From a virus (taxonomy: Duplodnaviria > Caudoviricetes): a stretch of 54,497 nucleotides of DNA. Of this stretch, positions 1 to 54,497 are shown piece by piece. Location of the stretch: the IMG/VR virus record IMGVR_UViG_3300046171_000026, positions 1-54,497 of that record. The stretch is one strand, 5' to 3'. Both the position numbers and the translations under genes were made by a program. Position 1 is the stretch's first letter, and every line of letters starts with the position of its first letter. The notes below the pieces were generated by a model that was not told the origin of the DNA, made no database searches, and saw nothing but the letters and a program-made list of their open reading frames with translations.

Positions 1-146
1 CAAAAATTCAAGGGCTATCCTCAGTAAAACCCCGAGAACCACCCCCAAAAAACACTTAAAAAAATTACAAGGAATAAATCAAGGTACACACTAGGGAAAT
101 AAACTAGGGGATATGCGAGTGACCACCCCCATACCTACCTATATAC
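1..146. repeat. Direct terminal repeat, left copy
   Basis: 1-146 matches 54352-54497 at 144/146 nt (CC at 45-46 vs AG at 54396-54397). Confidence 0.93.
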
Positions 147-315
147 ATATAGGATTATGCTAAAATACCCAGTTTCCCTGTAAACCACCTAGTGGCTACA
201 TTTATGCACTTAATATTCTGTAAATCTCTTGGCAATATGCTTGGGTATTCCCTAGGGGGTATGTATAAATAGGTATATATTATATATAAAACCCCCCCGT
301 AGTATCTTCAATACT

Positions 316-344
316 ATTATACACCTCCTTTTTACTTTTGTCAA
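316..344 (-). promoter_or_regulatory. sigma70-type promoter pointing left toward the terminal repeat
   Basis: Reverse strand reads TTGACA-17 nt-TATAAT, a perfect consensus. Confidence 0.8.
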
Positions 345-396
345 TGCTGATATGTTACAAAAGTGTCGCAGATTACAAATAATCTTAAATTAATAC

Positions 397-425
397 TTGA
401 CAAAAGTCAATATCGTGTGTATACT
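397..425 (+). promoter_or_regulatory. sigma70-type promoter for the packaging/structural arm
   Basis: TTGACA(397-402)-17 nt-TATACT(420-425), with TGTG just upstream of the -10. Confidence 0.8.
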
Positions 426-561
426 AGAATCAGGTACACTTTAAACGGGCACACAAACACAATCGCATGCATACATGCACAACGGGTCATCACTAAACTG
501 TACCAATTTTATCGGGAACACCTAGGATTCCCATAAAGTTTAACAATTAAAGGATATAATT

Positions 562-1111
562 ATGGCATATATGTATTATGGTAAAAAGTATGATACCAAA
601 GCTGAACTAAAAGCTGCACAAAAAAAAGCAGTATAGTCAGGGAAGTGGAAAAAAGAAAGGATCATTCTTTGAAAAATTCTATAGAAGGAGTCAAATCTAA
701 AGAAGCTAGAGCTGAAAAAGCTAGATAGCTCAGGAAAAGCTAATAGAGCTGCAACTAAAAAAATGTACGCTGCAGAAAGCTATGTTTAAGACTGCAAAAG
801 CTAGAGATGAGCAAAGTTAAACCAGGAAAGGATAGATCTTTCAAATGCTAATTGATGCTGCTACAAAAGCAGGTAAAGTAGATTTTACTTATGAGGAAAG
901 ATCTTTTACTACTAAAGGTGCTGAAGATAAAGAGATAAGATGAAAACTAGAATTGCACAAAGGTACATTCAAGAAGAAATCAAATCTAGACGCTGATACT
1001 GTTGCATCTTACAAAAAAAGAATTAAGTACATGAAAGACAGAAAAGCTAAAGGTAAAAACTTCTCTGCTAAAAACTTAAAAGAATTAGAAGCAAAATTAG
1101 CAGCAAACTAA
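562..1111 (+). CDS. Lys/Ala-rich hypothetical protein, broken by several frameshifts (probably sequence errors)
   Basis: AAGGA RBS then ATG at 562 (MAYMYYGKKYDTKAELKAAQKK...); coding-like GCT/AAA-rich sequence continues across frame changes to ...KNLKELEAKLAAN* at 1111. Confidence 0.55.
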
Positions 1112-1116
1112 AAACA

Positions 1117-1290
1117 ATGTTAACCAAGAAAGCTTTGGATCTTCCATTTAAGGAAATCATGGAGCTTGTAAACGCAAACAATGGATTCTACTATTCTAAA
1201 GACTCAAAACAAAAGCTTAACAGATACTCAGGAGAAGTTTCTAGACGCTTTGTTCGGAGAAGCACAAGGAAACCCAAAGCGAGCAGGTGA
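1117..1290 (+). CDS. Small hypothetical protein (57 aa) overlapping terS
   Basis: ATG 6 nt after the upstream stop: MLTKKALDLPFKEIMELVNANNGFYYSK... Confidence 0.35.
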   Translation: MLTKKALDLPFKEIMELVNANNGFYYSKDSKQKLNRYSGEVSRRFVRRSTRKPKASR

Positions 1291-1603
1291 GCTTGCAGGT
1301 TACTCAGAACATTCATATCCTAAAGTTCTACGTAATCTTAAAGACGAGATTGTTAAACGAGCAGAAAACTATTTAGCCATACATTCTGCAAAGGCTGCAA
1401 CTAAAATGGTAAACATGCTAGAAGAGGATGGAACAACACCTCATGCTAGTATCAGAATGGAAGCAGCAAAACAAATATTAGATCGTATTGGTATTGTAAA
1501 GAAAGATCAAGTAGATATTAATATGAATCTAAAACATGGTATGTTTATATTACCAGCAAAAGACGAAGTGGAAGAATCAATTGTTACTCCAGTCCAAGAT
1601 TAA
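1181..1603 (+). CDS. terS: Terminase small subunit (putative)
   Basis: N-terminal HTH-like LTDTQEKFLD...A.ELAGYS pattern; lies upstream of terL. Confidence 0.7.
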   Translation: MDSTILKTQNKSLTDTQEKFLDALFGEAQGNPKRAGELAGYSEHSYPKVLRNLKDEIVKRAENYLAIHSAKAATKMVNMLEEDGTTPHASIRMEAAKQILDRIGIVKKDQVDINMNLKHGMFILPAKDEVEESIVTPVQD

Positions 1604-1862
1604 ACGAAAAGCTAGAACTATTCCTTTTGGATACAAACTAGCAGAAGACACAGATTATATTGAACCAATAGAATCTGAATTAGAAGCTTTAGAAGAAGCA
1701 AAGAAATTTTTAAAAACATGTTCATACCGAGAGGTAGCTATTTGGCTAACAAGAAAAACAGGAAGGTACATATCATATGTCGGACTTAGAAAAAGAGTCG
1801 CAAGAGATACCGCTTCCAAAACCAAAGAAGAAAGTAAAAACCAAAGCCAAGCAGTCAGCTAA
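1536..1862 (+). CDS. Small DNA-binding/HTH-like protein (true start probably downstream, e.g. TTG at 1581)
   Basis: IPFGY motif followed by helix-turn-helix-like SYREVAIWL...ISYVGLRKR. Confidence 0.55.
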   Translation: MVCLYYQQKTKWKNQLLLQSKIKRKARTIPFGYKLAEDTDYIEPIESELEALEEAKKFLKTCSYREVAIWLTRKTGRYISYVGLRKRVARDTASKTKEESKNQSQAVS

Positions 1863-3411
1863 ACAAGCTTTAGCTAGAACACGTAAAAAAGTTGCAAAGG
1901 CAGAACAATCTCTACGTTCAGCCAAGGCTCATGCAAAAAATGTCAAGGATAAATTGTTAACCATTGACAAAGTATTGGATGGTAAAGAACAGCAACTTAT
2001 AACCCAAGACGTAATAGAAGATGTTCCAGAAAATATTCAAGAACATCTAGCTGCACAGAATATAATCTTTAAACCTAATGAAGGTCCACAAAGAGATTTC
2101 CTAGCAGCCTCAGAACGAGAAGTGTTTTACGGTGGAGCAAGAGGTGGTGGTAAATCATATGCCATGTTAATAGATCCTCTACGATACTGTCATAAAGAAC
2201 ATCATCGTTGTCTATTACTCAGAAGAACAATGCCTGAGTTAAGAGATTTGATTAATCATTCTCAAAGATTATACTCAAGAGCATTTCCAGGAGCAAAATG
2301 GAGAGAGCAAGAAAAAGAGTGGAGATTCCCGTCAGGAGCAAAGATAGAGTTCGGGTACGCAGAGAACATGACAGATGTTTTACGTTACCAAGGGCAATCA
2401 TACACATGGATAGGAATAGACGAACTTCCACAATATCCTTCGCCAGATATATATAATTTTCTAAGATCGTCACTTAGATCAGTTGATCCAAGTATACCAG
2501 TATACATGAGGGCTACAGGTAACCCAGGTAACGTTGGATCACAGTGGGTTAAAGAAATGTTTGTAGATCCTATAGATCCAAACACAGCTTTTAACATAGA
2601 GATTTCTACACCCTCAGGTATAAAATATATAACAAGAAGATTTATACCAGCTAAGTTACAAGATAATCCGTACCTTATGCAGACTGATGATTACTATGCA
2701 ATGTTATCATCACTACCAGAAGTACAAAGAAAACAATTTTTAAATGGAGACTGGGATGCATTTTCTAATGCAGCATTCTCAGAATTTGACAGAGATGTAC
2801 ATGTTGTCGAACCTTTTGAGATACCTAGAGGCTGGCAGAGATTTCGTGCTGCTGACTGGGGTTATTCTTCTCCTGCTTGTTGCTTATGGTTTGCTATTGA
2901 CTACGATAATAATCTATGGGTTTATAGAGAACTGTATACTCAAAAGATTACGGCAGATGTATTCGCAAGAAAAGTCATAGACCTAGAGCACGGAGAATAT
3001 ATACGTTACGGGGTCTTAGACGCTAGTACATGGGCAAGAAGAGGTGATGTGGGTCCAAGCATTGCAGAGACAATGATTCAAGCTGGATGCCGTTGGAGAC
3101 CTTCTGATAGAACTCCAAGAAGTAGAATTAGTGGAAAGTTAGAAATCCACAAAAGATTAAAGGTTGAAGATAATGAACCTGGTATTCGTATATTCTCTAG
3201 TTGTAGAAATTTACTAAGAACATTTCCTACACTACCAATAGATGATAGTAATCCAGAAGACATTAATACACACGTAGAAGATCACGCATATGATGCATTA
3301 AGATACGGATGTATGAGTAGACCAATGCATACAAGTTATGCAAACAAAGCATTTGGTAATAGTAACAGAACAACTAATTTTGTCCCCTCAGATAAAATAT
3401 TTGGATATTAA
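1777..3411 (+). CDS. terL: Terminase large subunit
   Basis: Walker A GGARGGGKS, Walker B IGIDELPQ, coupling motif ATGNPG, RNase H-like nuclease motifs AADWG and EDHAYDALRY. Confidence 0.96.
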   Translation: MSDLEKESQEIPLPKPKKKVKTKAKQSAKQALARTRKKVAKAEQSLRSAKAHAKNVKDKLLTIDKVLDGKEQQLITQDVIEDVPENIQEHLAAQNIIFKPNEGPQRDFLAASEREVFYGGARGGGKSYAMLIDPLRYCHKEHHRCLLLRRTMPELRDLINHSQRLYSRAFPGAKWREQEKEWRFPSGAKIEFGYAENMTDVLRYQGQSYTWIGIDELPQYPSPDIYNFLRSSLRSVDPSIPVYMRATGNPGNVGSQWVKEMFVDPIDPNTAFNIEISTPSGIKYITRRFIPAKLQDNPYLMQTDDYYAMLSSLPEVQRKQFLNGDWDAFSNAAFSEFDRDVHVVEPFEIPRGWQRFRAADWGYSSPACCLWFAIDYDNNLWVYRELYTQKITADVFARKVIDLEHGEYIRYGVLDASTWARRGDVGPSIAETMIQAGCRWRPSDRTPRSRISGKLEIHKRLKVEDNEPGIRIFSSCRNLLRTFPTLPIDDSNPEDINTHVEDHAYDALRYGCMSRPMHTSYANKAFGNSNRTTNFVPSDKIFGY

Positions 3412-3423
3412 CAGAGAGGATAG

Positions 3424-3714
3424 ATGAAGAAAGTAAAGTTACCTACTATAAATAAAAAGAATTTTCCCTATGACTTAGTACAAGTAATATGGGAAGATAT
3501 CGTTGGAGATGCAGGCTGGGCTGAGATTCCAGATATTAAAAATGCTAGCACAGCAATATGTTGCAGTCTAGGATACTTAGTATTTCAAGACGATAAGAAA
3601 ACTGTTATCATGTCAGATTTTATATTTGAAGATAATGGTAAAGTAAAAACAGGTGGTGGTTATACTGCCCTCCCAACAACAAACGTTTTACAAATAAAAA
3701 AAATAAAAACATAG
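3424..3714 (+). CDS. Hypothetical protein (small beta-rich, VIWEDI motif)
   Basis: ORF with GAGG RBS directly after terL. Confidence 0.75.
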   Translation: MKKVKLPTINKKNFPYDLVQVIWEDIVGDAGWAEIPDIKNASTAICCSLGYLVFQDDKKTVIMSDFIFEDNGKVKTGGGYTALPTTNVLQIKKIKT

Positions 3715-3721
3715 GAACAAT

Positions 3722-3949
3722 ATGGAAACTAAATTTGACCCCAAAGCTAAAGTTAAGCAAGGTGATCTAAGTTCAGCTCCTGATGGAAAGCAACCAAATC
3801 AACAACCAGGTAATTTAAAAATTACTTACGGTAAAGAAGAACGTGCTATGGAAACTCAGGATGGTAAGTTTGACTACTATGAACCAAAGAAATTCAGAAG
3901 TCAATTAGATGCTAACTTTAATACGTTAGCTGATGAAAAGGATTACTAA
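3722..3949 (+). CDS. Small hypothetical protein, paralogous to 4139-4333
   Basis: RBS AGGA; shares DP..KV..G motif and C-terminal A(D/E)E(K/R)DY. Confidence 0.7.
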   Translation: METKFDPKAKVKQGDLSSAPDGKQPNQQPGNLKITYGKEERAMETQDGKFDYYEPKKFRSQLDANFNTLADEKDY

Positions 3950-4137
3950 TGAGTGACTTTTTAAAAAAGAAAACATCAGATCCTAAATTTTATGGTTATA
4001 CAGGACCTGTAAAGCCAGAAAAAAAATCTAAATATATTACAAAAAAATCTGATAAAGATAATAGCTCATATGGTTATTCAGGAAAACCTAGAGAAGTAAA
4101 AAAGAAATCAAAATATATTACATACAAAGGAGACTAA
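3949..4137 (+). CDS. Small basic protein with internal duplication
   Basis: TAATG translational coupling; YGY.G....KKSKYIT occurs twice. Confidence 0.65.
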   Translation: MSDFLKKKTSDPKFYGYTGPVKPEKKSKYITKKSDKDNSSYGYSGKPREVKKKSKYITYKGD

Positions 4138-4138
4138 C

Positions 4139-4333
4139 ATGGACATAAATACAAGATATAAACATGGAGAACTTGCACCAGATGTGGCTAAAGTTAAAAA
4201 TGAAAAATTAGCTATAGACCCTAACTCAAAAGTTACTCACGGTTCAACTGCTGGAGACGGCAATGATAAGCCAGGTGCTAAATCAAAAGTTGATCCATCA
4301 ATCTTTAGAATGGCTGAAGAAAGAGACTACTAG
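4139..4333 (+). CDS. Small hypothetical protein, paralogous to 3722-3949
   Basis: RBS AGGAG; C-terminal AEERDY. Confidence 0.7.
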   Translation: MDINTRYKHGELAPDVAKVKNEKLAIDPNSKVTHGSTAGDGNDKPGAKSKVDPSIFRMAEERDY

Positions 4334-4335
4334 TC

Positions 4336-4614
4336 ATGGCACTAACTGATAAGAAGTATGCTAACGAACATCCTAAGTTTAATATGTTCGATAGGTACAA
4401 AGCAGATAAAGATTCTTTAGTAGGTGCTAGAGCTGATATATCTGGTAAAGATGTTGATGCTTCTAAGATGAGAGGATATTCTTCAGTAGATTTAGATACT
4501 GCTAGAATGATAAGTAATAATCCTACATTGACTCAAGAAGAGTTAAAGCAATTAAAAAAAGCAGCTAAAGAAAGAAAAGAAATAGAGCCAACAGGACAAT
4601 TTAAAAAGGACTAA
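4336..4614 (+). CDS. Hypothetical protein
   Basis: Tightly packed ORF in the operon before the portal. Confidence 0.7.
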   Translation: MALTDKKYANEHPKFNMFDRYKADKDSLVGARADISGKDVDASKMRGYSSVDLDTARMISNNPTLTQEELKQLKKAAKERKEIEPTGQFKKD

Positions 4615-6696
4615 ATGGATAATAACGAAAAGGATAATTACGATCCGTTTGTCGGATACGTAAGAGAGAAGTTCCAACAAGCAGAAACATCAAGACTTCA
4701 AGATGAGAAAAGATGGTTACAAGCTTATAGAAACTACAGAGGACTATATGGTCCAGAAATGGCTTTTCGTGATAGTGAGAAATCTAAAGTATTTGTTAAA
4801 GTAACAAAGACTAAAGTGCTTGCTGCATTTGGTCAGATTATAGAAGTATTATTTTCTAGTGGTAAGTTTCCAATTGGTGTAACACCTACATCAATGCCAG
4901 AAGGTGCACCAGAATATGCATACTTAGATCCAAAGAAAAAAGAACAAGGTACACAAGAACCAAAACAAGAAAGCCCATATGGTTTTCCAGGTGATGGTGG
5001 TGGTATACCTGCTGGTGCTACAGCAGAATCTTTAATGAAAGATTTAGCACAACAATATGAGAACTTAGGTTTTGAAGAAGGAGATGCTCCTGATCTAAAG
5101 ACTCAACCACAAATAGAGCCAGCTGCAATGGCAGCAGCTAAAATGCAAAAAGTAATACATGATCAGTTAGAAGAAACTGATGCTATCTCAGTTATGAGAC
5201 ATGTGTTTTTTGAAATGGCTTTACTTGGGACAGGAATTTTAAAAGGTCCATTTACAAATGTAAAAACACAATACAAGTTTTCTAGAGATGAGGAAACTGG
5301 AACATCAGCAATGATGGAGATTGGTAAAGATGTACCAGGTATTGAAGCAGTATCATGTTGGGATTTTTACCCAGATCCTAATGCAACAAGTATGAATGAT
5401 GCTGAGTATGTAATTCAAAGACATTCTTTTAACACTGAACAATTTGCAGAACTTGCAAAGAAACCATTGTTCAATTCAGAAAAGATTAGAGAATGTATTG
5501 AGATGGGACCTAATTATCAAACAAGAGGATATGAATCTTCTTTGTATGATAGAGAGAATGTAGCTTCACTATATAAAAATAGATTTGAAGTATTAGAATA
5601 TTGGGGTACAATTAGTAGACAGTTAGCAGATCAATTAGATTTTGAATATGATGATGAACTAGATGTTGTATCAGTTAACGTTTGGATATGTGGTGGTAAA
5701 GTTTTAAGAGTAGTAGAAAATCCTTTCTCACCAAAAAGAATACCTTATATGGTTTGTCCATATGAATTAAATCCATATCAATTCTTTGGTGTAGGTATAC
5801 CAGAGAATATGCAAGATTCACAACAAGTTATGAATGGTCATGCAAGAATGGCAATTGATAACTTAGCACTATCAGGTAACTTAGTATTTGACGTAGATGA
5901 AACTATGTTAGTACCAGGTCAAGATATGAAAGTATTTCCTGGTAAAATATTTAGAAGACAAAGTGGACAACCAGGAGCAGCAATTCATGGTGTTAAGTTT
6001 CCAAATACTTCTAATGAAAACTTAATGATGTTTGATAGATTTAGACAGTTAGCTGATGAAGCAACTGGTATTCCATCATACTCACATGGTACAACTGGTG
6101 TTCAGTCTACAACTAGAACTGCAGCAGGTATGTCTATGTTGATGGGAGCTGCAGCATTAAGTATTAAAACAGTTATTAAAAATATTGATGACTATTTATT
6201 AAAGCCCCTAGGTAATTCATTGTTTCATTGGAACATGCAATTCAATAGTGAAAGACCTGAGATACAAGGTGATCTAGATATTAAAGCACAAGGAACATCT
6301 TCTTTGATGCAGAAAGAAGTAAGATCACAAAGACTAATGACATTTATGCAAACAGCATCTAACCCATCGTTAGCACCGTTTGTTAAATGGCATACATGTT
6401 TAAAAGAAGTTGCTAAGTCACTAGACATTGATCCAGATCAATTAATTAATGATCCAGAGAAAGCAGCTATATACGCACACATAATGGGGATGGCAAATGG
6501 AAATCAAACGAATACAGGCAATAGTGGACAACCAGGTCCAATGGACAATATGGGAGGAGTACCTCCTGGAGCTTCGCCAACAGATCCAACAGGAAATGGA
6601 GGTGGCAACATCGGAACAGGCAATGTACCGATGCCAGGGGAAGCTGGTTTTACTACGCAAGATACTCAGCCTCAAAGAAACAATAAGACACAATAA
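4615..6696 (+). CDS. Portal (head-tail connector) protein
   Basis: 693 aa; downstream of terL; podovirus portal-like motifs (FYPDP, PY..FGVGI, N..ARM.IDN, RTA.GMSMLM). Confidence 0.9.
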   Translation: MDNNEKDNYDPFVGYVREKFQQAETSRLQDEKRWLQAYRNYRGLYGPEMAFRDSEKSKVFVKVTKTKVLAAFGQIIEVLFSSGKFPIGVTPTSMPEGAPEYAYLDPKKKEQGTQEPKQESPYGFPGDGGGIPAGATAESLMKDLAQQYENLGFEEGDAPDLKTQPQIEPAAMAAAKMQKVIHDQLEETDAISVMRHVFFEMALLGTGILKGPFTNVKTQYKFSRDEETGTSAMMEIGKDVPGIEAVSCWDFYPDPNATSMNDAEYVIQRHSFNTEQFAELAKKPLFNSEKIRECIEMGPNYQTRGYESSLYDRENVASLYKNRFEVLEYWGTISRQLADQLDFEYDDELDVVSVNVWICGGKVLRVVENPFSPKRIPYMVCPYELNPYQFFGVGIPENMQDSQQVMNGHARMAIDNLALSGNLVFDVDETMLVPGQDMKVFPGKIFRRQSGQPGAAIHGVKFPNTSNENLMMFDRFRQLADEATGIPSYSHGTTGVQSTTRTAAGMSMLMGAAALSIKTVIKNIDDYLLKPLGNSLFHWNMQFNSERPEIQGDLDIKAQGTSSLMQKEVRSQRLMTFMQTASNPSLAPFVKWHTCLKEVAKSLDIDPDQLINDPEKAAIYAHIMGMANGNQTNTGNSGQPGPMDNMGGVPPGASPTDPTGNGGGNIGTGNVPMPGEAGFTTQDTQPQRNNKTQ

Positions 6697-6706
6697 AGAA
6701 GAATAA
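6497..6706 (+). CDS. Small helical protein overprinted on the portal 3' end
   Basis: 69-aa amphipathic/coiled-coil ORF (YRCQGKL..LRKIL.L) in the +1 frame; GGGA RBS-like upstream; ends 1 nt before the next ATG. Confidence 0.65.
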   Translation: MEIKRIQAIVDNQVQWTIWEEYLLELRQQIQQEMEVATSEQAMYRCQGKLVLLRKILSLKETIRHNKEE

Positions 6707-6707
6707 T

Positions 6708-8093
6708 ATGGCACAAACATTTGATACATCAAGAGTTGGAGGTGGTACTTACGAACTAGAACAAGATGCTAGTGGTAATTACAAATTAAAATCAGTAGGA
6801 TTTGCTCAAGTAAATAAATTAAATTTACCTGATCTTGCAACTAGTGATGTTGCACCACCTACTATAGGTCCTATAACAAAACAACCAGTTGATGATCCTA
6901 AGGTAGCAGACCCTTTTAAAAAATTAGGTGCACAAAATACTGGTGGTGGAGAAGGTGGTGGTCAAGACTACAGTGGTGTTATGCTTAAGACTCCAGAAGT
7001 AAAAGATGTTTCAGTTAGAGATGCTGGAGAAATGAGAAAACAACAAATTGAAAAAGCAGGTGGTGTTGAAACAAGTAAAGGTCAAATGTATGCAACTGAT
7101 GCTGGATTTCAAATAGCAGAAGATCAAGCTAATCAACAACGTGCAGAAATGACTGATAATAATATAGGCTTTCAACAATCTCAAACTGTTGATCCTATTA
7201 CAGGTGCTGGTAGATCACAATCAGATAAATTTAAAGAAAGATTTGATCCTACAAAAATAAAAGCAGCACCAGAAAGAGTTACAGGTCTACAAAAAGTAAA
7301 ATCAAAAGCTTCAGATGCTATATCAAAAACTAAAAAAGTAATTGGTACTGTAGCAAAAATGTTAATACCAGGTGCAAATTTAATAAGTGCTATAATGCCA
7401 GAAGAAACAGCTGTACAAAAAGTAAATAAAAGTTATTTTAATGTTAGAGGTGGTAATGTTGATGGTAATAGAATAGCTGGTAATCCTGCAACAGATTTAT
7501 ATGCAGGTATGAATAGAACCTCAGATTTTGGTAATTTAGAAAAAGCTGGTAATAAAAGATTAGCTACAAGACAAAAAACAATTGAAAGAAAAGGCTATAA
7601 AGCTGGTGATAAATTTTTTGATGATACTCAAAAAATGAAAGAAGATGCTAGAGCATACAAACAAGCAAAAGAAACTGCAACAGATACAAGTCCAGGAGCA
7701 ACTGGTGGAGAAGGTGGTGGTGGAGGTGGCTCAGATAGTGGAAGAGTTATCTGCACAGATCTACATAGAACAGGGGAATTATCTACTAGAGATTGGATAA
7801 GAGATACAAAATTTACATTTAAAACATTATCTATAAAACACGTTAAAGGTTATTTACTTTGGGCAGAACCTACTGTAAAACATATACAAAAGTATCCTAG
7901 ATACAGAAAGATATGGAAACATATTGCACAACACAGAGCAAATGATATTGCATGGAGATTAAACGAAGGTAAGTTTGATTTACTAGGTAGAATATATGCA
8001 GGTATAGGTGAACCCGTATGTTGGATGTTAGGTAACTTTGTAAGTGATAAACAAATTAGTAAATATAATTTAACACATTGGAGAAGAGCATAA
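6708..8093 (+). CDS. Hypothetical protein with Gly linker and compact C-terminal RVICT domain
   Basis: 461-aa ORF; low-complexity body, poly-Gly linker, then a Trp/His-rich domain. Confidence 0.8.
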   Translation: MAQTFDTSRVGGGTYELEQDASGNYKLKSVGFAQVNKLNLPDLATSDVAPPTIGPITKQPVDDPKVADPFKKLGAQNTGGGEGGGQDYSGVMLKTPEVKDVSVRDAGEMRKQQIEKAGGVETSKGQMYATDAGFQIAEDQANQQRAEMTDNNIGFQQSQTVDPITGAGRSQSDKFKERFDPTKIKAAPERVTGLQKVKSKASDAISKTKKVIGTVAKMLIPGANLISAIMPEETAVQKVNKSYFNVRGGNVDGNRIAGNPATDLYAGMNRTSDFGNLEKAGNKRLATRQKTIERKGYKAGDKFFDDTQKMKEDARAYKQAKETATDTSPGATGGEGGGGGGSDSGRVICTDLHRTGELSTRDWIRDTKFTFKTLSIKHVKGYLLWAEPTVKHIQKYPRYRKIWKHIAQHRANDIAWRLNEGKFDLLGRIYAGIGEPVCWMLGNFVSDKQISKYNLTHWRRA

Positions 8094-8617
8094 TGGCAAT
8101 AGGACCAGATGGTAAAGTAACAACAACAGGTTTAATGGATAGTCCTGCTAAAACAGCAGAAGCACCTGATATGTCAAACTTAAAAGCACCAGCTCAACCA
8201 AAAGAAAAAACATCACCAGCAGCTATGGTAGAAAAACCAGAACCTAAAGATCCTGCTGTTATAGAAAAATTAAATGCTTTATCTGAGCAAGAAAAAGTAC
8301 AATTAGATATGGTACTAGCTCCAAGTTTAGCAACTATATTAAAAAAAATAGCACCTGATGCAAGTTCAGTAATAGATCAATTTACAAGTACAGAAGAAAA
8401 TGTTGTATTACCAGTATCAGTAGTAAAGAATTTTGCCGTTATGAAATACCCAAGTTCTAGCGAGCAGGAATCCCTACAAGGATTCGTTACAGAATTGTCT
8501 GAGTCACAATCAGATAATACAAATGTGCCACCTGAAAATATGCAGGCATCTCAAGGAATGATGGCTCCAGAGCCAGACATGACTAATACAGATGCTATAG
8601 ATCAAGATCTAGCATAA
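8093..8617 (+). CDS. Hypothetical acidic protein (head module)
   Basis: TAATG coupling to the upstream stop suggests a start at 8093 rather than 8078. Confidence 0.75.
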   Translation: MAIGPDGKVTTTGLMDSPAKTAEAPDMSNLKAPAQPKEKTSPAAMVEKPEPKDPAVIEKLNALSEQEKVQLDMVLAPSLATILKKIAPDASSVIDQFTSTEENVVLPVSVVKNFAVMKYPSSSEQESLQGFVTELSESQSDNTNVPPENMQASQGMMAPEPDMTNTDAIDQDLA

Positions 8618-8685
8618 ATTCAGCCCACAAATTATGGAAGTGAGCTACCCTTATCCATAAGGCACTCAACCTAAGAGGAAAAATA

Positions 8686-9633
8686 ATGGAAGAAGAAAAA
8701 AAAGTAACTGAAGTTTCAAATGAAACAGAAGTTAAAAAAGATGATAAACTATTTAAGAAGCCTGAAGGCAAAGCTATGTATCAAAAGCAAAGAGATGACG
8801 CTGATGATGCAGAAGTTGAAGCATTCGCAAAAGGTGAATTAGGTAAATATCATCAAGAGAAAGCAGACACAGCAACCGTTCAAGAGGACACTGAAACATC
8901 TGAAGAAATTGCAAGCTCCGATGGCGAAGCTACTCCTTCAACTGAACGCCCTGAAAATGCAGAAGATCGTGTTTTTAAAAAACGTTATGACGATTTGAAG
9001 AAACACTATGATTCTACTTTATCAAAGCACAAAGATGAGGTTAGAACTTTAAGAACGCAATTGGAAACATCTACAAAAGAGTTTGTTCCACCTAAGTCTA
9101 AAGATGAACTTGAGGCTTGGAGAAAAGAGTATCCTGATGTTTATGATATGGTTGAAACCATAGCTATGACAAAAGCTGATACTAGAGCAAAAGAGATTGA
9201 GGAGAAATACCAAAATCTACAAGCTCAACAGGAACAGATAAGCAAAGAAAAAGCTGAAGTAGAATTGTTAAAGATGCATCCTGACTTTAGTGAGATTCGT
9301 CAAAAAGATGAGTTTCATCAATGGGCTAGTAAACAAGATCCAGTTATTCAAAGTTGGTTGTATGAAAATACATCTAATGCACAACTAGCTGGAAGAGCTA
9401 TTGACCTTTATAAAATGGACAATGGTACTAGTAAATTAACTAAAAAACAGGAAACATCTATTAAAAAAGAAGCAGCTAAAGCTGTGACTAAAACTACTAA
9501 AGCAACAGAGACAGAAATTCCTACAAAGAAAATCTGGTCTAACTCTGAAATTGCTAGAATGAATCCAAGAACGTTTGCGAAGTACGAAGCCGAAATTGAT
9601 GAAGCTATTAGAGAAGGTAGAGTCCAACCTTAA
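8686..9633 (+). CDS. Capsid scaffolding protein
   Basis: Acidic coiled-coil directly upstream of the capsid gene; FKKRYDDLKKHY motif and C-terminal EIDEAIREGRV. Confidence 0.82.
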   Translation: MEEEKKVTEVSNETEVKKDDKLFKKPEGKAMYQKQRDDADDAEVEAFAKGELGKYHQEKADTATVQEDTETSEEIASSDGEATPSTERPENAEDRVFKKRYDDLKKHYDSTLSKHKDEVRTLRTQLETSTKEFVPPKSKDELEAWRKEYPDVYDMVETIAMTKADTRAKEIEEKYQNLQAQQEQISKEKAEVELLKMHPDFSEIRQKDEFHQWASKQDPVIQSWLYENTSNAQLAGRAIDLYKMDNGTSKLTKKQETSIKKEAAKAVTKTTKATETEIPTKKIWSNSEIARMNPRTFAKYEAEIDEAIREGRVQP

Positions 9634-9664
9634 TAATAACAACTATAAACAATAGGCAATCATT

Positions 9665-10606
9665 ATGGCAACAATGGGAAAAGCAGCGGGATACCAAAAC
9701 TTACCTTCAGGTAATTGGGCTCCAGCGATTTATAGTCAGAAGGTTCAAAAGTTTTTCAGACGTGCATCAGTTGTAGAAGATATTACTAACACTGATTACG
9801 CTGGAGAAATTGAAAATTTTGGCGACACAGTAAACATAATCAAAGAGCCTTCAATTACAGTGAATGACTACGCTAGAGGTCAAACAGTAAACACAGAAAC
9901 ACTTGCAGACGATCAAATTCAATTGACTGTCGACCAAGGTTCGTACTTTGCGTTTAAAGTAGATGACATCGAAGAAAGACAATCACATGTAAACTTTGAA
10001 GCTCTTGCAACTTCTTCAGGTGCTTACGCACTTAAAAAGAACTACGACTACAATGTATTAAAAGCGATCTATGACGGTGCGTCTACATCAGCTGCTAATA
10101 CAGGAACTGACGGTTCACCAATTGATGGTGATGCAGCAGCAGATACTTTAGTAGATGTTATGTCAGCAGCAAAAACAGTTCTTGACAGTACAGATGTACC
10201 AGAAGAAAACAGATGGTTCGTAGCTCCACCAGCTTTCTATCAACAAATTAGAAAAGCAGGTGCGAAAATTATGGATCAATCTGTAATGAATGATGGTTCA
10301 GCATCATCTATGAGAAATGGTATGATTACAGACAGACCTTTATTTGGTTTTAGAATGTACTCTACTAATGCCATAGCTGTATCAAGCGGATCAGCGGCAA
10401 ATAAAACTTTTGGATCAGCAGGTTCTAATGAATATGCTTTCCTTTATGGTCATCAGTCAGCGGTAGCTACTGCAAACCATATTGCGAAAACAGAACTTAT
10501 CAGAGACCCTGATTCATTTTCAGACATCGTTAGAGGTCTGCACGTTTTTGGAAGAAAAATTCTAAGAACTGAAGCAGTATACTCAGGTGTTATAACAATA
10601 GGTTAA
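9665..10606 (+). CDS. Major capsid protein (HK97 fold)
   Basis: P.IYS.K, GEI...GDTV.I, VP.ENRW, D.VRGLHVFG.K motifs; codon usage looks like a highly expressed gene. Confidence 0.92.
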   Translation: MATMGKAAGYQNLPSGNWAPAIYSQKVQKFFRRASVVEDITNTDYAGEIENFGDTVNIIKEPSITVNDYARGQTVNTETLADDQIQLTVDQGSYFAFKVDDIEERQSHVNFEALATSSGAYALKKNYDYNVLKAIYDGASTSAANTGTDGSPIDGDAAADTLVDVMSAAKTVLDSTDVPEENRWFVAPPAFYQQIRKAGAKIMDQSVMNDGSASSMRNGMITDRPLFGFRMYSTNAIAVSSGSAANKTFGSAGSNEYAFLYGHQSAVATANHIAKTELIRDPDSFSDIVRGLHVFGRKILRTEAVYSGVITIG

Positions 10607-10626
10607 TTAGAGGGAGATAGATAGAT

Positions 10627-11091
10627 ATGGCAACTTATGACGTAACAGGCGTAGGTGGAACTACTGGACACCCGTCTAATGGTAGAACACCTTACTTAGT
10701 AGAAAACACTATTGACGTATCAGCGGTTAATGGAGATTCTGGAGCAGCACAAAATGATGTTCTTAGAGTTCTTGACATCCCTGCTGAAACTTTAGTTATG
10801 GAAGCTGGAATTGAAGTGCTTACTGCACTTTCTTCTTCAGTTACTTTAGACTTAGGTATCACAGGTGGTGACGTTGACATTTATGTTGATGGTGACACAA
10901 ATGCTACAGGATACTCAGCACCTACAGCTACAGCAAGACACGTAGCTGCATCAGCTGATACTCTTGATGTATTGGTATTAAGTGCAGCAGCAGCAGCTGG
11001 TAAAATCAGAGTGTGGGCTGTAATGTGTGATATATCAGGTGTTAGTGAAACTGATAATAATACAGATTCACAACACGATACAGCAGTATAA
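10627..11091 (+). CDS. Putative capsid decoration/cement protein
   Basis: 154-aa beta-rich protein immediately after the MCP with a strong RBS (GGGAG). Confidence 0.6.
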   Translation: MATYDVTGVGGTTGHPSNGRTPYLVENTIDVSAVNGDSGAAQNDVLRVLDIPAETLVMEAGIEVLTALSSSVTLDLGITGGDVDIYVDGDTNATGYSAPTATARHVAASADTLDVLVLSAAAAAGKIRVWAVMCDISGVSETDNNTDSQHDTAV

Positions 11092-11103
11092 TACTTATAA
11101 TTT

Positions 11104-11129
11104 TAAGGGGGGTATTTATATCCCCCTTA
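11104..11129 (+). terminator. Hairpin after the head genes (probable terminator)
   Basis: TAAGGGGG...CCCCCTTA stem; weak U-tract. Confidence 0.55.
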
Positions 11130-11161
11130 TTAAAACCCTTTCATAACTAATAGGATAAACA

Positions 11162-11356
11162 ATGGCTACATACGACTTAACAAAAAAACAATATGGAGTA
11201 TCTGGACAATCAAAAGTTATTCTAGGTAATACTAATAATGAAAGTGGTTGGAAAAGATTACAAAATTTAGAAAATAAAGTTGCAGAACAATCTGATAAAC
11301 TAGATCAGATTACTGCACTACTCAATGAAATATCAAAAAAGACATCAGCTTCTTGA
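11162..11356 (+). CDS. Small coiled-coil protein
   Basis: RBS AGGA; heptad pattern; N-terminal MATYD shared with 10627-11091. Confidence 0.7.
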   Translation: MATYDLTKKQYGVSGQSKVILGNTNNESGWKRLQNLENKVAEQSDKLDQITALLNEISKKTSAS

Positions 11357-11507
11357 GATAATATCTGAGTACAAATCTGACAAGTCTGCATTAACAAAAC
11401 AGATTGATGATTTGAAGAGACAATTAAATGAAGCAGAATCTCGTATCAAAAGATTATTAATTAGATGCGAACAGTTTGCTGAAGACAATAACAAAACAGA
11501 GGAATAG
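11325..11507 (+). CDS. Small coiled-coil protein
   Basis: Heptad-rich ORF overlapping its neighbours. Confidence 0.55.
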   Translation: MKYQKRHQLLEIISEYKSDKSALTKQIDDLKRQLNEAESRIKRLLIRCEQFAEDNNKTEE

Positions 11508-11511
11508 TTAT

Positions 11512-11664
11512 ATGACATTAAAAGATAGTAAGACTAAAAAATTGTATACTAATGTAGTTAGACAAATAGGACAAAAAGCTGGACAGACATTTAGTGTTGA
11601 AAAACTATTAAATAAAAAAGCTAAAATAATTACATTAGATCCAAATAAAAAAAAGAATAAATAA
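11512..11664 (+). CDS. Small basic hypothetical protein
   Basis: GAGG RBS before ATG at 11512 (MTLKDSK...); TAATG coupling to the next gene. Confidence 0.5.
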   Translation: MTLKDSKTKKLYTNVVRQIGQKAGQTFSVEKLLNKKAKIITLDPNKKKNK

Positions 11665-12758
11665 TGGCTACAACTTACTTAGTATTATCCAACAGAGTAC
11701 TTAGAGAATTAAATGAAGTTGAAATGACTTCATCTAATTTTTCTAGCAGCAGAGGTATTCAAACTGCTGTTAAGGATTTTGTTAATAAATCTATTCATGA
11801 TATTTATAATGAAGGTGCAGAGTTACCTTTATTACACACATCAACGACTCAAGCTACTTTTCCTGGTGATGGAGAATATGCATTTCCAACAGATATGCGT
11901 AGAGTAGACTTCGAGTCGTTTTTTTTAAAGCCAAATGAATTAATTACTAATGGTGAGTTTGAATCTAATATAACTAGTTGGACTACAGGAGATGGATCAC
12001 CATCTTATACTTCAAGTGGTAATGGTAGATTAAACTTAAATGATGCAGCAGCATATCAAGCTATATCAACTATAGTAAATAAAAATTATAAACTACAAGT
12101 TAGAGTTTTAAGTCCAAACAGTTCTACAAGTGGACTGATTGTTAGAGTTGGAACATCTGCAGGTGGAACACAAAATTTAAATACAACACAAGCTGTAACT
12201 AATTTTAGAGAAGGTGCTATACTAGATACTACATTTACAGCTACAGCACAAACATCTTATGTGTATGTAGAATCAGATGGTGTACAATTAGATGTAGATT
12301 ATGTTAGAGTATCAAGAGCAGACGTAACTACAAGAAAAATAAGATATATATCTTATGATGATTACTTACAAAGATTTAAAGAACAAGACGATAGAAATAG
12401 CAGTGGACATCATGGTATGCCACAATATGTATATAGAAAACCAGACTATAGTTCATTTGGTTTAACTCCTATACCTGATAAAAATGATTATTTAATTAGT
12501 TATGATTACTATACAACACACACAGACTTATCAGCACATGGAGATACGATGGCATTGCCAGATAGATTTTCACCATTGATTGTAGATAGATCTAAATACT
12601 ATGTATATATGTTAAGATCTGATCCAGATCATGCTAATTTATCAAATAGAGATTATCAAAGAAAACTAAATTTATTAAAAACTGATTATGCTTCTAGAGC
12701 TGATTATATGAGAGATACTAGAATATCATCAGGTAACTCGAGATTAGCAATAGTATAA
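11664..12758 (+). CDS. Head-tail adaptor / tail tubular protein A-like, with inserted carbohydrate-binding-like domain
   Basis: N-terminal TYL.L.NRVLRELNEV helix, G.P.Y and P.PD..Y motifs; central LITNGEFE....W signature. Confidence 0.7.
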   Translation: MATTYLVLSNRVLRELNEVEMTSSNFSSSRGIQTAVKDFVNKSIHDIYNEGAELPLLHTSTTQATFPGDGEYAFPTDMRRVDFESFFLKPNELITNGEFESNITSWTTGDGSPSYTSSGNGRLNLNDAAAYQAISTIVNKNYKLQVRVLSPNSSTSGLIVRVGTSAGGTQNLNTTQAVTNFREGAILDTTFTATAQTSYVYVESDGVQLDVDYVRVSRADVTTRKIRYISYDDYLQRFKEQDDRNSSGHHGMPQYVYRKPDYSSFGLTPIPDKNDYLISYDYYTTHTDLSAHGDTMALPDRFSPLIVDRSKYYVYMLRSDPDHANLSNRDYQRKLNLLKTDYASRADYMRDTRISSGNSRLAIV

Positions 12759-12759
12759 T

Positions 12760-14304
12760 ATGCCAGATACTTCTTTATTAAAACCATACAATGCAACATG
12801 TGGTGGTGGCTTAGTATTAAACAAAGATGTTTATGATATGGCTCCAGGTGAAGCATTACAATTAGTAAACTTTGAACCATCTACAGAAGGTGGATACAGA
12901 AGATTAAATGGTACTACTAAATACAATTCTACAATAGTGCCTCAAGTATCTTCTAGTACAGAAAGAGTACAAATGTCTGCAATATTTAATGATAAAATAA
13001 TTGCAGCTAGAGGTGGTACTGTAGTATATGGTGATACAAGTGGATCATGGACATCTCTTGCAACTAGTAAAGGTACTACACATACTTATGATTTTGATAA
13101 ATTTAATTTTAATGGTACAAGTAAAATTATAATAGCAACAGGAGAAGCTGCAGCATTTACAGTAGATTCAAGTTTTAATGTAGATGTAATAAATGCAACA
13201 GGTGGTGGTACTGCACCTACTAATCCTAAGTTTGTTAAGACATTTGCTAATCATGTATTTTATGGTGGTATGTCTAACTCTACTCATAGTATATTATTCT
13301 CTGTACCTTTTTCAGAAGATAACTTTACATCAGCAAGTGGTGCAGGTGAGATTAAAGTTGGTGATATTGTTACAGGACTAAAAGTATTTAGGGATGAACT
13401 ATTTATATTTTGTCAAAGAAAAATTTATAAACTTACTGGTACTACATCTAGTAATTTTGCATTAGCTGAAGTAGCTAAAAATGTTGGTACAATTGCACAT
13501 CACTCTATTCAGGAATTAGGTGGTGACCTTATATTTCTTGCAGCTGATGGTTTAAGAACTGTTGCAGGTACAGAAAGAATTGGTGACGTTGAACTTGGTA
13601 CTATCTCAAAACAAGTACAAGAAAGAATTAATGAAATTGAATATGATAATGTTACAGCAACTGTAGTTAGAAATAAATCTCAATACAGATTATTTTATCC
13701 TAAAACTACAGGTGTAGAAGCTAGCTCAAAAGGATTATTAGCTGTTATTAAAACAAATCCAAATACAGGACAATTAGGATTTGAGTATGCAGATATAAAA
13801 GGTTTAAAAGTTTCAAGTTGTGATTCTGATTATATTAGTAATGTAGAAACAATTGTTCATGGTGGATATGATGGATATATTTACAAACAAGAATCAGGAA
13901 ATGTATTTACAACAGCAAGTTCAACTAGTGCTATTGATGCTACATACAGATCTCCAGACATGACAATGGGAGATGCAGGTATTAGAAAATCAATGGATAG
14001 AGTTAATATAAACTGGGAACCAGAAGGTATTGTTAGTTCTAGTTTATTTGTAAGATATAATTATGATGATATAAATACTCCTCAACCAAGTGTTATTACT
14101 TTAGCATCTTCTGGAAGTGGGGCATATTATGGAATCGGGACATTTGGTACAGCAGCATATGGTCAAGGAGATCTTCCTATTACAAGAGAATCAGTAGAAG
14201 GATCAGGTTTTGCTGTAGCATTAAAAATAACAGATACAAGTACAAATGCACCTTTTGCAATAAAAGGATTTCAATTAGAATTTACACCAGGAGGAAGAAG
14301 GTAA
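12760..14304 (+). CDS. Tail nozzle / tail tubular protein B-like
   Basis: 514-aa protein with beta-propeller-like character after the adaptor; GGL, NFEP..GGY.R, FLAADGLR motifs. Confidence 0.75.
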   Translation: MPDTSLLKPYNATCGGGLVLNKDVYDMAPGEALQLVNFEPSTEGGYRRLNGTTKYNSTIVPQVSSSTERVQMSAIFNDKIIAARGGTVVYGDTSGSWTSLATSKGTTHTYDFDKFNFNGTSKIIIATGEAAAFTVDSSFNVDVINATGGGTAPTNPKFVKTFANHVFYGGMSNSTHSILFSVPFSEDNFTSASGAGEIKVGDIVTGLKVFRDELFIFCQRKIYKLTGTTSSNFALAEVAKNVGTIAHHSIQELGGDLIFLAADGLRTVAGTERIGDVELGTISKQVQERINEIEYDNVTATVVRNKSQYRLFYPKTTGVEASSKGLLAVIKTNPNTGQLGFEYADIKGLKVSSCDSDYISNVETIVHGGYDGYIYKQESGNVFTTASSTSAIDATYRSPDMTMGDAGIRKSMDRVNINWEPEGIVSSSLFVRYNYDDINTPQPSVITLASSGSGAYYGIGTFGTAAYGQGDLPITRESVEGSGFAVALKITDTSTNAPFAIKGFQLEFTPGGRR

Positions 14305-16095
14305 ATGGGAGCAACATACACACGACAAAGTTCATCAGCTATTGTTGATGGTGCAGTCATTGAAGCGTCAGATATAAATGCAGAATTTGATCAAATTCTT
14401 GCAGCATTCGCTGTAACTTCAGGGCACACTCACGATGGCACAACAGCAGAAGGTGGACCAATTACAAAATTATTAGGCACTGCAATCACTATTGGTGATG
14501 GTACTGCAGGGACAGATATTGCTGTAACTTTTGATGGAGAGACAGGTGATGGTGTTCTTACATGGATGGAAGATGAAGACTACTTTCAATTCTCAGATGA
14601 TTTATTATTAACAACTACAGAAAAATTACAGTTTAGAGATACTGCAATATATATTAATTCATCAGCAGATGGCCAATTAGATTTAGTTGCAGATACAGAA
14701 ATACAAATAGCAGCTACTACAATAGACATTAATGGTGCTGTTGCTTTAAATGGTGCTATTACAGGTGCTACTAATATAACTCTTTCAGGTGAATTAGATG
14801 CTGCAACATTAGATATCTCAGGTGATGCTGATATAGATGGGACATTAGAAACTGATGCTTTATCTATAAATGGTACAACAGTTACTTCAACAGCAACAGA
14901 ATTAAATTTAGTTGATGGTATTACAGCAGGAACTGTAAGTGCATCTAAAGCAGTAATAGTAGATTCTAATAAAGATTTAACTGGACTTAGAAATTTAACT
15001 ATATCAGGAGATCTTACAGTATCTGGTGATGATATTACTATGGGTACAAATACTGCAGGTAATATTTTAGTTGCAGATGGTACAAACTTTAATTCAGTTG
15101 CAGTAGGTGGTTTATCAGAAATATCTACAGTTGCTAATGATGATGTATTCTTAGCGGTTGATACTTCAGGTGGTGGACTTAAAAAAATTACAAGATCAGC
15201 AGTTGTATCAGGACTTGCTACATCAAGTGCTATATCAAATGTATCAGAAGATAGCACACCTCAATTAGGTGGTAATCTTGATTTAAATGGTTCAGATATT
15301 GTAACCACTTCAAATGCAGATTTAGAATTAGCACCAAATGGTACAGGTCATGTTACTGTTAAAGGTAATACAAATGCAGGTGCTATACAATTTAATTGTG
15401 AATCTAATTCACATGGACAGATATTAAAATCCCAACCACATTCTGCAGGTGTTACAAATGTTATGTTATTGCCTGCTGGTGCTGATTCAACTTTAGTATC
15501 TTTGGTATCTACAGATACTTTAACAAACAAAACTTTAACATCGCCTAAAATAAATGAGAATGTAGTAGTAACTTCTACTGCAACAGAATTAAATTTATTA
15601 GATGGTATTACTGCTGGTACAGTATCAGCTTCATTAGCAGTTATAGCTGATTCAAATAAAGATATATCAGGATTTAGAAATGTAACTTTAACAGGTGAAT
15701 TAGATGCAGGATCACTAGATATTAGTGGAGATGCAGATATTGATGGTACATTAGAAGCAGATGCTATTACAATTAATGGTACAACTTTAGCAGAAACTAT
15801 ATCAGATACTGTTGGAGCAATGGTAGGATCAAATACTGAGACTGGTATTGCTGTAACTTATGATGATTCAGATAATACATTAGATTTTGTAATATCAGCT
15901 TTACCATTAAGTAGTATAGATATAGATGGTGGTACAGATATAGGTGCAGATTTAACAACATCAGATTTAATTGTAGTAGATGATGGTGCTGGTGGAACTA
16001 ATAGAAAAGCTGCTTTATCTAGAGTAGTAACTTTAATGACAGCTCAAGGATTTAGTACAGATGATCCTACAGCTCTAGCCATCGCACTTGGATAA
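14305..16095 (+). CDS. Tail fibre protein (proximal) with internal repeats
   Basis: N-terminal YTRQ...INAEFD...GHTHDG anchor; repeated LSGELDA..LDISGDADIDGTLE and TATELN..DGITAGTVSAS blocks. Confidence 0.8.
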   Translation: MGATYTRQSSSAIVDGAVIEASDINAEFDQILAAFAVTSGHTHDGTTAEGGPITKLLGTAITIGDGTAGTDIAVTFDGETGDGVLTWMEDEDYFQFSDDLLLTTTEKLQFRDTAIYINSSADGQLDLVADTEIQIAATTIDINGAVALNGAITGATNITLSGELDAATLDISGDADIDGTLETDALSINGTTVTSTATELNLVDGITAGTVSASKAVIVDSNKDLTGLRNLTISGDLTVSGDDITMGTNTAGNILVADGTNFNSVAVGGLSEISTVANDDVFLAVDTSGGGLKKITRSAVVSGLATSSAISNVSEDSTPQLGGNLDLNGSDIVTTSNADLELAPNGTGHVTVKGNTNAGAIQFNCESNSHGQILKSQPHSAGVTNVMLLPAGADSTLVSLVSTDTLTNKTLTSPKINENVVVTSTATELNLLDGITAGTVSASLAVIADSNKDISGFRNVTLTGELDAGSLDISGDADIDGTLEADAITINGTTLAETISDTVGAMVGSNTETGIAVTYDDSDNTLDFVISALPLSSIDIDGGTDIGADLTTSDLIVVDDGAGGTNRKAALSRVVTLMTAQGFSTDDPTALAIALG

Positions 16096-16102
16096 ATAAT
16101 CA

Positions 16103-16131
16103 TTGACTTTTTTAAAAAATAACAGTATAAT
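16103..16131 (+). promoter_or_regulatory. Internal sigma70-type promoter for the fibre cassette
   Basis: TTGACT-17 nt-TATAAT, then AGGAG RBS before 16158. Confidence 0.8.
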
Positions 16132-16157
16132 AGTATAAAGTAAATAGGAGAAAATAA

Positions 16158-16523
16158 ATGGCAAACACGTTTAAGGTAGTAAATTTCGCAGCAGAACCTG
16201 CTAGTGCTGGCACTGCATACACCATGTATACGGTGGCAGGGTCAACTACAACAGTTGTTCTGGGCTTAATACTTACTAACATCCATACTACTGCAGTTAC
16301 TGCAGAGGTAGAGCTTCATAGTGATACAGCAAATCGTGCTGTAGCTAATAATACTGCAAATGGAATATCTATTCTTGCAAAAGATGTAAGTATTCCAGCA
16401 GGTACATCACTTGAGCTTTTATCTGGAGGAAAGATTGTTATGGAAGCAACCGATGTATTAAAAATCGATTGTTCTGTAGCAGATAAGCTTTCAGGTACGT
16501 TAAGCATAATGGAGATCACATAA
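16158..16523 (+). CDS. Small tail-associated beta-sandwich protein
   Basis: MANTFK... 121 aa; follows the fibre gene. Confidence 0.7.
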   Translation: MANTFKVVNFAAEPASAGTAYTMYTVAGSTTTVVLGLILTNIHTTAVTAEVELHSDTANRAVANNTANGISILAKDVSIPAGTSLELLSGGKIVMEATDVLKIDCSVADKLSGTLSIMEIT

Positions 16524-16524
16524 G

Positions 16525-17373
16525 ATGGCCTATATTGGTATTCAACCTGCAGAGAAGTTTACTTCATTCGCTACTCAAGAATTTTCTACGAGTGCTACGA
16601 CCTCCTATACTCTAGATCACGCTGTAGCTAATGAAAATGAAATAGCTTTATTTGTAAATAACGTAAGACAGCAACCTGGATCTGGTAAAGCATATACTGC
16701 TACGGGCACAGCTTTGACGCTATCTGCGGCTACGGCTTCGACAGATACTATGTACTGTGTGTTTCTAGGAAGAGCGTTACAAACTGTTGTACCTGCAACT
16801 AATAGTATTACAGCTGCTATGGTTGGTAATGATTTAATATCTGGTAAAGATGCATTAGCTGCTGCACCAGCAGATACGGATGAATTACTACTTTCAGATG
16901 CGGGAACTTTAAAAAGAATAGATTATTCTCATGTTAAAAGTATTAAACAAATTGTTAATGGAAATTTTGGAACTGAACAAAATATATCAAACACCAGTTA
17001 TGCTGATAGTGCTATAACTCTTAATATAACTCCATTATCAACTTCGCATAAAGTGTTGGTTATAGTTGCACCTAATACTGATGGTTATGTAAATATAAGC
17101 GATCATAGACAATTTTATTTAAGATTAAATAGAGGTTCAACTGTATTAATGTATAAACAAATTCAAATAGGTGCTGTTAAAAATCCTACTAATGATTATG
17201 TGTATGGTTCTATTGATGGAACTATGGTTTATCTTGATAGCCCATCAAGCACAAGTCAACTTACATATACAGTAGCAGCCAAAGTTAGTGATACAAATAA
17301 TAATTGTAACGTAAGATTTAATGGTACTAGTTCTGCTGGCCATAGTACAATGACTTTATTAGAGGTAGATTAA
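16525..17373 (+). CDS. Tail fibre / receptor-binding protein, cassette A
   Basis: MAYIG..P start, VN.V.Q.PG domain, APADTDELL.SDAGT.KRIDYS shared with 19678-20526, variable C-terminus. Confidence 0.7.
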   Translation: MAYIGIQPAEKFTSFATQEFSTSATTSYTLDHAVANENEIALFVNNVRQQPGSGKAYTATGTALTLSAATASTDTMYCVFLGRALQTVVPATNSITAAMVGNDLISGKDALAAAPADTDELLLSDAGTLKRIDYSHVKSIKQIVNGNFGTEQNISNTSYADSAITLNITPLSTSHKVLVIVAPNTDGYVNISDHRQFYLRLNRGSTVLMYKQIQIGAVKNPTNDYVYGSIDGTMVYLDSPSSTSQLTYTVAAKVSDTNNNCNVRFNGTSSAGHSTMTLLEVD

Positions 17374-17669
17374 TGATAAATGTAACTGAAGCAATAAAAG
17401 CAATAAATTCAAATGCTAAATATTCAATAACAGGAAGTGATATAGACACTTGCGAAATAGAATGGATTGATACAACAGCAATTTCTAAATCAGATATAAA
17501 AGCAAAAATGGCAGAATTAAAAACTGCTTATAATAATAATAAATATCAAAGAGATAGAGCAGCAGAGTACCCATCAATCGTAGATCAATTAGATAAAATA
17601 TATCATGATGGTATAGATGAATGGAAAAAAGTAATTAAAGTTACTAAAGATAAATATCCAAAGGAGTAA
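17373..17669 (+). CDS. Putative fibre chaperone/partner, cassette A
   Basis: Paralogue of 20526-20846 (AI.AINSNA, AY.NNKYQRDRA). Confidence 0.65.
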   Translation: MINVTEAIKAINSNAKYSITGSDIDTCEIEWIDTTAISKSDIKAKMAELKTAYNNNKYQRDRAAEYPSIVDQLDKIYHDGIDEWKKVIKVTKDKYPKE

Positions 17670-17672
17670 CCC

Positions 17673-18350
17673 ATGGCACTCTCTAAGGTCAACTTTAATA
17701 GTATGAATGTAACGCCTTCAGCAAGCAAGGCGATTAAGTTTAATTCAAGCAACAATGGTCTAGAGACAGGGGATATTAGTGGAAGTTTAGTTTTGATATC
17801 TACAACTACAGTATCATCTAGTTCATCAACAGTAAACATTACATCAGGTATAGATTCAACATATAAAGAATATATTATAAAAGCTATTAATATTCACCCA
17901 TCAGCTAATTCACAGTTTATGATACATTTTAGTGTAGATGGTGGTAGTAATTTTAATACAAATATGCAAACTACAGCTTTTCAATCTTATCATAAAGAAG
18001 ATGATAGCTCGACACAATTAAATTATAGAGCTGGAGATGACCTTACCAATGGCACTAATGGAGATGGTGATACAAGCACTTATGCATTTTTGTCTAATAC
18101 AATAGGGAATGATGCTAAAATGTGTGGAGAAAGTATTATACATTTGTTTGATCCCAGTTCTACAACTTTTGTAAAACATTTTATGGCAACAACACAAATA
18201 TATATGGATAGAGATACTCCTCAGTTAGCATCTGTTACTCAATATTATGCTGGATACGTTAATACAACAAGTGCAGTTAATGCTGTTTCTTTTAAAATGT
18301 TTGAGGGAACTATAGATTCAGGAACATTTAAACTATATGGGGTAGAATAA
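17673..18350 (+). CDS. Fibre-associated paralogue A1
   Basis: Shared family motifs DSTYKEY, PSSTTFVKHF, G.IDSGTFKLYG. Confidence 0.75.
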   Translation: MALSKVNFNSMNVTPSASKAIKFNSSNNGLETGDISGSLVLISTTTVSSSSSTVNITSGIDSTYKEYIIKAINIHPSANSQFMIHFSVDGGSNFNTNMQTTAFQSYHKEDDSSTQLNYRAGDDLTNGTNGDGDTSTYAFLSNTIGNDAKMCGESIIHLFDPSSTTFVKHFMATTQIYMDRDTPQLASVTQYYAGYVNTTSAVNAVSFKMFEGTIDSGTFKLYGVE

Positions 18351-19012
18351 TGGCCCTTACAAAATTTAATTATAATAGTTTTGATTTAACAACTGCAGCT
18401 AGCAAAGGTCTTGCATTTAATTCTAGTGCTAATGGTTTTGAAACATCATCAGGTACATCCATGACTTTAATTAAAACTTTGACAGCAAGTTCTGATTCTA
18501 CTTTATCATTTGTACACGGAAGTTCTGATGTCGTATTAGATAGTACATATCCTGTTTACTTATTTAAGTTTATTAGTATGCATCCAAGTGCAGATGGCAA
18601 AATGTTTCAAGTAAATTTTTCTTCAGATAGTGGTTCAAATTACAATGTCACTAAAACAAGCACAAGTTTTAGAGGATATCATGATGAAGCTAATAGTTCT
18701 GCTTCTTTACAATATACCGATGGATTTGATCAAGCACAAGAAACAGGTTTTCAAACAATTTCAGCTCCTATTGGAAGTGACAATGACCAATCAGTATCAG
18801 GTGAATTATATTTGTTTTCACCATCTTCAACAACTTTTGTAAAACATTTTACTGCAGTAAGTAATGGTTGTCACAGTGGTGATGCTTCTAGTAATATTTA
18901 CACAGCTGGTTATGGAAATACAACATCAGCAATAGATGCAGTACAATTTAAATTTTTAACAGATAATATGGATTCAGGAACAATAAAACTTTATGGAATA
19001 GCGGATAGTTAA
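18350..19012 (+). CDS. Fibre-associated paralogue A2
   Basis: Same family motifs (PSSTTFVKHF, AIDAVQF, GTIKLYG). Confidence 0.75.
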   Translation: MALTKFNYNSFDLTTAASKGLAFNSSANGFETSSGTSMTLIKTLTASSDSTLSFVHGSSDVVLDSTYPVYLFKFISMHPSADGKMFQVNFSSDSGSNYNVTKTSTSFRGYHDEANSSASLQYTDGFDQAQETGFQTISAPIGSDNDQSVSGELYLFSPSSTTFVKHFTAVSNGCHSGDASSNIYTAGYGNTTSAIDAVQFKFLTDNMDSGTIKLYGIADS

Positions 19013-19668
19013 TGGCACTTAATAAATTAAAATTTAATAGTTTAAATGTAACACCAACAGCAGGTAAGACAGTTGGATTTAATTCTAGTGCTAATGGATT
19101 AGAGGCTACATTTAGTGGTGGAGCTATGACTTTTATTAAAAAGTTGACCGCTAGTTCAAGCGGTGATTTAACATTTCATAATGGGACATCAGATGTAGTT
19201 TTTGATTCTACTTATAAAGAATACTTATTTATTTTTAAAAATATGCACCCACAAACTGACATGGTTGATTTTCAATTTCAAATAAATGCTGCAGGTGGTG
19301 CTGATTTTAATGAAACAATTACATCTACTTACTTTAGAGCATACCATACAGAATCAGATGGAAATGCACTTGGATATTATAGTAGTGGAGATTTAGCACA
19401 AGGAACAGGATTTCAAATGTTATCAGATGATTGGGGTAATGCTAATGATGAAAGTTTATCAGGATACTTACATTTTTTTAATCCATCATCAACTACATTT
19501 GTAAAACATTTTCAAGGAAATATTATTCAAGTTCATGGGGATGAGGCAGCTTGGACAGGGCGTATGGCTGGTTATGTAAATACAACATCAGCAATTGATG
19601 AGGTAAGATTTAAAGCCTCTAGCGGCAACATAGATGCAGGAACAATAACACTATATGGAATTAATTAA
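19012..19668 (+). CDS. Fibre-associated paralogue A3
   Basis: Same family motifs (PSSTTFVKHF, GNIDAGTITLYG). Confidence 0.75.
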   Translation: MALNKLKFNSLNVTPTAGKTVGFNSSANGLEATFSGGAMTFIKKLTASSSGDLTFHNGTSDVVFDSTYKEYLFIFKNMHPQTDMVDFQFQINAAGGADFNETITSTYFRAYHTESDGNALGYYSSGDLAQGTGFQMLSDDWGNANDESLSGYLHFFNPSSTTFVKHFQGNIIQVHGDEAAWTGRMAGYVNTTSAIDEVRFKASSGNIDAGTITLYGIN

Positions 19669-19677
19669 GGAGAAACA

Positions 19678-20526
19678 ATGTACATAGGAAAAACACCCAC
19701 AGTAGGTAACTTCCAAGTCTGTGATGCGATATCAGTCGTAAACGGACAGGCAGCTTATACCCTACAAGTAGGAGGCGTAAATGTCGCCCCAGAATCAGCT
19801 AATCATATGCTGGTGTCACTCAATGGAATTTTACAAAAACCAGGATCATCCTTTACAATTTCAGGTAGTACGATGACCTTCGCCTCGAATTTGGCGACAG
19901 GGGATGTTATCGACTTTGTTCAGATATTAGGCAATGTGCTCGACATCGGTGCACCTTCAGATGATACTGTGACCGCTGCTAAATTAAACAATGATGTTAT
20001 ATCAGGGCAGACAGCTTTAACTAGTGCCCCTGCAGATACAGATGAATTACTGATATCAGATGCGGGGACTATAAAGAGAATTGATTACTCTTTAATTAAA
20101 GGTGGAAAAGTAAAATCAATAAATGCTACAGCAAATAGCACATTAGCTCAAGTATCATCAAATTCTGAAACTTTTGCTGATGTAAGTGGTCAAGATTTAG
20201 TTATTACGCCAGCGTCAACTTCTTCTAAATTTGTTTTATTTGTAAGCACACATACAGATACAGGAGGTGATGGCCATGGTCTTACAACAAGATTAACATA
20301 TAATCATTCTGGCATTTCTCAAACAGAACTTGATGATAATTATGACAGTTATGGTTATCATGCAAGAGCAGATAGAACTAATACTTGGCAATCTATGAAT
20401 TATTATCTAGCACCAAGCACAACTAATGAAATAACTTTTAGATTACAAATTGCAACAGTAACAGCTGGAGAATCTGCTTATTTTAACAGAAGAGCTTACA
20501 GATGTATAGCAGTGGAGTATGAATAA
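19678..20526 (+). CDS. Tail fibre / receptor-binding protein, cassette B
   Basis: Paralogue of 16525-17373 with the same 282-aa length. Confidence 0.7.
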   Translation: MYIGKTPTVGNFQVCDAISVVNGQAAYTLQVGGVNVAPESANHMLVSLNGILQKPGSSFTISGSTMTFASNLATGDVIDFVQILGNVLDIGAPSDDTVTAAKLNNDVISGQTALTSAPADTDELLISDAGTIKRIDYSLIKGGKVKSINATANSTLAQVSSNSETFADVSGQDLVITPASTSSKFVLFVSTHTDTGGDGHGLTTRLTYNHSGISQTELDDNYDSYGYHARADRTNTWQSMNYYLAPSTTNEITFRLQIATVTAGESAYFNRRAYRCIAVEYE

Positions 20527-20846
20527 TGATTAATATATTAGACGCAATAATAGCAATAAATTCAAATGCAAGAGCATTTGTTGAAGGTACAGATATAGAT
20601 AATTGTATTATCAAATGGATGGATGGAACTTCTGAAATATCTAAAGCAGATATAAAAACTAAAATAGCAGAACTTCAAACTGCCTATGATAATAATAAAT
20701 ATCAAAGGGATAGAGCTGTAGCTTATAAACAATTAAAAGAACAATTAGATTTATTATACCACGATATGACAGCAGGCAAAGGTGACAAAACTGGAGAGTG
20801 GTACAAACATGTTAAAGCAGTTAAAGATGCTAACCCTAAAGGATAA
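20526..20846 (+). CDS. Putative fibre chaperone/partner, cassette B
   Basis: Paralogue of 17373-17669. Confidence 0.65.
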   Translation: MINILDAIIAINSNARAFVEGTDIDNCIIKWMDGTSEISKADIKTKIAELQTAYDNNKYQRDRAVAYKQLKEQLDLLYHDMTAGKGDKTGEWYKHVKAVKDANPKG

Positions 20847-20849
20847 TAG

Positions 20850-21464
20850 ATGTCAATCAATGTATGCAATGACAGATCCATGGCATCCATTACCAGTCTC
20901 CCTTCAGGGGTCTCTGGTAGTAGCTTAGTATTATTATCTACAGTAACTGCGTCTAGTTCATCTACAGTAACTTTTGATAGTGGTATAGATTCTACTTATA
21001 AAGAATATGTTTTTAAGTTTATTAATATTCATCCATCTACAGATGATAGTGGAAATGGAGTTAATTTAAATGTTAATTTTAGAGATGGAAGCACTGCATA
21101 TGACGCTACCAAAACAACTACTTATTTTAGTACATATCATAATGAAGGAGATTCAAGTACAGGTTTAGCATACTCAACAAGTTTTGATTTAGCACAAGGA
21201 ACAGGTGTTGCGATATTAGGTAGTGGTACAGGCGGTGATGCTGATCAATCTGCTTCTGGAGAAATGATATTATTTGACCCTTCATCTACAACATTTGTAA
21301 AACATTTTATTAGTAAAGTTCATAATTCACAATCAGATGACCATGCAACTACAAATTTTGTAGCTGGCTACTGTAATGTAACTGCAGCTATTGATGGAGT
21401 GCAGTTTTCAACAAATACAGGAAATATAGAAAGTGGAACATTTAAATTATATGGAGTTGTGTAA
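20850..21464 (+). CDS. Fibre-associated paralogue B1
   Basis: PSSTTFVKHF family; closest in signature to A1 (SLVL.ST.T.SSSSTV...SGIDSTYKEY, GTFKLYGV). Confidence 0.75.
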   Translation: MSINVCNDRSMASITSLPSGVSGSSLVLLSTVTASSSSTVTFDSGIDSTYKEYVFKFINIHPSTDDSGNGVNLNVNFRDGSTAYDATKTTTYFSTYHNEGDSSTGLAYSTSFDLAQGTGVAILGSGTGGDADQSASGEMILFDPSSTTFVKHFISKVHNSQSDDHATTNFVAGYCNVTAAIDGVQFSTNTGNIESGTFKLYGVV

Positions 21465-22081
21465 TGTCAATTGTAACTTATAACAACAGAAGCATTGCAA
21501 ATATCTCAGCTATACCTGGGGCAGCTAAATCATTAACACATATTAAAACTTTGACTGCTAGTAGTTCAGCTAATTTAAGTTTTGTGGACGGAAGTTCAGA
21601 TGTAGTTTTAGATAATACATATCCCATATATTTATTTAAGTTTATTAATATTCATGGTGCAACAGAAGATGCAGAATTTCAATTTCAAGGAAGTACAGAT
21701 AGTGGAAGTAATTATAACACTACAATCACATCTTCAGCATTTCAAGCTAATCAAACAGAAGGTGCTTCAACATTTTTTGGATATAATAGTAATTGGGATT
21801 TAGCACAATCTACAAATTTTCAAACTCTATTTAATAATTTAGATGCTGATAATGACGAATGTTTAAGTGGACATCTACATTTATTTAACCCAAGCAACAC
21901 AACTTTTGTAAAACATTTTATGAGTAGAATACAAGGTGTTACTTCTGCTGATTCCTCACAAGATGATTTTAGAGGTGGTTATTTCAACTCTACATCAGCT
22001 ATTGACGCAATACAATTTAAAATGTCTAGTGGCAACATAGACGCTGGCACTATCAAACTCTACGGAATAAAGGATTCATAA
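21464..22081 (+). CDS. Fibre-associated paralogue B2
   Basis: Family motifs; shares IKTLTASS, TYP.YLFKFI and GTIKLYGI.DS with A2. Confidence 0.75.
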   Translation: MSIVTYNNRSIANISAIPGAAKSLTHIKTLTASSSANLSFVDGSSDVVLDNTYPIYLFKFINIHGATEDAEFQFQGSTDSGSNYNTTITSSAFQANQTEGASTFFGYNSNWDLAQSTNFQTLFNNLDADNDECLSGHLHLFNPSNTTFVKHFMSRIQGVTSADSSQDDFRGGYFNSTSAIDAIQFKMSSGNIDAGTIKLYGIKDS

Positions 22082-22698
22082 TGAGCATAGTTACACTTAA
22101 TAATAGGGGAGTTAGATCGGTCACAACCTTTGGGTCAGTTAGTGGTGGATCTATGGTGTTTATTAAAAAGTTGACTGCTAGTTCTAGTGGTACTTTAAGT
22201 TTTGTTAATGGTAGTTCTGATGTGGTGTTAGATTCTACCTATAAGGAATATGTATTTACATTTAATAATATTCATCCATCAGCTAATGATAGGCATTTTC
22301 AATTTAATGGTAGTACAGATAGTGGAAGTAATTACAATGTTACTAAAACAACTACATACTTTAATGCTTATCATAATGAATCAGACTCTGCCACTTCCTT
22401 AACATATGATACTGGTGCTGATTTAGCACAATCTACAGGATTTCAAGGAATTGGATTTGGTCTAGGTAATGATGCAGATCAAAGTTTGTCTGGAACTTTA
22501 CATTTGTTTAACCCGTCATCAACTACGTTTGTTAAACACTTTATCTCTACTTGTAATTTTACTCAACATTCAGATTATAGTTGGAATGGATATGTTGGTG
22601 GATATTTTAATACTACATCAGCAATTGATGCAATAAGATTTCAATTAAATGCTGATAACATAGACGCTGGAGATATTTGCCTTTACGGAATTTTATAA
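22081..22698 (+). CDS. Fibre-associated paralogue B3
   Basis: Family motifs; shares SGG.M.FIKKLTASSSG with A3. Confidence 0.75.
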   Translation: MSIVTLNNRGVRSVTTFGSVSGGSMVFIKKLTASSSGTLSFVNGSSDVVLDSTYKEYVFTFNNIHPSANDRHFQFNGSTDSGSNYNVTKTTTYFNAYHNESDSATSLTYDTGADLAQSTGFQGIGFGLGNDADQSLSGTLHLFNPSSTTFVKHFISTCNFTQHSDYSWNGYVGGYFNTTSAIDAIRFQLNADNIDAGDICLYGIL

Positions 22699-22716
22699 CA
22701 ATAGGAGAAAAAAACA

Positions 22717-23004
22717 ATGCCAAGATATCATAATATAAATGGTAACAAAGTACAGTTTACAGCTGAAGAAGAAGCTGCAAGAGATGCTGAAGAAAAAGCG
22801 TGGGCAGATGCTGCCCCTGCTAGAGCTTTAGCTGACCTTAGAGCTAAAAGAAATAGACTTCTTGCTGAGACTGATTACTTAGCTTTATCTGATAATACTC
22901 TATCTGATGATATGAAAACATATCGTAAAGATCTTAGAGATTTACCTTCAGGTAAAGATACTGTTGCAAAATGTGAAAACGCTACGTGGCCGACTAAACC
23001 TTAA
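22717..23004 (+). CDS. Tail fibre assembly chaperone
   Basis: LR.KRN.LL.ETD...YR..LRDLP...WP.KP motif typical of phage tail assembly chaperones. Confidence 0.75.
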   Translation: MPRYHNINGNKVQFTAEEEAARDAEEKAWADAAPARALADLRAKRNRLLAETDYLALSDNTLSDDMKTYRKDLRDLPSGKDTVAKCENATWPTKP

Positions 23005-23126
23005 TGGCTAGAGTAAATTTTGTACATTTTGTACCAAGACCAAAACCTAAGAAACGACCAGGAAGACATAGAAAAAATTTAAACAAAAGATCAACATTTA
23101 AAAAATACAATCGACAAGGAAGATAA
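23004..23126 (+). CDS. Small highly basic peptide (40 aa)
   Basis: TAATG coupled; MARVNFVHFVPRPKPKKRPGRHRK...KKYNRQGR*. Confidence 0.6.
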   Translation: MARVNFVHFVPRPKPKKRPGRHRKNLNKRSTFKKYNRQGR

Positions 23127-23129
23127 ACA

Positions 23130-24509
23130 ATGGTAGCAACAGTAGATACAGTAGCATTGCAGACAGGGGCAGTTAAGCCTACATCTAGTAATCAGACTAC
23201 AGCAAGTAAAGCTACATCTTTAATTGAGTCTATAGTAGCTAAACCTACTATGCCTACGGGGACTACTATATCTCCACAATTACAAAATGTAGGACCTAAC
23301 GAATTAATGAGTACTGCAGGGGTTACAGGTACTACAGCAGCAGCAATGCCAACAGCCGCAGCAGCACCTACAATAACAGGAGCCGCAGCACCTACAAGTA
23401 CAGCAGCAACTATGCCTACAGCACAGACTGCAAATACTTATACACAAGCTGGAGTAGCAGGATCAACTCCTACTATGACTGCAGCTCAAGGTACAGTAAC
23501 AGCACCTGCAGTAGCAGCTCAAGGTACAGTTAGTACAGATGCTACAGTTAGAGGTCAGTTAGCTGATTTACAACAAGATGTAACTACAGCAGTACAATCT
23601 GGTAATCCTTTACCTGTATGGGCTAGAGGTGCAGCAAAAGCTACTGAAGCAGCTATGGCTAATAGAGGTATGAGCCAAAGTTCTATGGCAGCTGAAGCAT
23701 TAGCTGAAGGTATTATGAATGCAGCTGTTCCAATAGCAGCAGCAGATGCACAGACTTATAAAGATATGATCTTTCAAAATCTGGCAAATAATCAACAAGC
23801 TGCAATTACAAATGCTCAATCATATCTTAAAATGGATATGGCTAACTTGTCTAATACACAACAAGCTAACTTACAAAATATTCAAGCAAGACAATCTTTT
23901 TTATTATCAGATCAAGCAGCAGCAAATGCAGCTTATCAATTTAATGCTACTAGTCAAAATCAAGTTAATCAATTCTATGATAATATGTCTGCAACATTGT
24001 CTCAACAAAATGCATCTAGAGCAGATGCTATGAAACAATATGCAACTAGTGAAGCAAATAAAATTTCAGCATTAAATGCACAAAATACTGTGCAAGTAGA
24101 TGAAGCTAACGCACAAAGAGAATCAGCTATTAATCAATTTAATGCTACATTAAGTAATCAAAGACAACAATTTAATGTTAATAATCAAAGAGAAATTGAT
24201 CAATCAAATGTAGTTTGGAGAAGAGGTATTAATACTGCAAATACTGCAGCTGTTAATGCAGCTAATCAAACTAATGCACAAAATTTACTAAACTTATCTA
24301 ACTGGGCAATGTCAGCAGCATGGCAACAATGGAGAGATGAAGCTTCATGGGTTAATACATCTTCTGAAAATGAACAGAATAGAAATCATAATTTAGCTAT
24401 GGCTGCACTTGAGAGATCTACAGCAGTAGATTTACAAGATCAATCATCTAAAGATGCTATGTATCAAATGATTGGTAAGTTTGGTTTTGATTTATTAACA
24501 GGTAAGTAG
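23130..24509 (+). CDS. Internal virion / DNA-ejection protein (Ala/Gln/Asn-rich)
   Basis: Long Q/N/A-rich helical region; position after the tail genes. Confidence 0.65.
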   Translation: MVATVDTVALQTGAVKPTSSNQTTASKATSLIESIVAKPTMPTGTTISPQLQNVGPNELMSTAGVTGTTAAAMPTAAAAPTITGAAAPTSTAATMPTAQTANTYTQAGVAGSTPTMTAAQGTVTAPAVAAQGTVSTDATVRGQLADLQQDVTTAVQSGNPLPVWARGAAKATEAAMANRGMSQSSMAAEALAEGIMNAAVPIAAADAQTYKDMIFQNLANNQQAAITNAQSYLKMDMANLSNTQQANLQNIQARQSFLLSDQAAANAAYQFNATSQNQVNQFYDNMSATLSQQNASRADAMKQYATSEANKISALNAQNTVQVDEANAQRESAINQFNATLSNQRQQFNVNNQREIDQSNVVWRRGINTANTAAVNAANQTNAQNLLNLSNWAMSAAWQQWRDEASWVNTSSENEQNRNHNLAMAALERSTAVDLQDQSSKDAMYQMIGKFGFDLLTGK

Positions 24510-24518
24510 GAGATATAA

Positions 24519-24875
24519 ATGTTTAAAAGTATAGGAAATGCATTGAAAGGGGCAGTATCTGGAGCAGCAGCTTGGGCAGGAAGTGCTATAGGTGGTGCTA
24601 TAGGTGGTCCAACTGGAGCAAAGATAGGAGGTACTCTTGGTGGTAAGCTTGCTAGTAGTCTATTAGAAAAAAAAGCTGGTGGTGGAGATTATAAAATTCA
24701 AGACACTAGCGTTGCAGCACCTAACTTAGCTCAGTTTGGAAACATGAGTTCATATAGACCAGGTGAAGCTAGAGGAGTAGATCAAAGATTAACTACTGTA
24801 GATGCAGATACATTAAATCAAGAATGGGAATACAGATTAACAAAAGGTTTTAGAAATAAAAATCTATTTACGTAA
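24519..24875 (+). CDS. Gly-rich putative internal virion protein
   Basis: GxxxG-rich hydrophobic N-terminus; AGGAG RBS. Confidence 0.6.
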   Translation: MFKSIGNALKGAVSGAAAWAGSAIGGAIGGPTGAKIGGTLGGKLASSLLEKKAGGGDYKIQDTSVAAPNLAQFGNMSSYRPGEARGVDQRLTTVDADTLNQEWEYRLTKGFRNKNLFT

Positions 24876-24883
24876 GGAGATAC

Positions 24884-25402
24884 ATGGATCAATTTAAAGA
24901 AGCACCAAATAACCCTTTTGATGCCCCAGTACCTGGACAAGGTTTAACTGATAAACCAGGTAATTATCCTTGGGAGCATCCACCACAATTTACAAATACA
25001 TCTGAAGCTGCAGATTTTGTTTGGGATAAATTAACTCAACCACAATTTGCTGAACAAGTAATTGCTATGTTAGATTCAGGAATACCTGTAGAAGCTATTG
25101 GTAGAATTATTATATTTAGTGGTTTTATAGAAGGTAAGTGGACTCCAGATGTTGCATTTATAATTGCAGAACCTGTAATGAAAATGATTGCAGCAATGGG
25201 TATTCAAGGTGGTGTTAAAAAATTTAGAATATCTATGTCAGATTTAACAAATAATAAAGCAATGAAAACTATATTAGATGTTAAAAAAAATAAACAAGAA
25301 TTTGAAAAAGCTGCTATGGGTGCTACAAAAAGTTTAGAAAAACCTATGGCACAAGGGCTAATGGCTCCACCCCCACAACCAGAAACTGAGGAGATGATAT
25401 AA
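24884..25402 (+). CDS. Conserved virion-module hypothetical protein
   Basis: P.PGQ.LT..P..YPWE.PPQ motif; AAGGAG RBS. Confidence 0.7.
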   Translation: MDQFKEAPNNPFDAPVPGQGLTDKPGNYPWEHPPQFTNTSEAADFVWDKLTQPQFAEQVIAMLDSGIPVEAIGRIIIFSGFIEGKWTPDVAFIIAEPVMKMIAAMGIQGGVKKFRISMSDLTNNKAMKTILDVKKNKQEFEKAAMGATKSLEKPMAQGLMAPPPQPETEEMI

Positions 25403-26448
25403 TGGCTATAGATTTTGGAAGAATGGCAAGAGGTATTGCTACAGGATATCTTGGGCAAAAGCTAGCAAATACAGCAGCTAATGATGAATTAAAAAGTAGA
25501 ATTATTGAGAGAGCAGGAATTAATTTTTATGAAAATACATTACCTGAATTTCAAAAAAAAGAAAAAAGTAGAGAAGAAACATACAAAAAATTAAGTGCAA
25601 GATATGGTGCTAATGTTGCAGAGTATATGGATCAAGAAGGTTTTATAACTGGTAATCCAAATGATTATGCTAATATTGAAAAAGATTTAGGTGCTAATGA
25701 TAATTTTAATGAAACAAAATTAAAAGCATATTTAGAAGCTACTAATGCTGGTAGTTATGAATCTAGAAAAGAAGGTAGAGTTAGTGCTATACAGGACAGA
25801 GAAAAATTTGTTACAGGTAATTTAAGTAAAAATCAAATAGGTGATATGACAGCTAAATTGTTTTTAAGTCAAGGTGAAACAATGACTGACGCAAGTGAAG
25901 CTACTGCACCTAAGATGACTACAGAGCAAGTAACTATTCCAGGTGAAATGGTTCCAGGTACTCCTATTAAAACTATGGATACTGTAGAAACTAGAGAAGT
26001 TCCTGTAGAGAGTAAAACAGCTGAACTACCTAGCTATGAAGAAATATTTGGAGATGGTGTAGAAAAAGCTGAAACAGTATATTTAAAAATGGACAGAGAG
26101 GACAAAATTGCTTATAGAAAATTATCTGATGATCAATTTAAAGCTGATACTTTAAATGAAGTTAGTGGTATGAGATCATTACAAAAAGGATATAAAGAAG
26201 ATTATAATAAACTTTCTGATGATGTTAAAAATCAATTTACATTAAATGAGTATGCGAGAGAAAGATATTTTAAAGAAAAATTTTTACCTAATCAAGGTTT
26301 AAGTTATCAAACAGCAGAGCCTTCAGATATCACTACAGCTAGAGAGTTAATAAATTATTATAATGCTGATGGTCAGGATAATATAGTTGAAGAAATTAAA
26401 AATAGGCTACGTGAAAAAGGATATAATTTAACAGATTATAATTTATAA
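25402..26448 (+). CDS. Putative internal virion protein
   Basis: 348-aa charged helical ORF, TAATG coupled. Confidence 0.6.
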   Translation: MAIDFGRMARGIATGYLGQKLANTAANDELKSRIIERAGINFYENTLPEFQKKEKSREETYKKLSARYGANVAEYMDQEGFITGNPNDYANIEKDLGANDNFNETKLKAYLEATNAGSYESRKEGRVSAIQDREKFVTGNLSKNQIGDMTAKLFLSQGETMTDASEATAPKMTTEQVTIPGEMVPGTPIKTMDTVETREVPVESKTAELPSYEEIFGDGVEKAETVYLKMDREDKIAYRKLSDDQFKADTLNEVSGMRSLQKGYKEDYNKLSDDVKNQFTLNEYARERYFKEKFLPNQGLSYQTAEPSDITTARELINYYNADGQDNIVEEIKNRLREKGYNLTDYNL

Positions 26449-26450
26449 TC

Positions 26451-29400
26451 ATGTCAGAATTATTTAACGATTTAAAACCTAAAGAAAAAAAGATTCCTGA
26501 TAATATACAGATTAATAAAAGTATGTTTAGTGATCTTATGCCATCTGAAGATAAACATCAGTATAAAATAACTGAAGAAGGTAATCGTGGAACTAATCTA
26601 ACTAATGAAGATAAGATAGAACCTGGATTATTTGATGATTTAAAACCTACAAATACAGAAGAAGATAGAGAAGATATTGATGGAGATGCAGATCTTTGGG
26701 ATAAAATTGCATTTGCTACTAAATTAGGATTTACAGATACTTATAGAGGTGTAAAACAAATTGCTAATGTAGGTAAAGAAGAAATGAAAAAAGATCAGGA
26801 AAAACTATATCAATATATGGAAAATCCTGATGGTAGTACTAACTATGCAGTTGCAGCAGCTTACTTTGGTAGTGCTATATTAGATCCTGCAGGTTGGTTA
26901 ATACCTGTAACTAAAGCAAGAACATTATATAAAGCAGCTAAGTATGGTTTTGTAAGTTCTGGTATAGCTGGAGGTTTAGGCTATGTTGACGAAAATAGTA
27001 TATTAGATAGTAGAGGTAAACAAGCTGCAGCTAGTGCAGTTGGTGGTACAATATTATCTCCAGTAATTACAGCTGTTGGTAAAAAAATAAAAGGTGAAAA
27101 AGTATTTACAAGAGAGTCTTTAGGTATACCTGGATTTGATGCACCTAGTGTTAAAACACAAGCTGACGTAGAATTACAAAAAGTTAAACTACAGAATGAA
27201 GCAGGTAAAAAAGATAGAGATGCACTTGCTAGAAAAAAAATTGAAATAGATGATCCTGAAATGTTAAAGGATATGCCATCTAATAAAACTCAAATGTTAA
27301 GAGGTCCTAGACTTTGGTTTAGAGAAAATGTAGTTAAACCATATGAAAAAAAATTTGGTAAACCTATTTTAAATTATTTAACTAATGGTGAATATGGTGC
27401 AGAAGCAGGCGGTGCAGCTACAGGTGGAATTGTAGGATATGCTTCATCTGAAAGTGATGCACCCATTACAACTAAATTTGCTAGAGCATTTACTGGTGCA
27501 TTAATAAGTGCAGGTGGTATTAAAGCTACTAGACATATTAATTTACCAACAAGAACATTTGGTAAAGGTGAAGACCAGACAGAAGAAGTAAGTGAAAGTA
27601 TAGCAGAATGGCTAGGTAGAAATTTTATTGATGGTTATGGTCTACCAAAAGAATTTAAAGCATTGCAAGCAGAAGCACAGGGATTTTCTAATCATATAGC
27701 TATGAGATTTAGTTTTATGGCACAGAAAATTAAAAATAATTTAACTGATGATGAACAAAAAATTTTACATAATTTATTACAAGGTGATACAAAAATAAAA
27801 GTTGCACCTGCAAAATTACAAGAATTGAGTAAAGATGCTAGAAAATTAATTACAGAAGTTGCACAAGAATATGTTGATGCAGGATTAATAACTAGAGAAA
27901 CTTTTACAAAAAATAAAAATATATATTTAAAAAGATCATACAGAGGTAAACTTAAAGATAGACCATTTGGAGAAGAATTAAAATTAAGAGGTGCTACTTT
28001 AAAAGTTACTAAAGATGAGTATAATAAAATATATAAAAAACAAAAAGCATATACAACTACATCTGAAGCTGTACAAAAGAAAACAGGTTTATTTGTAGAA
28101 AAAGAAGGTACTAAAAAATTAATTAAAAATCACAGAGGTTGGGAATTATTACCTAGTTCAGAAACTAATTTTAAAAAATTAAAAAAGAATGATATGGTTG
28201 AGATTAGATGGGAGTATACTAAACCTCAACGAGTTGGATTAAGTGAAATAGAAGACGCATCATATGCTATAGCTGAAACAGGTAGAGCTTTTTCAACTAC
28301 ATTAAGTCAATTTAGATTATACAAAAATATATCTAAAACAGATTATGTATTTGATTCATTAAAAAATATACCTATAGCAGAAAGAGGTAACTATAAAATG
28401 ATACCTACTACTGACATGGGTAAAACAGGTGGTAAAAAAAGATTTGGTGCACTTGCTGGTAAGTATGTACCAGAAGAAATATATAAAAATTTAGTTGCTG
28501 CTAATAAATATGCTAGAGCAGAATCTAGTGCATTTTATAAAGGGTATAGAAAATTAAATTCTGTTTGGAAAATATCTAAAACAGCATGGAATCCTACAGT
28601 ACATGTAAATAATATAATGAGTAATTTTGTATTACATGATTTAGTAGATGCAGAAATAAAATATTTACCTAAAGCATGGACAGCTTTAACAACTCATGGT
28701 AAAAAGAATAAAGCTGGTAAATTACAAAGATCAGAATTAGTAGAAACTGCAACAAAATATGGTGTATTTGATTCAGGTTTTATACAAGTTGAATTAAAAA
28801 ATATTCAAAGCGGAACTAAGTTTCCATATAAATTTGATGAAAATTTAGATACCTTTAATAACTCTGTTAATGCAGCAAAAAATATATATGAAAATGGAGT
28901 ACTAAAAAATAAGCTAGGTTTAGAAACTTTAACACAATGGTATGGTTTTGAAGATGCAGTATTTAGACTATCAGTATTTCAAGATAGACTTTCAAAAGGT
29001 TGGAGTGCAGCCGATGCAGCATTAGATGCTAGAAAATCTTTTATAGATTATAATATTGATGCACCTGCCATTAACTGGATGAGAAATACAGTTACTCCTT
29101 TTTTAGCATACACATATAGAATTATACCTATACTTGCAGAGACAGCTATTGTTAGACCATGGAAGTATGCAAAATATGCAGCACTTGGTTATGGTTTAAA
29201 TAAAATGGGTGGTATCGTAGGTGGAGGAGACGAAGAAGCAGAACGTGCAGTTATGCCAGAAAGAAAACAAGGTGAGTTTTTAAATATGGGATTTCTACCA
29301 TTTAGAAATATAAAAGTTCCAATACCTCCAGGAGAAGATGGTAAACCTTATTACATGGACTTTACTAGATTTGTTCCTGGCGGAGATATATTAGATTTAA

Positions 29401-29978
29401 ATGGTACATTACCTGGAGTTCCTGCACCTCTACAACCTTCAGGTGGATTAGCTGGTGAAATTTTATTTCCATTAGCAGGCTATGATTTGTTTCAAAGAAA
29501 AAAAATAGAAGGTCAAACAGGTATTCCTAATGAAGATTGGGCTATAAGATTAGGTGCTATTAAAGATAAATTAATGCCTAATATACCTTTTGTACCTGGA
29601 TCATACTCAAGTAAAAAATTAGAAAGAACAAGAAAAGGAATGGAGTCACCATTTAGACCAGAGCAGAGTGAGATGGTCTCTCTTGCACAGGCATTAGGAT
29701 TTAAAATAGAAAAAGCAGATCTTGATAAATTAAAAGCAGGAAAAGCATTTGAATTAAAAAGAAAACTAGATGGCTATAAAGAACAAATAAACTTGCAAAG
29801 AAAAAAATATAGAGATGGTTTAATAAGCCAAGAAACTGCACAAGTAGAAATAGAAAAGATAGCAGGTAAAATGGAAGAGTTAGCTGCTAAATATGGAGTT
29901 GCTTTTGAGAAAGCAGATTATGCAAAAAACAAAAAACCTTTTGAAGATATAAAAGGATTATTTAAAGGAAAGAATTAA
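26451..29978 (+). CDS. Large internal virion (ejection) protein
   Basis: 1175 aa; last gene of the virion block; NPTVHVNN..SN and F.DY...PF..Y motifs seen in large podovirus core proteins. Confidence 0.7.
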   Translation: MSELFNDLKPKEKKIPDNIQINKSMFSDLMPSEDKHQYKITEEGNRGTNLTNEDKIEPGLFDDLKPTNTEEDREDIDGDADLWDKIAFATKLGFTDTYRGVKQIANVGKEEMKKDQEKLYQYMENPDGSTNYAVAAAYFGSAILDPAGWLIPVTKARTLYKAAKYGFVSSGIAGGLGYVDENSILDSRGKQAAASAVGGTILSPVITAVGKKIKGEKVFTRESLGIPGFDAPSVKTQADVELQKVKLQNEAGKKDRDALARKKIEIDDPEMLKDMPSNKTQMLRGPRLWFRENVVKPYEKKFGKPILNYLTNGEYGAEAGGAATGGIVGYASSESDAPITTKFARAFTGALISAGGIKATRHINLPTRTFGKGEDQTEEVSESIAEWLGRNFIDGYGLPKEFKALQAEAQGFSNHIAMRFSFMAQKIKNNLTDDEQKILHNLLQGDTKIKVAPAKLQELSKDARKLITEVAQEYVDAGLITRETFTKNKNIYLKRSYRGKLKDRPFGEELKLRGATLKVTKDEYNKIYKKQKAYTTTSEAVQKKTGLFVEKEGTKKLIKNHRGWELLPSSETNFKKLKKNDMVEIRWEYTKPQRVGLSEIEDASYAIAETGRAFSTTLSQFRLYKNISKTDYVFDSLKNIPIAERGNYKMIPTTDMGKTGGKKRFGALAGKYVPEEIYKNLVAANKYARAESSAFYKGYRKLNSVWKISKTAWNPTVHVNNIMSNFVLHDLVDAEIKYLPKAWTALTTHGKKNKAGKLQRSELVETATKYGVFDSGFIQVELKNIQSGTKFPYKFDENLDTFNNSVNAAKNIYENGVLKNKLGLETLTQWYGFEDAVFRLSVFQDRLSKGWSAADAALDARKSFIDYNIDAPAINWMRNTVTPFLAYTYRIIPILAETAIVRPWKYAKYAALGYGLNKMGGIVGGGDEEAERAVMPERKQGEFLNMGFLPFRNIKVPIPPGEDGKPYYMDFTRFVPGGDILDLNGTLPGVPAPLQPSGGLAGEILFPLAGYDLFQRKKIEGQTGIPNEDWAIRLGAIKDKLMPNIPFVPGSYSSKKLERTRKGMESPFRPEQSEMVSLAQALGFKIEKADLDKLKAGKAFELKRKLDGYKEQINLQRKKYRDGLISQETAQVEIEKIAGKMEELAAKYGVAFEKADYAKNKKPFEDIKGLFKGKN

Positions 29979-30154
29979 TGCCTAGAAAATCAGCTACAGA
30001 AGTAAAAATAGATTTCTTAGTAAGAGAAATAAAAGAACTTAGAACTGAGACTAAATGTCTAAGGGCTGACATTAACAAAGGTAAAGGAGCCGTCTGGGTA
30101 CTTGTTATAATTGCAAGTATAATAGGTGGTGTATATAATTATTTTAATACGTAA
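29978..30154 (+). CDS. Small membrane protein (coiled coil plus C-terminal TM)
   Basis: 58 aa MPRKSATEVKID...GKGAVWVLVIIASIIGG; TAATG coupled. Confidence 0.65.
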   Translation: MPRKSATEVKIDFLVREIKELRTETKCLRADINKGKGAVWVLVIIASIIGGVYNYFNT

Positions 30155-30166
30155 CAAGGAGATAAT

Positions 30167-30289
30167 ATGATAACTAAACTAAAACAAAAATTTTATCACG
30201 GAAGTAAGATAGAAAGCCTATGGATGAACCATAGCCACTGCGTCATTTCTGCAGTTGCAGGTTTTGTATTGGGTGCTATAATATTATAG
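30167..30289 (+). CDS. Small membrane peptide (40 aa)
   Basis: AAGGAG RBS; hydrophobic C-terminus VISAVAGFVLGAIIL. Confidence 0.55.
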   Translation: MITKLKQKFYHGSKIESLWMNHSHCVISAVAGFVLGAIIL

Positions 30290-30290
30290 T

Positions 30291-30683
30291 ATGGCATTCC
30301 CAATTTTATCAGCACTAAAATTAGCTGTAAATGCTGGCACTCATATCTATAAAAAGAAACAAGAAACTAAGATGCTTATGGCTGATGCTCAAGCCACGCA
30401 GGCTGCGAAGATGGCTCGTGGGGAAAGCGAATACCAAGGCAAGCTGCTTGAGGCTAGGCAATCGGACTGGAAAGACGAGTTCGTTTTGGTCGTTCTAACG
30501 CTGCCAATTTTGGTGATTGCGTATGGGGTCTTCTCGGATGATCCTGGTGCAGCTTCTAAAATAAAAGAGTTTTTCGAGCAGTTTCAACAGCTGCCGAGCT
30601 GGTTTACCAATTTATGGATACTTGTCGTGGCTAGTATTTATGGTATAAAAGGCACTCAAATATTTAAGGGTGGCAAAAAATAA
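30291..30683 (+). CDS. Holin (3TM GTA-holin-like)
   Basis: SDWKDEF motif followed by TM segments, LP.W and ASIYGIK; basic C-terminus. Confidence 0.7.
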   Translation: MAFPILSALKLAVNAGTHIYKKKQETKMLMADAQATQAAKMARGESEYQGKLLEARQSDWKDEFVLVVLTLPILVIAYGVFSDDPGAASKIKEFFEQFQQLPSWFTNLWILVVASIYGIKGTQIFKGGKK

Positions 30684-30759
30684 TGGAGAGTAGTATGAAT
30701 TACTATTTTACAGGAGTACTAATTATATTGTTTGTAGCATTTGCTATGTTAGTAGCACA

Positions 30760-30972
30760 GTGAAGTTTATATTAGTACTTGCTTTATGCAGTCAGACATA
30801 TGGAAGCTGTATGCCTCCAATACAAAATAGTATTTACTATGATTCTTTTAGAGATTGTACTATGGCTGGCTATGGAGAGTCTCTTAATATATTACAAGCT
30901 TTTCCAATAAAAGAATTTGAAGATAAAAAATTATATACAAGCTTTGCTTGTACCATGCAAGGAACAACCTAA
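30760..30972 (+). CDS. Small secreted Cys-containing protein
   Basis: Signal-like MKFILVLALC; four Cys. Confidence 0.55.
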   Translation: MKFILVLALCSQTYGSCMPPIQNSIYYDSFRDCTMAGYGESLNILQAFPIKEFEDKKLYTSFACTMQGTT

Positions 30973-30974
30973 AT

Positions 30975-31646
30975 ATGAAATACCTCTCAATATTATTACT
31001 ATTATTATTTACCTCATCAGCAATTGCAGGATCAACACAGACTAATACATCTGGATCTAACACAGCTATCGAAGGTGGATATACATCTACTGCTACTACA
31101 ACGTATCAGTCTGGATCTAGTTCTAATAGTACAACGACTAACAGCTCTACTTCTAATGTTAAGTCAGCACCACCAAGTGCAGGTGCACCATCATACAATA
31201 GTATGACACAAGATGTTTGTGCTGTAGGTGTATCACTAGGTGTTCAAACATTTGGTATTGGTATTAGTGGTGGTAAGCATGCAATAGATAAAAATTGTGA
31301 AAGATTAAAGTTAGCTAGAATACTTAATGACTTTGGTATGAAAGTTGCAGCAGTTGCTATACTTTGTCAAGATGAAAGAGTATTTGAGTCTATGATTCAA
31401 GCAGGTACACCTTGTCCTATAGATGGTAAAATAGGTAAAGATGCTCAAGCTTTATGGTCTAAGTATGATCATGAAAGACCAGACTATACTACCTATGTTA
31501 AACGTATGGAAGATAGAAAAAAAGCTGATGAAGAAATGCAAGCAAAAATTACAGCAGAACTAGATGCTATGGATAAAGCCAAAGCTATAGAAGATGCAAA
31601 ATTAAACAATGCAAAGAAAATGAAAGAATGGAAACATCCTAGATGA
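30975..31646 (+). CDS. Exported protein with Ser/Thr-rich linker and Cys-containing domain
   Basis: Signal peptide MKYLSILLLLLFTSSAIA; SAPPSA.AP, NCERLKL, LCQD.RV, GTPCP motifs. Confidence 0.75.
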   Translation: MKYLSILLLLLFTSSAIAGSTQTNTSGSNTAIEGGYTSTATTTYQSGSSSNSTTTNSSTSNVKSAPPSAGAPSYNSMTQDVCAVGVSLGVQTFGIGISGGKHAIDKNCERLKLARILNDFGMKVAAVAILCQDERVFESMIQAGTPCPIDGKIGKDAQALWSKYDHERPDYTTYVKRMEDRKKADEEMQAKITAELDAMDKAKAIEDAKLNNAKKMKEWKHPR

Positions 31647-31780
31647 TAGATAGATTAATATATAAATTTTGTGGTTTTTTAGATAACTCAATAGCATTTG
31701 TAGAAACTGGTATTATTAAAATGGTAGAATGGTGCTGGCATACAAGAGTTAAGTTATTAAATAAAAAAAGAAAAAGATGA
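31643..31780 (+). CDS. Small hypothetical protein (45 aa)
   Basis: ATGA overlaps with both neighbours; MIDRLIYKFCGFLD... Confidence 0.5.
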   Translation: MIDRLIYKFCGFLDNSIAFVETGIIKMVEWCWHTRVKLLNKKRKR

Positions 31781-32157
31781 ACAATAAACCATTAAACATA
31801 TCTGAATCGGCTGCTGTACAAATGCCGATGAAGACAGTTGCTAGTCTTATAGTGCTAGTAGCAATGGGTGTGTTTGCATATACAGAGCTGACTTCAAGGT
31901 TAGTATCGTTAGAGACATCAAGAGAATTATTTGAAAATGATTTACTTAAAAAATCTGAGCAAGTACCTGTAGACCAGGAGCAACATTTTTTATTAGAAGA
32001 TTTGTATAAGTCTGTAGAAAAAATGGAAGAGACTCAAGAGATGAATATGACTAATAAAGTTAATATAGAATTTTTAAGAGATCAATTAGACCAAGCATTA
32101 AGAGATATAGAAGACTTAAAAGATAAGGTAAGAGCAAACGGTAACGGAGCACATTAA
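31777..32157 (+). CDS. Membrane-anchored coiled-coil protein
   Basis: N-terminal TM (VASLIVLVAMGVFAY) followed by coiled coil. Confidence 0.7.
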   Translation: MNNKPLNISESAAVQMPMKTVASLIVLVAMGVFAYTELTSRLVSLETSRELFENDLLKKSEQVPVDQEQHFLLEDLYKSVEKMEETQEMNMTNKVNIEFLRDQLDQALRDIEDLKDKVRANGNGAH

Positions 32158-32372
32158 TGACAGAGTTGATCATAGCCCTACTTATGATTGTCAACGGAGA
32201 GATTAAGGAACATAGAATACAGGAATCTATGTCTGACTGTTTAAAAGGCAAACGTATTGCAACAAGAACTAATAAAAATAATAACATAAATTACACTTGC
32301 ATTAAGTCGATGGCTGAACTTGAGTCTAACATAGACGGAAGTAAATCAATTAAAAAATTAATATTAGAATGA
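32157..32372 (+). CDS. Small hypothetical protein
   Basis: TAATG coupled; CL..KR motif. Confidence 0.65.
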   Translation: MTELIIALLMIVNGEIKEHRIQESMSDCLKGKRIATRTNKNNNINYTCIKSMAELESNIDGSKSIKKLILE

Positions 32373-33709
32373 AATGGTTAGTTACGTTTTTAGTATTAAC
32401 CCTAGTTATTTTTGGTGCTAAAGCAGAAGAGATAACAACAGGTAATCTAATTACTAATGGTAACTTTGAAACAGGCAACTCTAATGGTTGGACTACATCT
32501 GGTGATGTACAAGTATTAAATGATTGCTGTGAGTTAAATGGTGTATCAAGTAATTATGATTTAGAATTTGGTGACAGTGGTTCTATTGAACAAGACTTTA
32601 ATTTATCCACAAATACTATAACACAAAATATGCTAGATAATGGTATTACATTAGACTCTAGTATGGATGCACAAAATGGTGAGTGTGGTGTTGTGGGATG
32701 TTGGGGTGGAAGTGGAGATGCTGATACCTTTACAAATGTATTAACTATAAAAGACTCTGATGGTAATACTCTTGCATCAAATACTACAATAAGAACTGAT
32801 GTTACAGGTATTAATGGTGCAATATTTACAGACAGATTAATATATAATGGCACAGGATCTAACGTAGGTAATATAAATATATCTGGATCTGATGCTAATG
32901 CCCCTGCTAATCTAGGTGGTCCTAATATAGATAACATTTCTGTTACTATGACCTATGATACCTCTGTATTAGATAATGATATAGTAGATGAGATTGGTGA
33001 AGTATTTGAAGATTTAGAAGACGTATTTGAATATATAGAGTTTACTCAAATAGAAGAATTATTTGAAGAATTTATACCATCTTTTGAGGAACCGCCAATG
33101 GAAGAAGAATTATTTTTTGAGCCTATGGAAATGCAAGAAGAGTTTGCCATGGAAGAAGAGTCTATAATTGAAGAAGAAATGATTGAAGAAGAGATAATAG
33201 AAGAAGAATATATAAAAGAAGAGTTTACAGAAGAAGAAGAGATAATAGAAGAAAAACCTACACAAATGGCAGAAGAACCTAATGAAAAAGAAGAAGAATC
33301 CAATAGCAAAACTACTGAGACTGCCAAAGTTAAGAATGAAAATAATACAAAACAAAAAAATATACAATCGAAAGAAACAACCAAAACTAACCTAGTAAAA
33401 ATTATGGATAAAGTAGATAAAGACATTAAAGATATATCAAAGAATTTACAAATTAAAAATATTATTAAGCTAGATGCTATGACAAGTGACCAGGCATCTC
33501 TTGATTCTTACGACATACCCTTCTACAAAAGTGAAAATATCTATATGGATCAAATACAGATACAAGATATGAGACAGTTATATACTGAAGTTAGTTTAAA
33601 CAATTACATATCTAATGATCCTGTAGTAATTATGGAAAATAAACTAAGAGATATAGAAACTAAAAAACAATTATTAATAATTGAACTAGAGGCATTAAAA
33701 AATGGATAA
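32369..33709 (+). CDS. Exported protein with CBM-like domain and Glu-rich stalk
   Basis: Signal peptide; NLITNGNFETG...GW; extremely Glu-rich middle region. Confidence 0.75.
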   Translation: MKWLVTFLVLTLVIFGAKAEEITTGNLITNGNFETGNSNGWTTSGDVQVLNDCCELNGVSSNYDLEFGDSGSIEQDFNLSTNTITQNMLDNGITLDSSMDAQNGECGVVGCWGGSGDADTFTNVLTIKDSDGNTLASNTTIRTDVTGINGAIFTDRLIYNGTGSNVGNINISGSDANAPANLGGPNIDNISVTMTYDTSVLDNDIVDEIGEVFEDLEDVFEYIEFTQIEELFEEFIPSFEEPPMEEELFFEPMEMQEEFAMEEESIIEEEMIEEEIIEEEYIKEEFTEEEEIIEEKPTQMAEEPNEKEEESNSKTTETAKVKNENNTKQKNIQSKETTKTNLVKIMDKVDKDIKDISKNLQIKNIIKLDAMTSDQASLDSYDIPFYKSENIYMDQIQIQDMRQLYTEVSLNNYISNDPVVIMENKLRDIETKKQLLIIELEALKNG

Positions 33710-34028
33710 AATAAAAAATCAATTAGCAGGTGTAGCTGCATTACTTGGAGTCATTGCCGCAATAGGTGGTGGCTTTGTAAAGTATGGAGAGATTGTAACT
33801 AAATTAGATGCATTAGAAGGTGCATCAGGTGGTAAAGATTGGTCTGCAGAAATAGCTGTATTAGAAGAAAAAGTAGGTGCATTAGAAAATGCAGATACTT
33901 CACATACTCATGATACATCTCACTCTCATGACAACACTGCAGTTAAGATTCTTGAAAAAGAAATACAATTACTTAAAGTACAAATAGAAGAAATTAAAGT
34001 ATCAACATCTAACCCATTAGCAAACTAA
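33702..34028 (+). CDS. Membrane-anchored coiled-coil protein
   Basis: N-terminal TM (AGVAALLGVIAAIGGGF), coiled coil, C-terminal NPLAN. Confidence 0.7.
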   Translation: MDKIKNQLAGVAALLGVIAAIGGGFVKYGEIVTKLDALEGASGGKDWSAEIAVLEEKVGALENADTSHTHDTSHSHDNTAVKILEKEIQLLKVQIEEIKVSTSNPLAN

Positions 34029-34477
34029 TGAAATTAAGTGGACATTTTAGTTTAGCAGAACTAACTAAATCACAAACTGCTATAAGAAAAGGTATAGATA
34101 ATCAACCTACTCTTGATCATATAGAAAATTTAACAGAACTATGTACTCACGTACTAGAACCAACACGTAGAAATTTTGGTAAACCTATGGTAATATCTTC
34201 TGGATATAGATCAGAAGAATTATGTGAGGCTATTGGCTCGTCTAAAAACAGCCAACATGCTAAAGGTGAGGCAGCAGATTTTGAAATGTTTGGTGTAGAT
34301 AATAAAGAATTAGCAAAGTACATTAAAAATAACCTAGTGTTTGATCAGCTTATACTAGAATTTTATAATCCAGATGACCCTTCAAGTGGATGGGTGCATT
34401 GCTCATATAGTAAAGAAGAAAACAGAAAACAATCATTATTATATAACGGAAAGGATTATACAGAATGGCTTACTTAA
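34028..34477 (+). CDS. Endolysin, peptidase M15 family (Zn peptidase)
   Basis: SSGYRS, SQH..GEAAD and WVH motifs (HxxxxxxD...H zinc ligands). Confidence 0.88.
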   Translation: MKLSGHFSLAELTKSQTAIRKGIDNQPTLDHIENLTELCTHVLEPTRRNFGKPMVISSGYRSEELCEAIGSSKNSQHAKGEAADFEMFGVDNKELAKYIKNNLVFDQLILEFYNPDDPSSGWVHCSYSKEENRKQSLLYNGKDYTEWLT

Positions 34478-35121
34478 ATGCAAATATACCTGTAATAGAA
34501 TGTTATGTTAGAGGTAATTACTTAAGAGATCAAAAAGATTCACACGATAAATACTTTGAATGCGTGGTATTTGGTTTTACATCAATACCTAAACAAGTAC
34601 CACTGTTTCATTTTATGATGACAGATGGGGGTATATGGTGGAGAGCACCTATATCAGCATTTTGTAAAAAACCAGGAACAAAAGAATTACCTTTAGACGA
34701 GTTATGTTTATGGGATTCATTTAGTTACAATGTAAGTGTTACAACTTTCTATCAAATGGCAGGTTGTAAAATGAAATACATATCAAGACGTAAGGTAGAT
34801 AGAGAAGGTATTTATTTATTTACAATTGATTGGTCTGCAGGAGACTATAACGAATTAAATTATGGTTATGCAGAGAAACCAGATCAACACAAGTGTGGTC
34901 ATGTAATTGAATTAGATGATGGTAATTATGCAATACAACCCAACAATAGACTAAGGATTTTTGATCCATCAATGGCAGCAGATCCTTCAAAACCCCTTAT
35001 TAATAGACTAGTAAATACTAACATATGGTCTGTAGAAACTACATCTAAGTGGATCACTGATGAACACGAAGAAGGTAGCTACGACTATAAATATACGGAG
35101 TTAAAAGATGGCAGTAAATAA
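34465..35121 (+). CDS. Conserved hypothetical phage protein (MAYLNANIP type)
   Basis: 218-aa ORF with Y.FTIDW, HKC.H and QPNNR motifs. Confidence 0.75.
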   Translation: MAYLNANIPVIECYVRGNYLRDQKDSHDKYFECVVFGFTSIPKQVPLFHFMMTDGGIWWRAPISAFCKKPGTKELPLDELCLWDSFSYNVSVTTFYQMAGCKMKYISRRKVDREGIYLFTIDWSAGDYNELNYGYAEKPDQHKCGHVIELDDGNYAIQPNNRLRIFDPSMAADPSKPLINRLVNTNIWSVETTSKWITDEHEEGSYDYKYTELKDGSK

Positions 35122-35278
35122 AGCAGGAAACTATACTAAACCTGGAATGAGAAAACAAATCTTTAATAGGATAAAAGCAGCTAATACTCATGGTACAGCT
35201 GCAGGTAAGTGGTCGGCTAGAAAAGCACAAGCACTAGCTAAAGCTTATAAGAAAGCAGGCGGTGGGTACAAATCGTGA
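35108..35278 (+). CDS. Basic protein, N-terminal half of a DUF5872-like domain
   Basis: 56 aa NYTKPGMR...GKWSARKAQALAKAYKKAGGGY (not in the ORF track). Confidence 0.7.
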   Translation: MAVNKAGNYTKPGMRKQIFNRIKAANTHGTAAGKWSARKAQALAKAYKKAGGGYKS

Positions 35279-35371
35279 TAAACTTTATTAAAAAAGTTTT
35301 GGGTATAAGTGATCTAGAATATAAAATTAGATTACTTGAAAGAAAAAATTATTGGAGAGAGAAATACAAAC

Positions 35372-35527
35372 ATGGCTAGAGTAACAAAACAATTAAAAGG
35401 AAATCAATATAAGATTGCAGCACAAGCAGGTAATCCTAGAAAAATAGAAAAAGCAGATTTTAAAAAATTAGCACAACTAAGAAAAGGAAAAAAGAATGGC
35501 GTTAGCAAAAAGTCAAAGATCGCTTAA
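35372..35527 (+). CDS. Small basic protein
   Basis: GGAG upstream of ATG 35372 (MARVTKQLKGNQYKI...). Confidence 0.55.
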   Translation: MARVTKQLKGNQYKIAAQAGNPRKIEKADFKKLAQLRKGKKNGVSKKSKIA

Positions 35528-35744
35528 AGCTTGGGGAGATCAGAAGTGGAGAACAAAATCTGGTAAGCCATCAAGTAAAACAGGTGAAAGATATTTACCA
35601 AGTAAGGCTATAAAATCTTTATCAGCTTCTGAGTATGCTGCTACAACTGCAGCTAAAAGAAAAGGTAAAGCAGCAGGTAAACAATTTGTTAAACAGCCTA
35701 AGACTATAGCAAGTAAGGTAAAAAAATATAGGAGTTTTGCATAA
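35496..35744 (+). CDS. Basic protein, C-terminal half of a DUF5872-like domain
   Basis: SQ.SL..W..Q.W.T...ERYLP..A...L...GKQFV motif. Confidence 0.7.
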   Translation: MALAKSQRSLKAWGDQKWRTKSGKPSSKTGERYLPSKAIKSLSASEYAATTAAKRKGKAAGKQFVKQPKTIASKVKKYRSFA

Positions 35745-35992
35745 TGGCTAAAGCAGCATGGACTAGAAAAGAAGGTAAAAATCCTGAAGGTGGATTAAAT
35801 CAGAAAGGTCGTGATAGTTACAACAAAGAAACAGGTGGTAATTTAAAAGCACCTAGTAAAGTTGTTGGTAACAAAAGAAGGGCTAGCTTCTGTGCGAGGA
35901 TGAAAGGCATGAAGAAGAAACTTACTTCTAAAAAAACTGCTAATGATCCACAAAGCAGAATTAATAAAGCTTTAAGAGCCTGGAATTGTTAG
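35744..35992 (+). CDS. Basic protein (DUF6321-like)
   Basis: K.P.GGLN.KGR...RR.SFCARM...W.C motif. Confidence 0.65.
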   Translation: MAKAAWTRKEGKNPEGGLNQKGRDSYNKETGGNLKAPSKVVGNKRRASFCARMKGMKKKLTSKKTANDPQSRINKALRAWNC

Positions 35993-35993
35993 T

Positions 35994-36266
35994 ATGGCTA
36001 AAGATCCTAAAGTAGGCACAGGTAAAAAGCCTAAAGGTTCTGGTCGAAGATTATACACAGATGAGAATCCTAAAGATACTGTCTCTATAAAATTTGCTAC
36101 TGTTAAAGATGCAAAAGATACAGTAAAAAAAGTTAAAAATGTTAATAAACCTTTTGCTAGAAAAATACAGATACTAACTGTTGCAGAACAAAGAGCTAAA
36201 GTTATGAATAAAGATAGTGTAGTTAAAATATTTAAAGCAGCAAAGAATGATTTAAGGAGGGCATAA
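35994..36266 (+). CDS. Basic hypothetical protein (LYTDENPKDT motif)
   Basis: Packed ORF with GTGKKPKGSGRRLYTDENPKDTV.IKFAT. Confidence 0.7.
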   Translation: MAKDPKVGTGKKPKGSGRRLYTDENPKDTVSIKFATVKDAKDTVKKVKNVNKPFARKIQILTVAEQRAKVMNKDSVVKIFKAAKNDLRRA

Positions 36267-36433
36267 TGAGAGATACTAAACTTATTAATGCATATGCACT
36301 TAAACAAAGTAAAGATAAAAAACAAAAAGAACTATTTATAAATTTAAAAAAAGAAGTAGAAACAGGTGCTAACGGTACTCAAAACTACATGATAAAGAAA
36401 GGTATAAATAAAAATACAATAGCTAAGAAATAA
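36266..36433 (+). CDS. Small basic protein (55 aa), last gene of the late arm
   Basis: GGAGG RBS, TAATG coupling; MRDTKLINAY... Confidence 0.6.
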   Translation: MRDTKLINAYALKQSKDKKQKELFINLKKEVETGANGTQNYMIKKGINKNTIAKK

Positions 36434-36457
36434 AAAAGGGGAAGCGTTAACTTCCCC
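36432..36457 (-). terminator. Rho-independent terminator for the early/replication arm
   Basis: GGGGAAG-loop-CTTCCCC preceded by A6 on the + strand. Confidence 0.8.
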
Positions 36458-36470
36458 CAGCAGGCAACAT

Positions 36471-36500
36471 AAGGGCTCCTTTTAGGGAGCCTTTTTTTTT
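36471..36500 (+). terminator. Rho-independent terminator for the late arm
   Basis: GGGCTCC-loop-GGAGCC followed by T9. Confidence 0.88.
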
Positions 36501-36504
36501 GGTG

Positions 36505-36777
36505 TTAAATTTTTTGTATCATTTGTTTAATATCATCTTCTAGTTTTTTACCAGCAGAGTTTGCATGATTAATAATTGCTGCACATAAATTAGCTTGGTA
36601 CTTGTAGTCTTTTAAAGCTTCTCTTATCTTACCCACTGGCTTTCCTCCATAGTCAATTACAATAGCATTGTCTTTGTTTAGTCCAATCTTTAATTCAAAC
36701 AATAAACCTGTATGTTTACTTACACTATTTTTTTGCATTAGCATCCTCCATTGGCTTCTTAACAAAGTCTGCACCAA
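36505..36777 (-). CDS. Hypothetical protein (start uncertain)
   Basis: ORF ending at the convergent terminators. Confidence 0.6.
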   Translation of the reverse strand: MVQTLLRSQWRMLMQKNSVSKHTGLLFELKIGLNKDNAIVIDYGGKPVGKIREALKDYKYQANLCAAIINHANSAGKKLEDDIKQMIQKI

Positions 36778-36949
36778 TCTTTGGATCTAGTTGATTTAAT
36801 CTTGCTAACATAGCCATAAGATTTGCTACTTCTCCATATGGTCTAGTCATAAGATATTTCATTATATCTTGTAGTTGCATAGAATCTATTAAATAAGTTC
36901 TAGATCCTAAACTGTTTTCTCCTTTCTCTTTAGTCATTATGTTCTCCAA
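36725..36949 (-). CDS. Hypothetical protein (YL..RPY.EV motif)
   Basis: Packed ORF; GGAG RBS suggests a start at the second Met. Confidence 0.65.
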   Translation of the reverse strand: MENIMTKEKGENSLGSRTYLIDSMQLQDIMKYLMTRPYGEVANLMAMLARLNQLDPKIGADFVKKPMEDANAKK

Positions 36950-37148
36950 AATGTTTATGTATTGTTTTTATATTTTCTTCTGCAGTAGAAACTATGTTTA
37001 TTAACTTGTCTAGTTCTTCTGTAAATTGTGGGTGCTCACCAATACCTACAGGATTATGTAAGTATATAACTATCTTTGCTGTAGCATCATCTACTTGTGC
37101 TCTATATTTTGCTAGTAAAGCATCTATAAGAAGTTGTCTTACATCCAT
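36930..37148 (-). CDS. Conserved small phage protein (YL.NPVGIGEHP motif)
   Basis: Motif familiar from marine phage small proteins. Confidence 0.7.
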   Translation of the reverse strand: MDVRQLLIDALLAKYRAQVDDATAKIVIYLHNPVGIGEHPQFTEELDKLINIVSTAEENIKTIHKHFGEHND

Positions 37149-37333
37149 TATTCCTGCCCTCTAAATTGATAATATTTATCTTCAATAAGATCAGCATCAT
37201 CTAAGTAAGGATTAAATTTAGCTTGCACAGATTCTTTTGCATCTCTTATTGTTTGATTGAGTGTCCGACCTTGTTTAAGACAACCTGCTACAAAGTCTTC
37301 TACTTCTATTATTGCTTGTTTAACTTGACCCAT
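37148..37333 (-). CDS. Hypothetical protein
   Basis: AGGAGG RBS; packed. Confidence 0.65.
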   Translation of the reverse strand: MGQVKQAIIEVEDFVAGCLKQGRTLNQTIRDAKESVQAKFNPYLDDADLIEDKYYQFRGQE

Positions 37334-37619
37334 CTTTGACCTCCTTTATTAGTCTATTTAAATACCATTGTGCTTTTTCTAAATCTTGCAATGGCTCTCC
37401 TTTAAATTTATATCTTGACACATACTTCAAGACATTACCTTTTAAGTATCCATGATACTCATCATTCTCCATACAATCACGAATAACATCTATAGTTTCT
37501 TTCTTACCATGTTTGTAATGTGCAGGTGAATTTACATTATCAAACTGCACTTCATTCTCATATGATATATCATTACTATGATCTATCTTTTTTAGATAGA
37601 CACGTTTATCTTTTACCAT
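37320..37619 (-). CDS. DUF3310 protein (T7 gp1.7-like nucleotide kinase family)
   Basis: VNSPAHY...ETID.I...GN.LKY..RY..K....DL.KA.WYL. Confidence 0.85.
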   Translation of the reverse strand: MVKDKRVYLKKIDHSNDISYENEVQFDNVNSPAHYKHGKKETIDVIRDCMENDEYHGYLKGNVLKYVSRYKFKGEPLQDLEKAQWYLNRLIKEVKDGSS

Positions 37620-38349
37620 ACTTTCTCCTTACTGTATTATACTCAATCATCTCAAGATCATACTCTCCTTTGTCTACATTACGTTTAACTACAAGTCCAC
37701 TCCACCACATTTGCTGTGTAGCTTTAGCATAGTTTTCCTTATGATGCAAGTAACATCCTGCAGATAATCCCATAAGTTTTTTACCAGAAGGCAACGCACA
37801 CATAGCATAATCAAATGTATGTATATGACCTACAGTAGAAGATACTTTATTTTTTATTAATAAAGAACGAGCAACATTGTCACCACTGATAGGCTTACCC
37901 ATGACACCAGTAGGATAATTGTGGCAGTAATATACACCATCCACAACAACGGGCTTCTGATACTCATGTACCTCCCAACCAAACTTTTCAAATTTAAAAT
38001 CGTCTGTACTAATTGTGCCTTCAAGTTCTGGTATCTCATCTACTGTTCTATCTATCCTATCTTCGTGATTACCAAGTAACATGATTTTTCTTGGTCGTCT
38101 TCCATTAAGACCTTTGTTAAATTTTTCCAATGCATCATGAACATGGTTTATATCTTTCTTATATCTTCTACCTTCAAATGATTTCTTACCTTTATCATAA
38201 CTAGATAGTGAATCCATACTTGCAAAGTCACCCATGCATACTATGGTATTTGGTTTCAGATCATGTGCAAATTTACCTGCCCATAAAAATCTGTCATTGC
38301 TTGCCTTTGGAGTACAATGAGGGTCTCCTATTACTAAATGTGTTGACAT
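37606..38349 (-). CDS. Calcineurin-like metallophosphoesterase
   Basis: GDPH, GDF, GNHE, H and GHIH metal-binding motifs. Confidence 0.9.
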   Translation of the reverse strand: MSTHLVIGDPHCTPKASNDRFLWAGKFAHDLKPNTIVCMGDFASMDSLSSYDKGKKSFEGRRYKKDINHVHDALEKFNKGLNGRRPRKIMLLGNHEDRIDRTVDEIPELEGTISTDDFKFEKFGWEVHEYQKPVVVDGVYYCHNYPTGVMGKPISGDNVARSLLIKNKVSSTVGHIHTFDYAMCALPSGKKLMGLSAGCYLHHKENYAKATQQMWWSGLVVKRNVDKGEYDLEMIEYNTVRRKYGKR

Positions 38350-38690
38350 TAGTTCAACTCCTTATCACGTTTGTTTTTTAAGTATTCAATAAAATCAATA
38401 ACATTATCTTCACTATCAAACTCTGCTACAGAATTAATAGCTAGATCTTTTTTGTTATCTTTCTTATCATCTGCAAACCCACGTAGTCCATACATAAATG
38501 TAGTCTGAGGGTCTGATGTTGCCATTTTAATCATACCTCTTGCAATAGTAGAACATAACTCATACTGTTCTGTTGTCATTGCGGCTTTACTATCCATAAC
38601 TATTCCACAAGTAAAGCCTTTATCCCAAGGTGTAACTAAAACTTTTATTGCATTCTCTGCATTAAACTTTTTCTTTCTCATTTGTACCAA
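38349..38690 (-). CDS. Hypothetical protein
   Basis: Packed ORF. Confidence 0.7.
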   Translation of the reverse strand: MVQMRKKKFNAENAIKVLVTPWDKGFTCGIVMDSKAAMTTEQYELCSTIARGMIKMATSDPQTTFMYGLRGFADDKKDNKKDLAINSVAEFDSEDNVIDFIEYLKNKRDKELN

Positions 38691-38890
38691 TACCTTTCAT
38701 GGTTGTCTTCATTATACTCAACTACCTTATGTTCAAATCCTCTTTTCATACTCTTTCTACCAAATTCTTCTGCAGTCTTTTCATTATCAAATAAAACATT
38801 TGTAAACATTTTGTAGTCCTTATCTTTTTTATTTTTATATAATACAAAATACAGCATCATAAGTACAAGGGTGGAAAATAGACCCCTCAA
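38678..38890 (-). CDS. Small hypothetical protein (start probably at the internal ATGATG near 38860)
   Basis: ORF track; overlaps the next gene. Confidence 0.5.
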   Translation of the reverse strand: MRGLFSTLVLMMLYFVLYKNKKDKDYKMFTNVLFDNEKTAEEFGRKSMKRGFEHKVVEYNEDNHERYWYK

Positions 38891-38922
38891 AACTACTCCC
38901 CACCCAGTTAAAGTTACAATCT

Positions 38923-39806
38923 CTATTCAAAAGTTTCCTCTTTCTTAGGATTGTTTACTTCAGTGTACCAAACCCACTTAGGGTTCTTGCCTTGCGATTG
39001 TTGTTGTGGTAACAATTGCAATTTACTTCCCCAACAAGGAAGCTTGTATGGGCAAAATGTACAAGCCATGCCCAAAACTTTATTACCTGTTTTCTTAGTA
39101 CGGAATGTTTCTTCTATATCTTTAAAGCATCTTTTAAAAGGTACTTTATTTTCAATAGCTGTTATGTTTTCTTCTGCACTAGCTAACGCTTTAACTCTGT
39201 ATTCGTTATCATCTATAGGAGTTTCACATACTGTCCACTCACCTGTAGATTTATTAATTACAATCCATCCACCAAAAGGCATCTTCTCACTTTCACTATA
39301 AAGATATCCTTGAGGTACATATCCAAACGCATCGTCTTTTGCAACCTCTTCAAATCCACTTCCAAATTTTTATCAAATGAATATGGTGATGCACTTTTAA
39401 TATCCCACACTTTCTCATCAATCTTAACATCAAGCCTGCCTTCAATTTCTGATTCTTTAAATTTAAGTTTAACTTTTTTCTGTTCATCTTTTACTTCTAC
39501 CCCTGCTGATTTCATTACAAATATAGCCAATGCCTCAACAAGATCACCAAAAGTATTTCTCATCTTAACATTGTATGGCTGACCTTCACCCTTTACATTC
39601 TTTGCCTCCATCTGCAATTGACATAATGGTCTACCTATACTTGACATTCTTGGTTTAAAGCCCTCTCGTCTTTGCTCAGAGAACTGTTTGCGTAAGGCAC
39701 TTTTACATGCCTCACCAAACTCTTCTACTAGTGTATCAGATATATCAATAGATTCTTTATTGCATTTATCTAAATACGTTTGAACTTTTAGAAGTATATC
39801 GTTCAT
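38923..39806 (-). CDS. PD-(D/E)XK (Cas4-like) exonuclease, split by a frameshift near 39366-39371
   Basis: RMSSIGRP.CQL, G..D..ID...WDIKS and C-terminal C.FCPYK..CW; adding one A to the A-run restores FDKKFGSGFEEVAKDDAFGYVPQGYLY..MPFGGW. Confidence 0.8.
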
Positions 39807-40655
39807 TATGATGCCAACACATCTACAGGATCTTCAACTTGATCCACAACTTTCTTCATATCTTTATCAGATGAATCATAGTTGCTCTTCTTTGCAGCTT
39901 TATATAGATCTATCACTTCTGTATTTTCTTTAGTGATAACTTCTTGAAATACTCCAAGAGTTTCCATATCTTCTTTTGACATCTCTAAGCCAGCATCAGC
40001 ATTAACAGCAATCTCTGGTGTGTAATAAACATTACCACCTTTTTTCTGTCTCTTAGTATCTACTGATAGTGTAGTAGTAAACATAAGTTTTTTACGTTTA
40101 GTTATCTGGTCTAACGCAGAGCCAACTGGAGCAAATGCTGTACCTGTAACCCTCCATAGAGCAGGCAAATTAGAAACAGTGTGTTCTTCGCCATTTGCTT
40201 TTACTCCTTTAAATGATAACAGACCATACAATAATCTATAACATCTTATTGTTCTTTGTTCTGCTAGTTGTTCTGGTGTTAAAGATTCCCTATCTTTAAA
40301 CGGAACCTTACCACACTTTGTACCTCCAAGTATATCTACAGCTTCTTCTTTCCAATTCTTGAAAATAATAGATCTGTTTGTCATACTCAGATTTATCTGG
40401 ATCATAGTGCATGTATTGCATTGCACTTATGAATGGTCTAAATGTAACTGGCTTACCATATACATTCTGACCTACACTAGAATCAAAAGTAAATAAATTA
40501 CCAACAGGTAATTGATTACCTTCATCATCTTCTGGTGATCTGTTGATGCCAAGTCTAGGAATATTTACTCCTTTACTTGAGCCATCATCTTGCCCAATCG
40601 CTTCCATAATTTGCTCTTGGGACATTTCGTTTATATTTGTTATGTTATTATCCAT
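39806..40655 (-). CDS. Single-stranded DNA-binding protein (putative), split by a frameshift near 40381
   Basis: Two overlapping ORFs join as ...DKSEY/TNRSIIFK...; acidic C-terminus; lies between exonuclease and polymerase; own promoter and AGGAGG RBS. Confidence 0.62.
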
Positions 40656-40680
40656 AATAACCTCCTTAATTATTGATTTG

Positions 40681-40709
40681 CTTATACCACATTTTTACTA
40701 ATTTGTCAA
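40681..40709 (-). promoter_or_regulatory. sigma70-type promoter
   Basis: TTGACA-17 nt-TATAAG with extended -10 TG. Confidence 0.72.
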
Positions 40710-40792
40710 GTGTTATTTTTTGTATGGTGGATAAAAAATATCGCATATCCATAATAAAACAATCACTATAAAACCAGTGCCTAATAATATTT

Positions 40793-41014
40793 CTAGCATA
40801 CTTTAGTCTCTCCTTCAGTAATCTCGTATTCTAAATCTTCTAAACGAGCAAACCACATTAAATAACTTTGTAGTTCTTCATGTTCATTTATATATAATAT
40901 TGTAGGTTTAGCATCACACTGTGCTTTTAAATCTTGTAGCATATCATAAGCTTCTTCTTGCTCATCATCAGCATAGTCTTCCCACAACTCTTTGTCTAGT
41001 AGAGGTATACTCAT
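40793..41014 (-). CDS. Acidic hypothetical protein
   Basis: AGGAG RBS, TAATG coupling. Confidence 0.7.
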   Translation of the reverse strand: MSIPLLDKELWEDYADDEQEEAYDMLQDLKAQCDAKPTILYINEHEELQSYLMWFARLEDLEYEITEGETKVC

Positions 41015-41232
41015 TAGTACTCCTTAGATGTATCTATTGTTATATTACAAGTAGTCTCACCACAAAATCTGTGACCTTGATCTTCTTGTAAACTTTGTAA
41101 AAACTTGGATAAGTCTTTAGATTGAATGCCATCATCAAAGTTAAACTCTGATAATGTAGCATTCTTTTTTTCTTTACCACCACGTTCATACTTAGTACCT
41201 ATTACTTTTATTTTAGTTTTTTCTATATACAT
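41014..41232 (-). CDS. Hypothetical protein
   Basis: AGGAG RBS. Confidence 0.7.
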   Translation of the reverse strand: MYIEKTKIKVIGTKYERGGKEKKNATLSEFNFDDGIQSKDLSKFLQSLQEDQGHRFCGETTCNITIDTSKEY

Positions 41233-41244
41233 ATTACTCCTATA

Positions 41245-41472
41245 TTAAAATGGTATACTATCATCATCGTAGACTTCTTTAGTCAAGACTGGTATATCAA
41301 TTGTTTGCACAAAATAAGATGTTGTGTTTTCATCTTTTGCTTTCGCAACGTCATTAAGTTTATCAGATATATCTAAAGCATCGCTATAGTTATCCATGAC
41401 TAACTCAATTGTTATTAGTGGTTTAATGTGGCTAAACCTCACCATCTTTAGTATTAGATTTGTTTGTGTCAT
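41245..41472 (-). CDS. Hypothetical protein (acidic DDSIPF tail)
   Basis: GGAGG RBS; C-terminus resembles the SSB interaction tip DDDIPF. Confidence 0.65.
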   Translation of the reverse strand: MTQTNLILKMVRFSHIKPLITIELVMDNYSDALDISDKLNDVAKAKDENTTSYFVQTIDIPVLTKEVYDDDSIPF

Positions 41473-41660
41473 TAGACCTCCTCTATTAAATCTACTTCTA
41501 TATTTTCCATACCATGTAGTTCTGGCTCATCTTCTCTAGCCTCAAAATATTTATCATCGTGAGTTTCAAAAAGAGTTTTAGCATGTTCTTTTGAGTCAGC
41601 TTCAACTATTACACTTTCCCAAATATCGGCTGTGTAATTTACTTTATATCGTTTAGTCAT
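41472..41660 (-). CDS. Small acidic protein (Y.V.....V.A.S.E.A motif)
   Basis: AGGAGG RBS; common small phage fold. Confidence 0.65.
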   Translation of the reverse strand: MTKRYKVNYTADIWESVIVEADSKEHAKTLFETHDDKYFEAREDEPELHGMENIEVDLIEEV

Positions 41661-43698
41661 TGGTTTGTACCTCCTTCATATTTAACCAATCATATCCCAT
41701 TTTGATCTCTGTGTCAAGTGGAACATTAAAGTTTATTCCATAATACTCTTTCAATGCAGGTATTACAGATGCTGTACCCTCGTCAAATATTCTACTCATT
41801 ACAGCTTCTTCTCCAGGATAAACATCAGCCACAATAGAATCGTGAACTGTGTTAATAAGTAAACTCTTTACCTTTTGCTCATTCATTAGTTTATATATTT
41901 TTATACATGCTAATGGTACAATGTCAGCAGTAGCTAAACCTTGTACAGGATAATTTTTTATTTGAGTACCATAACTAGATCCACCCCATGGCATACGTTC
42001 TGCATATGGAAATGCATACTCTCTACCTGTAGGTAACTTAATTCTTTTATAAGTTATAGCTTGAGTTTGTAACTCATCATGCCATTTAGTTATGCCTTTA
42101 TATTTTTCTGCAAATGTTTTATAGTATTTCTTTTCATCATCTGTACCTGTTGTACCACCATACAAAGGTTTAAATGTATGTGCCTTTGCATCTTGTCTTG
42201 ATACGCCAATTACATCTGCAGTAAATTTATGTACATCTATTTTATTTTTTATATCTGCCATACCTTGCTCATCTTGTGCAAGAAATACTGCAGTTCTAAA
42301 CTCTAGCTGTGCAAAGTCTACTTCTATAATCTGCCCACCTTCAAATCTAGATTGTATAACTTTACGTATTGGAAACGTACCACCTCTAGGTTGGTTTTGA
42401 AAGTTAGGATCACGACTAGATAGTCTGCCTGTAGCTGTTACTGCTTGCATAAATTTAGGATGTAGTAATCCATTATCATTTGTAAAGTTTTGTAATCCCT
42501 CTACAAAAGTATTTAGATATGTAGAGATAGCATTGTGCCTAAGTATAGCATCAATAAATTCTCTAAACTCTCCTTCAGCTTCTCCTGCAATTTTATTTAA
42601 TGTAAGTCTATCTGTTTTAAATCCAGAGTCTGATACATCATATACACTTCTAGGTCTTTGATTAAACCCTGCAAGTTTAGCCATCTTAGCATATACAAAT
42701 CCTTCACCATTACATTCATCACACTTACTATATTTTTTATATGGTGTACCATCTACTTTAACTTTTCTTATTACACCTTTACCTGCACAATGTAAACATT
42801 GACTGGCAATTGTTTTGTGTATAGGCTCAGAGTTATTAGCTACTAGTGTTCTAAACTGTGCAAAAGAAAACTTAGGTCTTTTTTTATTTTTCTTTGTAAA
42901 TTTATCTACACCTGTATTAAATATCTTAGCCCACTCATGCTTGTCTTTAGGTTTCTTAGAATAGATTAACCATGATAATTGTTCTGGACTACCTAGATTA
43001 ATCTTAGTATCACCCATCTTATCATATACAATCTTATCTATCTTTTGTTTTAGATATGCAAACTCTGCTCTGTATTCTTTTTCTACTTGTTTAAGATCAT
43101 CTAAGTTTACATTTATACCATTACGTTCCATATCAGTAAGCACAATTAAAAACTCATTCATAACTTTTATTGTCTTTAACAAACCTTTATGTTTATCTGT
43201 TCTTAAGTCTGCCATTTGTGAATCAAACAATTGTCTAGTAATAGCTACGTCTATCTTACCATACTGCTCTACAATTTCTGCAGGTATATTTTCAAATGAT
43301 ACTCCTCTGTCCATATATTCTTTTACTGCATCATCTTTAGCGTCTAGCTTTCTTCTTTGACAACACATAAGAAGTGTTAAACTTTTTCTTACACCACGAT
43401 TAAGTACATACTCTGCTATCATTGTATCATATACATTGCCATCGTATTTGAATCCTGCTTCAAGTAACCAACTTAAATCAAATTTAATGTTATGACCTAC
43501 AAGTATTTTAGTTTCATCTAGTATCTTTTGTATCTTATGAAAACATCCTTCATCTATTCTTTCACTGTGATTAGTAAAATAATATTCATCATTAATACCT
43601 ACACTAACTAATATATTGTTAGGATTAAATGGTGATGGATCAAACCCACCTGCCTCTGTTTTTTGATAAGATGTTTCTACATCTATTGTTGTTATCAT
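41653..43698 (-). CDS. polA: Family A DNA polymerase with DnaJ zinc-finger insertion
   Basis: Exo motifs DVET, HN.KFD, YGKID; TATGRLSS; motif A DFAQLEFR; motif B AKAHTFKPLYG; NYPVQG; motif C VHDS; two CXXCXGXG repeats. Confidence 0.96.
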   Translation of the reverse strand: MITTIDVETSYQKTEAGGFDPSPFNPNNILVSVGINDEYYFTNHSERIDEGCFHKIQKILDETKILVGHNIKFDLSWLLEAGFKYDGNVYDTMIAEYVLNRGVRKSLTLLMCCQRRKLDAKDDAVKEYMDRGVSFENIPAEIVEQYGKIDVAITRQLFDSQMADLRTDKHKGLLKTIKVMNEFLIVLTDMERNGINVNLDDLKQVEKEYRAEFAYLKQKIDKIVYDKMGDTKINLGSPEQLSWLIYSKKPKDKHEWAKIFNTGVDKFTKKNKKRPKFSFAQFRTLVANNSEPIHKTIASQCLHCAGKGVIRKVKVDGTPYKKYSKCDECNGEGFVYAKMAKLAGFNQRPRSVYDVSDSGFKTDRLTLNKIAGEAEGEFREFIDAILRHNAISTYLNTFVEGLQNFTNDNGLLHPKFMQAVTATGRLSSRDPNFQNQPRGGTFPIRKVIQSRFEGGQIIEVDFAQLEFRTAVFLAQDEQGMADIKNKIDVHKFTADVIGVSRQDAKAHTFKPLYGGTTGTDDEKKYYKTFAEKYKGITKWHDELQTQAITYKRIKLPTGREYAFPYAERMPWGGSSYGTQIKNYPVQGLATADIVPLACIKIYKLMNEQKVKSLLINTVHDSIVADVYPGEEAVMSRIFDEGTASVIPALKEYYGINFNVPLDTEIKMGYDWLNMKEVQTND

Positions 43699-43711
43699 AT
43701 TTGCCTTTCCG

Positions 43712-44926
43712 TTAATCTGTAAATCTACTTATGTATTTATCTAACAAGCAAGATGGATCTCCATGCCAACCTGTTATTTTATTTTTACTTATGTTTAATA
43801 CTCTACTGTTATTAGTAGGATCATTAGATGCTCTATTACCAATACCAATAATTAAATCTGCTTCAGCTGCCTTACCTGTTTTAGAGTTCTCCATCATATC
43901 AAATGATATATGATCTCTGTTGTGTGCATCTGCTGATGCCTGTGATATAGCAATGACAACACATTCTCTTCTCTTTGCTATCTCTCTTGCACTTGTATAG
44001 ATTGCTCGTAACTTTTCATCTGTCCGTGCATATGTACCTTTCATATTTACTTTGTCTAACTGATCTATAACAATAATATCTGGTTTGTGTTTCTCACAAT
44101 GACTATCAATATCATCCATAGACCAATCAACTGTATCAATCATTTTAATATTATCTTTTATTTTAATCCATTCCTCATGTGCCTTATCAACATCTTCTAC
44201 AATTTGTTCTTTGTTAAGTCCTGTAAAAGAACTGATGGCTCTCATCTGTGTACGCACTGCAGGTTCCTCATTTATAAATGCGTGTACCTTTGCACCTTGT
44301 TCAGCAAATCCATATGGTGCTGATACAAGACTTACCCAAAACGCAGTCTTACCTGTCTCTGGTCTAGCAAATGCAATCATTAAATTTCCTGGACCAATTC
44401 CACCTATATTATTTTTTAGTACAGATAAATTAAAACTCCATTTACTTACAACATTTAACTCATCAAGTAGTTCAGTAATATTATTTGTTACTGCTTCTAA
44501 TTTTTCTGTAGGTAATCCTGTCTTATGCTTTTCAATTAGATTAGTAATCATATTAAAATCTGCAGGCTTACCATTAAATATTTCTGTAGCTTCAATTGCT
44601 ATCTTCTGTGCAACATCTCTTTCAATTAATATTTTAATTATGTCATCTGCTATTTCTTTTGATGGCTCTTGTGTTTCTTTTATATCTTCAAGTAATTCAC
44701 TAAACTGTTCTTTCGCTGCTCGTGTTAATGCAGGATTAAATACAGTAGTATGCAGAGAATATAACTCATCAATACTTATATCAGCATCATACTTCTCATG
44801 TGCTTTTTGTATTGTGTCATACAAAGAACCAAAGCTACCTTGAAATACATTACGAGATACTTGACCTTTATACTCTGTATAAAAATTTTTATCTAACATT
44901 AATTTTATTATTTGTTTTTCTATCAT
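43712..44926 (-). CDS. DnaB-like (SF4) replicative helicase
   Basis: Walker A ARPETGKT, IIVIDQL, AISQA, AEADLIIGI, KNK..G. Confidence 0.9.
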   Translation of the reverse strand: MIEKQIIKLMLDKNFYTEYKGQVSRNVFQGSFGSLYDTIQKAHEKYDADISIDELYSLHTTVFNPALTRAAKEQFSELLEDIKETQEPSKEIADDIIKILIERDVAQKIAIEATEIFNGKPADFNMITNLIEKHKTGLPTEKLEAVTNNITELLDELNVVSKWSFNLSVLKNNIGGIGPGNLMIAFARPETGKTAFWVSLVSAPYGFAEQGAKVHAFINEEPAVRTQMRAISSFTGLNKEQIVEDVDKAHEEWIKIKDNIKMIDTVDWSMDDIDSHCEKHKPDIIVIDQLDKVNMKGTYARTDEKLRAIYTSAREIAKRRECVVIAISQASADAHNRDHISFDMMENSKTGKAAEADLIIGIGNRASNDPTNNSRVLNISKNKITGWHGDPSCLLDKYISRFTD

Positions 44927-45129
44927 CTACATTCCTTAATTTTTTTTGTGTTATAATAATAATTATAATTATTTCCCTCTCCTATTTTTTTAAAATTTTT
45001 ATTAATCCAGTTATCAGCTTGATCCCAATAATCAAATTCTTTTATAATAATATCTTCATCATGTATATTATTACAAACAAAAACTTTATCACATAAAGTT
45101 ATACTTAATCTGTATAATTTTTCTATCAT
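44923..45129 (-). CDS. Hypothetical protein
   Basis: ATGA overlaps with neighbours. Confidence 0.55.
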   Translation of the reverse strand: MIEKLYRLSITLCDKVFVCNNIHDEDIIIKEFDYWDQADNWINKNFKKIGEGNNYNYYYNTKKIKECR

Positions 45130-45296
45130 CTTCTTTTAACTGCTTTCTGCAATTGTAGTTGCTCTTCTAAAATTGCTGTTATCATATCTAATTTACTTTG
45201 ATCTCTTGTATTCCATTCACTCTTATTCATATCTTCAATATCATACTTCCAACTATTCCAATCATCTAATATTTCTTGCATCATTTCTTCAGTCAT
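45126..45296 (-). CDS. Small hypothetical protein (56 aa)
   Basis: GAGGAG RBS; MTEEMMQEILDDWNSWKY... Confidence 0.55.
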   Translation of the reverse strand: MTEEMMQEILDDWNSWKYDIEDMNKSEWNTRDQSKLDMITAILEEQLQLQKAVKRR

Positions 45297-46017
45297 TAAA
45301 CATCTCCTCTATATCCTTTGTTCCATAATATTTTAAATCATCTTCTAAAGTTTTAACATGAACATTCTTAATACCATAAGATTTAAGTTCATTAGCAATA
45401 GCAAATGATTTAGTTGTTGCATCTCGATCTAACCCTATATACAATTTTTTGTATTGTGTCAAGTGTTTCTTATGAGATTCTTTTAATGATGTACCCATCA
45501 AAGCTATGCCAGTTAGTACATTAGATACTGCACAAGCAGAGGCACAGTCTTCTACAAGTATAGCCTCCTTATGTTCTGTCAACCCACAAGTAAATGGTAC
45601 ATCTTTATTACCATACATATACCATTTAGGATAGACTTTAGAATTTAATCCTCTACCTACTGCACCTACAATCTCATCTGTCTCTGGGTCTTTAACACAA
45701 AAGACTACTCTGTTCTGTGCTATGTCAAACTTTATTGTTGCTCTACCCCAACTCCATGCTTCCCAACAATTATTTTTATGTAGGTACTTCATTGCTTTTT
45801 CATCTGAGTATACAGATGTAAAACTATCTGGTATTTCAAATGTTAAATTTTGTATTTCTTCTTTCTGTTTAAATGTATCTGTTACATAACTCATATTCTT
45901 TTCTCCTTGATATTTACCTTTGGCATTACATGATGCATGAAAACAATACCAACTAAGATTGTTGGCTGATGTGTCTACTGATAAAGTATTTTTACCAGAA
46001 CAAAAAGGGCAGTCCAT
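45289..46017 (-). CDS. DNA primase (zinc-binding domain plus TOPRIM); may start at CTG 46083
   Basis: CPFC...YCF..SC zinc finger; LVED, GLDRDA and DLK TOPRIM motifs. Confidence 0.88.
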   Translation of the reverse strand: MDCPFCSGKNTLSVDTSANNLSWYCFHASCNAKGKYQGEKNMSYVTDTFKQKEEIQNLTFEIPDSFTSVYSDEKAMKYLHKNNCWEAWSWGRATIKFDIAQNRVVFCVKDPETDEIVGAVGRGLNSKVYPKWYMYGNKDVPFTCGLTEHKEAILVEDCASACAVSNVLTGIALMGTSLKESHKKHLTQYKKLYIGLDRDATTKSFAIANELKSYGIKNVHVKTLEDDLKYYGTKDIEEMFND

Positions 46018-46072
46018 TCTAACAGATGTATCTGGTGGAATGAATAGCCCTTCTATTACTGCTAGCTGTTGT

Positions 46073-46294
46073 TTATAATTCAGTTGGCATTTCCTCGTAT
46101 GTTATTGTGTACTTATCTCTTGCAAAGAAATCACTAGCTTCTATTTTCATTAGTCCTTCATTTAGATATTCAGCAACAGCATTCTCAATCATCTCTATCG
46201 TTGGTTCGTATGGGAATGGTATCAGTGCCTTTGCGTCTATTCCTAGTCCGAAGATTCTTACTTTGTATTTTTTCATCATGATTCTCCTTATCAT
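46073..46294 (-). CDS. Hypothetical protein
   Basis: AGGAG RBS before the internal ATGATG. Confidence 0.65.
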   Translation of the reverse strand: MIRRIMMKKYKVRIFGLGIDAKALIPFPYEPTIEMIENAVAEYLNEGLMKIEASDFFARDKYTITYEEMPTEL

Positions 46295-46353
46295 AGTTGT
46301 CTTTGTTTGTCAAGTTCTTTCGTAATTTTTTATAATAATCTGGGTGTTTAAAC

Positions 46354-46530
46354 TCAAACATCGTTTAGTACATCCTCATCCCATAAGTCAACACTATAAG
46401 ACTTGCCATTTAAATCAAAAGAAAACTGTGTACCCTTACCTTCAAGATAATCCTCATGACCATTTGCTTTGCCACCTAATTCTTTTTCTATTTTATCTAT
46501 TAATTGTTTTCCTATTTCATATGGTATCAT
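46354..46530 (-). CDS. Small hypothetical protein (58 aa)
   Basis: AGGAG RBS; MIPYEIGKQLIDK... Confidence 0.55.
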   Translation of the reverse strand: MIPYEIGKQLIDKIEKELGGKANGHEDYLEGKGTQFSFDLNGKSYSVDLWDEDVLNDV

Positions 46531-46682
46531 TCATTCTCCTTTTCTTCACAGTATTCAGTTAAAAAAGTATCAACAGATGAAGCTGTGTCATCATCTATAT
46601 CTGTAATGGTATCTGTATACCAAGTACCATCTGGTCTTTCCATTGTTGCAACTATAGCCCAACCTGTACATTTATGTTTCAT
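46527..46682 (-). CDS. Small acidic protein (51 aa)
   Basis: GGAG RBS, ATGA overlaps; MKHKCTGWAIVATM... Confidence 0.55.
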   Translation of the reverse strand: MKHKCTGWAIVATMERPDGTWYTDTITDIDDDTASSVDTFLTEYCEEKENE

Positions 46683-46849
46683 TTGCTCTCCTCCTCATCT
46701 GCATATGCTGTTATATAATCTCCGAGATTCATTTTAACCTGCATCATTGCTTCATTACAGGCTTCTCCTTCATCTTCTGCATCAAAAACTAAATCAAAGT
46801 TTTTAACCCATTCCTCATCTACTTCTAATGATACTCTGTATTTTTTCAT
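46679..46849 (-). CDS. Small acidic protein (56 aa)
   Basis: GGAGG RBS; MKKYRVSLEV... Confidence 0.55.
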   Translation of the reverse strand: MKKYRVSLEVDEEWVKNFDLVFDAEDEGEACNEAMMQVKMNLGDYITAYADEEESK

Positions 46850-47010
46850 TCATCCTCCTCATCTTCGTGCCAGAAAACAATATTATTTTCTATATCATGA
46901 TCTGCTTTTGCTAGTTCTTCTTTTGTATAGGTATCTAAATACCCCCAATTTGTATGACCATAATTGTCTCTACAATAATCGTCTATGTATTCACTGTGAT
47001 CTCCTGCCAT
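46846..47010 (-). CDS. Small acidic protein (54 aa)
   Basis: GGAG RBS; MAGDHSEYIDDYC...YGHTNWGY. Confidence 0.55.
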   Translation of the reverse strand: MAGDHSEYIDDYCRDNYGHTNWGYLDTYTKEELAKADHDIENNIVFWHEDEEDE

Positions 47011-47011
47011 A

Positions 47012-47647
47012 TTAATGCTCCTCGTAGCTTACTTGTTTAACTTTACGACTCCAACAGGCACGGCAACTACCACACTTATTATCTTGAGTCTGTGATGGAC
47101 ACTCATGACCTATTGCTTTCTTATCTTTATGCACACCAGAAGTCCACTTCCAAAACTTAGGTTGTGGGCTATCAACTTTAGTAGTTGATACTCGTAGGCA
47201 TAGATTTTTTGGTACATCTTCCTCTTTGATCTTATCAATAATCTGATACTCTCTTGTAGCCAGCCAATACTTTATATGTGGTGTAAGTTCACACACTTCA
47301 AATATCTTCATAAGATGTGAGTAAGATTGCACATCACCAGAATCAAACCATCTGTGATATCTGTCTTCCTCTTTTTTGTTTTTATATTTCTGTGTAATAA
47401 GTTCTGCCATGTAGTCTATCCACTCTGGCAACTCAATAGCTTGGTATCTCTTTTCATACATAGCTTTGACAACAGGAAACACATAACAACCTTTACCAGC
47501 GTAACATTTATTACATATTGTACCTTTTACTTCTGCTAATATACTACCTGTCTTACAGTACTCAATAGGTATACCCCACGCATACGAGGGCATTTTAGCA
47601 GGATTAGATAGTGTACCTATCTTTGCTTCTATTTCTTTTAGTTTCAT
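47012..47647 (-). CDS. GP88-family protein (radical-SAM-like Cys pattern)
   Basis: KMP..AWG, C..CYA.KG, RWFDSGD, WL.TRE, C-terminal C..CR.CW. Confidence 0.78.
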   Translation of the reverse strand: MKLKEIEAKIGTLSNPAKMPSYAWGIPIEYCKTGSILAEVKGTICNKCYAGKGCYVFPVVKAMYEKRYQAIELPEWIDYMAELITQKYKNKKEEDRYHRWFDSGDVQSYSHLMKIFEVCELTPHIKYWLATREYQIIDKIKEEDVPKNLCLRVSTTKVDSPQPKFWKWTSGVHKDKKAIGHECPSQTQDNKCGSCRACWSRKVKQVSYEEH

Positions 47648-47725
47648 ATAACTATCACTCCTATAATAAAGCCAAAGATAAAACAGACAATCTCTGTTCT
47701 ATAATACAATGACCATACATTTATT

Positions 47726-47989
47726 TTACTTATTGTCTTCTTCATATTCTGGATCATAATAACTTACCATTCCCTTTCTGTCAATTGTTTTACAATATGT
47801 TGCAAATATTTTATTACCTTTGTATGTACCATGTATCCATATCTGACCATTGCCTTCTTCGTAATCTGGATTTTCTATATAGGTAATATACTCTTGTGCT
47901 TTGTCGCTACAAAATTCATAAGGTTGTAGCCTTGCAGGTATTTCTGCAAAGCCACCACCTATAAATAGTAAAGTAATTAATACTTCCAC
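47726..47989 (-). CDS. Hypothetical protein
   Basis: Packed ORF with hydrophobic N-terminus. Confidence 0.6.
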   Translation of the reverse strand: MEVLITLLFIGGGFAEIPARLQPYEFCSDKAQEYITYIENPDYEEGNGQIWIHGTYKGNKIFATYCKTIDRKGMVSYYDPEYEEDNK

Positions 47990-48261
47990 TAATTACTTTC
48001 TATTGGTTCTACCTCTGCCTCCTGTAATTCAGCTTGAGGTACAGGCTTAGTTGTAGGTATAACCATTTGATGTTTCTCCCACATAGCCGTATCACTATTC
48101 CAATAAGTAAAAGCTTCCATAGCTTTTCTTAGTTCATAGTGAAGTTCCTGTGTAGGTTTCCTATCGTTTTCAATCCTTGCAAGAATGTTGATTGCTCTCT
48201 TTCTTAAAGAACGCATCCATTTCATTTCCCACGAGGTATCTACTGTAGGTGTATTTGACAT
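47989..48261 (-). CDS. Hypothetical protein
   Basis: AAGGAG RBS, promoter upstream. Confidence 0.7.
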   Translation of the reverse strand: MSNTPTVDTSWEMKWMRSLRKRAINILARIENDRKPTQELHYELRKAMEAFTYWNSDTAMWEKHQMVIPTTKPVPQAELQEAEVEPIESN

Positions 48262-48303
48262 ATGTCTCCTTTGTTGAGGGTTTATTTATATATATATGAT
48301 GTT

Positions 48304-48332
48304 ATCTTAACACATAAAGTCTGGTGTGTCAA
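48304..48332 (-). promoter_or_regulatory. sigma70-type promoter embedded in the end of the upstream CDS
   Basis: TTGACA-17 nt-TAAGAT with extended -10 TG. Confidence 0.6.
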
Positions 48333-48789
48333 CTAAAGTGTACTTAGCAAATCGTTTTTTCTCACCTACATAATAGTTCTTGTATGATTGTATGTAGTCA
48401 TCACACTTGTATTCATCTGGCATACATAGTGGTGGTATAAGAAATGTTTTGTATTCAAACTTATCTTTTATCTTTTCGTTTAAGCATATAAGATTGTTTA
48501 GTATTCTACCTGTCTTGTGAATTTTGTTATGGTATCTGTGTCTGTATTGATTAAGTAAATGACCTAGTAAATCCATTGACCACATATAATTACCAAGTGA
48601 ATCTCCTACCCATATTGTCATTGGGTGTTTGGGGTATGCAGGTTTGTATAACTGTTCATCAATACCACAATGTCTTTGGTATGCAGTTGATAACATCTGT
48701 CCTGTTTCTAATATCATTTTTACTACATGCTTATCACAATGATAGCTAGCACATATCTCTGGATCTTTGTGTAAGTGAAATATATTCAT
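48307..48789 (-). CDS. Pyrimidine-dimer DNA glycosylase-like protein (T4 endonuclease V superfamily)
   Basis: MNIF.L..DP..CA..HCDKHVVKMILE.GQMLSTA...HP...W signature. Confidence 0.78.
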   Translation of the reverse strand: MNIFHLHKDPEICASYHCDKHVVKMILETGQMLSTAYQRHCGIDEQLYKPAYPKHPMTIWVGDSLGNYMWSMDLLGHLLNQYRHRYHNKIHKTGRILNNLICLNEKIKDKFEYKTFLIPPLCMPDEYKCDDYIQSYKNYYVGEKKRFAKYTLVDTPDFMC

Positions 48790-49109
48790 ATCTTTAACTC
48801 CAATTTTCGTATTGCATATCTTACTTGGTCAAGTGTTACTTTACCAGTATTATAGTTGTACATCAAGTTGTCATGTAGTTTTACAATGTGATCTTGTGTT
48901 GTACCTGCAAGGTCACAGAAGAACTCACAATCTTTAGAACGAAACCATGCTACTGCACTCTGTCGTTCTCGTTCCATTTGTATGTCACTCATAACTCCAC
49001 TCTTTGCATTGAAGATACCAAATGAATCTTCAAACATAATCTGTATCTTTGCAAGACCGAGTTGTTCTTCGGGTGTCTTATCTATCTTTTCGTGATTGTA
49101 TGTTTTCAT
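48786..49109 (-). CDS. Hypothetical protein
   Basis: AAGGA RBS; A..WF...D...C..AG motif. Confidence 0.7.
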   Translation of the reverse strand: MKTYNHEKIDKTPEEQLGLAKIQIMFEDSFGIFNAKSGVMSDIQMERERQSAVAWFRSKDCEFFCDLAGTTQDHIVKLHDNLMYNYNTGKVTLDQVRYAIRKLELKI

Positions 49110-49131
49110 GATATTTCCTTTTCTGATGTGT

Positions 49132-49160
49132 ATTATAGCATAGATGTGACACTATGTCTA
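49132..49160 (-). promoter_or_regulatory. sigma70-type promoter
   Basis: TAGACA-17 nt-TATAAT with extended -10 TG. Confidence 0.7.
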
Positions 49161-49250
49161 CTTGGTTTTTCTGTCATAATATGATAAGGTGTCCTGTCGT
49201 TGCAGGGGGGTTAGTATATACATACCACCCCCATACATTAGTTTGGATTG

Positions 49251-50267
49251 TTAAGAAGCAAGGCTGATACCATTAGCCTGTTTGTAGGCAAGTATCTTCT
49301 CTGCTCTTGTTTGTTTTGGTGCACCAATATTCATAATAGAATCGGCTGCGTCATCAATAGAGATAACCAAGTCCATACCCATTTTATCTGCGAGTATGCT
49401 AGGGTCAATCTTCCATTGTATCTTGTCATGATTAGCAAACTTTTCTACTTGAGAGAACTTAGTCATAGATTTAATTACTTCTTTAAATCTATCAACTCTA
49501 GCCACAACAGTTTTTATCCATTGGGTATGAGTATTGACTACCTCTTGTTTAGCACTAATCATCATTTCAAACTTAGCAAACTCTAAGTCTGAACATGGTA
49601 TTGCACGAGAACGACAACCACCTGTACCAATGATATGCAAAGCATAATCATCTTTCCATGACTGATACTTGTCGCCACTACCTTGACCACCTTGTAGCCA
49701 ATGATGATTGTCATTTCTACATTGTGATAGGTATGGGTTGCTGTTTCTACTGTACCTTGTATCTGACTTCTCTGCTTGTAAGTCAGCTTCAATGTTACAG
49801 TCTGGGTTCAAACCTACTGCTTTCATATCTTCACGATACATAGCATATGCAAAGTTCTTACCATTGTTACTGCTACCACTACCATAACGACTACCATAAT
49901 CTCCATTCAAACTTCCATCTAATTCAAATGAAAAATGTCTGGACTTATCTACTTCGTCATTGTATTGGTCAAGCACTTTAGGTGCGTCAGTTACTTTGAA
50001 AAAGAAACAACTATCTCTACCTACTGCATTGATAGTGTTATGTTTTTTCTGTAGCGACTGAAGTGTAGCAACATCTTCCAATGGAAATCTTCTTTCAACT
50101 ACTTCTTTACAAGTAGCAAACGAAGATTCCAATGTAGACTTTGCGTCATCTCGTGCCTGCTTGAACGCCTCTTTTTCTTCGGTGTCCAATGACTCACAAT
50201 GCTTACGAAAGTCAATCACTAATGACTTACGTTTATCGGCATTGAGCCTTATCTCTTTTTGTTCCAT
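49251..50267 (-). CDS. Early hypothetical protein (338 aa)
   Basis: Long ORF, AAGGAG RBS. Confidence 0.82.
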   Translation of the reverse strand: MEQKEIRLNADKRKSLVIDFRKHCESLDTEEKEAFKQARDDAKSTLESSFATCKEVVERRFPLEDVATLQSLQKKHNTINAVGRDSCFFFKVTDAPKVLDQYNDEVDKSRHFSFELDGSLNGDYGSRYGSGSSNNGKNFAYAMYREDMKAVGLNPDCNIEADLQAEKSDTRYSRNSNPYLSQCRNDNHHWLQGGQGSGDKYQSWKDDYALHIIGTGGCRSRAIPCSDLEFAKFEMMISAKQEVVNTHTQWIKTVVARVDRFKEVIKSMTKFSQVEKFANHDKIQWKIDPSILADKMGMDLVISIDDAADSIMNIGAPKQTRAEKILAYKQANGISLAS

Positions 50268-50293
50268 GAGTATATACTCCTTTCATGTTGATT

Positions 50294-50330
50294 AAAAAAA
50301 AGACACCACCCAGATAACTGAGTGATGTCT
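50294..50330 (-). terminator. Rho-independent terminator overlapping a transcription start
   Basis: AGACATCACTCAG-TTAT-CTGGGTGGTGTCT followed by a U-tract on the - strand. Confidence 0.75.
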
Positions 50331-50332
50331 AT

Positions 50333-50361
50333 ATAATATACTATTGTTATTGATGTGTCAA
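50333..50361 (-). promoter_or_regulatory. sigma70-type promoter
   Basis: TTGACA-17 nt-TATTAT. Confidence 0.72.
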
Positions 50362-50783
50362 CTAGCCAAGCCAAGTGTGACTGCTAGTTCTTTAGCTTGA
50401 GTACCATTTATTGTATACCAACTATGATTGTTAGCTATTTGTTCTGGTGTTTGTGCCTGTTCTTGTGTTATAGTTTGATCAACACCTTTTAGTTTATTTA
50501 CTAAATGGTATCTATCATGTGTTTCTGTATTCCAACTGTATCTATATTCTACATACCAAGCATCTTCCAAAGGTAATACTTGTTTATCAATAAAGCCTAC
50601 TGCTTGCATACAGGTATCTCTGTTATCATTAAACCAAGTATCACGACAACCATTGGAACACCAATAGCCTAACCATGTACTAATTTTATTTGATTGATAA
50701 AACTTAGCACCTTTACTGCCACGAATTTGATTTTGATTTTTCTTTTCGGGACATTTTTTATTTTGACACCACTCGCTACTCAT
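50358..50783 (-). CDS. Early protein with Cys motifs (possible zinc binding)
   Basis: WCQ..KC...WCS.GC. Confidence 0.72.
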   Translation of the reverse strand: MSSEWCQNKKCPEKKNQNQIRGSKGAKFYQSNKISTWLGYWCSNGCRDTWFNDNRDTCMQAVGFIDKQVLPLEDAWYVEYRYSWNTETHDRYHLVNKLKGVDQTITQEQAQTPEQIANNHSWYTINGTQAKELAVTLGLAS

Positions 50784-51189
50784 TGATATCTCCTTTTGTC
50801 ATTAGTAATTTAAGATGATTAAATTTTACTTGGTCAAACATCACGATTGTAATGTCATCATTTACCTCTAACCTATTGATTTTATAGACTTTTTTGCCTA
50901 CGCTAAACCACTTCAATCTCTTAACAGATATGTTTCGTGGTGCTTTTTTTTCTAAGTCATGGGCTAGTATGTACTCGTCAGCGTCAGTAGTTCTTTTCTT
51001 ACCTTTACGCTTGTACATAGTGCCATCAGTCTGTTTCCAAGTTGAACGATTTAATAAATCAAACTTGCCTACTCGGTACTCGCCATTCTTTTTTTCAAAA
51101 CCTGCACGAAACTTTTTAGTTTTGGTTGATGTAAGTAAATCATACAATAGATTAGAAACACTACCGACTTGTATGTTTGTTTGTATCAT
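50776..51189 (-). CDS. Early basic protein (possible SH3/WYL-like fold)
   Basis: F.A.F.KKNG..R and D..K...R.I motifs. Confidence 0.65.
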   Translation of the reverse strand: MIQTNIQVGSVSNLLYDLLTSTKTKKFRAGFEKKNGEYRVGKFDLLNRSTWKQTDGTMYKRKGKKRTTDADEYILAHDLEKKAPRNISVKRLKWFSVGKKVYKINRLEVNDDITIVMFDQVKFNHLKLLMTKGDINE

Positions 51190-51217
51190 ATGTACTCCTA
51201 TTGGTTAATAAGAGTAC

Positions 51218-51246
51218 ATAATACTACATTTAATTGTTGTTGTCAA
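51218..51246 (-). promoter_or_regulatory. sigma70-type promoter abutting an RBS-sequestering hairpin
   Basis: TTGACA-17 nt-TATTAT. Confidence 0.72.
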
Positions 51247-51394
51247 CTAGCTTTTGGATTTCTTCCTTACGTTCATCTAGTTTATGAAGTTCAGAATATA
51301 AGCTAGGGTTATTTAGATATTTAGTTTTAAGTTTAATCATAACTTCATCAAACTTTTTTAGTTTTAATTGTATTTGTCTTGCTAATGTAATCAT
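51230..51394 (-). CDS. Small basic protein (54 aa)
   Basis: MITLARQIQLKLKK...; fills the gap between genes. Confidence 0.5.
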   Translation of the reverse strand: MITLARQIQLKLKKFDEVMIKLKTKYLNNPSLYSELHKLDERKEEIQKLVDNNN

Positions 51395-51396
51395 AT

Positions 51397-51609
51397 TTAC
51401 TCATCTTCAAAAGATTTTCTTGATATTTTTATAAGTAATTTGGCAACTAACATTAGTTCATCTTTAGAACAATTAGAGGTCATTTCATATATTTTATCTT
51501 TTAATGCATCTTCTTGTACTTCAGTTAAATGTTTTTCTATTTCATTTAACTCATCATTAGCAACTTCATTTATTTTTTTATCTATTGCTTCCATGTCATT
51601 GTCGTTCAT
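51397..51609 (-). CDS. Hypothetical helical protein
   Basis: AAGGA RBS, promoter upstream. Confidence 0.65.
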   Translation of the reverse strand: MNDNDMEAIDKKINEVANDELNEIEKHLTEVQEDALKDKIYEMTSNCSKDELMLVAKLLIKISRKSFEDE

Positions 51610-51639
51610 GTATTTCCTTTTGTTGATTTATTTATAGTC

Positions 51640-51684
51640 AGTATATAAAAAAACCCCACGACTGTCAAGTGACAATCGCAGGGT
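51640..51684 (-). promoter_or_regulatory. sigma70 promoter embedded within a terminator hairpin
   Basis: TTGACA(51668-51663)-17 nt-TATACT(51645-51640); hairpin CCCTGCGATTGTC...GACAGTCGTGGGG plus T7. Confidence 0.72.
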
Positions 51685-51716
51685 AACTTTTAGAGGGAAC
51701 TAAAACTTTTTATATG

Positions 51717-51905
51717 TTATTGCCTACCACCTAACATAATTTCACGAAACTTTTTCATGGTGTATTCAGATATATTATCAAGACCATTTGTTTCTTTAAA
51801 TATATCTTGTGCCTCGTGAAGTTTGGTTGTATTTTGTTTGTCGTAGTACCTAGCTTTGTTTTCTTGTTGTATTACATCAATGCCCCACCTAGTTTGATCT
51901 GTCAT
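51717..51905 (-). CDS. Hypothetical protein
   Basis: ORF with AAGG RBS. Confidence 0.6.
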   Translation of the reverse strand: MTDQTRWGIDVIQQENKARYYDKQNTTKLHEAQDIFKETNGLDNISEYTMKKFREIMLGGRQ

Positions 51906-52110
51906 AATAACCTTTCTTCATTAGATATTTATATGCAGATTTTTTTGTACGAGGTAAATCTGGAAACCATTGTTTAAGTACATTTACAATACTGCCACGA
52001 TAAAATCGTATGCCCATTGTACTTGTGGCTTCAGCTTTCAAAGTGTTCAAGCACATTTGAAACCTAAAGTTTTCTCGTTGCTCGTCATTACTAAAAGTAA
52101 TTGTTGTCAT
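51889..52110 (-). CDS. Hypothetical protein
   Basis: AAGGAG RBS, promoter upstream. Confidence 0.65.
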   Translation of the reverse strand: MTTITFSNDEQRENFRFQMCLNTLKAEATSTMGIRFYRGSIVNVLKQWFPDLPRTKKSAYKYLMKKGYYDRSN

Positions 52111-52132
52111 AAGACTCCTTTGTTATTCTTAT

Positions 52133-52161
52133 ACTATATCAAGGATATATTGTTGTGTCAA
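52133..52161 (-). promoter_or_regulatory. sigma70-type promoter
   Basis: TTGACA-17 nt-TATAGT with extended -10 TG. Confidence 0.72.
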
Positions 52162-52172
52162 ATAGTACAGAC

Positions 52173-52210
52173 AAAAAAAAGCCCTACCGATATTGCTACC
52201 GATAGGGCTT
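52173..52210 (-). terminator. Rho-independent terminator
   Basis: GCCCTATCGGTA-GCAA-TATCGGTAGGGC plus T8; GNRA loop. Confidence 0.85.
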
Positions 52211-52339
52211 AGACCTGTTCACATGTCATAGTGTTCCTATAATTCCGATTATACTACCCATAACGAGCCATATAAGTGAAACATAAATAAATGCTTTCAT
52301 ATTTATTTCTCCTTTCTTGAGTTAATTAATAGTAAATCT

Positions 52340-52368
52340 ACTGTATTACAGATGTATTTATGTGTCAA
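52340..52368 (-). promoter_or_regulatory. sigma70-type promoter
   Basis: TTGACA-17 nt-TACAGT. Confidence 0.55.
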
Positions 52369-52379
52369 GTGATATGCAC

Positions 52380-52418
52380 AAAAAAAAACGAGAGGGCAAT
52401 TTTAATTTTGCCCCCTCG
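52380..52418 (-). terminator. Rho-independent terminator
   Basis: CGAGGGGGCAA...TTGCCCTCTCG plus T9. Confidence 0.85.
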
Positions 52419-52675
52419 CAATTTTGTAAGTTGGTATTTTTAACTTAAAGACCTAGTGATTTAGCTAATAAATGTAGCAATAAATAGCCAATAGTTATTG
52501 ACGAAACCATTACAAATATTAATTTCATTTTTTTATCTTCCTCACTTTCATAAATGACTTATGTAATTCCTGTTGTTTAAATTTTTCTACCTCTATTCCT
52601 CTCAATTTTATTATTGAAACTATTAGAATAATAAAACCAATTACAATTAGAGATAAGCCCCCATATAAAAGAGTA

Positions 52676-52873
52676 TTAACTGTCATATATATTCTTATGA
52701 ATTGATTTTATCTTATCAGTTGCAATAGGTGTAATGCTCTCAAGTTGTTTATCAGTTAAACTTTTAACAGTATTACTTTCTATTGTATCAATAACCAATT
52801 TTGAACTAGCGATCTTATTACTAATTTCTAATTGTTTATTAATTTTTTCTAATACCTTAATTAATTGTTTCAT
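52676..52873 (-). CDS. First gene of the early arm, hypothetical
   Basis: GAGG RBS; 65 aa. Confidence 0.6.
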   Translation of the reverse strand: MKQLIKVLEKINKQLEISNKIASSKLVIDTIESNTVKSLTDKQLESITPIATDKIKSIHKNIYDS

Positions 52874-52952
52874 TTATTTACCTCTATTTATTAAGTTTAT
52901 TTATTATGTATAATAATTATATATAAAAGTTATATCTAATTAATATAACTAT

Positions 52953-52981
52953 ATATTATATTTAATTAATATATATGTCAA
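52953..52981 (-). promoter_or_regulatory. sigma70-type promoter at the head of the early arm
   Basis: TTGACA-17 nt-TAATAT in a very AT-rich context. Confidence 0.5.
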
Positions 52982-53032
52982 ATAGATATAAATAATATAT
53001 ATAATAGATAGATATAAATAATATATATAATA
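52982..53032. repeat. Two tandem 25-nt AT-rich repeats
   Basis: ATAGATATAAATAATATATATAATA at 52982-53006 and 53008-53032. Confidence 0.8.
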
Positions 53033-53156
53033 AATAGATATATATATTATATAAATATACTGCCTTATTCTTGCCATATTATAGACAAAGTTATGCCTTA
53101 ATATTATAGTATGGTAAATATATGACAAAGTGTTGCATAAATATCACACCTTTAGA

Positions 53157-53172
53157 TGTTTCACGTGAAACA
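53157..53172. promoter_or_regulatory. parS: parS centromere-like site (ParB/Spo0J binding consensus)
   Basis: TGTTTCACGTGAAACA, an exact match to the bacterial chromosomal parS consensus; intergenic. Confidence 0.85.
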
Positions 53173-53178
53173 TTACAG

Positions 53179-53195
53179 ATTAGAATGATTCTAAT
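53179..53195. promoter_or_regulatory. Palindromic operator resembling the Irr ICE box
   Basis: ATTAGAA-TGA-TTCTAAT vs ICE consensus TTTAGAA-N3-TTCTAAA. Confidence 0.45.
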
Positions 53196-53387
53196 TAGCA
53201 ATCAATTACAGGTTGTATTAGGGGGGGGGTATTAAAAAAGCTAATAAAATAAGGGTTAATTTAACAATTCAAAATTTTGAATTAAATAAATTGACGTTAG
53301 TTATTAAAAATGCAATAAAGGTATATGAATATTTTAAAAATAAATAAAAATTTATTGGGTATTCATAATAATAAAAAGGAAAATAAA

Positions 53388-54176
53388 ATGAAAAATGAAA
53401 CTAATGTTAAATTTGATAGACCAATAAAACTATCAGCTGAGCAGACAAAACAAGTTACTCAAGTTGATGATATTTTGACAGCTGAAAATTCTGTTGGAAA
53501 TCAAAAAATAGTTTTAGTTAATATGATTACTGAAACTATCAACTCTAAGAAAGTTAAAATGGAATATACTGAAATCAATAAAACTACAGGCGTTGAGAAA
53601 GTAATTTCATTTGATAGCTTAAACCAAATAACTAATAAAGATGTTAAGGGGTTAGCTGATACTTACAAAAAATGGTTGGGGGTTGATAAGTTAAAATCAT
53701 GGGCTTCAACTACTGACAATGGTAAAGAAAGAATGAGAATTTTAAAAGAGTCTTTATGGGTTGCTATTGTTACAGCTAAAACTGAAGTAATCACAAAAAA
53801 TAAAAAGGGTGAGCAATTTACAGGAAATAAAAATAGTGAAATTTTTGTTGATGGTGACTTTGCTAAAAACTACTCAGATAATGATAAGGGGTTAGATATT
53901 GTTAGCATGAAATTTTCACAGCTAAAAAGAGCAACCCAAAATTATATTGCTGATAAGAAAACACCAATTAATTCAACTGAGGTTTCAGCTAGAAATAATG
54001 GTTTTCAAACTCTAATGAAAAAATCAGTTTTAGCGATTGACGAAGCTAAAGAAAAAATTGTTTTGGGGGAAAATAACCCAAATGATTTAAACGCTGTTAA
54101 AAGTGTTTTCATTAAAGCCCAACAATACATTGAGGAACATAACAGGGTTCAAGCTAGTTTAAAAAAAGCTAGTTAA
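53388..54176 (+). CDS. Lone divergent terminal gene, Lys-rich hypothetical protein
   Basis: AAGGA RBS before ATG 53388 (MKNETNV...); the ORF-track start at 53325 is an alternative. Confidence 0.8.
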   Translation: MKNETNVKFDRPIKLSAEQTKQVTQVDDILTAENSVGNQKIVLVNMITETINSKKVKMEYTEINKTTGVEKVISFDSLNQITNKDVKGLADTYKKWLGVDKLKSWASTTDNGKERMRILKESLWVAIVTAKTEVITKNKKGEQFTGNKNSEIFVDGDFAKNYSDNDKGLDIVSMKFSQLKRATQNYIADKKTPINSTEVSARNNGFQTLMKKSVLAIDEAKEKIVLGENNPNDLNAVKSVFIKAQQYIEEHNRVQASLKKAS

Positions 54177-54193
54177 TAAAAGCTAACTAAATT

Positions 54194-54227
54194 AAAACCC
54201 CAGACTAATCATCTGGGGTTTTTTTTT
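54194..54227 (+). terminator. Rho-independent terminator (possibly bidirectional)
   Basis: AAAA-CCCCAGA-loop-TCTGGGG-T9. Confidence 0.88.
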
Positions 54228-54351
54228 GGAATTTTTAAAAGTGTTATATTATAACATAACAAATAGAGCTCTATTTAAACTAGGTATAACAATTATATAT
54301 AATAATTATATTTAATTTCTATACATGGTTTACTTAGGGGAATTATAGCTA

Positions 54352-54497
54352 CAAAAATTCAAGGGCTATCCTCAGTAAAACCCCGAGAACCACCCAGAAA
54401 AAACACTTAAAAAAATTACAAGGAATAAATCAAGGTACACACTAGGGAAATAAACTAGGGGATATGCGAGTGACCACCCCCATACCTACCTATATAC
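54352..54497. repeat. Direct terminal repeat, right copy
   Basis: Matches 1-146. Confidence 0.93.

Follow-up and report, generated by a model that had tools for sequence, protein, structure and literature searches.

The window analysed here, that is, the whole of a 54,497-bp IMG/VR virus record with 33% G+C, carries the exact 16-mer of the chromosomal-type parS site, TGTTTCACGTGAAACA (53157-53172), which matches TGTTNCACGTGAAACA at 16 of 16 positions. We consider it somewhat more probable than the toss of a coin (about 0.55) that this 16-mer is a selected, cis-acting loading site for the ParB protein of the host, and that it forms one half of a composite element whose other half is an adjoining palindrome resembling the Irr box of Alphaproteobacteria. 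After infection, host ParB-CTP would load at the phage parS and spread over the phage DNA, and the unintegrated genome would behave as a small chromosome, with ParA positioning or segregating it and SMC perhaps being loaded onto it. A phage genome handled in this way could consequently be kept from one host division to the next while the lytic programme runs slowly or is put off, and the adjoining palindrome would make the loading of ParB conditional on a second host protein, most likely Irr.

The 16-mer lies in a 451-nt divergent gap (52874-53324), from which the replication genes lead off leftward and the packaging genes rightward. The composite is thus placed at the divergence of the two transcription arms, and it adjoins a stretch that is rich in A/T and bears iterons. 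An earlier note on this DNA had described an 18-bp palindrome containing the exact 16-mer in the intergenic control region, and this description holds (53156-53173). The control region and its borders contain the following features.

52676..52873, minus strand: 65-aa ORF, first gene of the leftward early/replication arm
52900..53060, no strand: nearly all-A/T tract whose repeats have a 13/26-nt period; it looks like a DNA-unwinding element
53130..53149, plus strand: 20-mer GTGTTGCATAAATATCACAC, a conserved motif, 7 nt left of parS
53156..53173, no strand: perfect 18-bp palindrome ATGTTTCACGTGAAACAT, enclosing the exact parS 16-mer at 53157-53172
53179..53195, no strand: 17-bp palindrome ATTAGAATGATTCTAAT, 6 nt right of parS, 15/17 against the Irr-box/ICE consensus
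53221..53229, plus strand: nine-G run, present too in the relatives L131 and L124
53266..53283, no strand: A/T-rich perfect palindrome of 18 bp, AATTCAAAATTTTGAATT, conserved in L131 and partly in L124
53291..53296, plus strand: TTGACG, a -35-like hexamer, conserved 5' of the rightward ORF in the window, L131 and L144
53325..54176, plus strand: 283-aa ORF (ORF283), first rightward gene, with no function assigned

Two iteron-like repeats are found in the control region near the A/T-only tract, and together the tract and the repeats look like an origin. A terminator-like hairpin (54194-54222) lies 3' of ORF283. The 20-mer has a degenerate second copy 40 nt upstream (53084-53104 against 53124-53144, direct repeat D2) and is present as an exact copy in 35 IMG/VR contigs, whose flanks are of about 13 unrelated kinds; no protein is common to all of its carriers and no family is present in more than four of the 13 flank groups, which is weak evidence because the contigs are partial. 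We infer a possible promoter function for TTGACG at 53291..53296. A consensus promoter scan of 52400-54497 returned sites no more numerous than in shuffled sequence, and no firm promoter is therefore called in the control region. The idea that TAGAAT, within the second palindrome, is a -10 box with parS at the -35 position was rejected, as there is no fitting -35-like hexamer and the spacing is variable. Rfam and tRNA scans of the window gave no matches.

By gene order and similarity, the window is an HMO-2011-type pelagiphage near HTVC033P, a Pelagibacter phage with HTCC1062 as its host. Rightward structural and packaging genes extend up to about 36.4 kb (TerL at 1777-3411, an SU10-type portal and adaptor, a capsid protein), and the replication genes (family-A polymerase, DnaB-like helicase, primase) start at 52873 and read leftward as far as about 36.5 kb. 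This order is that of the 53-kb HTVC033P genome, with which about half of the last 14.5 kb of the window can be aligned at 79% identity. HTVC033P represents subgroup IX of the HMO-2011-type phages; subgroups VII-IX are reported to be assigned Pelagibacter hosts and subgroups IV-X to lack identifiable lysogeny genes (PMC9038755). At least half of the sampled words of the window were found in 11 seawater or viral metagenome runs. A TerL search of genome contigs matched only a contig of a Winogradskyella MAG and an Anaerovibrio contig.

The earlier note had recognised no ParA, ParB or integrase in this genome, and profile searches bear it out. With Pfam at E<=0.01, no ParB, ParA, integrase or repressor was found in 94 of the 99 called ORFs (the five left out are 37-41 aa long); a six-frame search of the window with ParB_N (PF02195) at E<=1 gave no match; and PHROGs assigned no ParB, ParA, integrase or repressor in 41 of the 99 ORFs, which belong to the gap and the early arm. 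For most early ORFs neither Pfam nor PHROGs gives a family, and one (48307-48789) matches a PHROG named 'DNA binding protein'.

The record contains a single parS copy within one mismatch (53157-53172); two look-alikes with three mismatches, at 8712 and 41710, both fall within ORFs. From base or dinucleotide composition, 0.9-1.9e-5 exact copies are expected per window, which had been taken to make chance very unlikely. Over 250,000 windows of this size, about two exact copies would nevertheless be expected by chance, so one exact match is insufficient as an argument. What excludes chance is the recurrence of parS with a fixed partner palindrome in many unrelated contigs, and the claim that the site is no accident thus stands on this recurrence and not on the single match. 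The string TGTTTCACGTGAAACA is also used as parS in published work.

The partner is the 17-bp palindrome 6 nt to the right. The ICE (Irr box) consensus of Alphaproteobacteria is reported as TTTAGAA-N3-TTCTAAA (PMC1698941), and the window palindrome agrees with TTTRGAAYNRTTCYAAA at 15 of 17 positions, the two mismatches being the outermost ones. The 13-nt core of ATTAGAATGATTCTAAT is conserved in HTVC033P and in many contigs of differing G+C. The fit is 16/17 in the phage groups B and C described below and 17/17 in group E; among four longer carrier records it is 17/17 in G002, 16/17 in G001 and G004 and 15/17 in G003. In the window by itself, a match with two mismatches is about what shuffled sequence gives, so the Irr reading rests on the wider pattern of recurrence. 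Judged by the consensus match, the most likely binder of the palindrome would be Irr, the iron/haem sensor. P. ubique is reported to encode both Fur and Irr (PMC2864753, PMC1698941) and is predicted to have just one or two ICE sites (PMC1698941). All contexts in which we find the motif are alphaproteobacterial or phages of such hosts, in agreement with the known element. The known ICEs, however, lie in iron-gene promoters, whereas the motif here is joined to parS in phage control regions and in mixed chromosomal intergenic repeats.

A search of IMG/VR for the pair, defined as GTTTCAYGTGAAAC (the 14-nt parS core), 1-18 nt and TAGAATNATTCTA, matched 22 contigs of 31-57% GC, most of them fragments, with six kinds of flank. 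The full parS 16-mer is exact in 14 of the 22 and matches at 15/16 in the other 8.

Group A, 31-33% G+C: L250 and L338, both exact, and L259, with one change at the centre
Group A2, 33% G+C: L340, exact, and L337, with one change at the centre
Group B, about 50% G+C: 4 contigs; exact; the three that are not cut at the site have two copies at a distance of 147 bp
Group C, about 50% G+C: 3 contigs; exact, with two copies 173 bp apart
Group D, 54-57% G+C: 4 contigs; exact
Group E, 33-37% G+C: 6 contigs; 15/16

The changed centre in L259 and L337 is CATGTG. Groups A and A2 are HMO-2011-type phages, and groups B-E are of the HTVC023P type, with TerL 55-63% and PolA 47-55% identical to those of HTVC027P/HTVC023P. 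In A, B, C and E the module is found where leftward genes give way to rightward ones; in D it lies 43 nt 5' of TerL. The gap between the 16-mer and the TAGAAT core ranges from 3 to 15 nt across the IMG/VR carriers, and in groups B and D, as in the chromosomal copies described below, the 16-mer and the 17-mer are separated by just 1-2 nt. Such abutting sites suggest that the proteins of parS and palindrome would be in contact or mutually exclusive. To the right of the palindrome, groups B, C and E have a sigma-70-like promoter (TTGACT and a -10-like hexamer, with about 17 nt between them). Its distance from the palindrome is about 38 nt in group B and about 14-24 nt in the other two; the corresponding distance in the window is about 95 nt. 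In group B the second parS lies directly 5' of the leftward gene. The exact-parS IMG/VR matches also include two phi29-like contigs, L096 and L057. The possibility that the low-GC contigs among these matches are pieces of SAR11 chromosomes was rejected, since they are phages, L096 and L057 being phi29-like.

The groups resemble each other little otherwise. In the 3.5 kb around the module, A has no protein family in common with B-E, and the window and the four longer records G001-G004 (26-44 kb) share only a weakly similar family-A DNA polymerase (22-26% identical), part of a tail protein and an uncharacterised protein of 130 aa. ParB_N has no match in these four records. The concern that a phage-encoded protein might be the true binder has accordingly found no candidate common to the carriers, either in the 3.5-kb flanks or in G001-G004.

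For metagenomes a stricter pattern was used, the exact 14-nt core plus the palindrome, with the outer parS positions 1 and 16 left free. It matched 73 metagenome contigs, several of which are the same records as IMG/VR contigs. They were sorted by their flanks with a script, and the following assignments to groups are heuristic.

Group A/A2, 25-34% G+C: 25 metagenome contigs, exact 16-mer in 25/25
Group E: 7 metagenome contigs, exact 16-mer in 0/7
B/C-like: 5 metagenome contigs, exact 16-mer in 5/5
Group D: 3 metagenome contigs, exact 16-mer in 3/3
Other, non-phage, 49-60% G+C: 33 metagenome contigs, exact 16-mer in 23/33

T at position 1 and A at position 16 are thus present in all 25 group-A/A2 contigs although the pattern did not fix them, and the spacer of these contigs (7-9 nt) takes nine forms while the 16-mer stays exact. 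Phage carriers of the exact 16-mer span 25-59% G+C and two unrelated marine groups.

The non-phage contigs place the same pair on bacterial chromosomes. Housekeeping ORFs (GidA, GidB, ribosomal protein S1, Der, HemB, Aat) flank seven of the eight loci examined. The chromosomal pair forms part of an intergenic repeat of about 150 nt and occurs in gaps of every gene orientation, for example right after the hemB stop codon; in L431, L447 and L458, parS and palindrome alternate in short arrays, that of L431 being directly 5' of gidA. Over 181 kb of bacterial loci, the palindrome is found within 45 nt of 36 of the 37 parS sites (<=1 mismatch), a count in which only the extra parS copies are independent, because one such pair was what each locus had been selected by. 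L431 encodes a GidA with 77-86% identity to proteins named Methylocella sp. or Beijerinckiaceae, which assigns this contig to the Hyphomicrobiales (Alphaproteobacteria), and from the common repeat we infer that the other bacterial contigs are related to it. These Beijerinckiaceae-like contigs are the only chromosomes with canonical parS seen in this analysis. No low-GC bacterial contig with the pair is among the 73 metagenome matches, and SAR11 chromosomes may therefore lack the composite.

Conservation among relatives had been proposed earlier as a check, lack of it counting against the idea, and the answer is divided. Relatives were sampled regardless of parS by TerL (the best 80 of 545) and by ORF283 (5 loci), giving 84 distinct loci, and among these parS within one mismatch is found in just one contig (L123, identical with L131). 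We also compared 21 control regions, each comprising the 380 nt 5' of the ORF283 equivalent and with the window and HTVC033P included. Within one mismatch, parS is present in 2/21 and the TAGAATNATTCTA core in 7/21; the direct repeat GTTC-N7-GTTC, which we take to be the alphaproteobacterial LexA box, is present in 12/21, and an exact DnaA-box nonamer in 3/21. The string GTTC-N7-GTTC does occur in papers on the SOS response of Caulobacter. Other palindromes centred on CACGTG are found in the same control region of relatives, GTGTCACGTGACAC in L142/L144 and ATTTCACACGTGTGAAAT in L188. HTVC033P has no parS within two mismatches and carries at the matching place a different segment of 32 nt against the 41 nt of the window. 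HTVC023P, 023Pt_psg01 and DSL-LC04 likewise have no parS within two mismatches, HTVC027P has a single 15/16 copy in apparent coding sequence, and in five cultured HMO-2011-type roseophages there is neither a parS within one mismatch nor a sequence that fits the ICE well.

The control region of this clade is, on these comparisons, a mosaic of short, apparently exchangeable modules, many of which resemble sites for host proteins. Since parS is absent from HTVC033P and present in only 2 of the 21 syntenic regions, it is by the same comparisons an accessory module of one sublineage, the close relatives having other putative host-type sites in its place. General conservation at the syntenic position has thus failed, whereas conservation within one sublineage stands.

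The simplest binder of the site would be the host ParB. The exact 16-mer is kept over 25-59% G+C in phages that have no common candidate binder, and the same pair is found on bacterial chromosomes, where parS is by definition the site of ParB. Furthermore, ParB orthologues from many bacteria are reported to retain their preference for parS (PMC7383237), and an adjacent ParA-ParB pair is reported for at least 120 of 135 complete Pelagibacter genomes (bioRxiv 10.64898/2026.04.03.716430), Pelagibacter being the likely host group. As to what ParB would do there, we favour a centromere-like role, in which ParB loads and the genome is then positioned or segregated, over that of an operator only. The chromosomal pair occupies gaps of any gene orientation, the distance to the nearest promoter-like site is variable (about 14 to about 95 nt), and the site of the window adjoins the origin-like A/T-only tract at 52900-53060.

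The operator alternative, in which ParB at parS and the binder of the palindrome would gate the divergent early and packaging promoters in the manner of KorB, is unlikely in our estimation. It would fit the closeness of parS to the palindrome (1-15 nt in all phage groups), the sigma-70-like promoter right of the palindrome in groups B, C and E and the second parS directly 5' of the leftward gene in group B, and a parS placed 5' of a test promoter is reported to let P. aeruginosa ParB lower expression (PMC7022226). However, the same source reports that in B. subtilis without Spo0J the genes beside parS are unchanged in expression (PMC7022226), the spacing is variable both to the palindrome and to the promoter, and the promoter scan of the window was no better than shuffled sequence. 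The Beijerinckiaceae-like pair, found in gaps of every orientation, is also better explained by a structural role. We regard it as quite improbable that the binder is something other than the host ParB, either a diverged phage protein or a host factor that reads CACGTG-centred palindromes. Such palindromes do stand at the same place in L142/L144 and L188, and the early arm, with most of its ORFs lacking a family and one resembling a 'DNA binding protein' PHROG, could supply such a protein; but the full 16-mer, beyond its core, is kept in phage groups with no common candidate protein and the same pair exists on bacterial chromosomes, so that unrelated proteins would have to converge on the exact ParB site.

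That the site has no function in the window phage, and is there by chance or as a hitchhiker on a short cassette that recombination moves between phages, appears very improbable to us. The two or so exact matches expected over 250,000 windows, the lack of the site in the closest cultured relatives and the mosaic of interchangeable short modules in the control region would all agree with it, yet the same partner accompanies parS in six phage flank groups and on bacterial chromosomes, and the 16-mer remains exact while spacers and flanks change. Least credible is that the palindromes act through DNA or RNA structure, as an origin cruciform or as leader hairpins, and not as protein sites. The parS and ICE-like palindromes do fold as two hairpins (-11.9 kcal/mol, z = -3.0 against shuffles) and adjoin the A/T-rich repeat tract, but folding is expected of any palindrome, no U-run follows the hairpins, and a structure would permit compensatory changes, whereas the exact ParB sequence is kept across 25-59% GC. 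A loading site for host ParB remains our preferred reading.

The closest known parallel to a host-ParB loading site in such a phage is Bacillus phage phi29. SAR11 and the roseobacters do not sporulate. Phi29 is reported to carry five parS sites used with the host Spo0J, together with Spo0A boxes at its promoters, in an alternative mode of infection (Meijer et al. 2005, as cited in PMC2731898). Like the window, which has a host-type parS and no ParB, ParA or integrase, phi29 is classed as lytic and has host-type parS and no ParB of its own; its control regions have sites for a sensor of the host's state, the Spo0A boxes, of which the Irr-box-like palindrome 6 nt from parS may be the counterpart in the window; and its parS sites serve an alternative, deferred mode of infection, as we propose for the window. 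The differences are equally clear. Phi29 is a small protein-primed phage unrelated to the window phage, its host forms spores and the purpose is entrapment in the spore, it has five parS sites against one in the window and two in groups B and C, and its partner sites are Spo0A boxes and not an Irr-box-like palindrome abutting parS. Neither the composite of parS and palindrome nor the published phi29 precedent was mentioned in the earlier note.

In chromosomal ParABS systems parS lies near oriC and serves the ParB-CTP clamp and the loading of SMC. The window resembles these in having the identical 16-bp site where two co-oriented arms diverge, beside an A/T-rich stretch, but it is a 54-kb virus with a single site and no parA or parB; as the record is a phage with no ParA/ParB beside the site, its parS is not a chromosomal centromere. 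The partition cassettes of P1 and N15 encode their own ParA and ParB and use site sequences of their own. They are alike in placing a centromere-like site on an extrachromosomal replicon, whereas there is no parA or parB in the window and no ParB_N in G001-G004, and the site of the window is the chromosomal consensus. KorB, too, has its own operator sequence. This ParB-family protein of IncP plasmids is reported to be a global repressor bound near promoters (PMC7022226), which makes it the model for the operator alternative, but it is encoded by the plasmid, whereas the binder in the window would be the chromosomal ParB of the host. Sites for the master regulator CtrA in phages of Alphaproteobacteria have been proposed to delay lysis ('lytic deferment'; PMC9437464). 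These phages are similar in carrying sites for a host regulator; regulator and motif are different, and CtrA boxes are not enriched in the window (2 matches against 2.05 expected).

The use of host ParB by a lytic phage is, therefore, already known from phi29 and has so far been shown there only. Three things are new: the host group, marine Alphaproteobacteria that do not sporulate, with the SAR11 phage pool included; the occurrence of parS as one accessory site; and the fixed pairing of parS with an Irr-box-like palindrome, which is found on alphaproteobacterial chromosomes too. Neither the parS/ICE pairing nor a parS of pelagiphages was found described in text searches of the literature.

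Pelagiphages are among the most abundant marine viruses, and the HTVC033P-like phages, which have no known lysogeny genes, are described as among the commonest of their group (PMC9038755). If the site does load host ParB, phages regarded as lytic would gain a means of persistence in slowly dividing, nutrient-limited cells, and models of pseudolysogeny and of virus-host dynamics in the ocean would change. The pairing of parS with an Irr-box-like palindrome also suggests a hitherto unstudied connection of ParB with another DNA-binding protein. A bolder reading, speculative and on the whole doubtful, is that the pair is a novel two-part alphaproteobacterial element that would couple the loading of ParB to this second protein, probably Irr, and that two unrelated marine phage groups may have copied it, their unintegrated genomes being carried along and segregated as a host replicon is while lysis is deferred in iron-starved, slow-growing cells. 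Should the two-part element prove real, it would be a route to persistence without lysogeny in the most abundant host-virus pair of the ocean.

The pairing of parS with an Irr-box-like palindrome was also found on Beijerinckiaceae-like chromosome contigs from metagenomes, where parS is welded to a perfect ICE-type palindrome within an intergenic repeat roughly 150 nt long. These composite loci include L416, L423, L428, L431, L434, L441, L447, L451 and L458, among others, and the partner palindrome is present at 36 of the 37 parS sites. The two motifs alternate in arrays in L431, L447 and L458, and gidA lies directly downstream of the array in L431.

On the other side of parS in the window is a short sequence that recurs widely.

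53130-53149, 20-mer GTGTTGCATAAATATCACAC, 7 nt left of parS, exact in 35 IMG/VR contigs

The carriers (loci including L353-L384) represent about 13 unrelated flank contexts of differing G+C, often with degenerate copies in tandem with the 20-mer. One phage group has it 7 nt to the right of the same Irr-box-like palindrome. Among the carrier contigs, which are partial, no protein family common to all of them was found.

A parS site also occurs in other phages. In the cultured pelagiphage HTVC027P, a 15/16 match lies at 16412-16427 (1500-1515 of locus L388); the sequence around it carries no annotation and reads as coding in an open frame, and the match belongs to no module. Exact parS was found in two low-GC IMG/VR contigs, twice in L096 and once in L057; both are phi29-like phages, matching Phi29 capsid, connector and Gp16 ATPase, in agreement with the published phi29 case.

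In some relatives the syntenic gap holds other perfect palindromes, with a CACGTG centre.

L142 562-577 and L144 3952-3967, CACGTG-centred palindrome GTGTCACGTGACAC
L188 control region, CACGTG-centred palindrome ATTTCACACGTGTGAAAT

Among the 21 related control regions, 12 have GTTC-N7-GTTC repeats, which we take to be the alphaproteobacterial LexA box, and those of L177, L191 and L192 have an exact DnaA-box nonamer (regions behind these observations: L139, L142-L144, L169, L173, L177, L181, L188, L191 and L192). In L142 and L144 the repeat is followed, after 5 nt, by the CACGTG-centred palindrome. Neither repeat nor exact nonamer was found in the window's own control region in this 21-region comparison.

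The window has a second non-coding stretch, whose tail is richer in G+C and which includes a terminator-like hairpin (54194-54222).

54177-54497 and 1-362, non-coding stretch spanning the record ends

Because its counterpart runs unbroken in HTVC033P, the record was probably cut within this stretch and is nearly full length. Seven of the 22 module-bearing IMG/VR contigs (L339, L337, L335, L333, L250, L259 and L345) terminate within about 330 nt of the module, and such ends could stem from a break in the assembly, from a hypervariable site or from the end of a genome.

Elsewhere in the window, one gene may be split and others have close counterparts in another phage group.

39258-39806 and 38923-39282, minus strand, two adjacent leftward ORFs, matching respectively the front and rear portions of one Cas4-domain exonuclease PHROG
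30291-30683, 130-aa protein, function unassigned (phrog_2524)

The leftward pair could be a split or frameshifted exonuclease gene. The 596-aa ORF at 14305-16095 shares a 109-aa C-terminal piece (81% identical) with the module-bearing HTVC023P-type contigs of group E. The phrog_2524 protein is 87% identical between the HMO-2011-type window and these contigs, suggesting that unrelated pelagiphages have recently exchanged genes.
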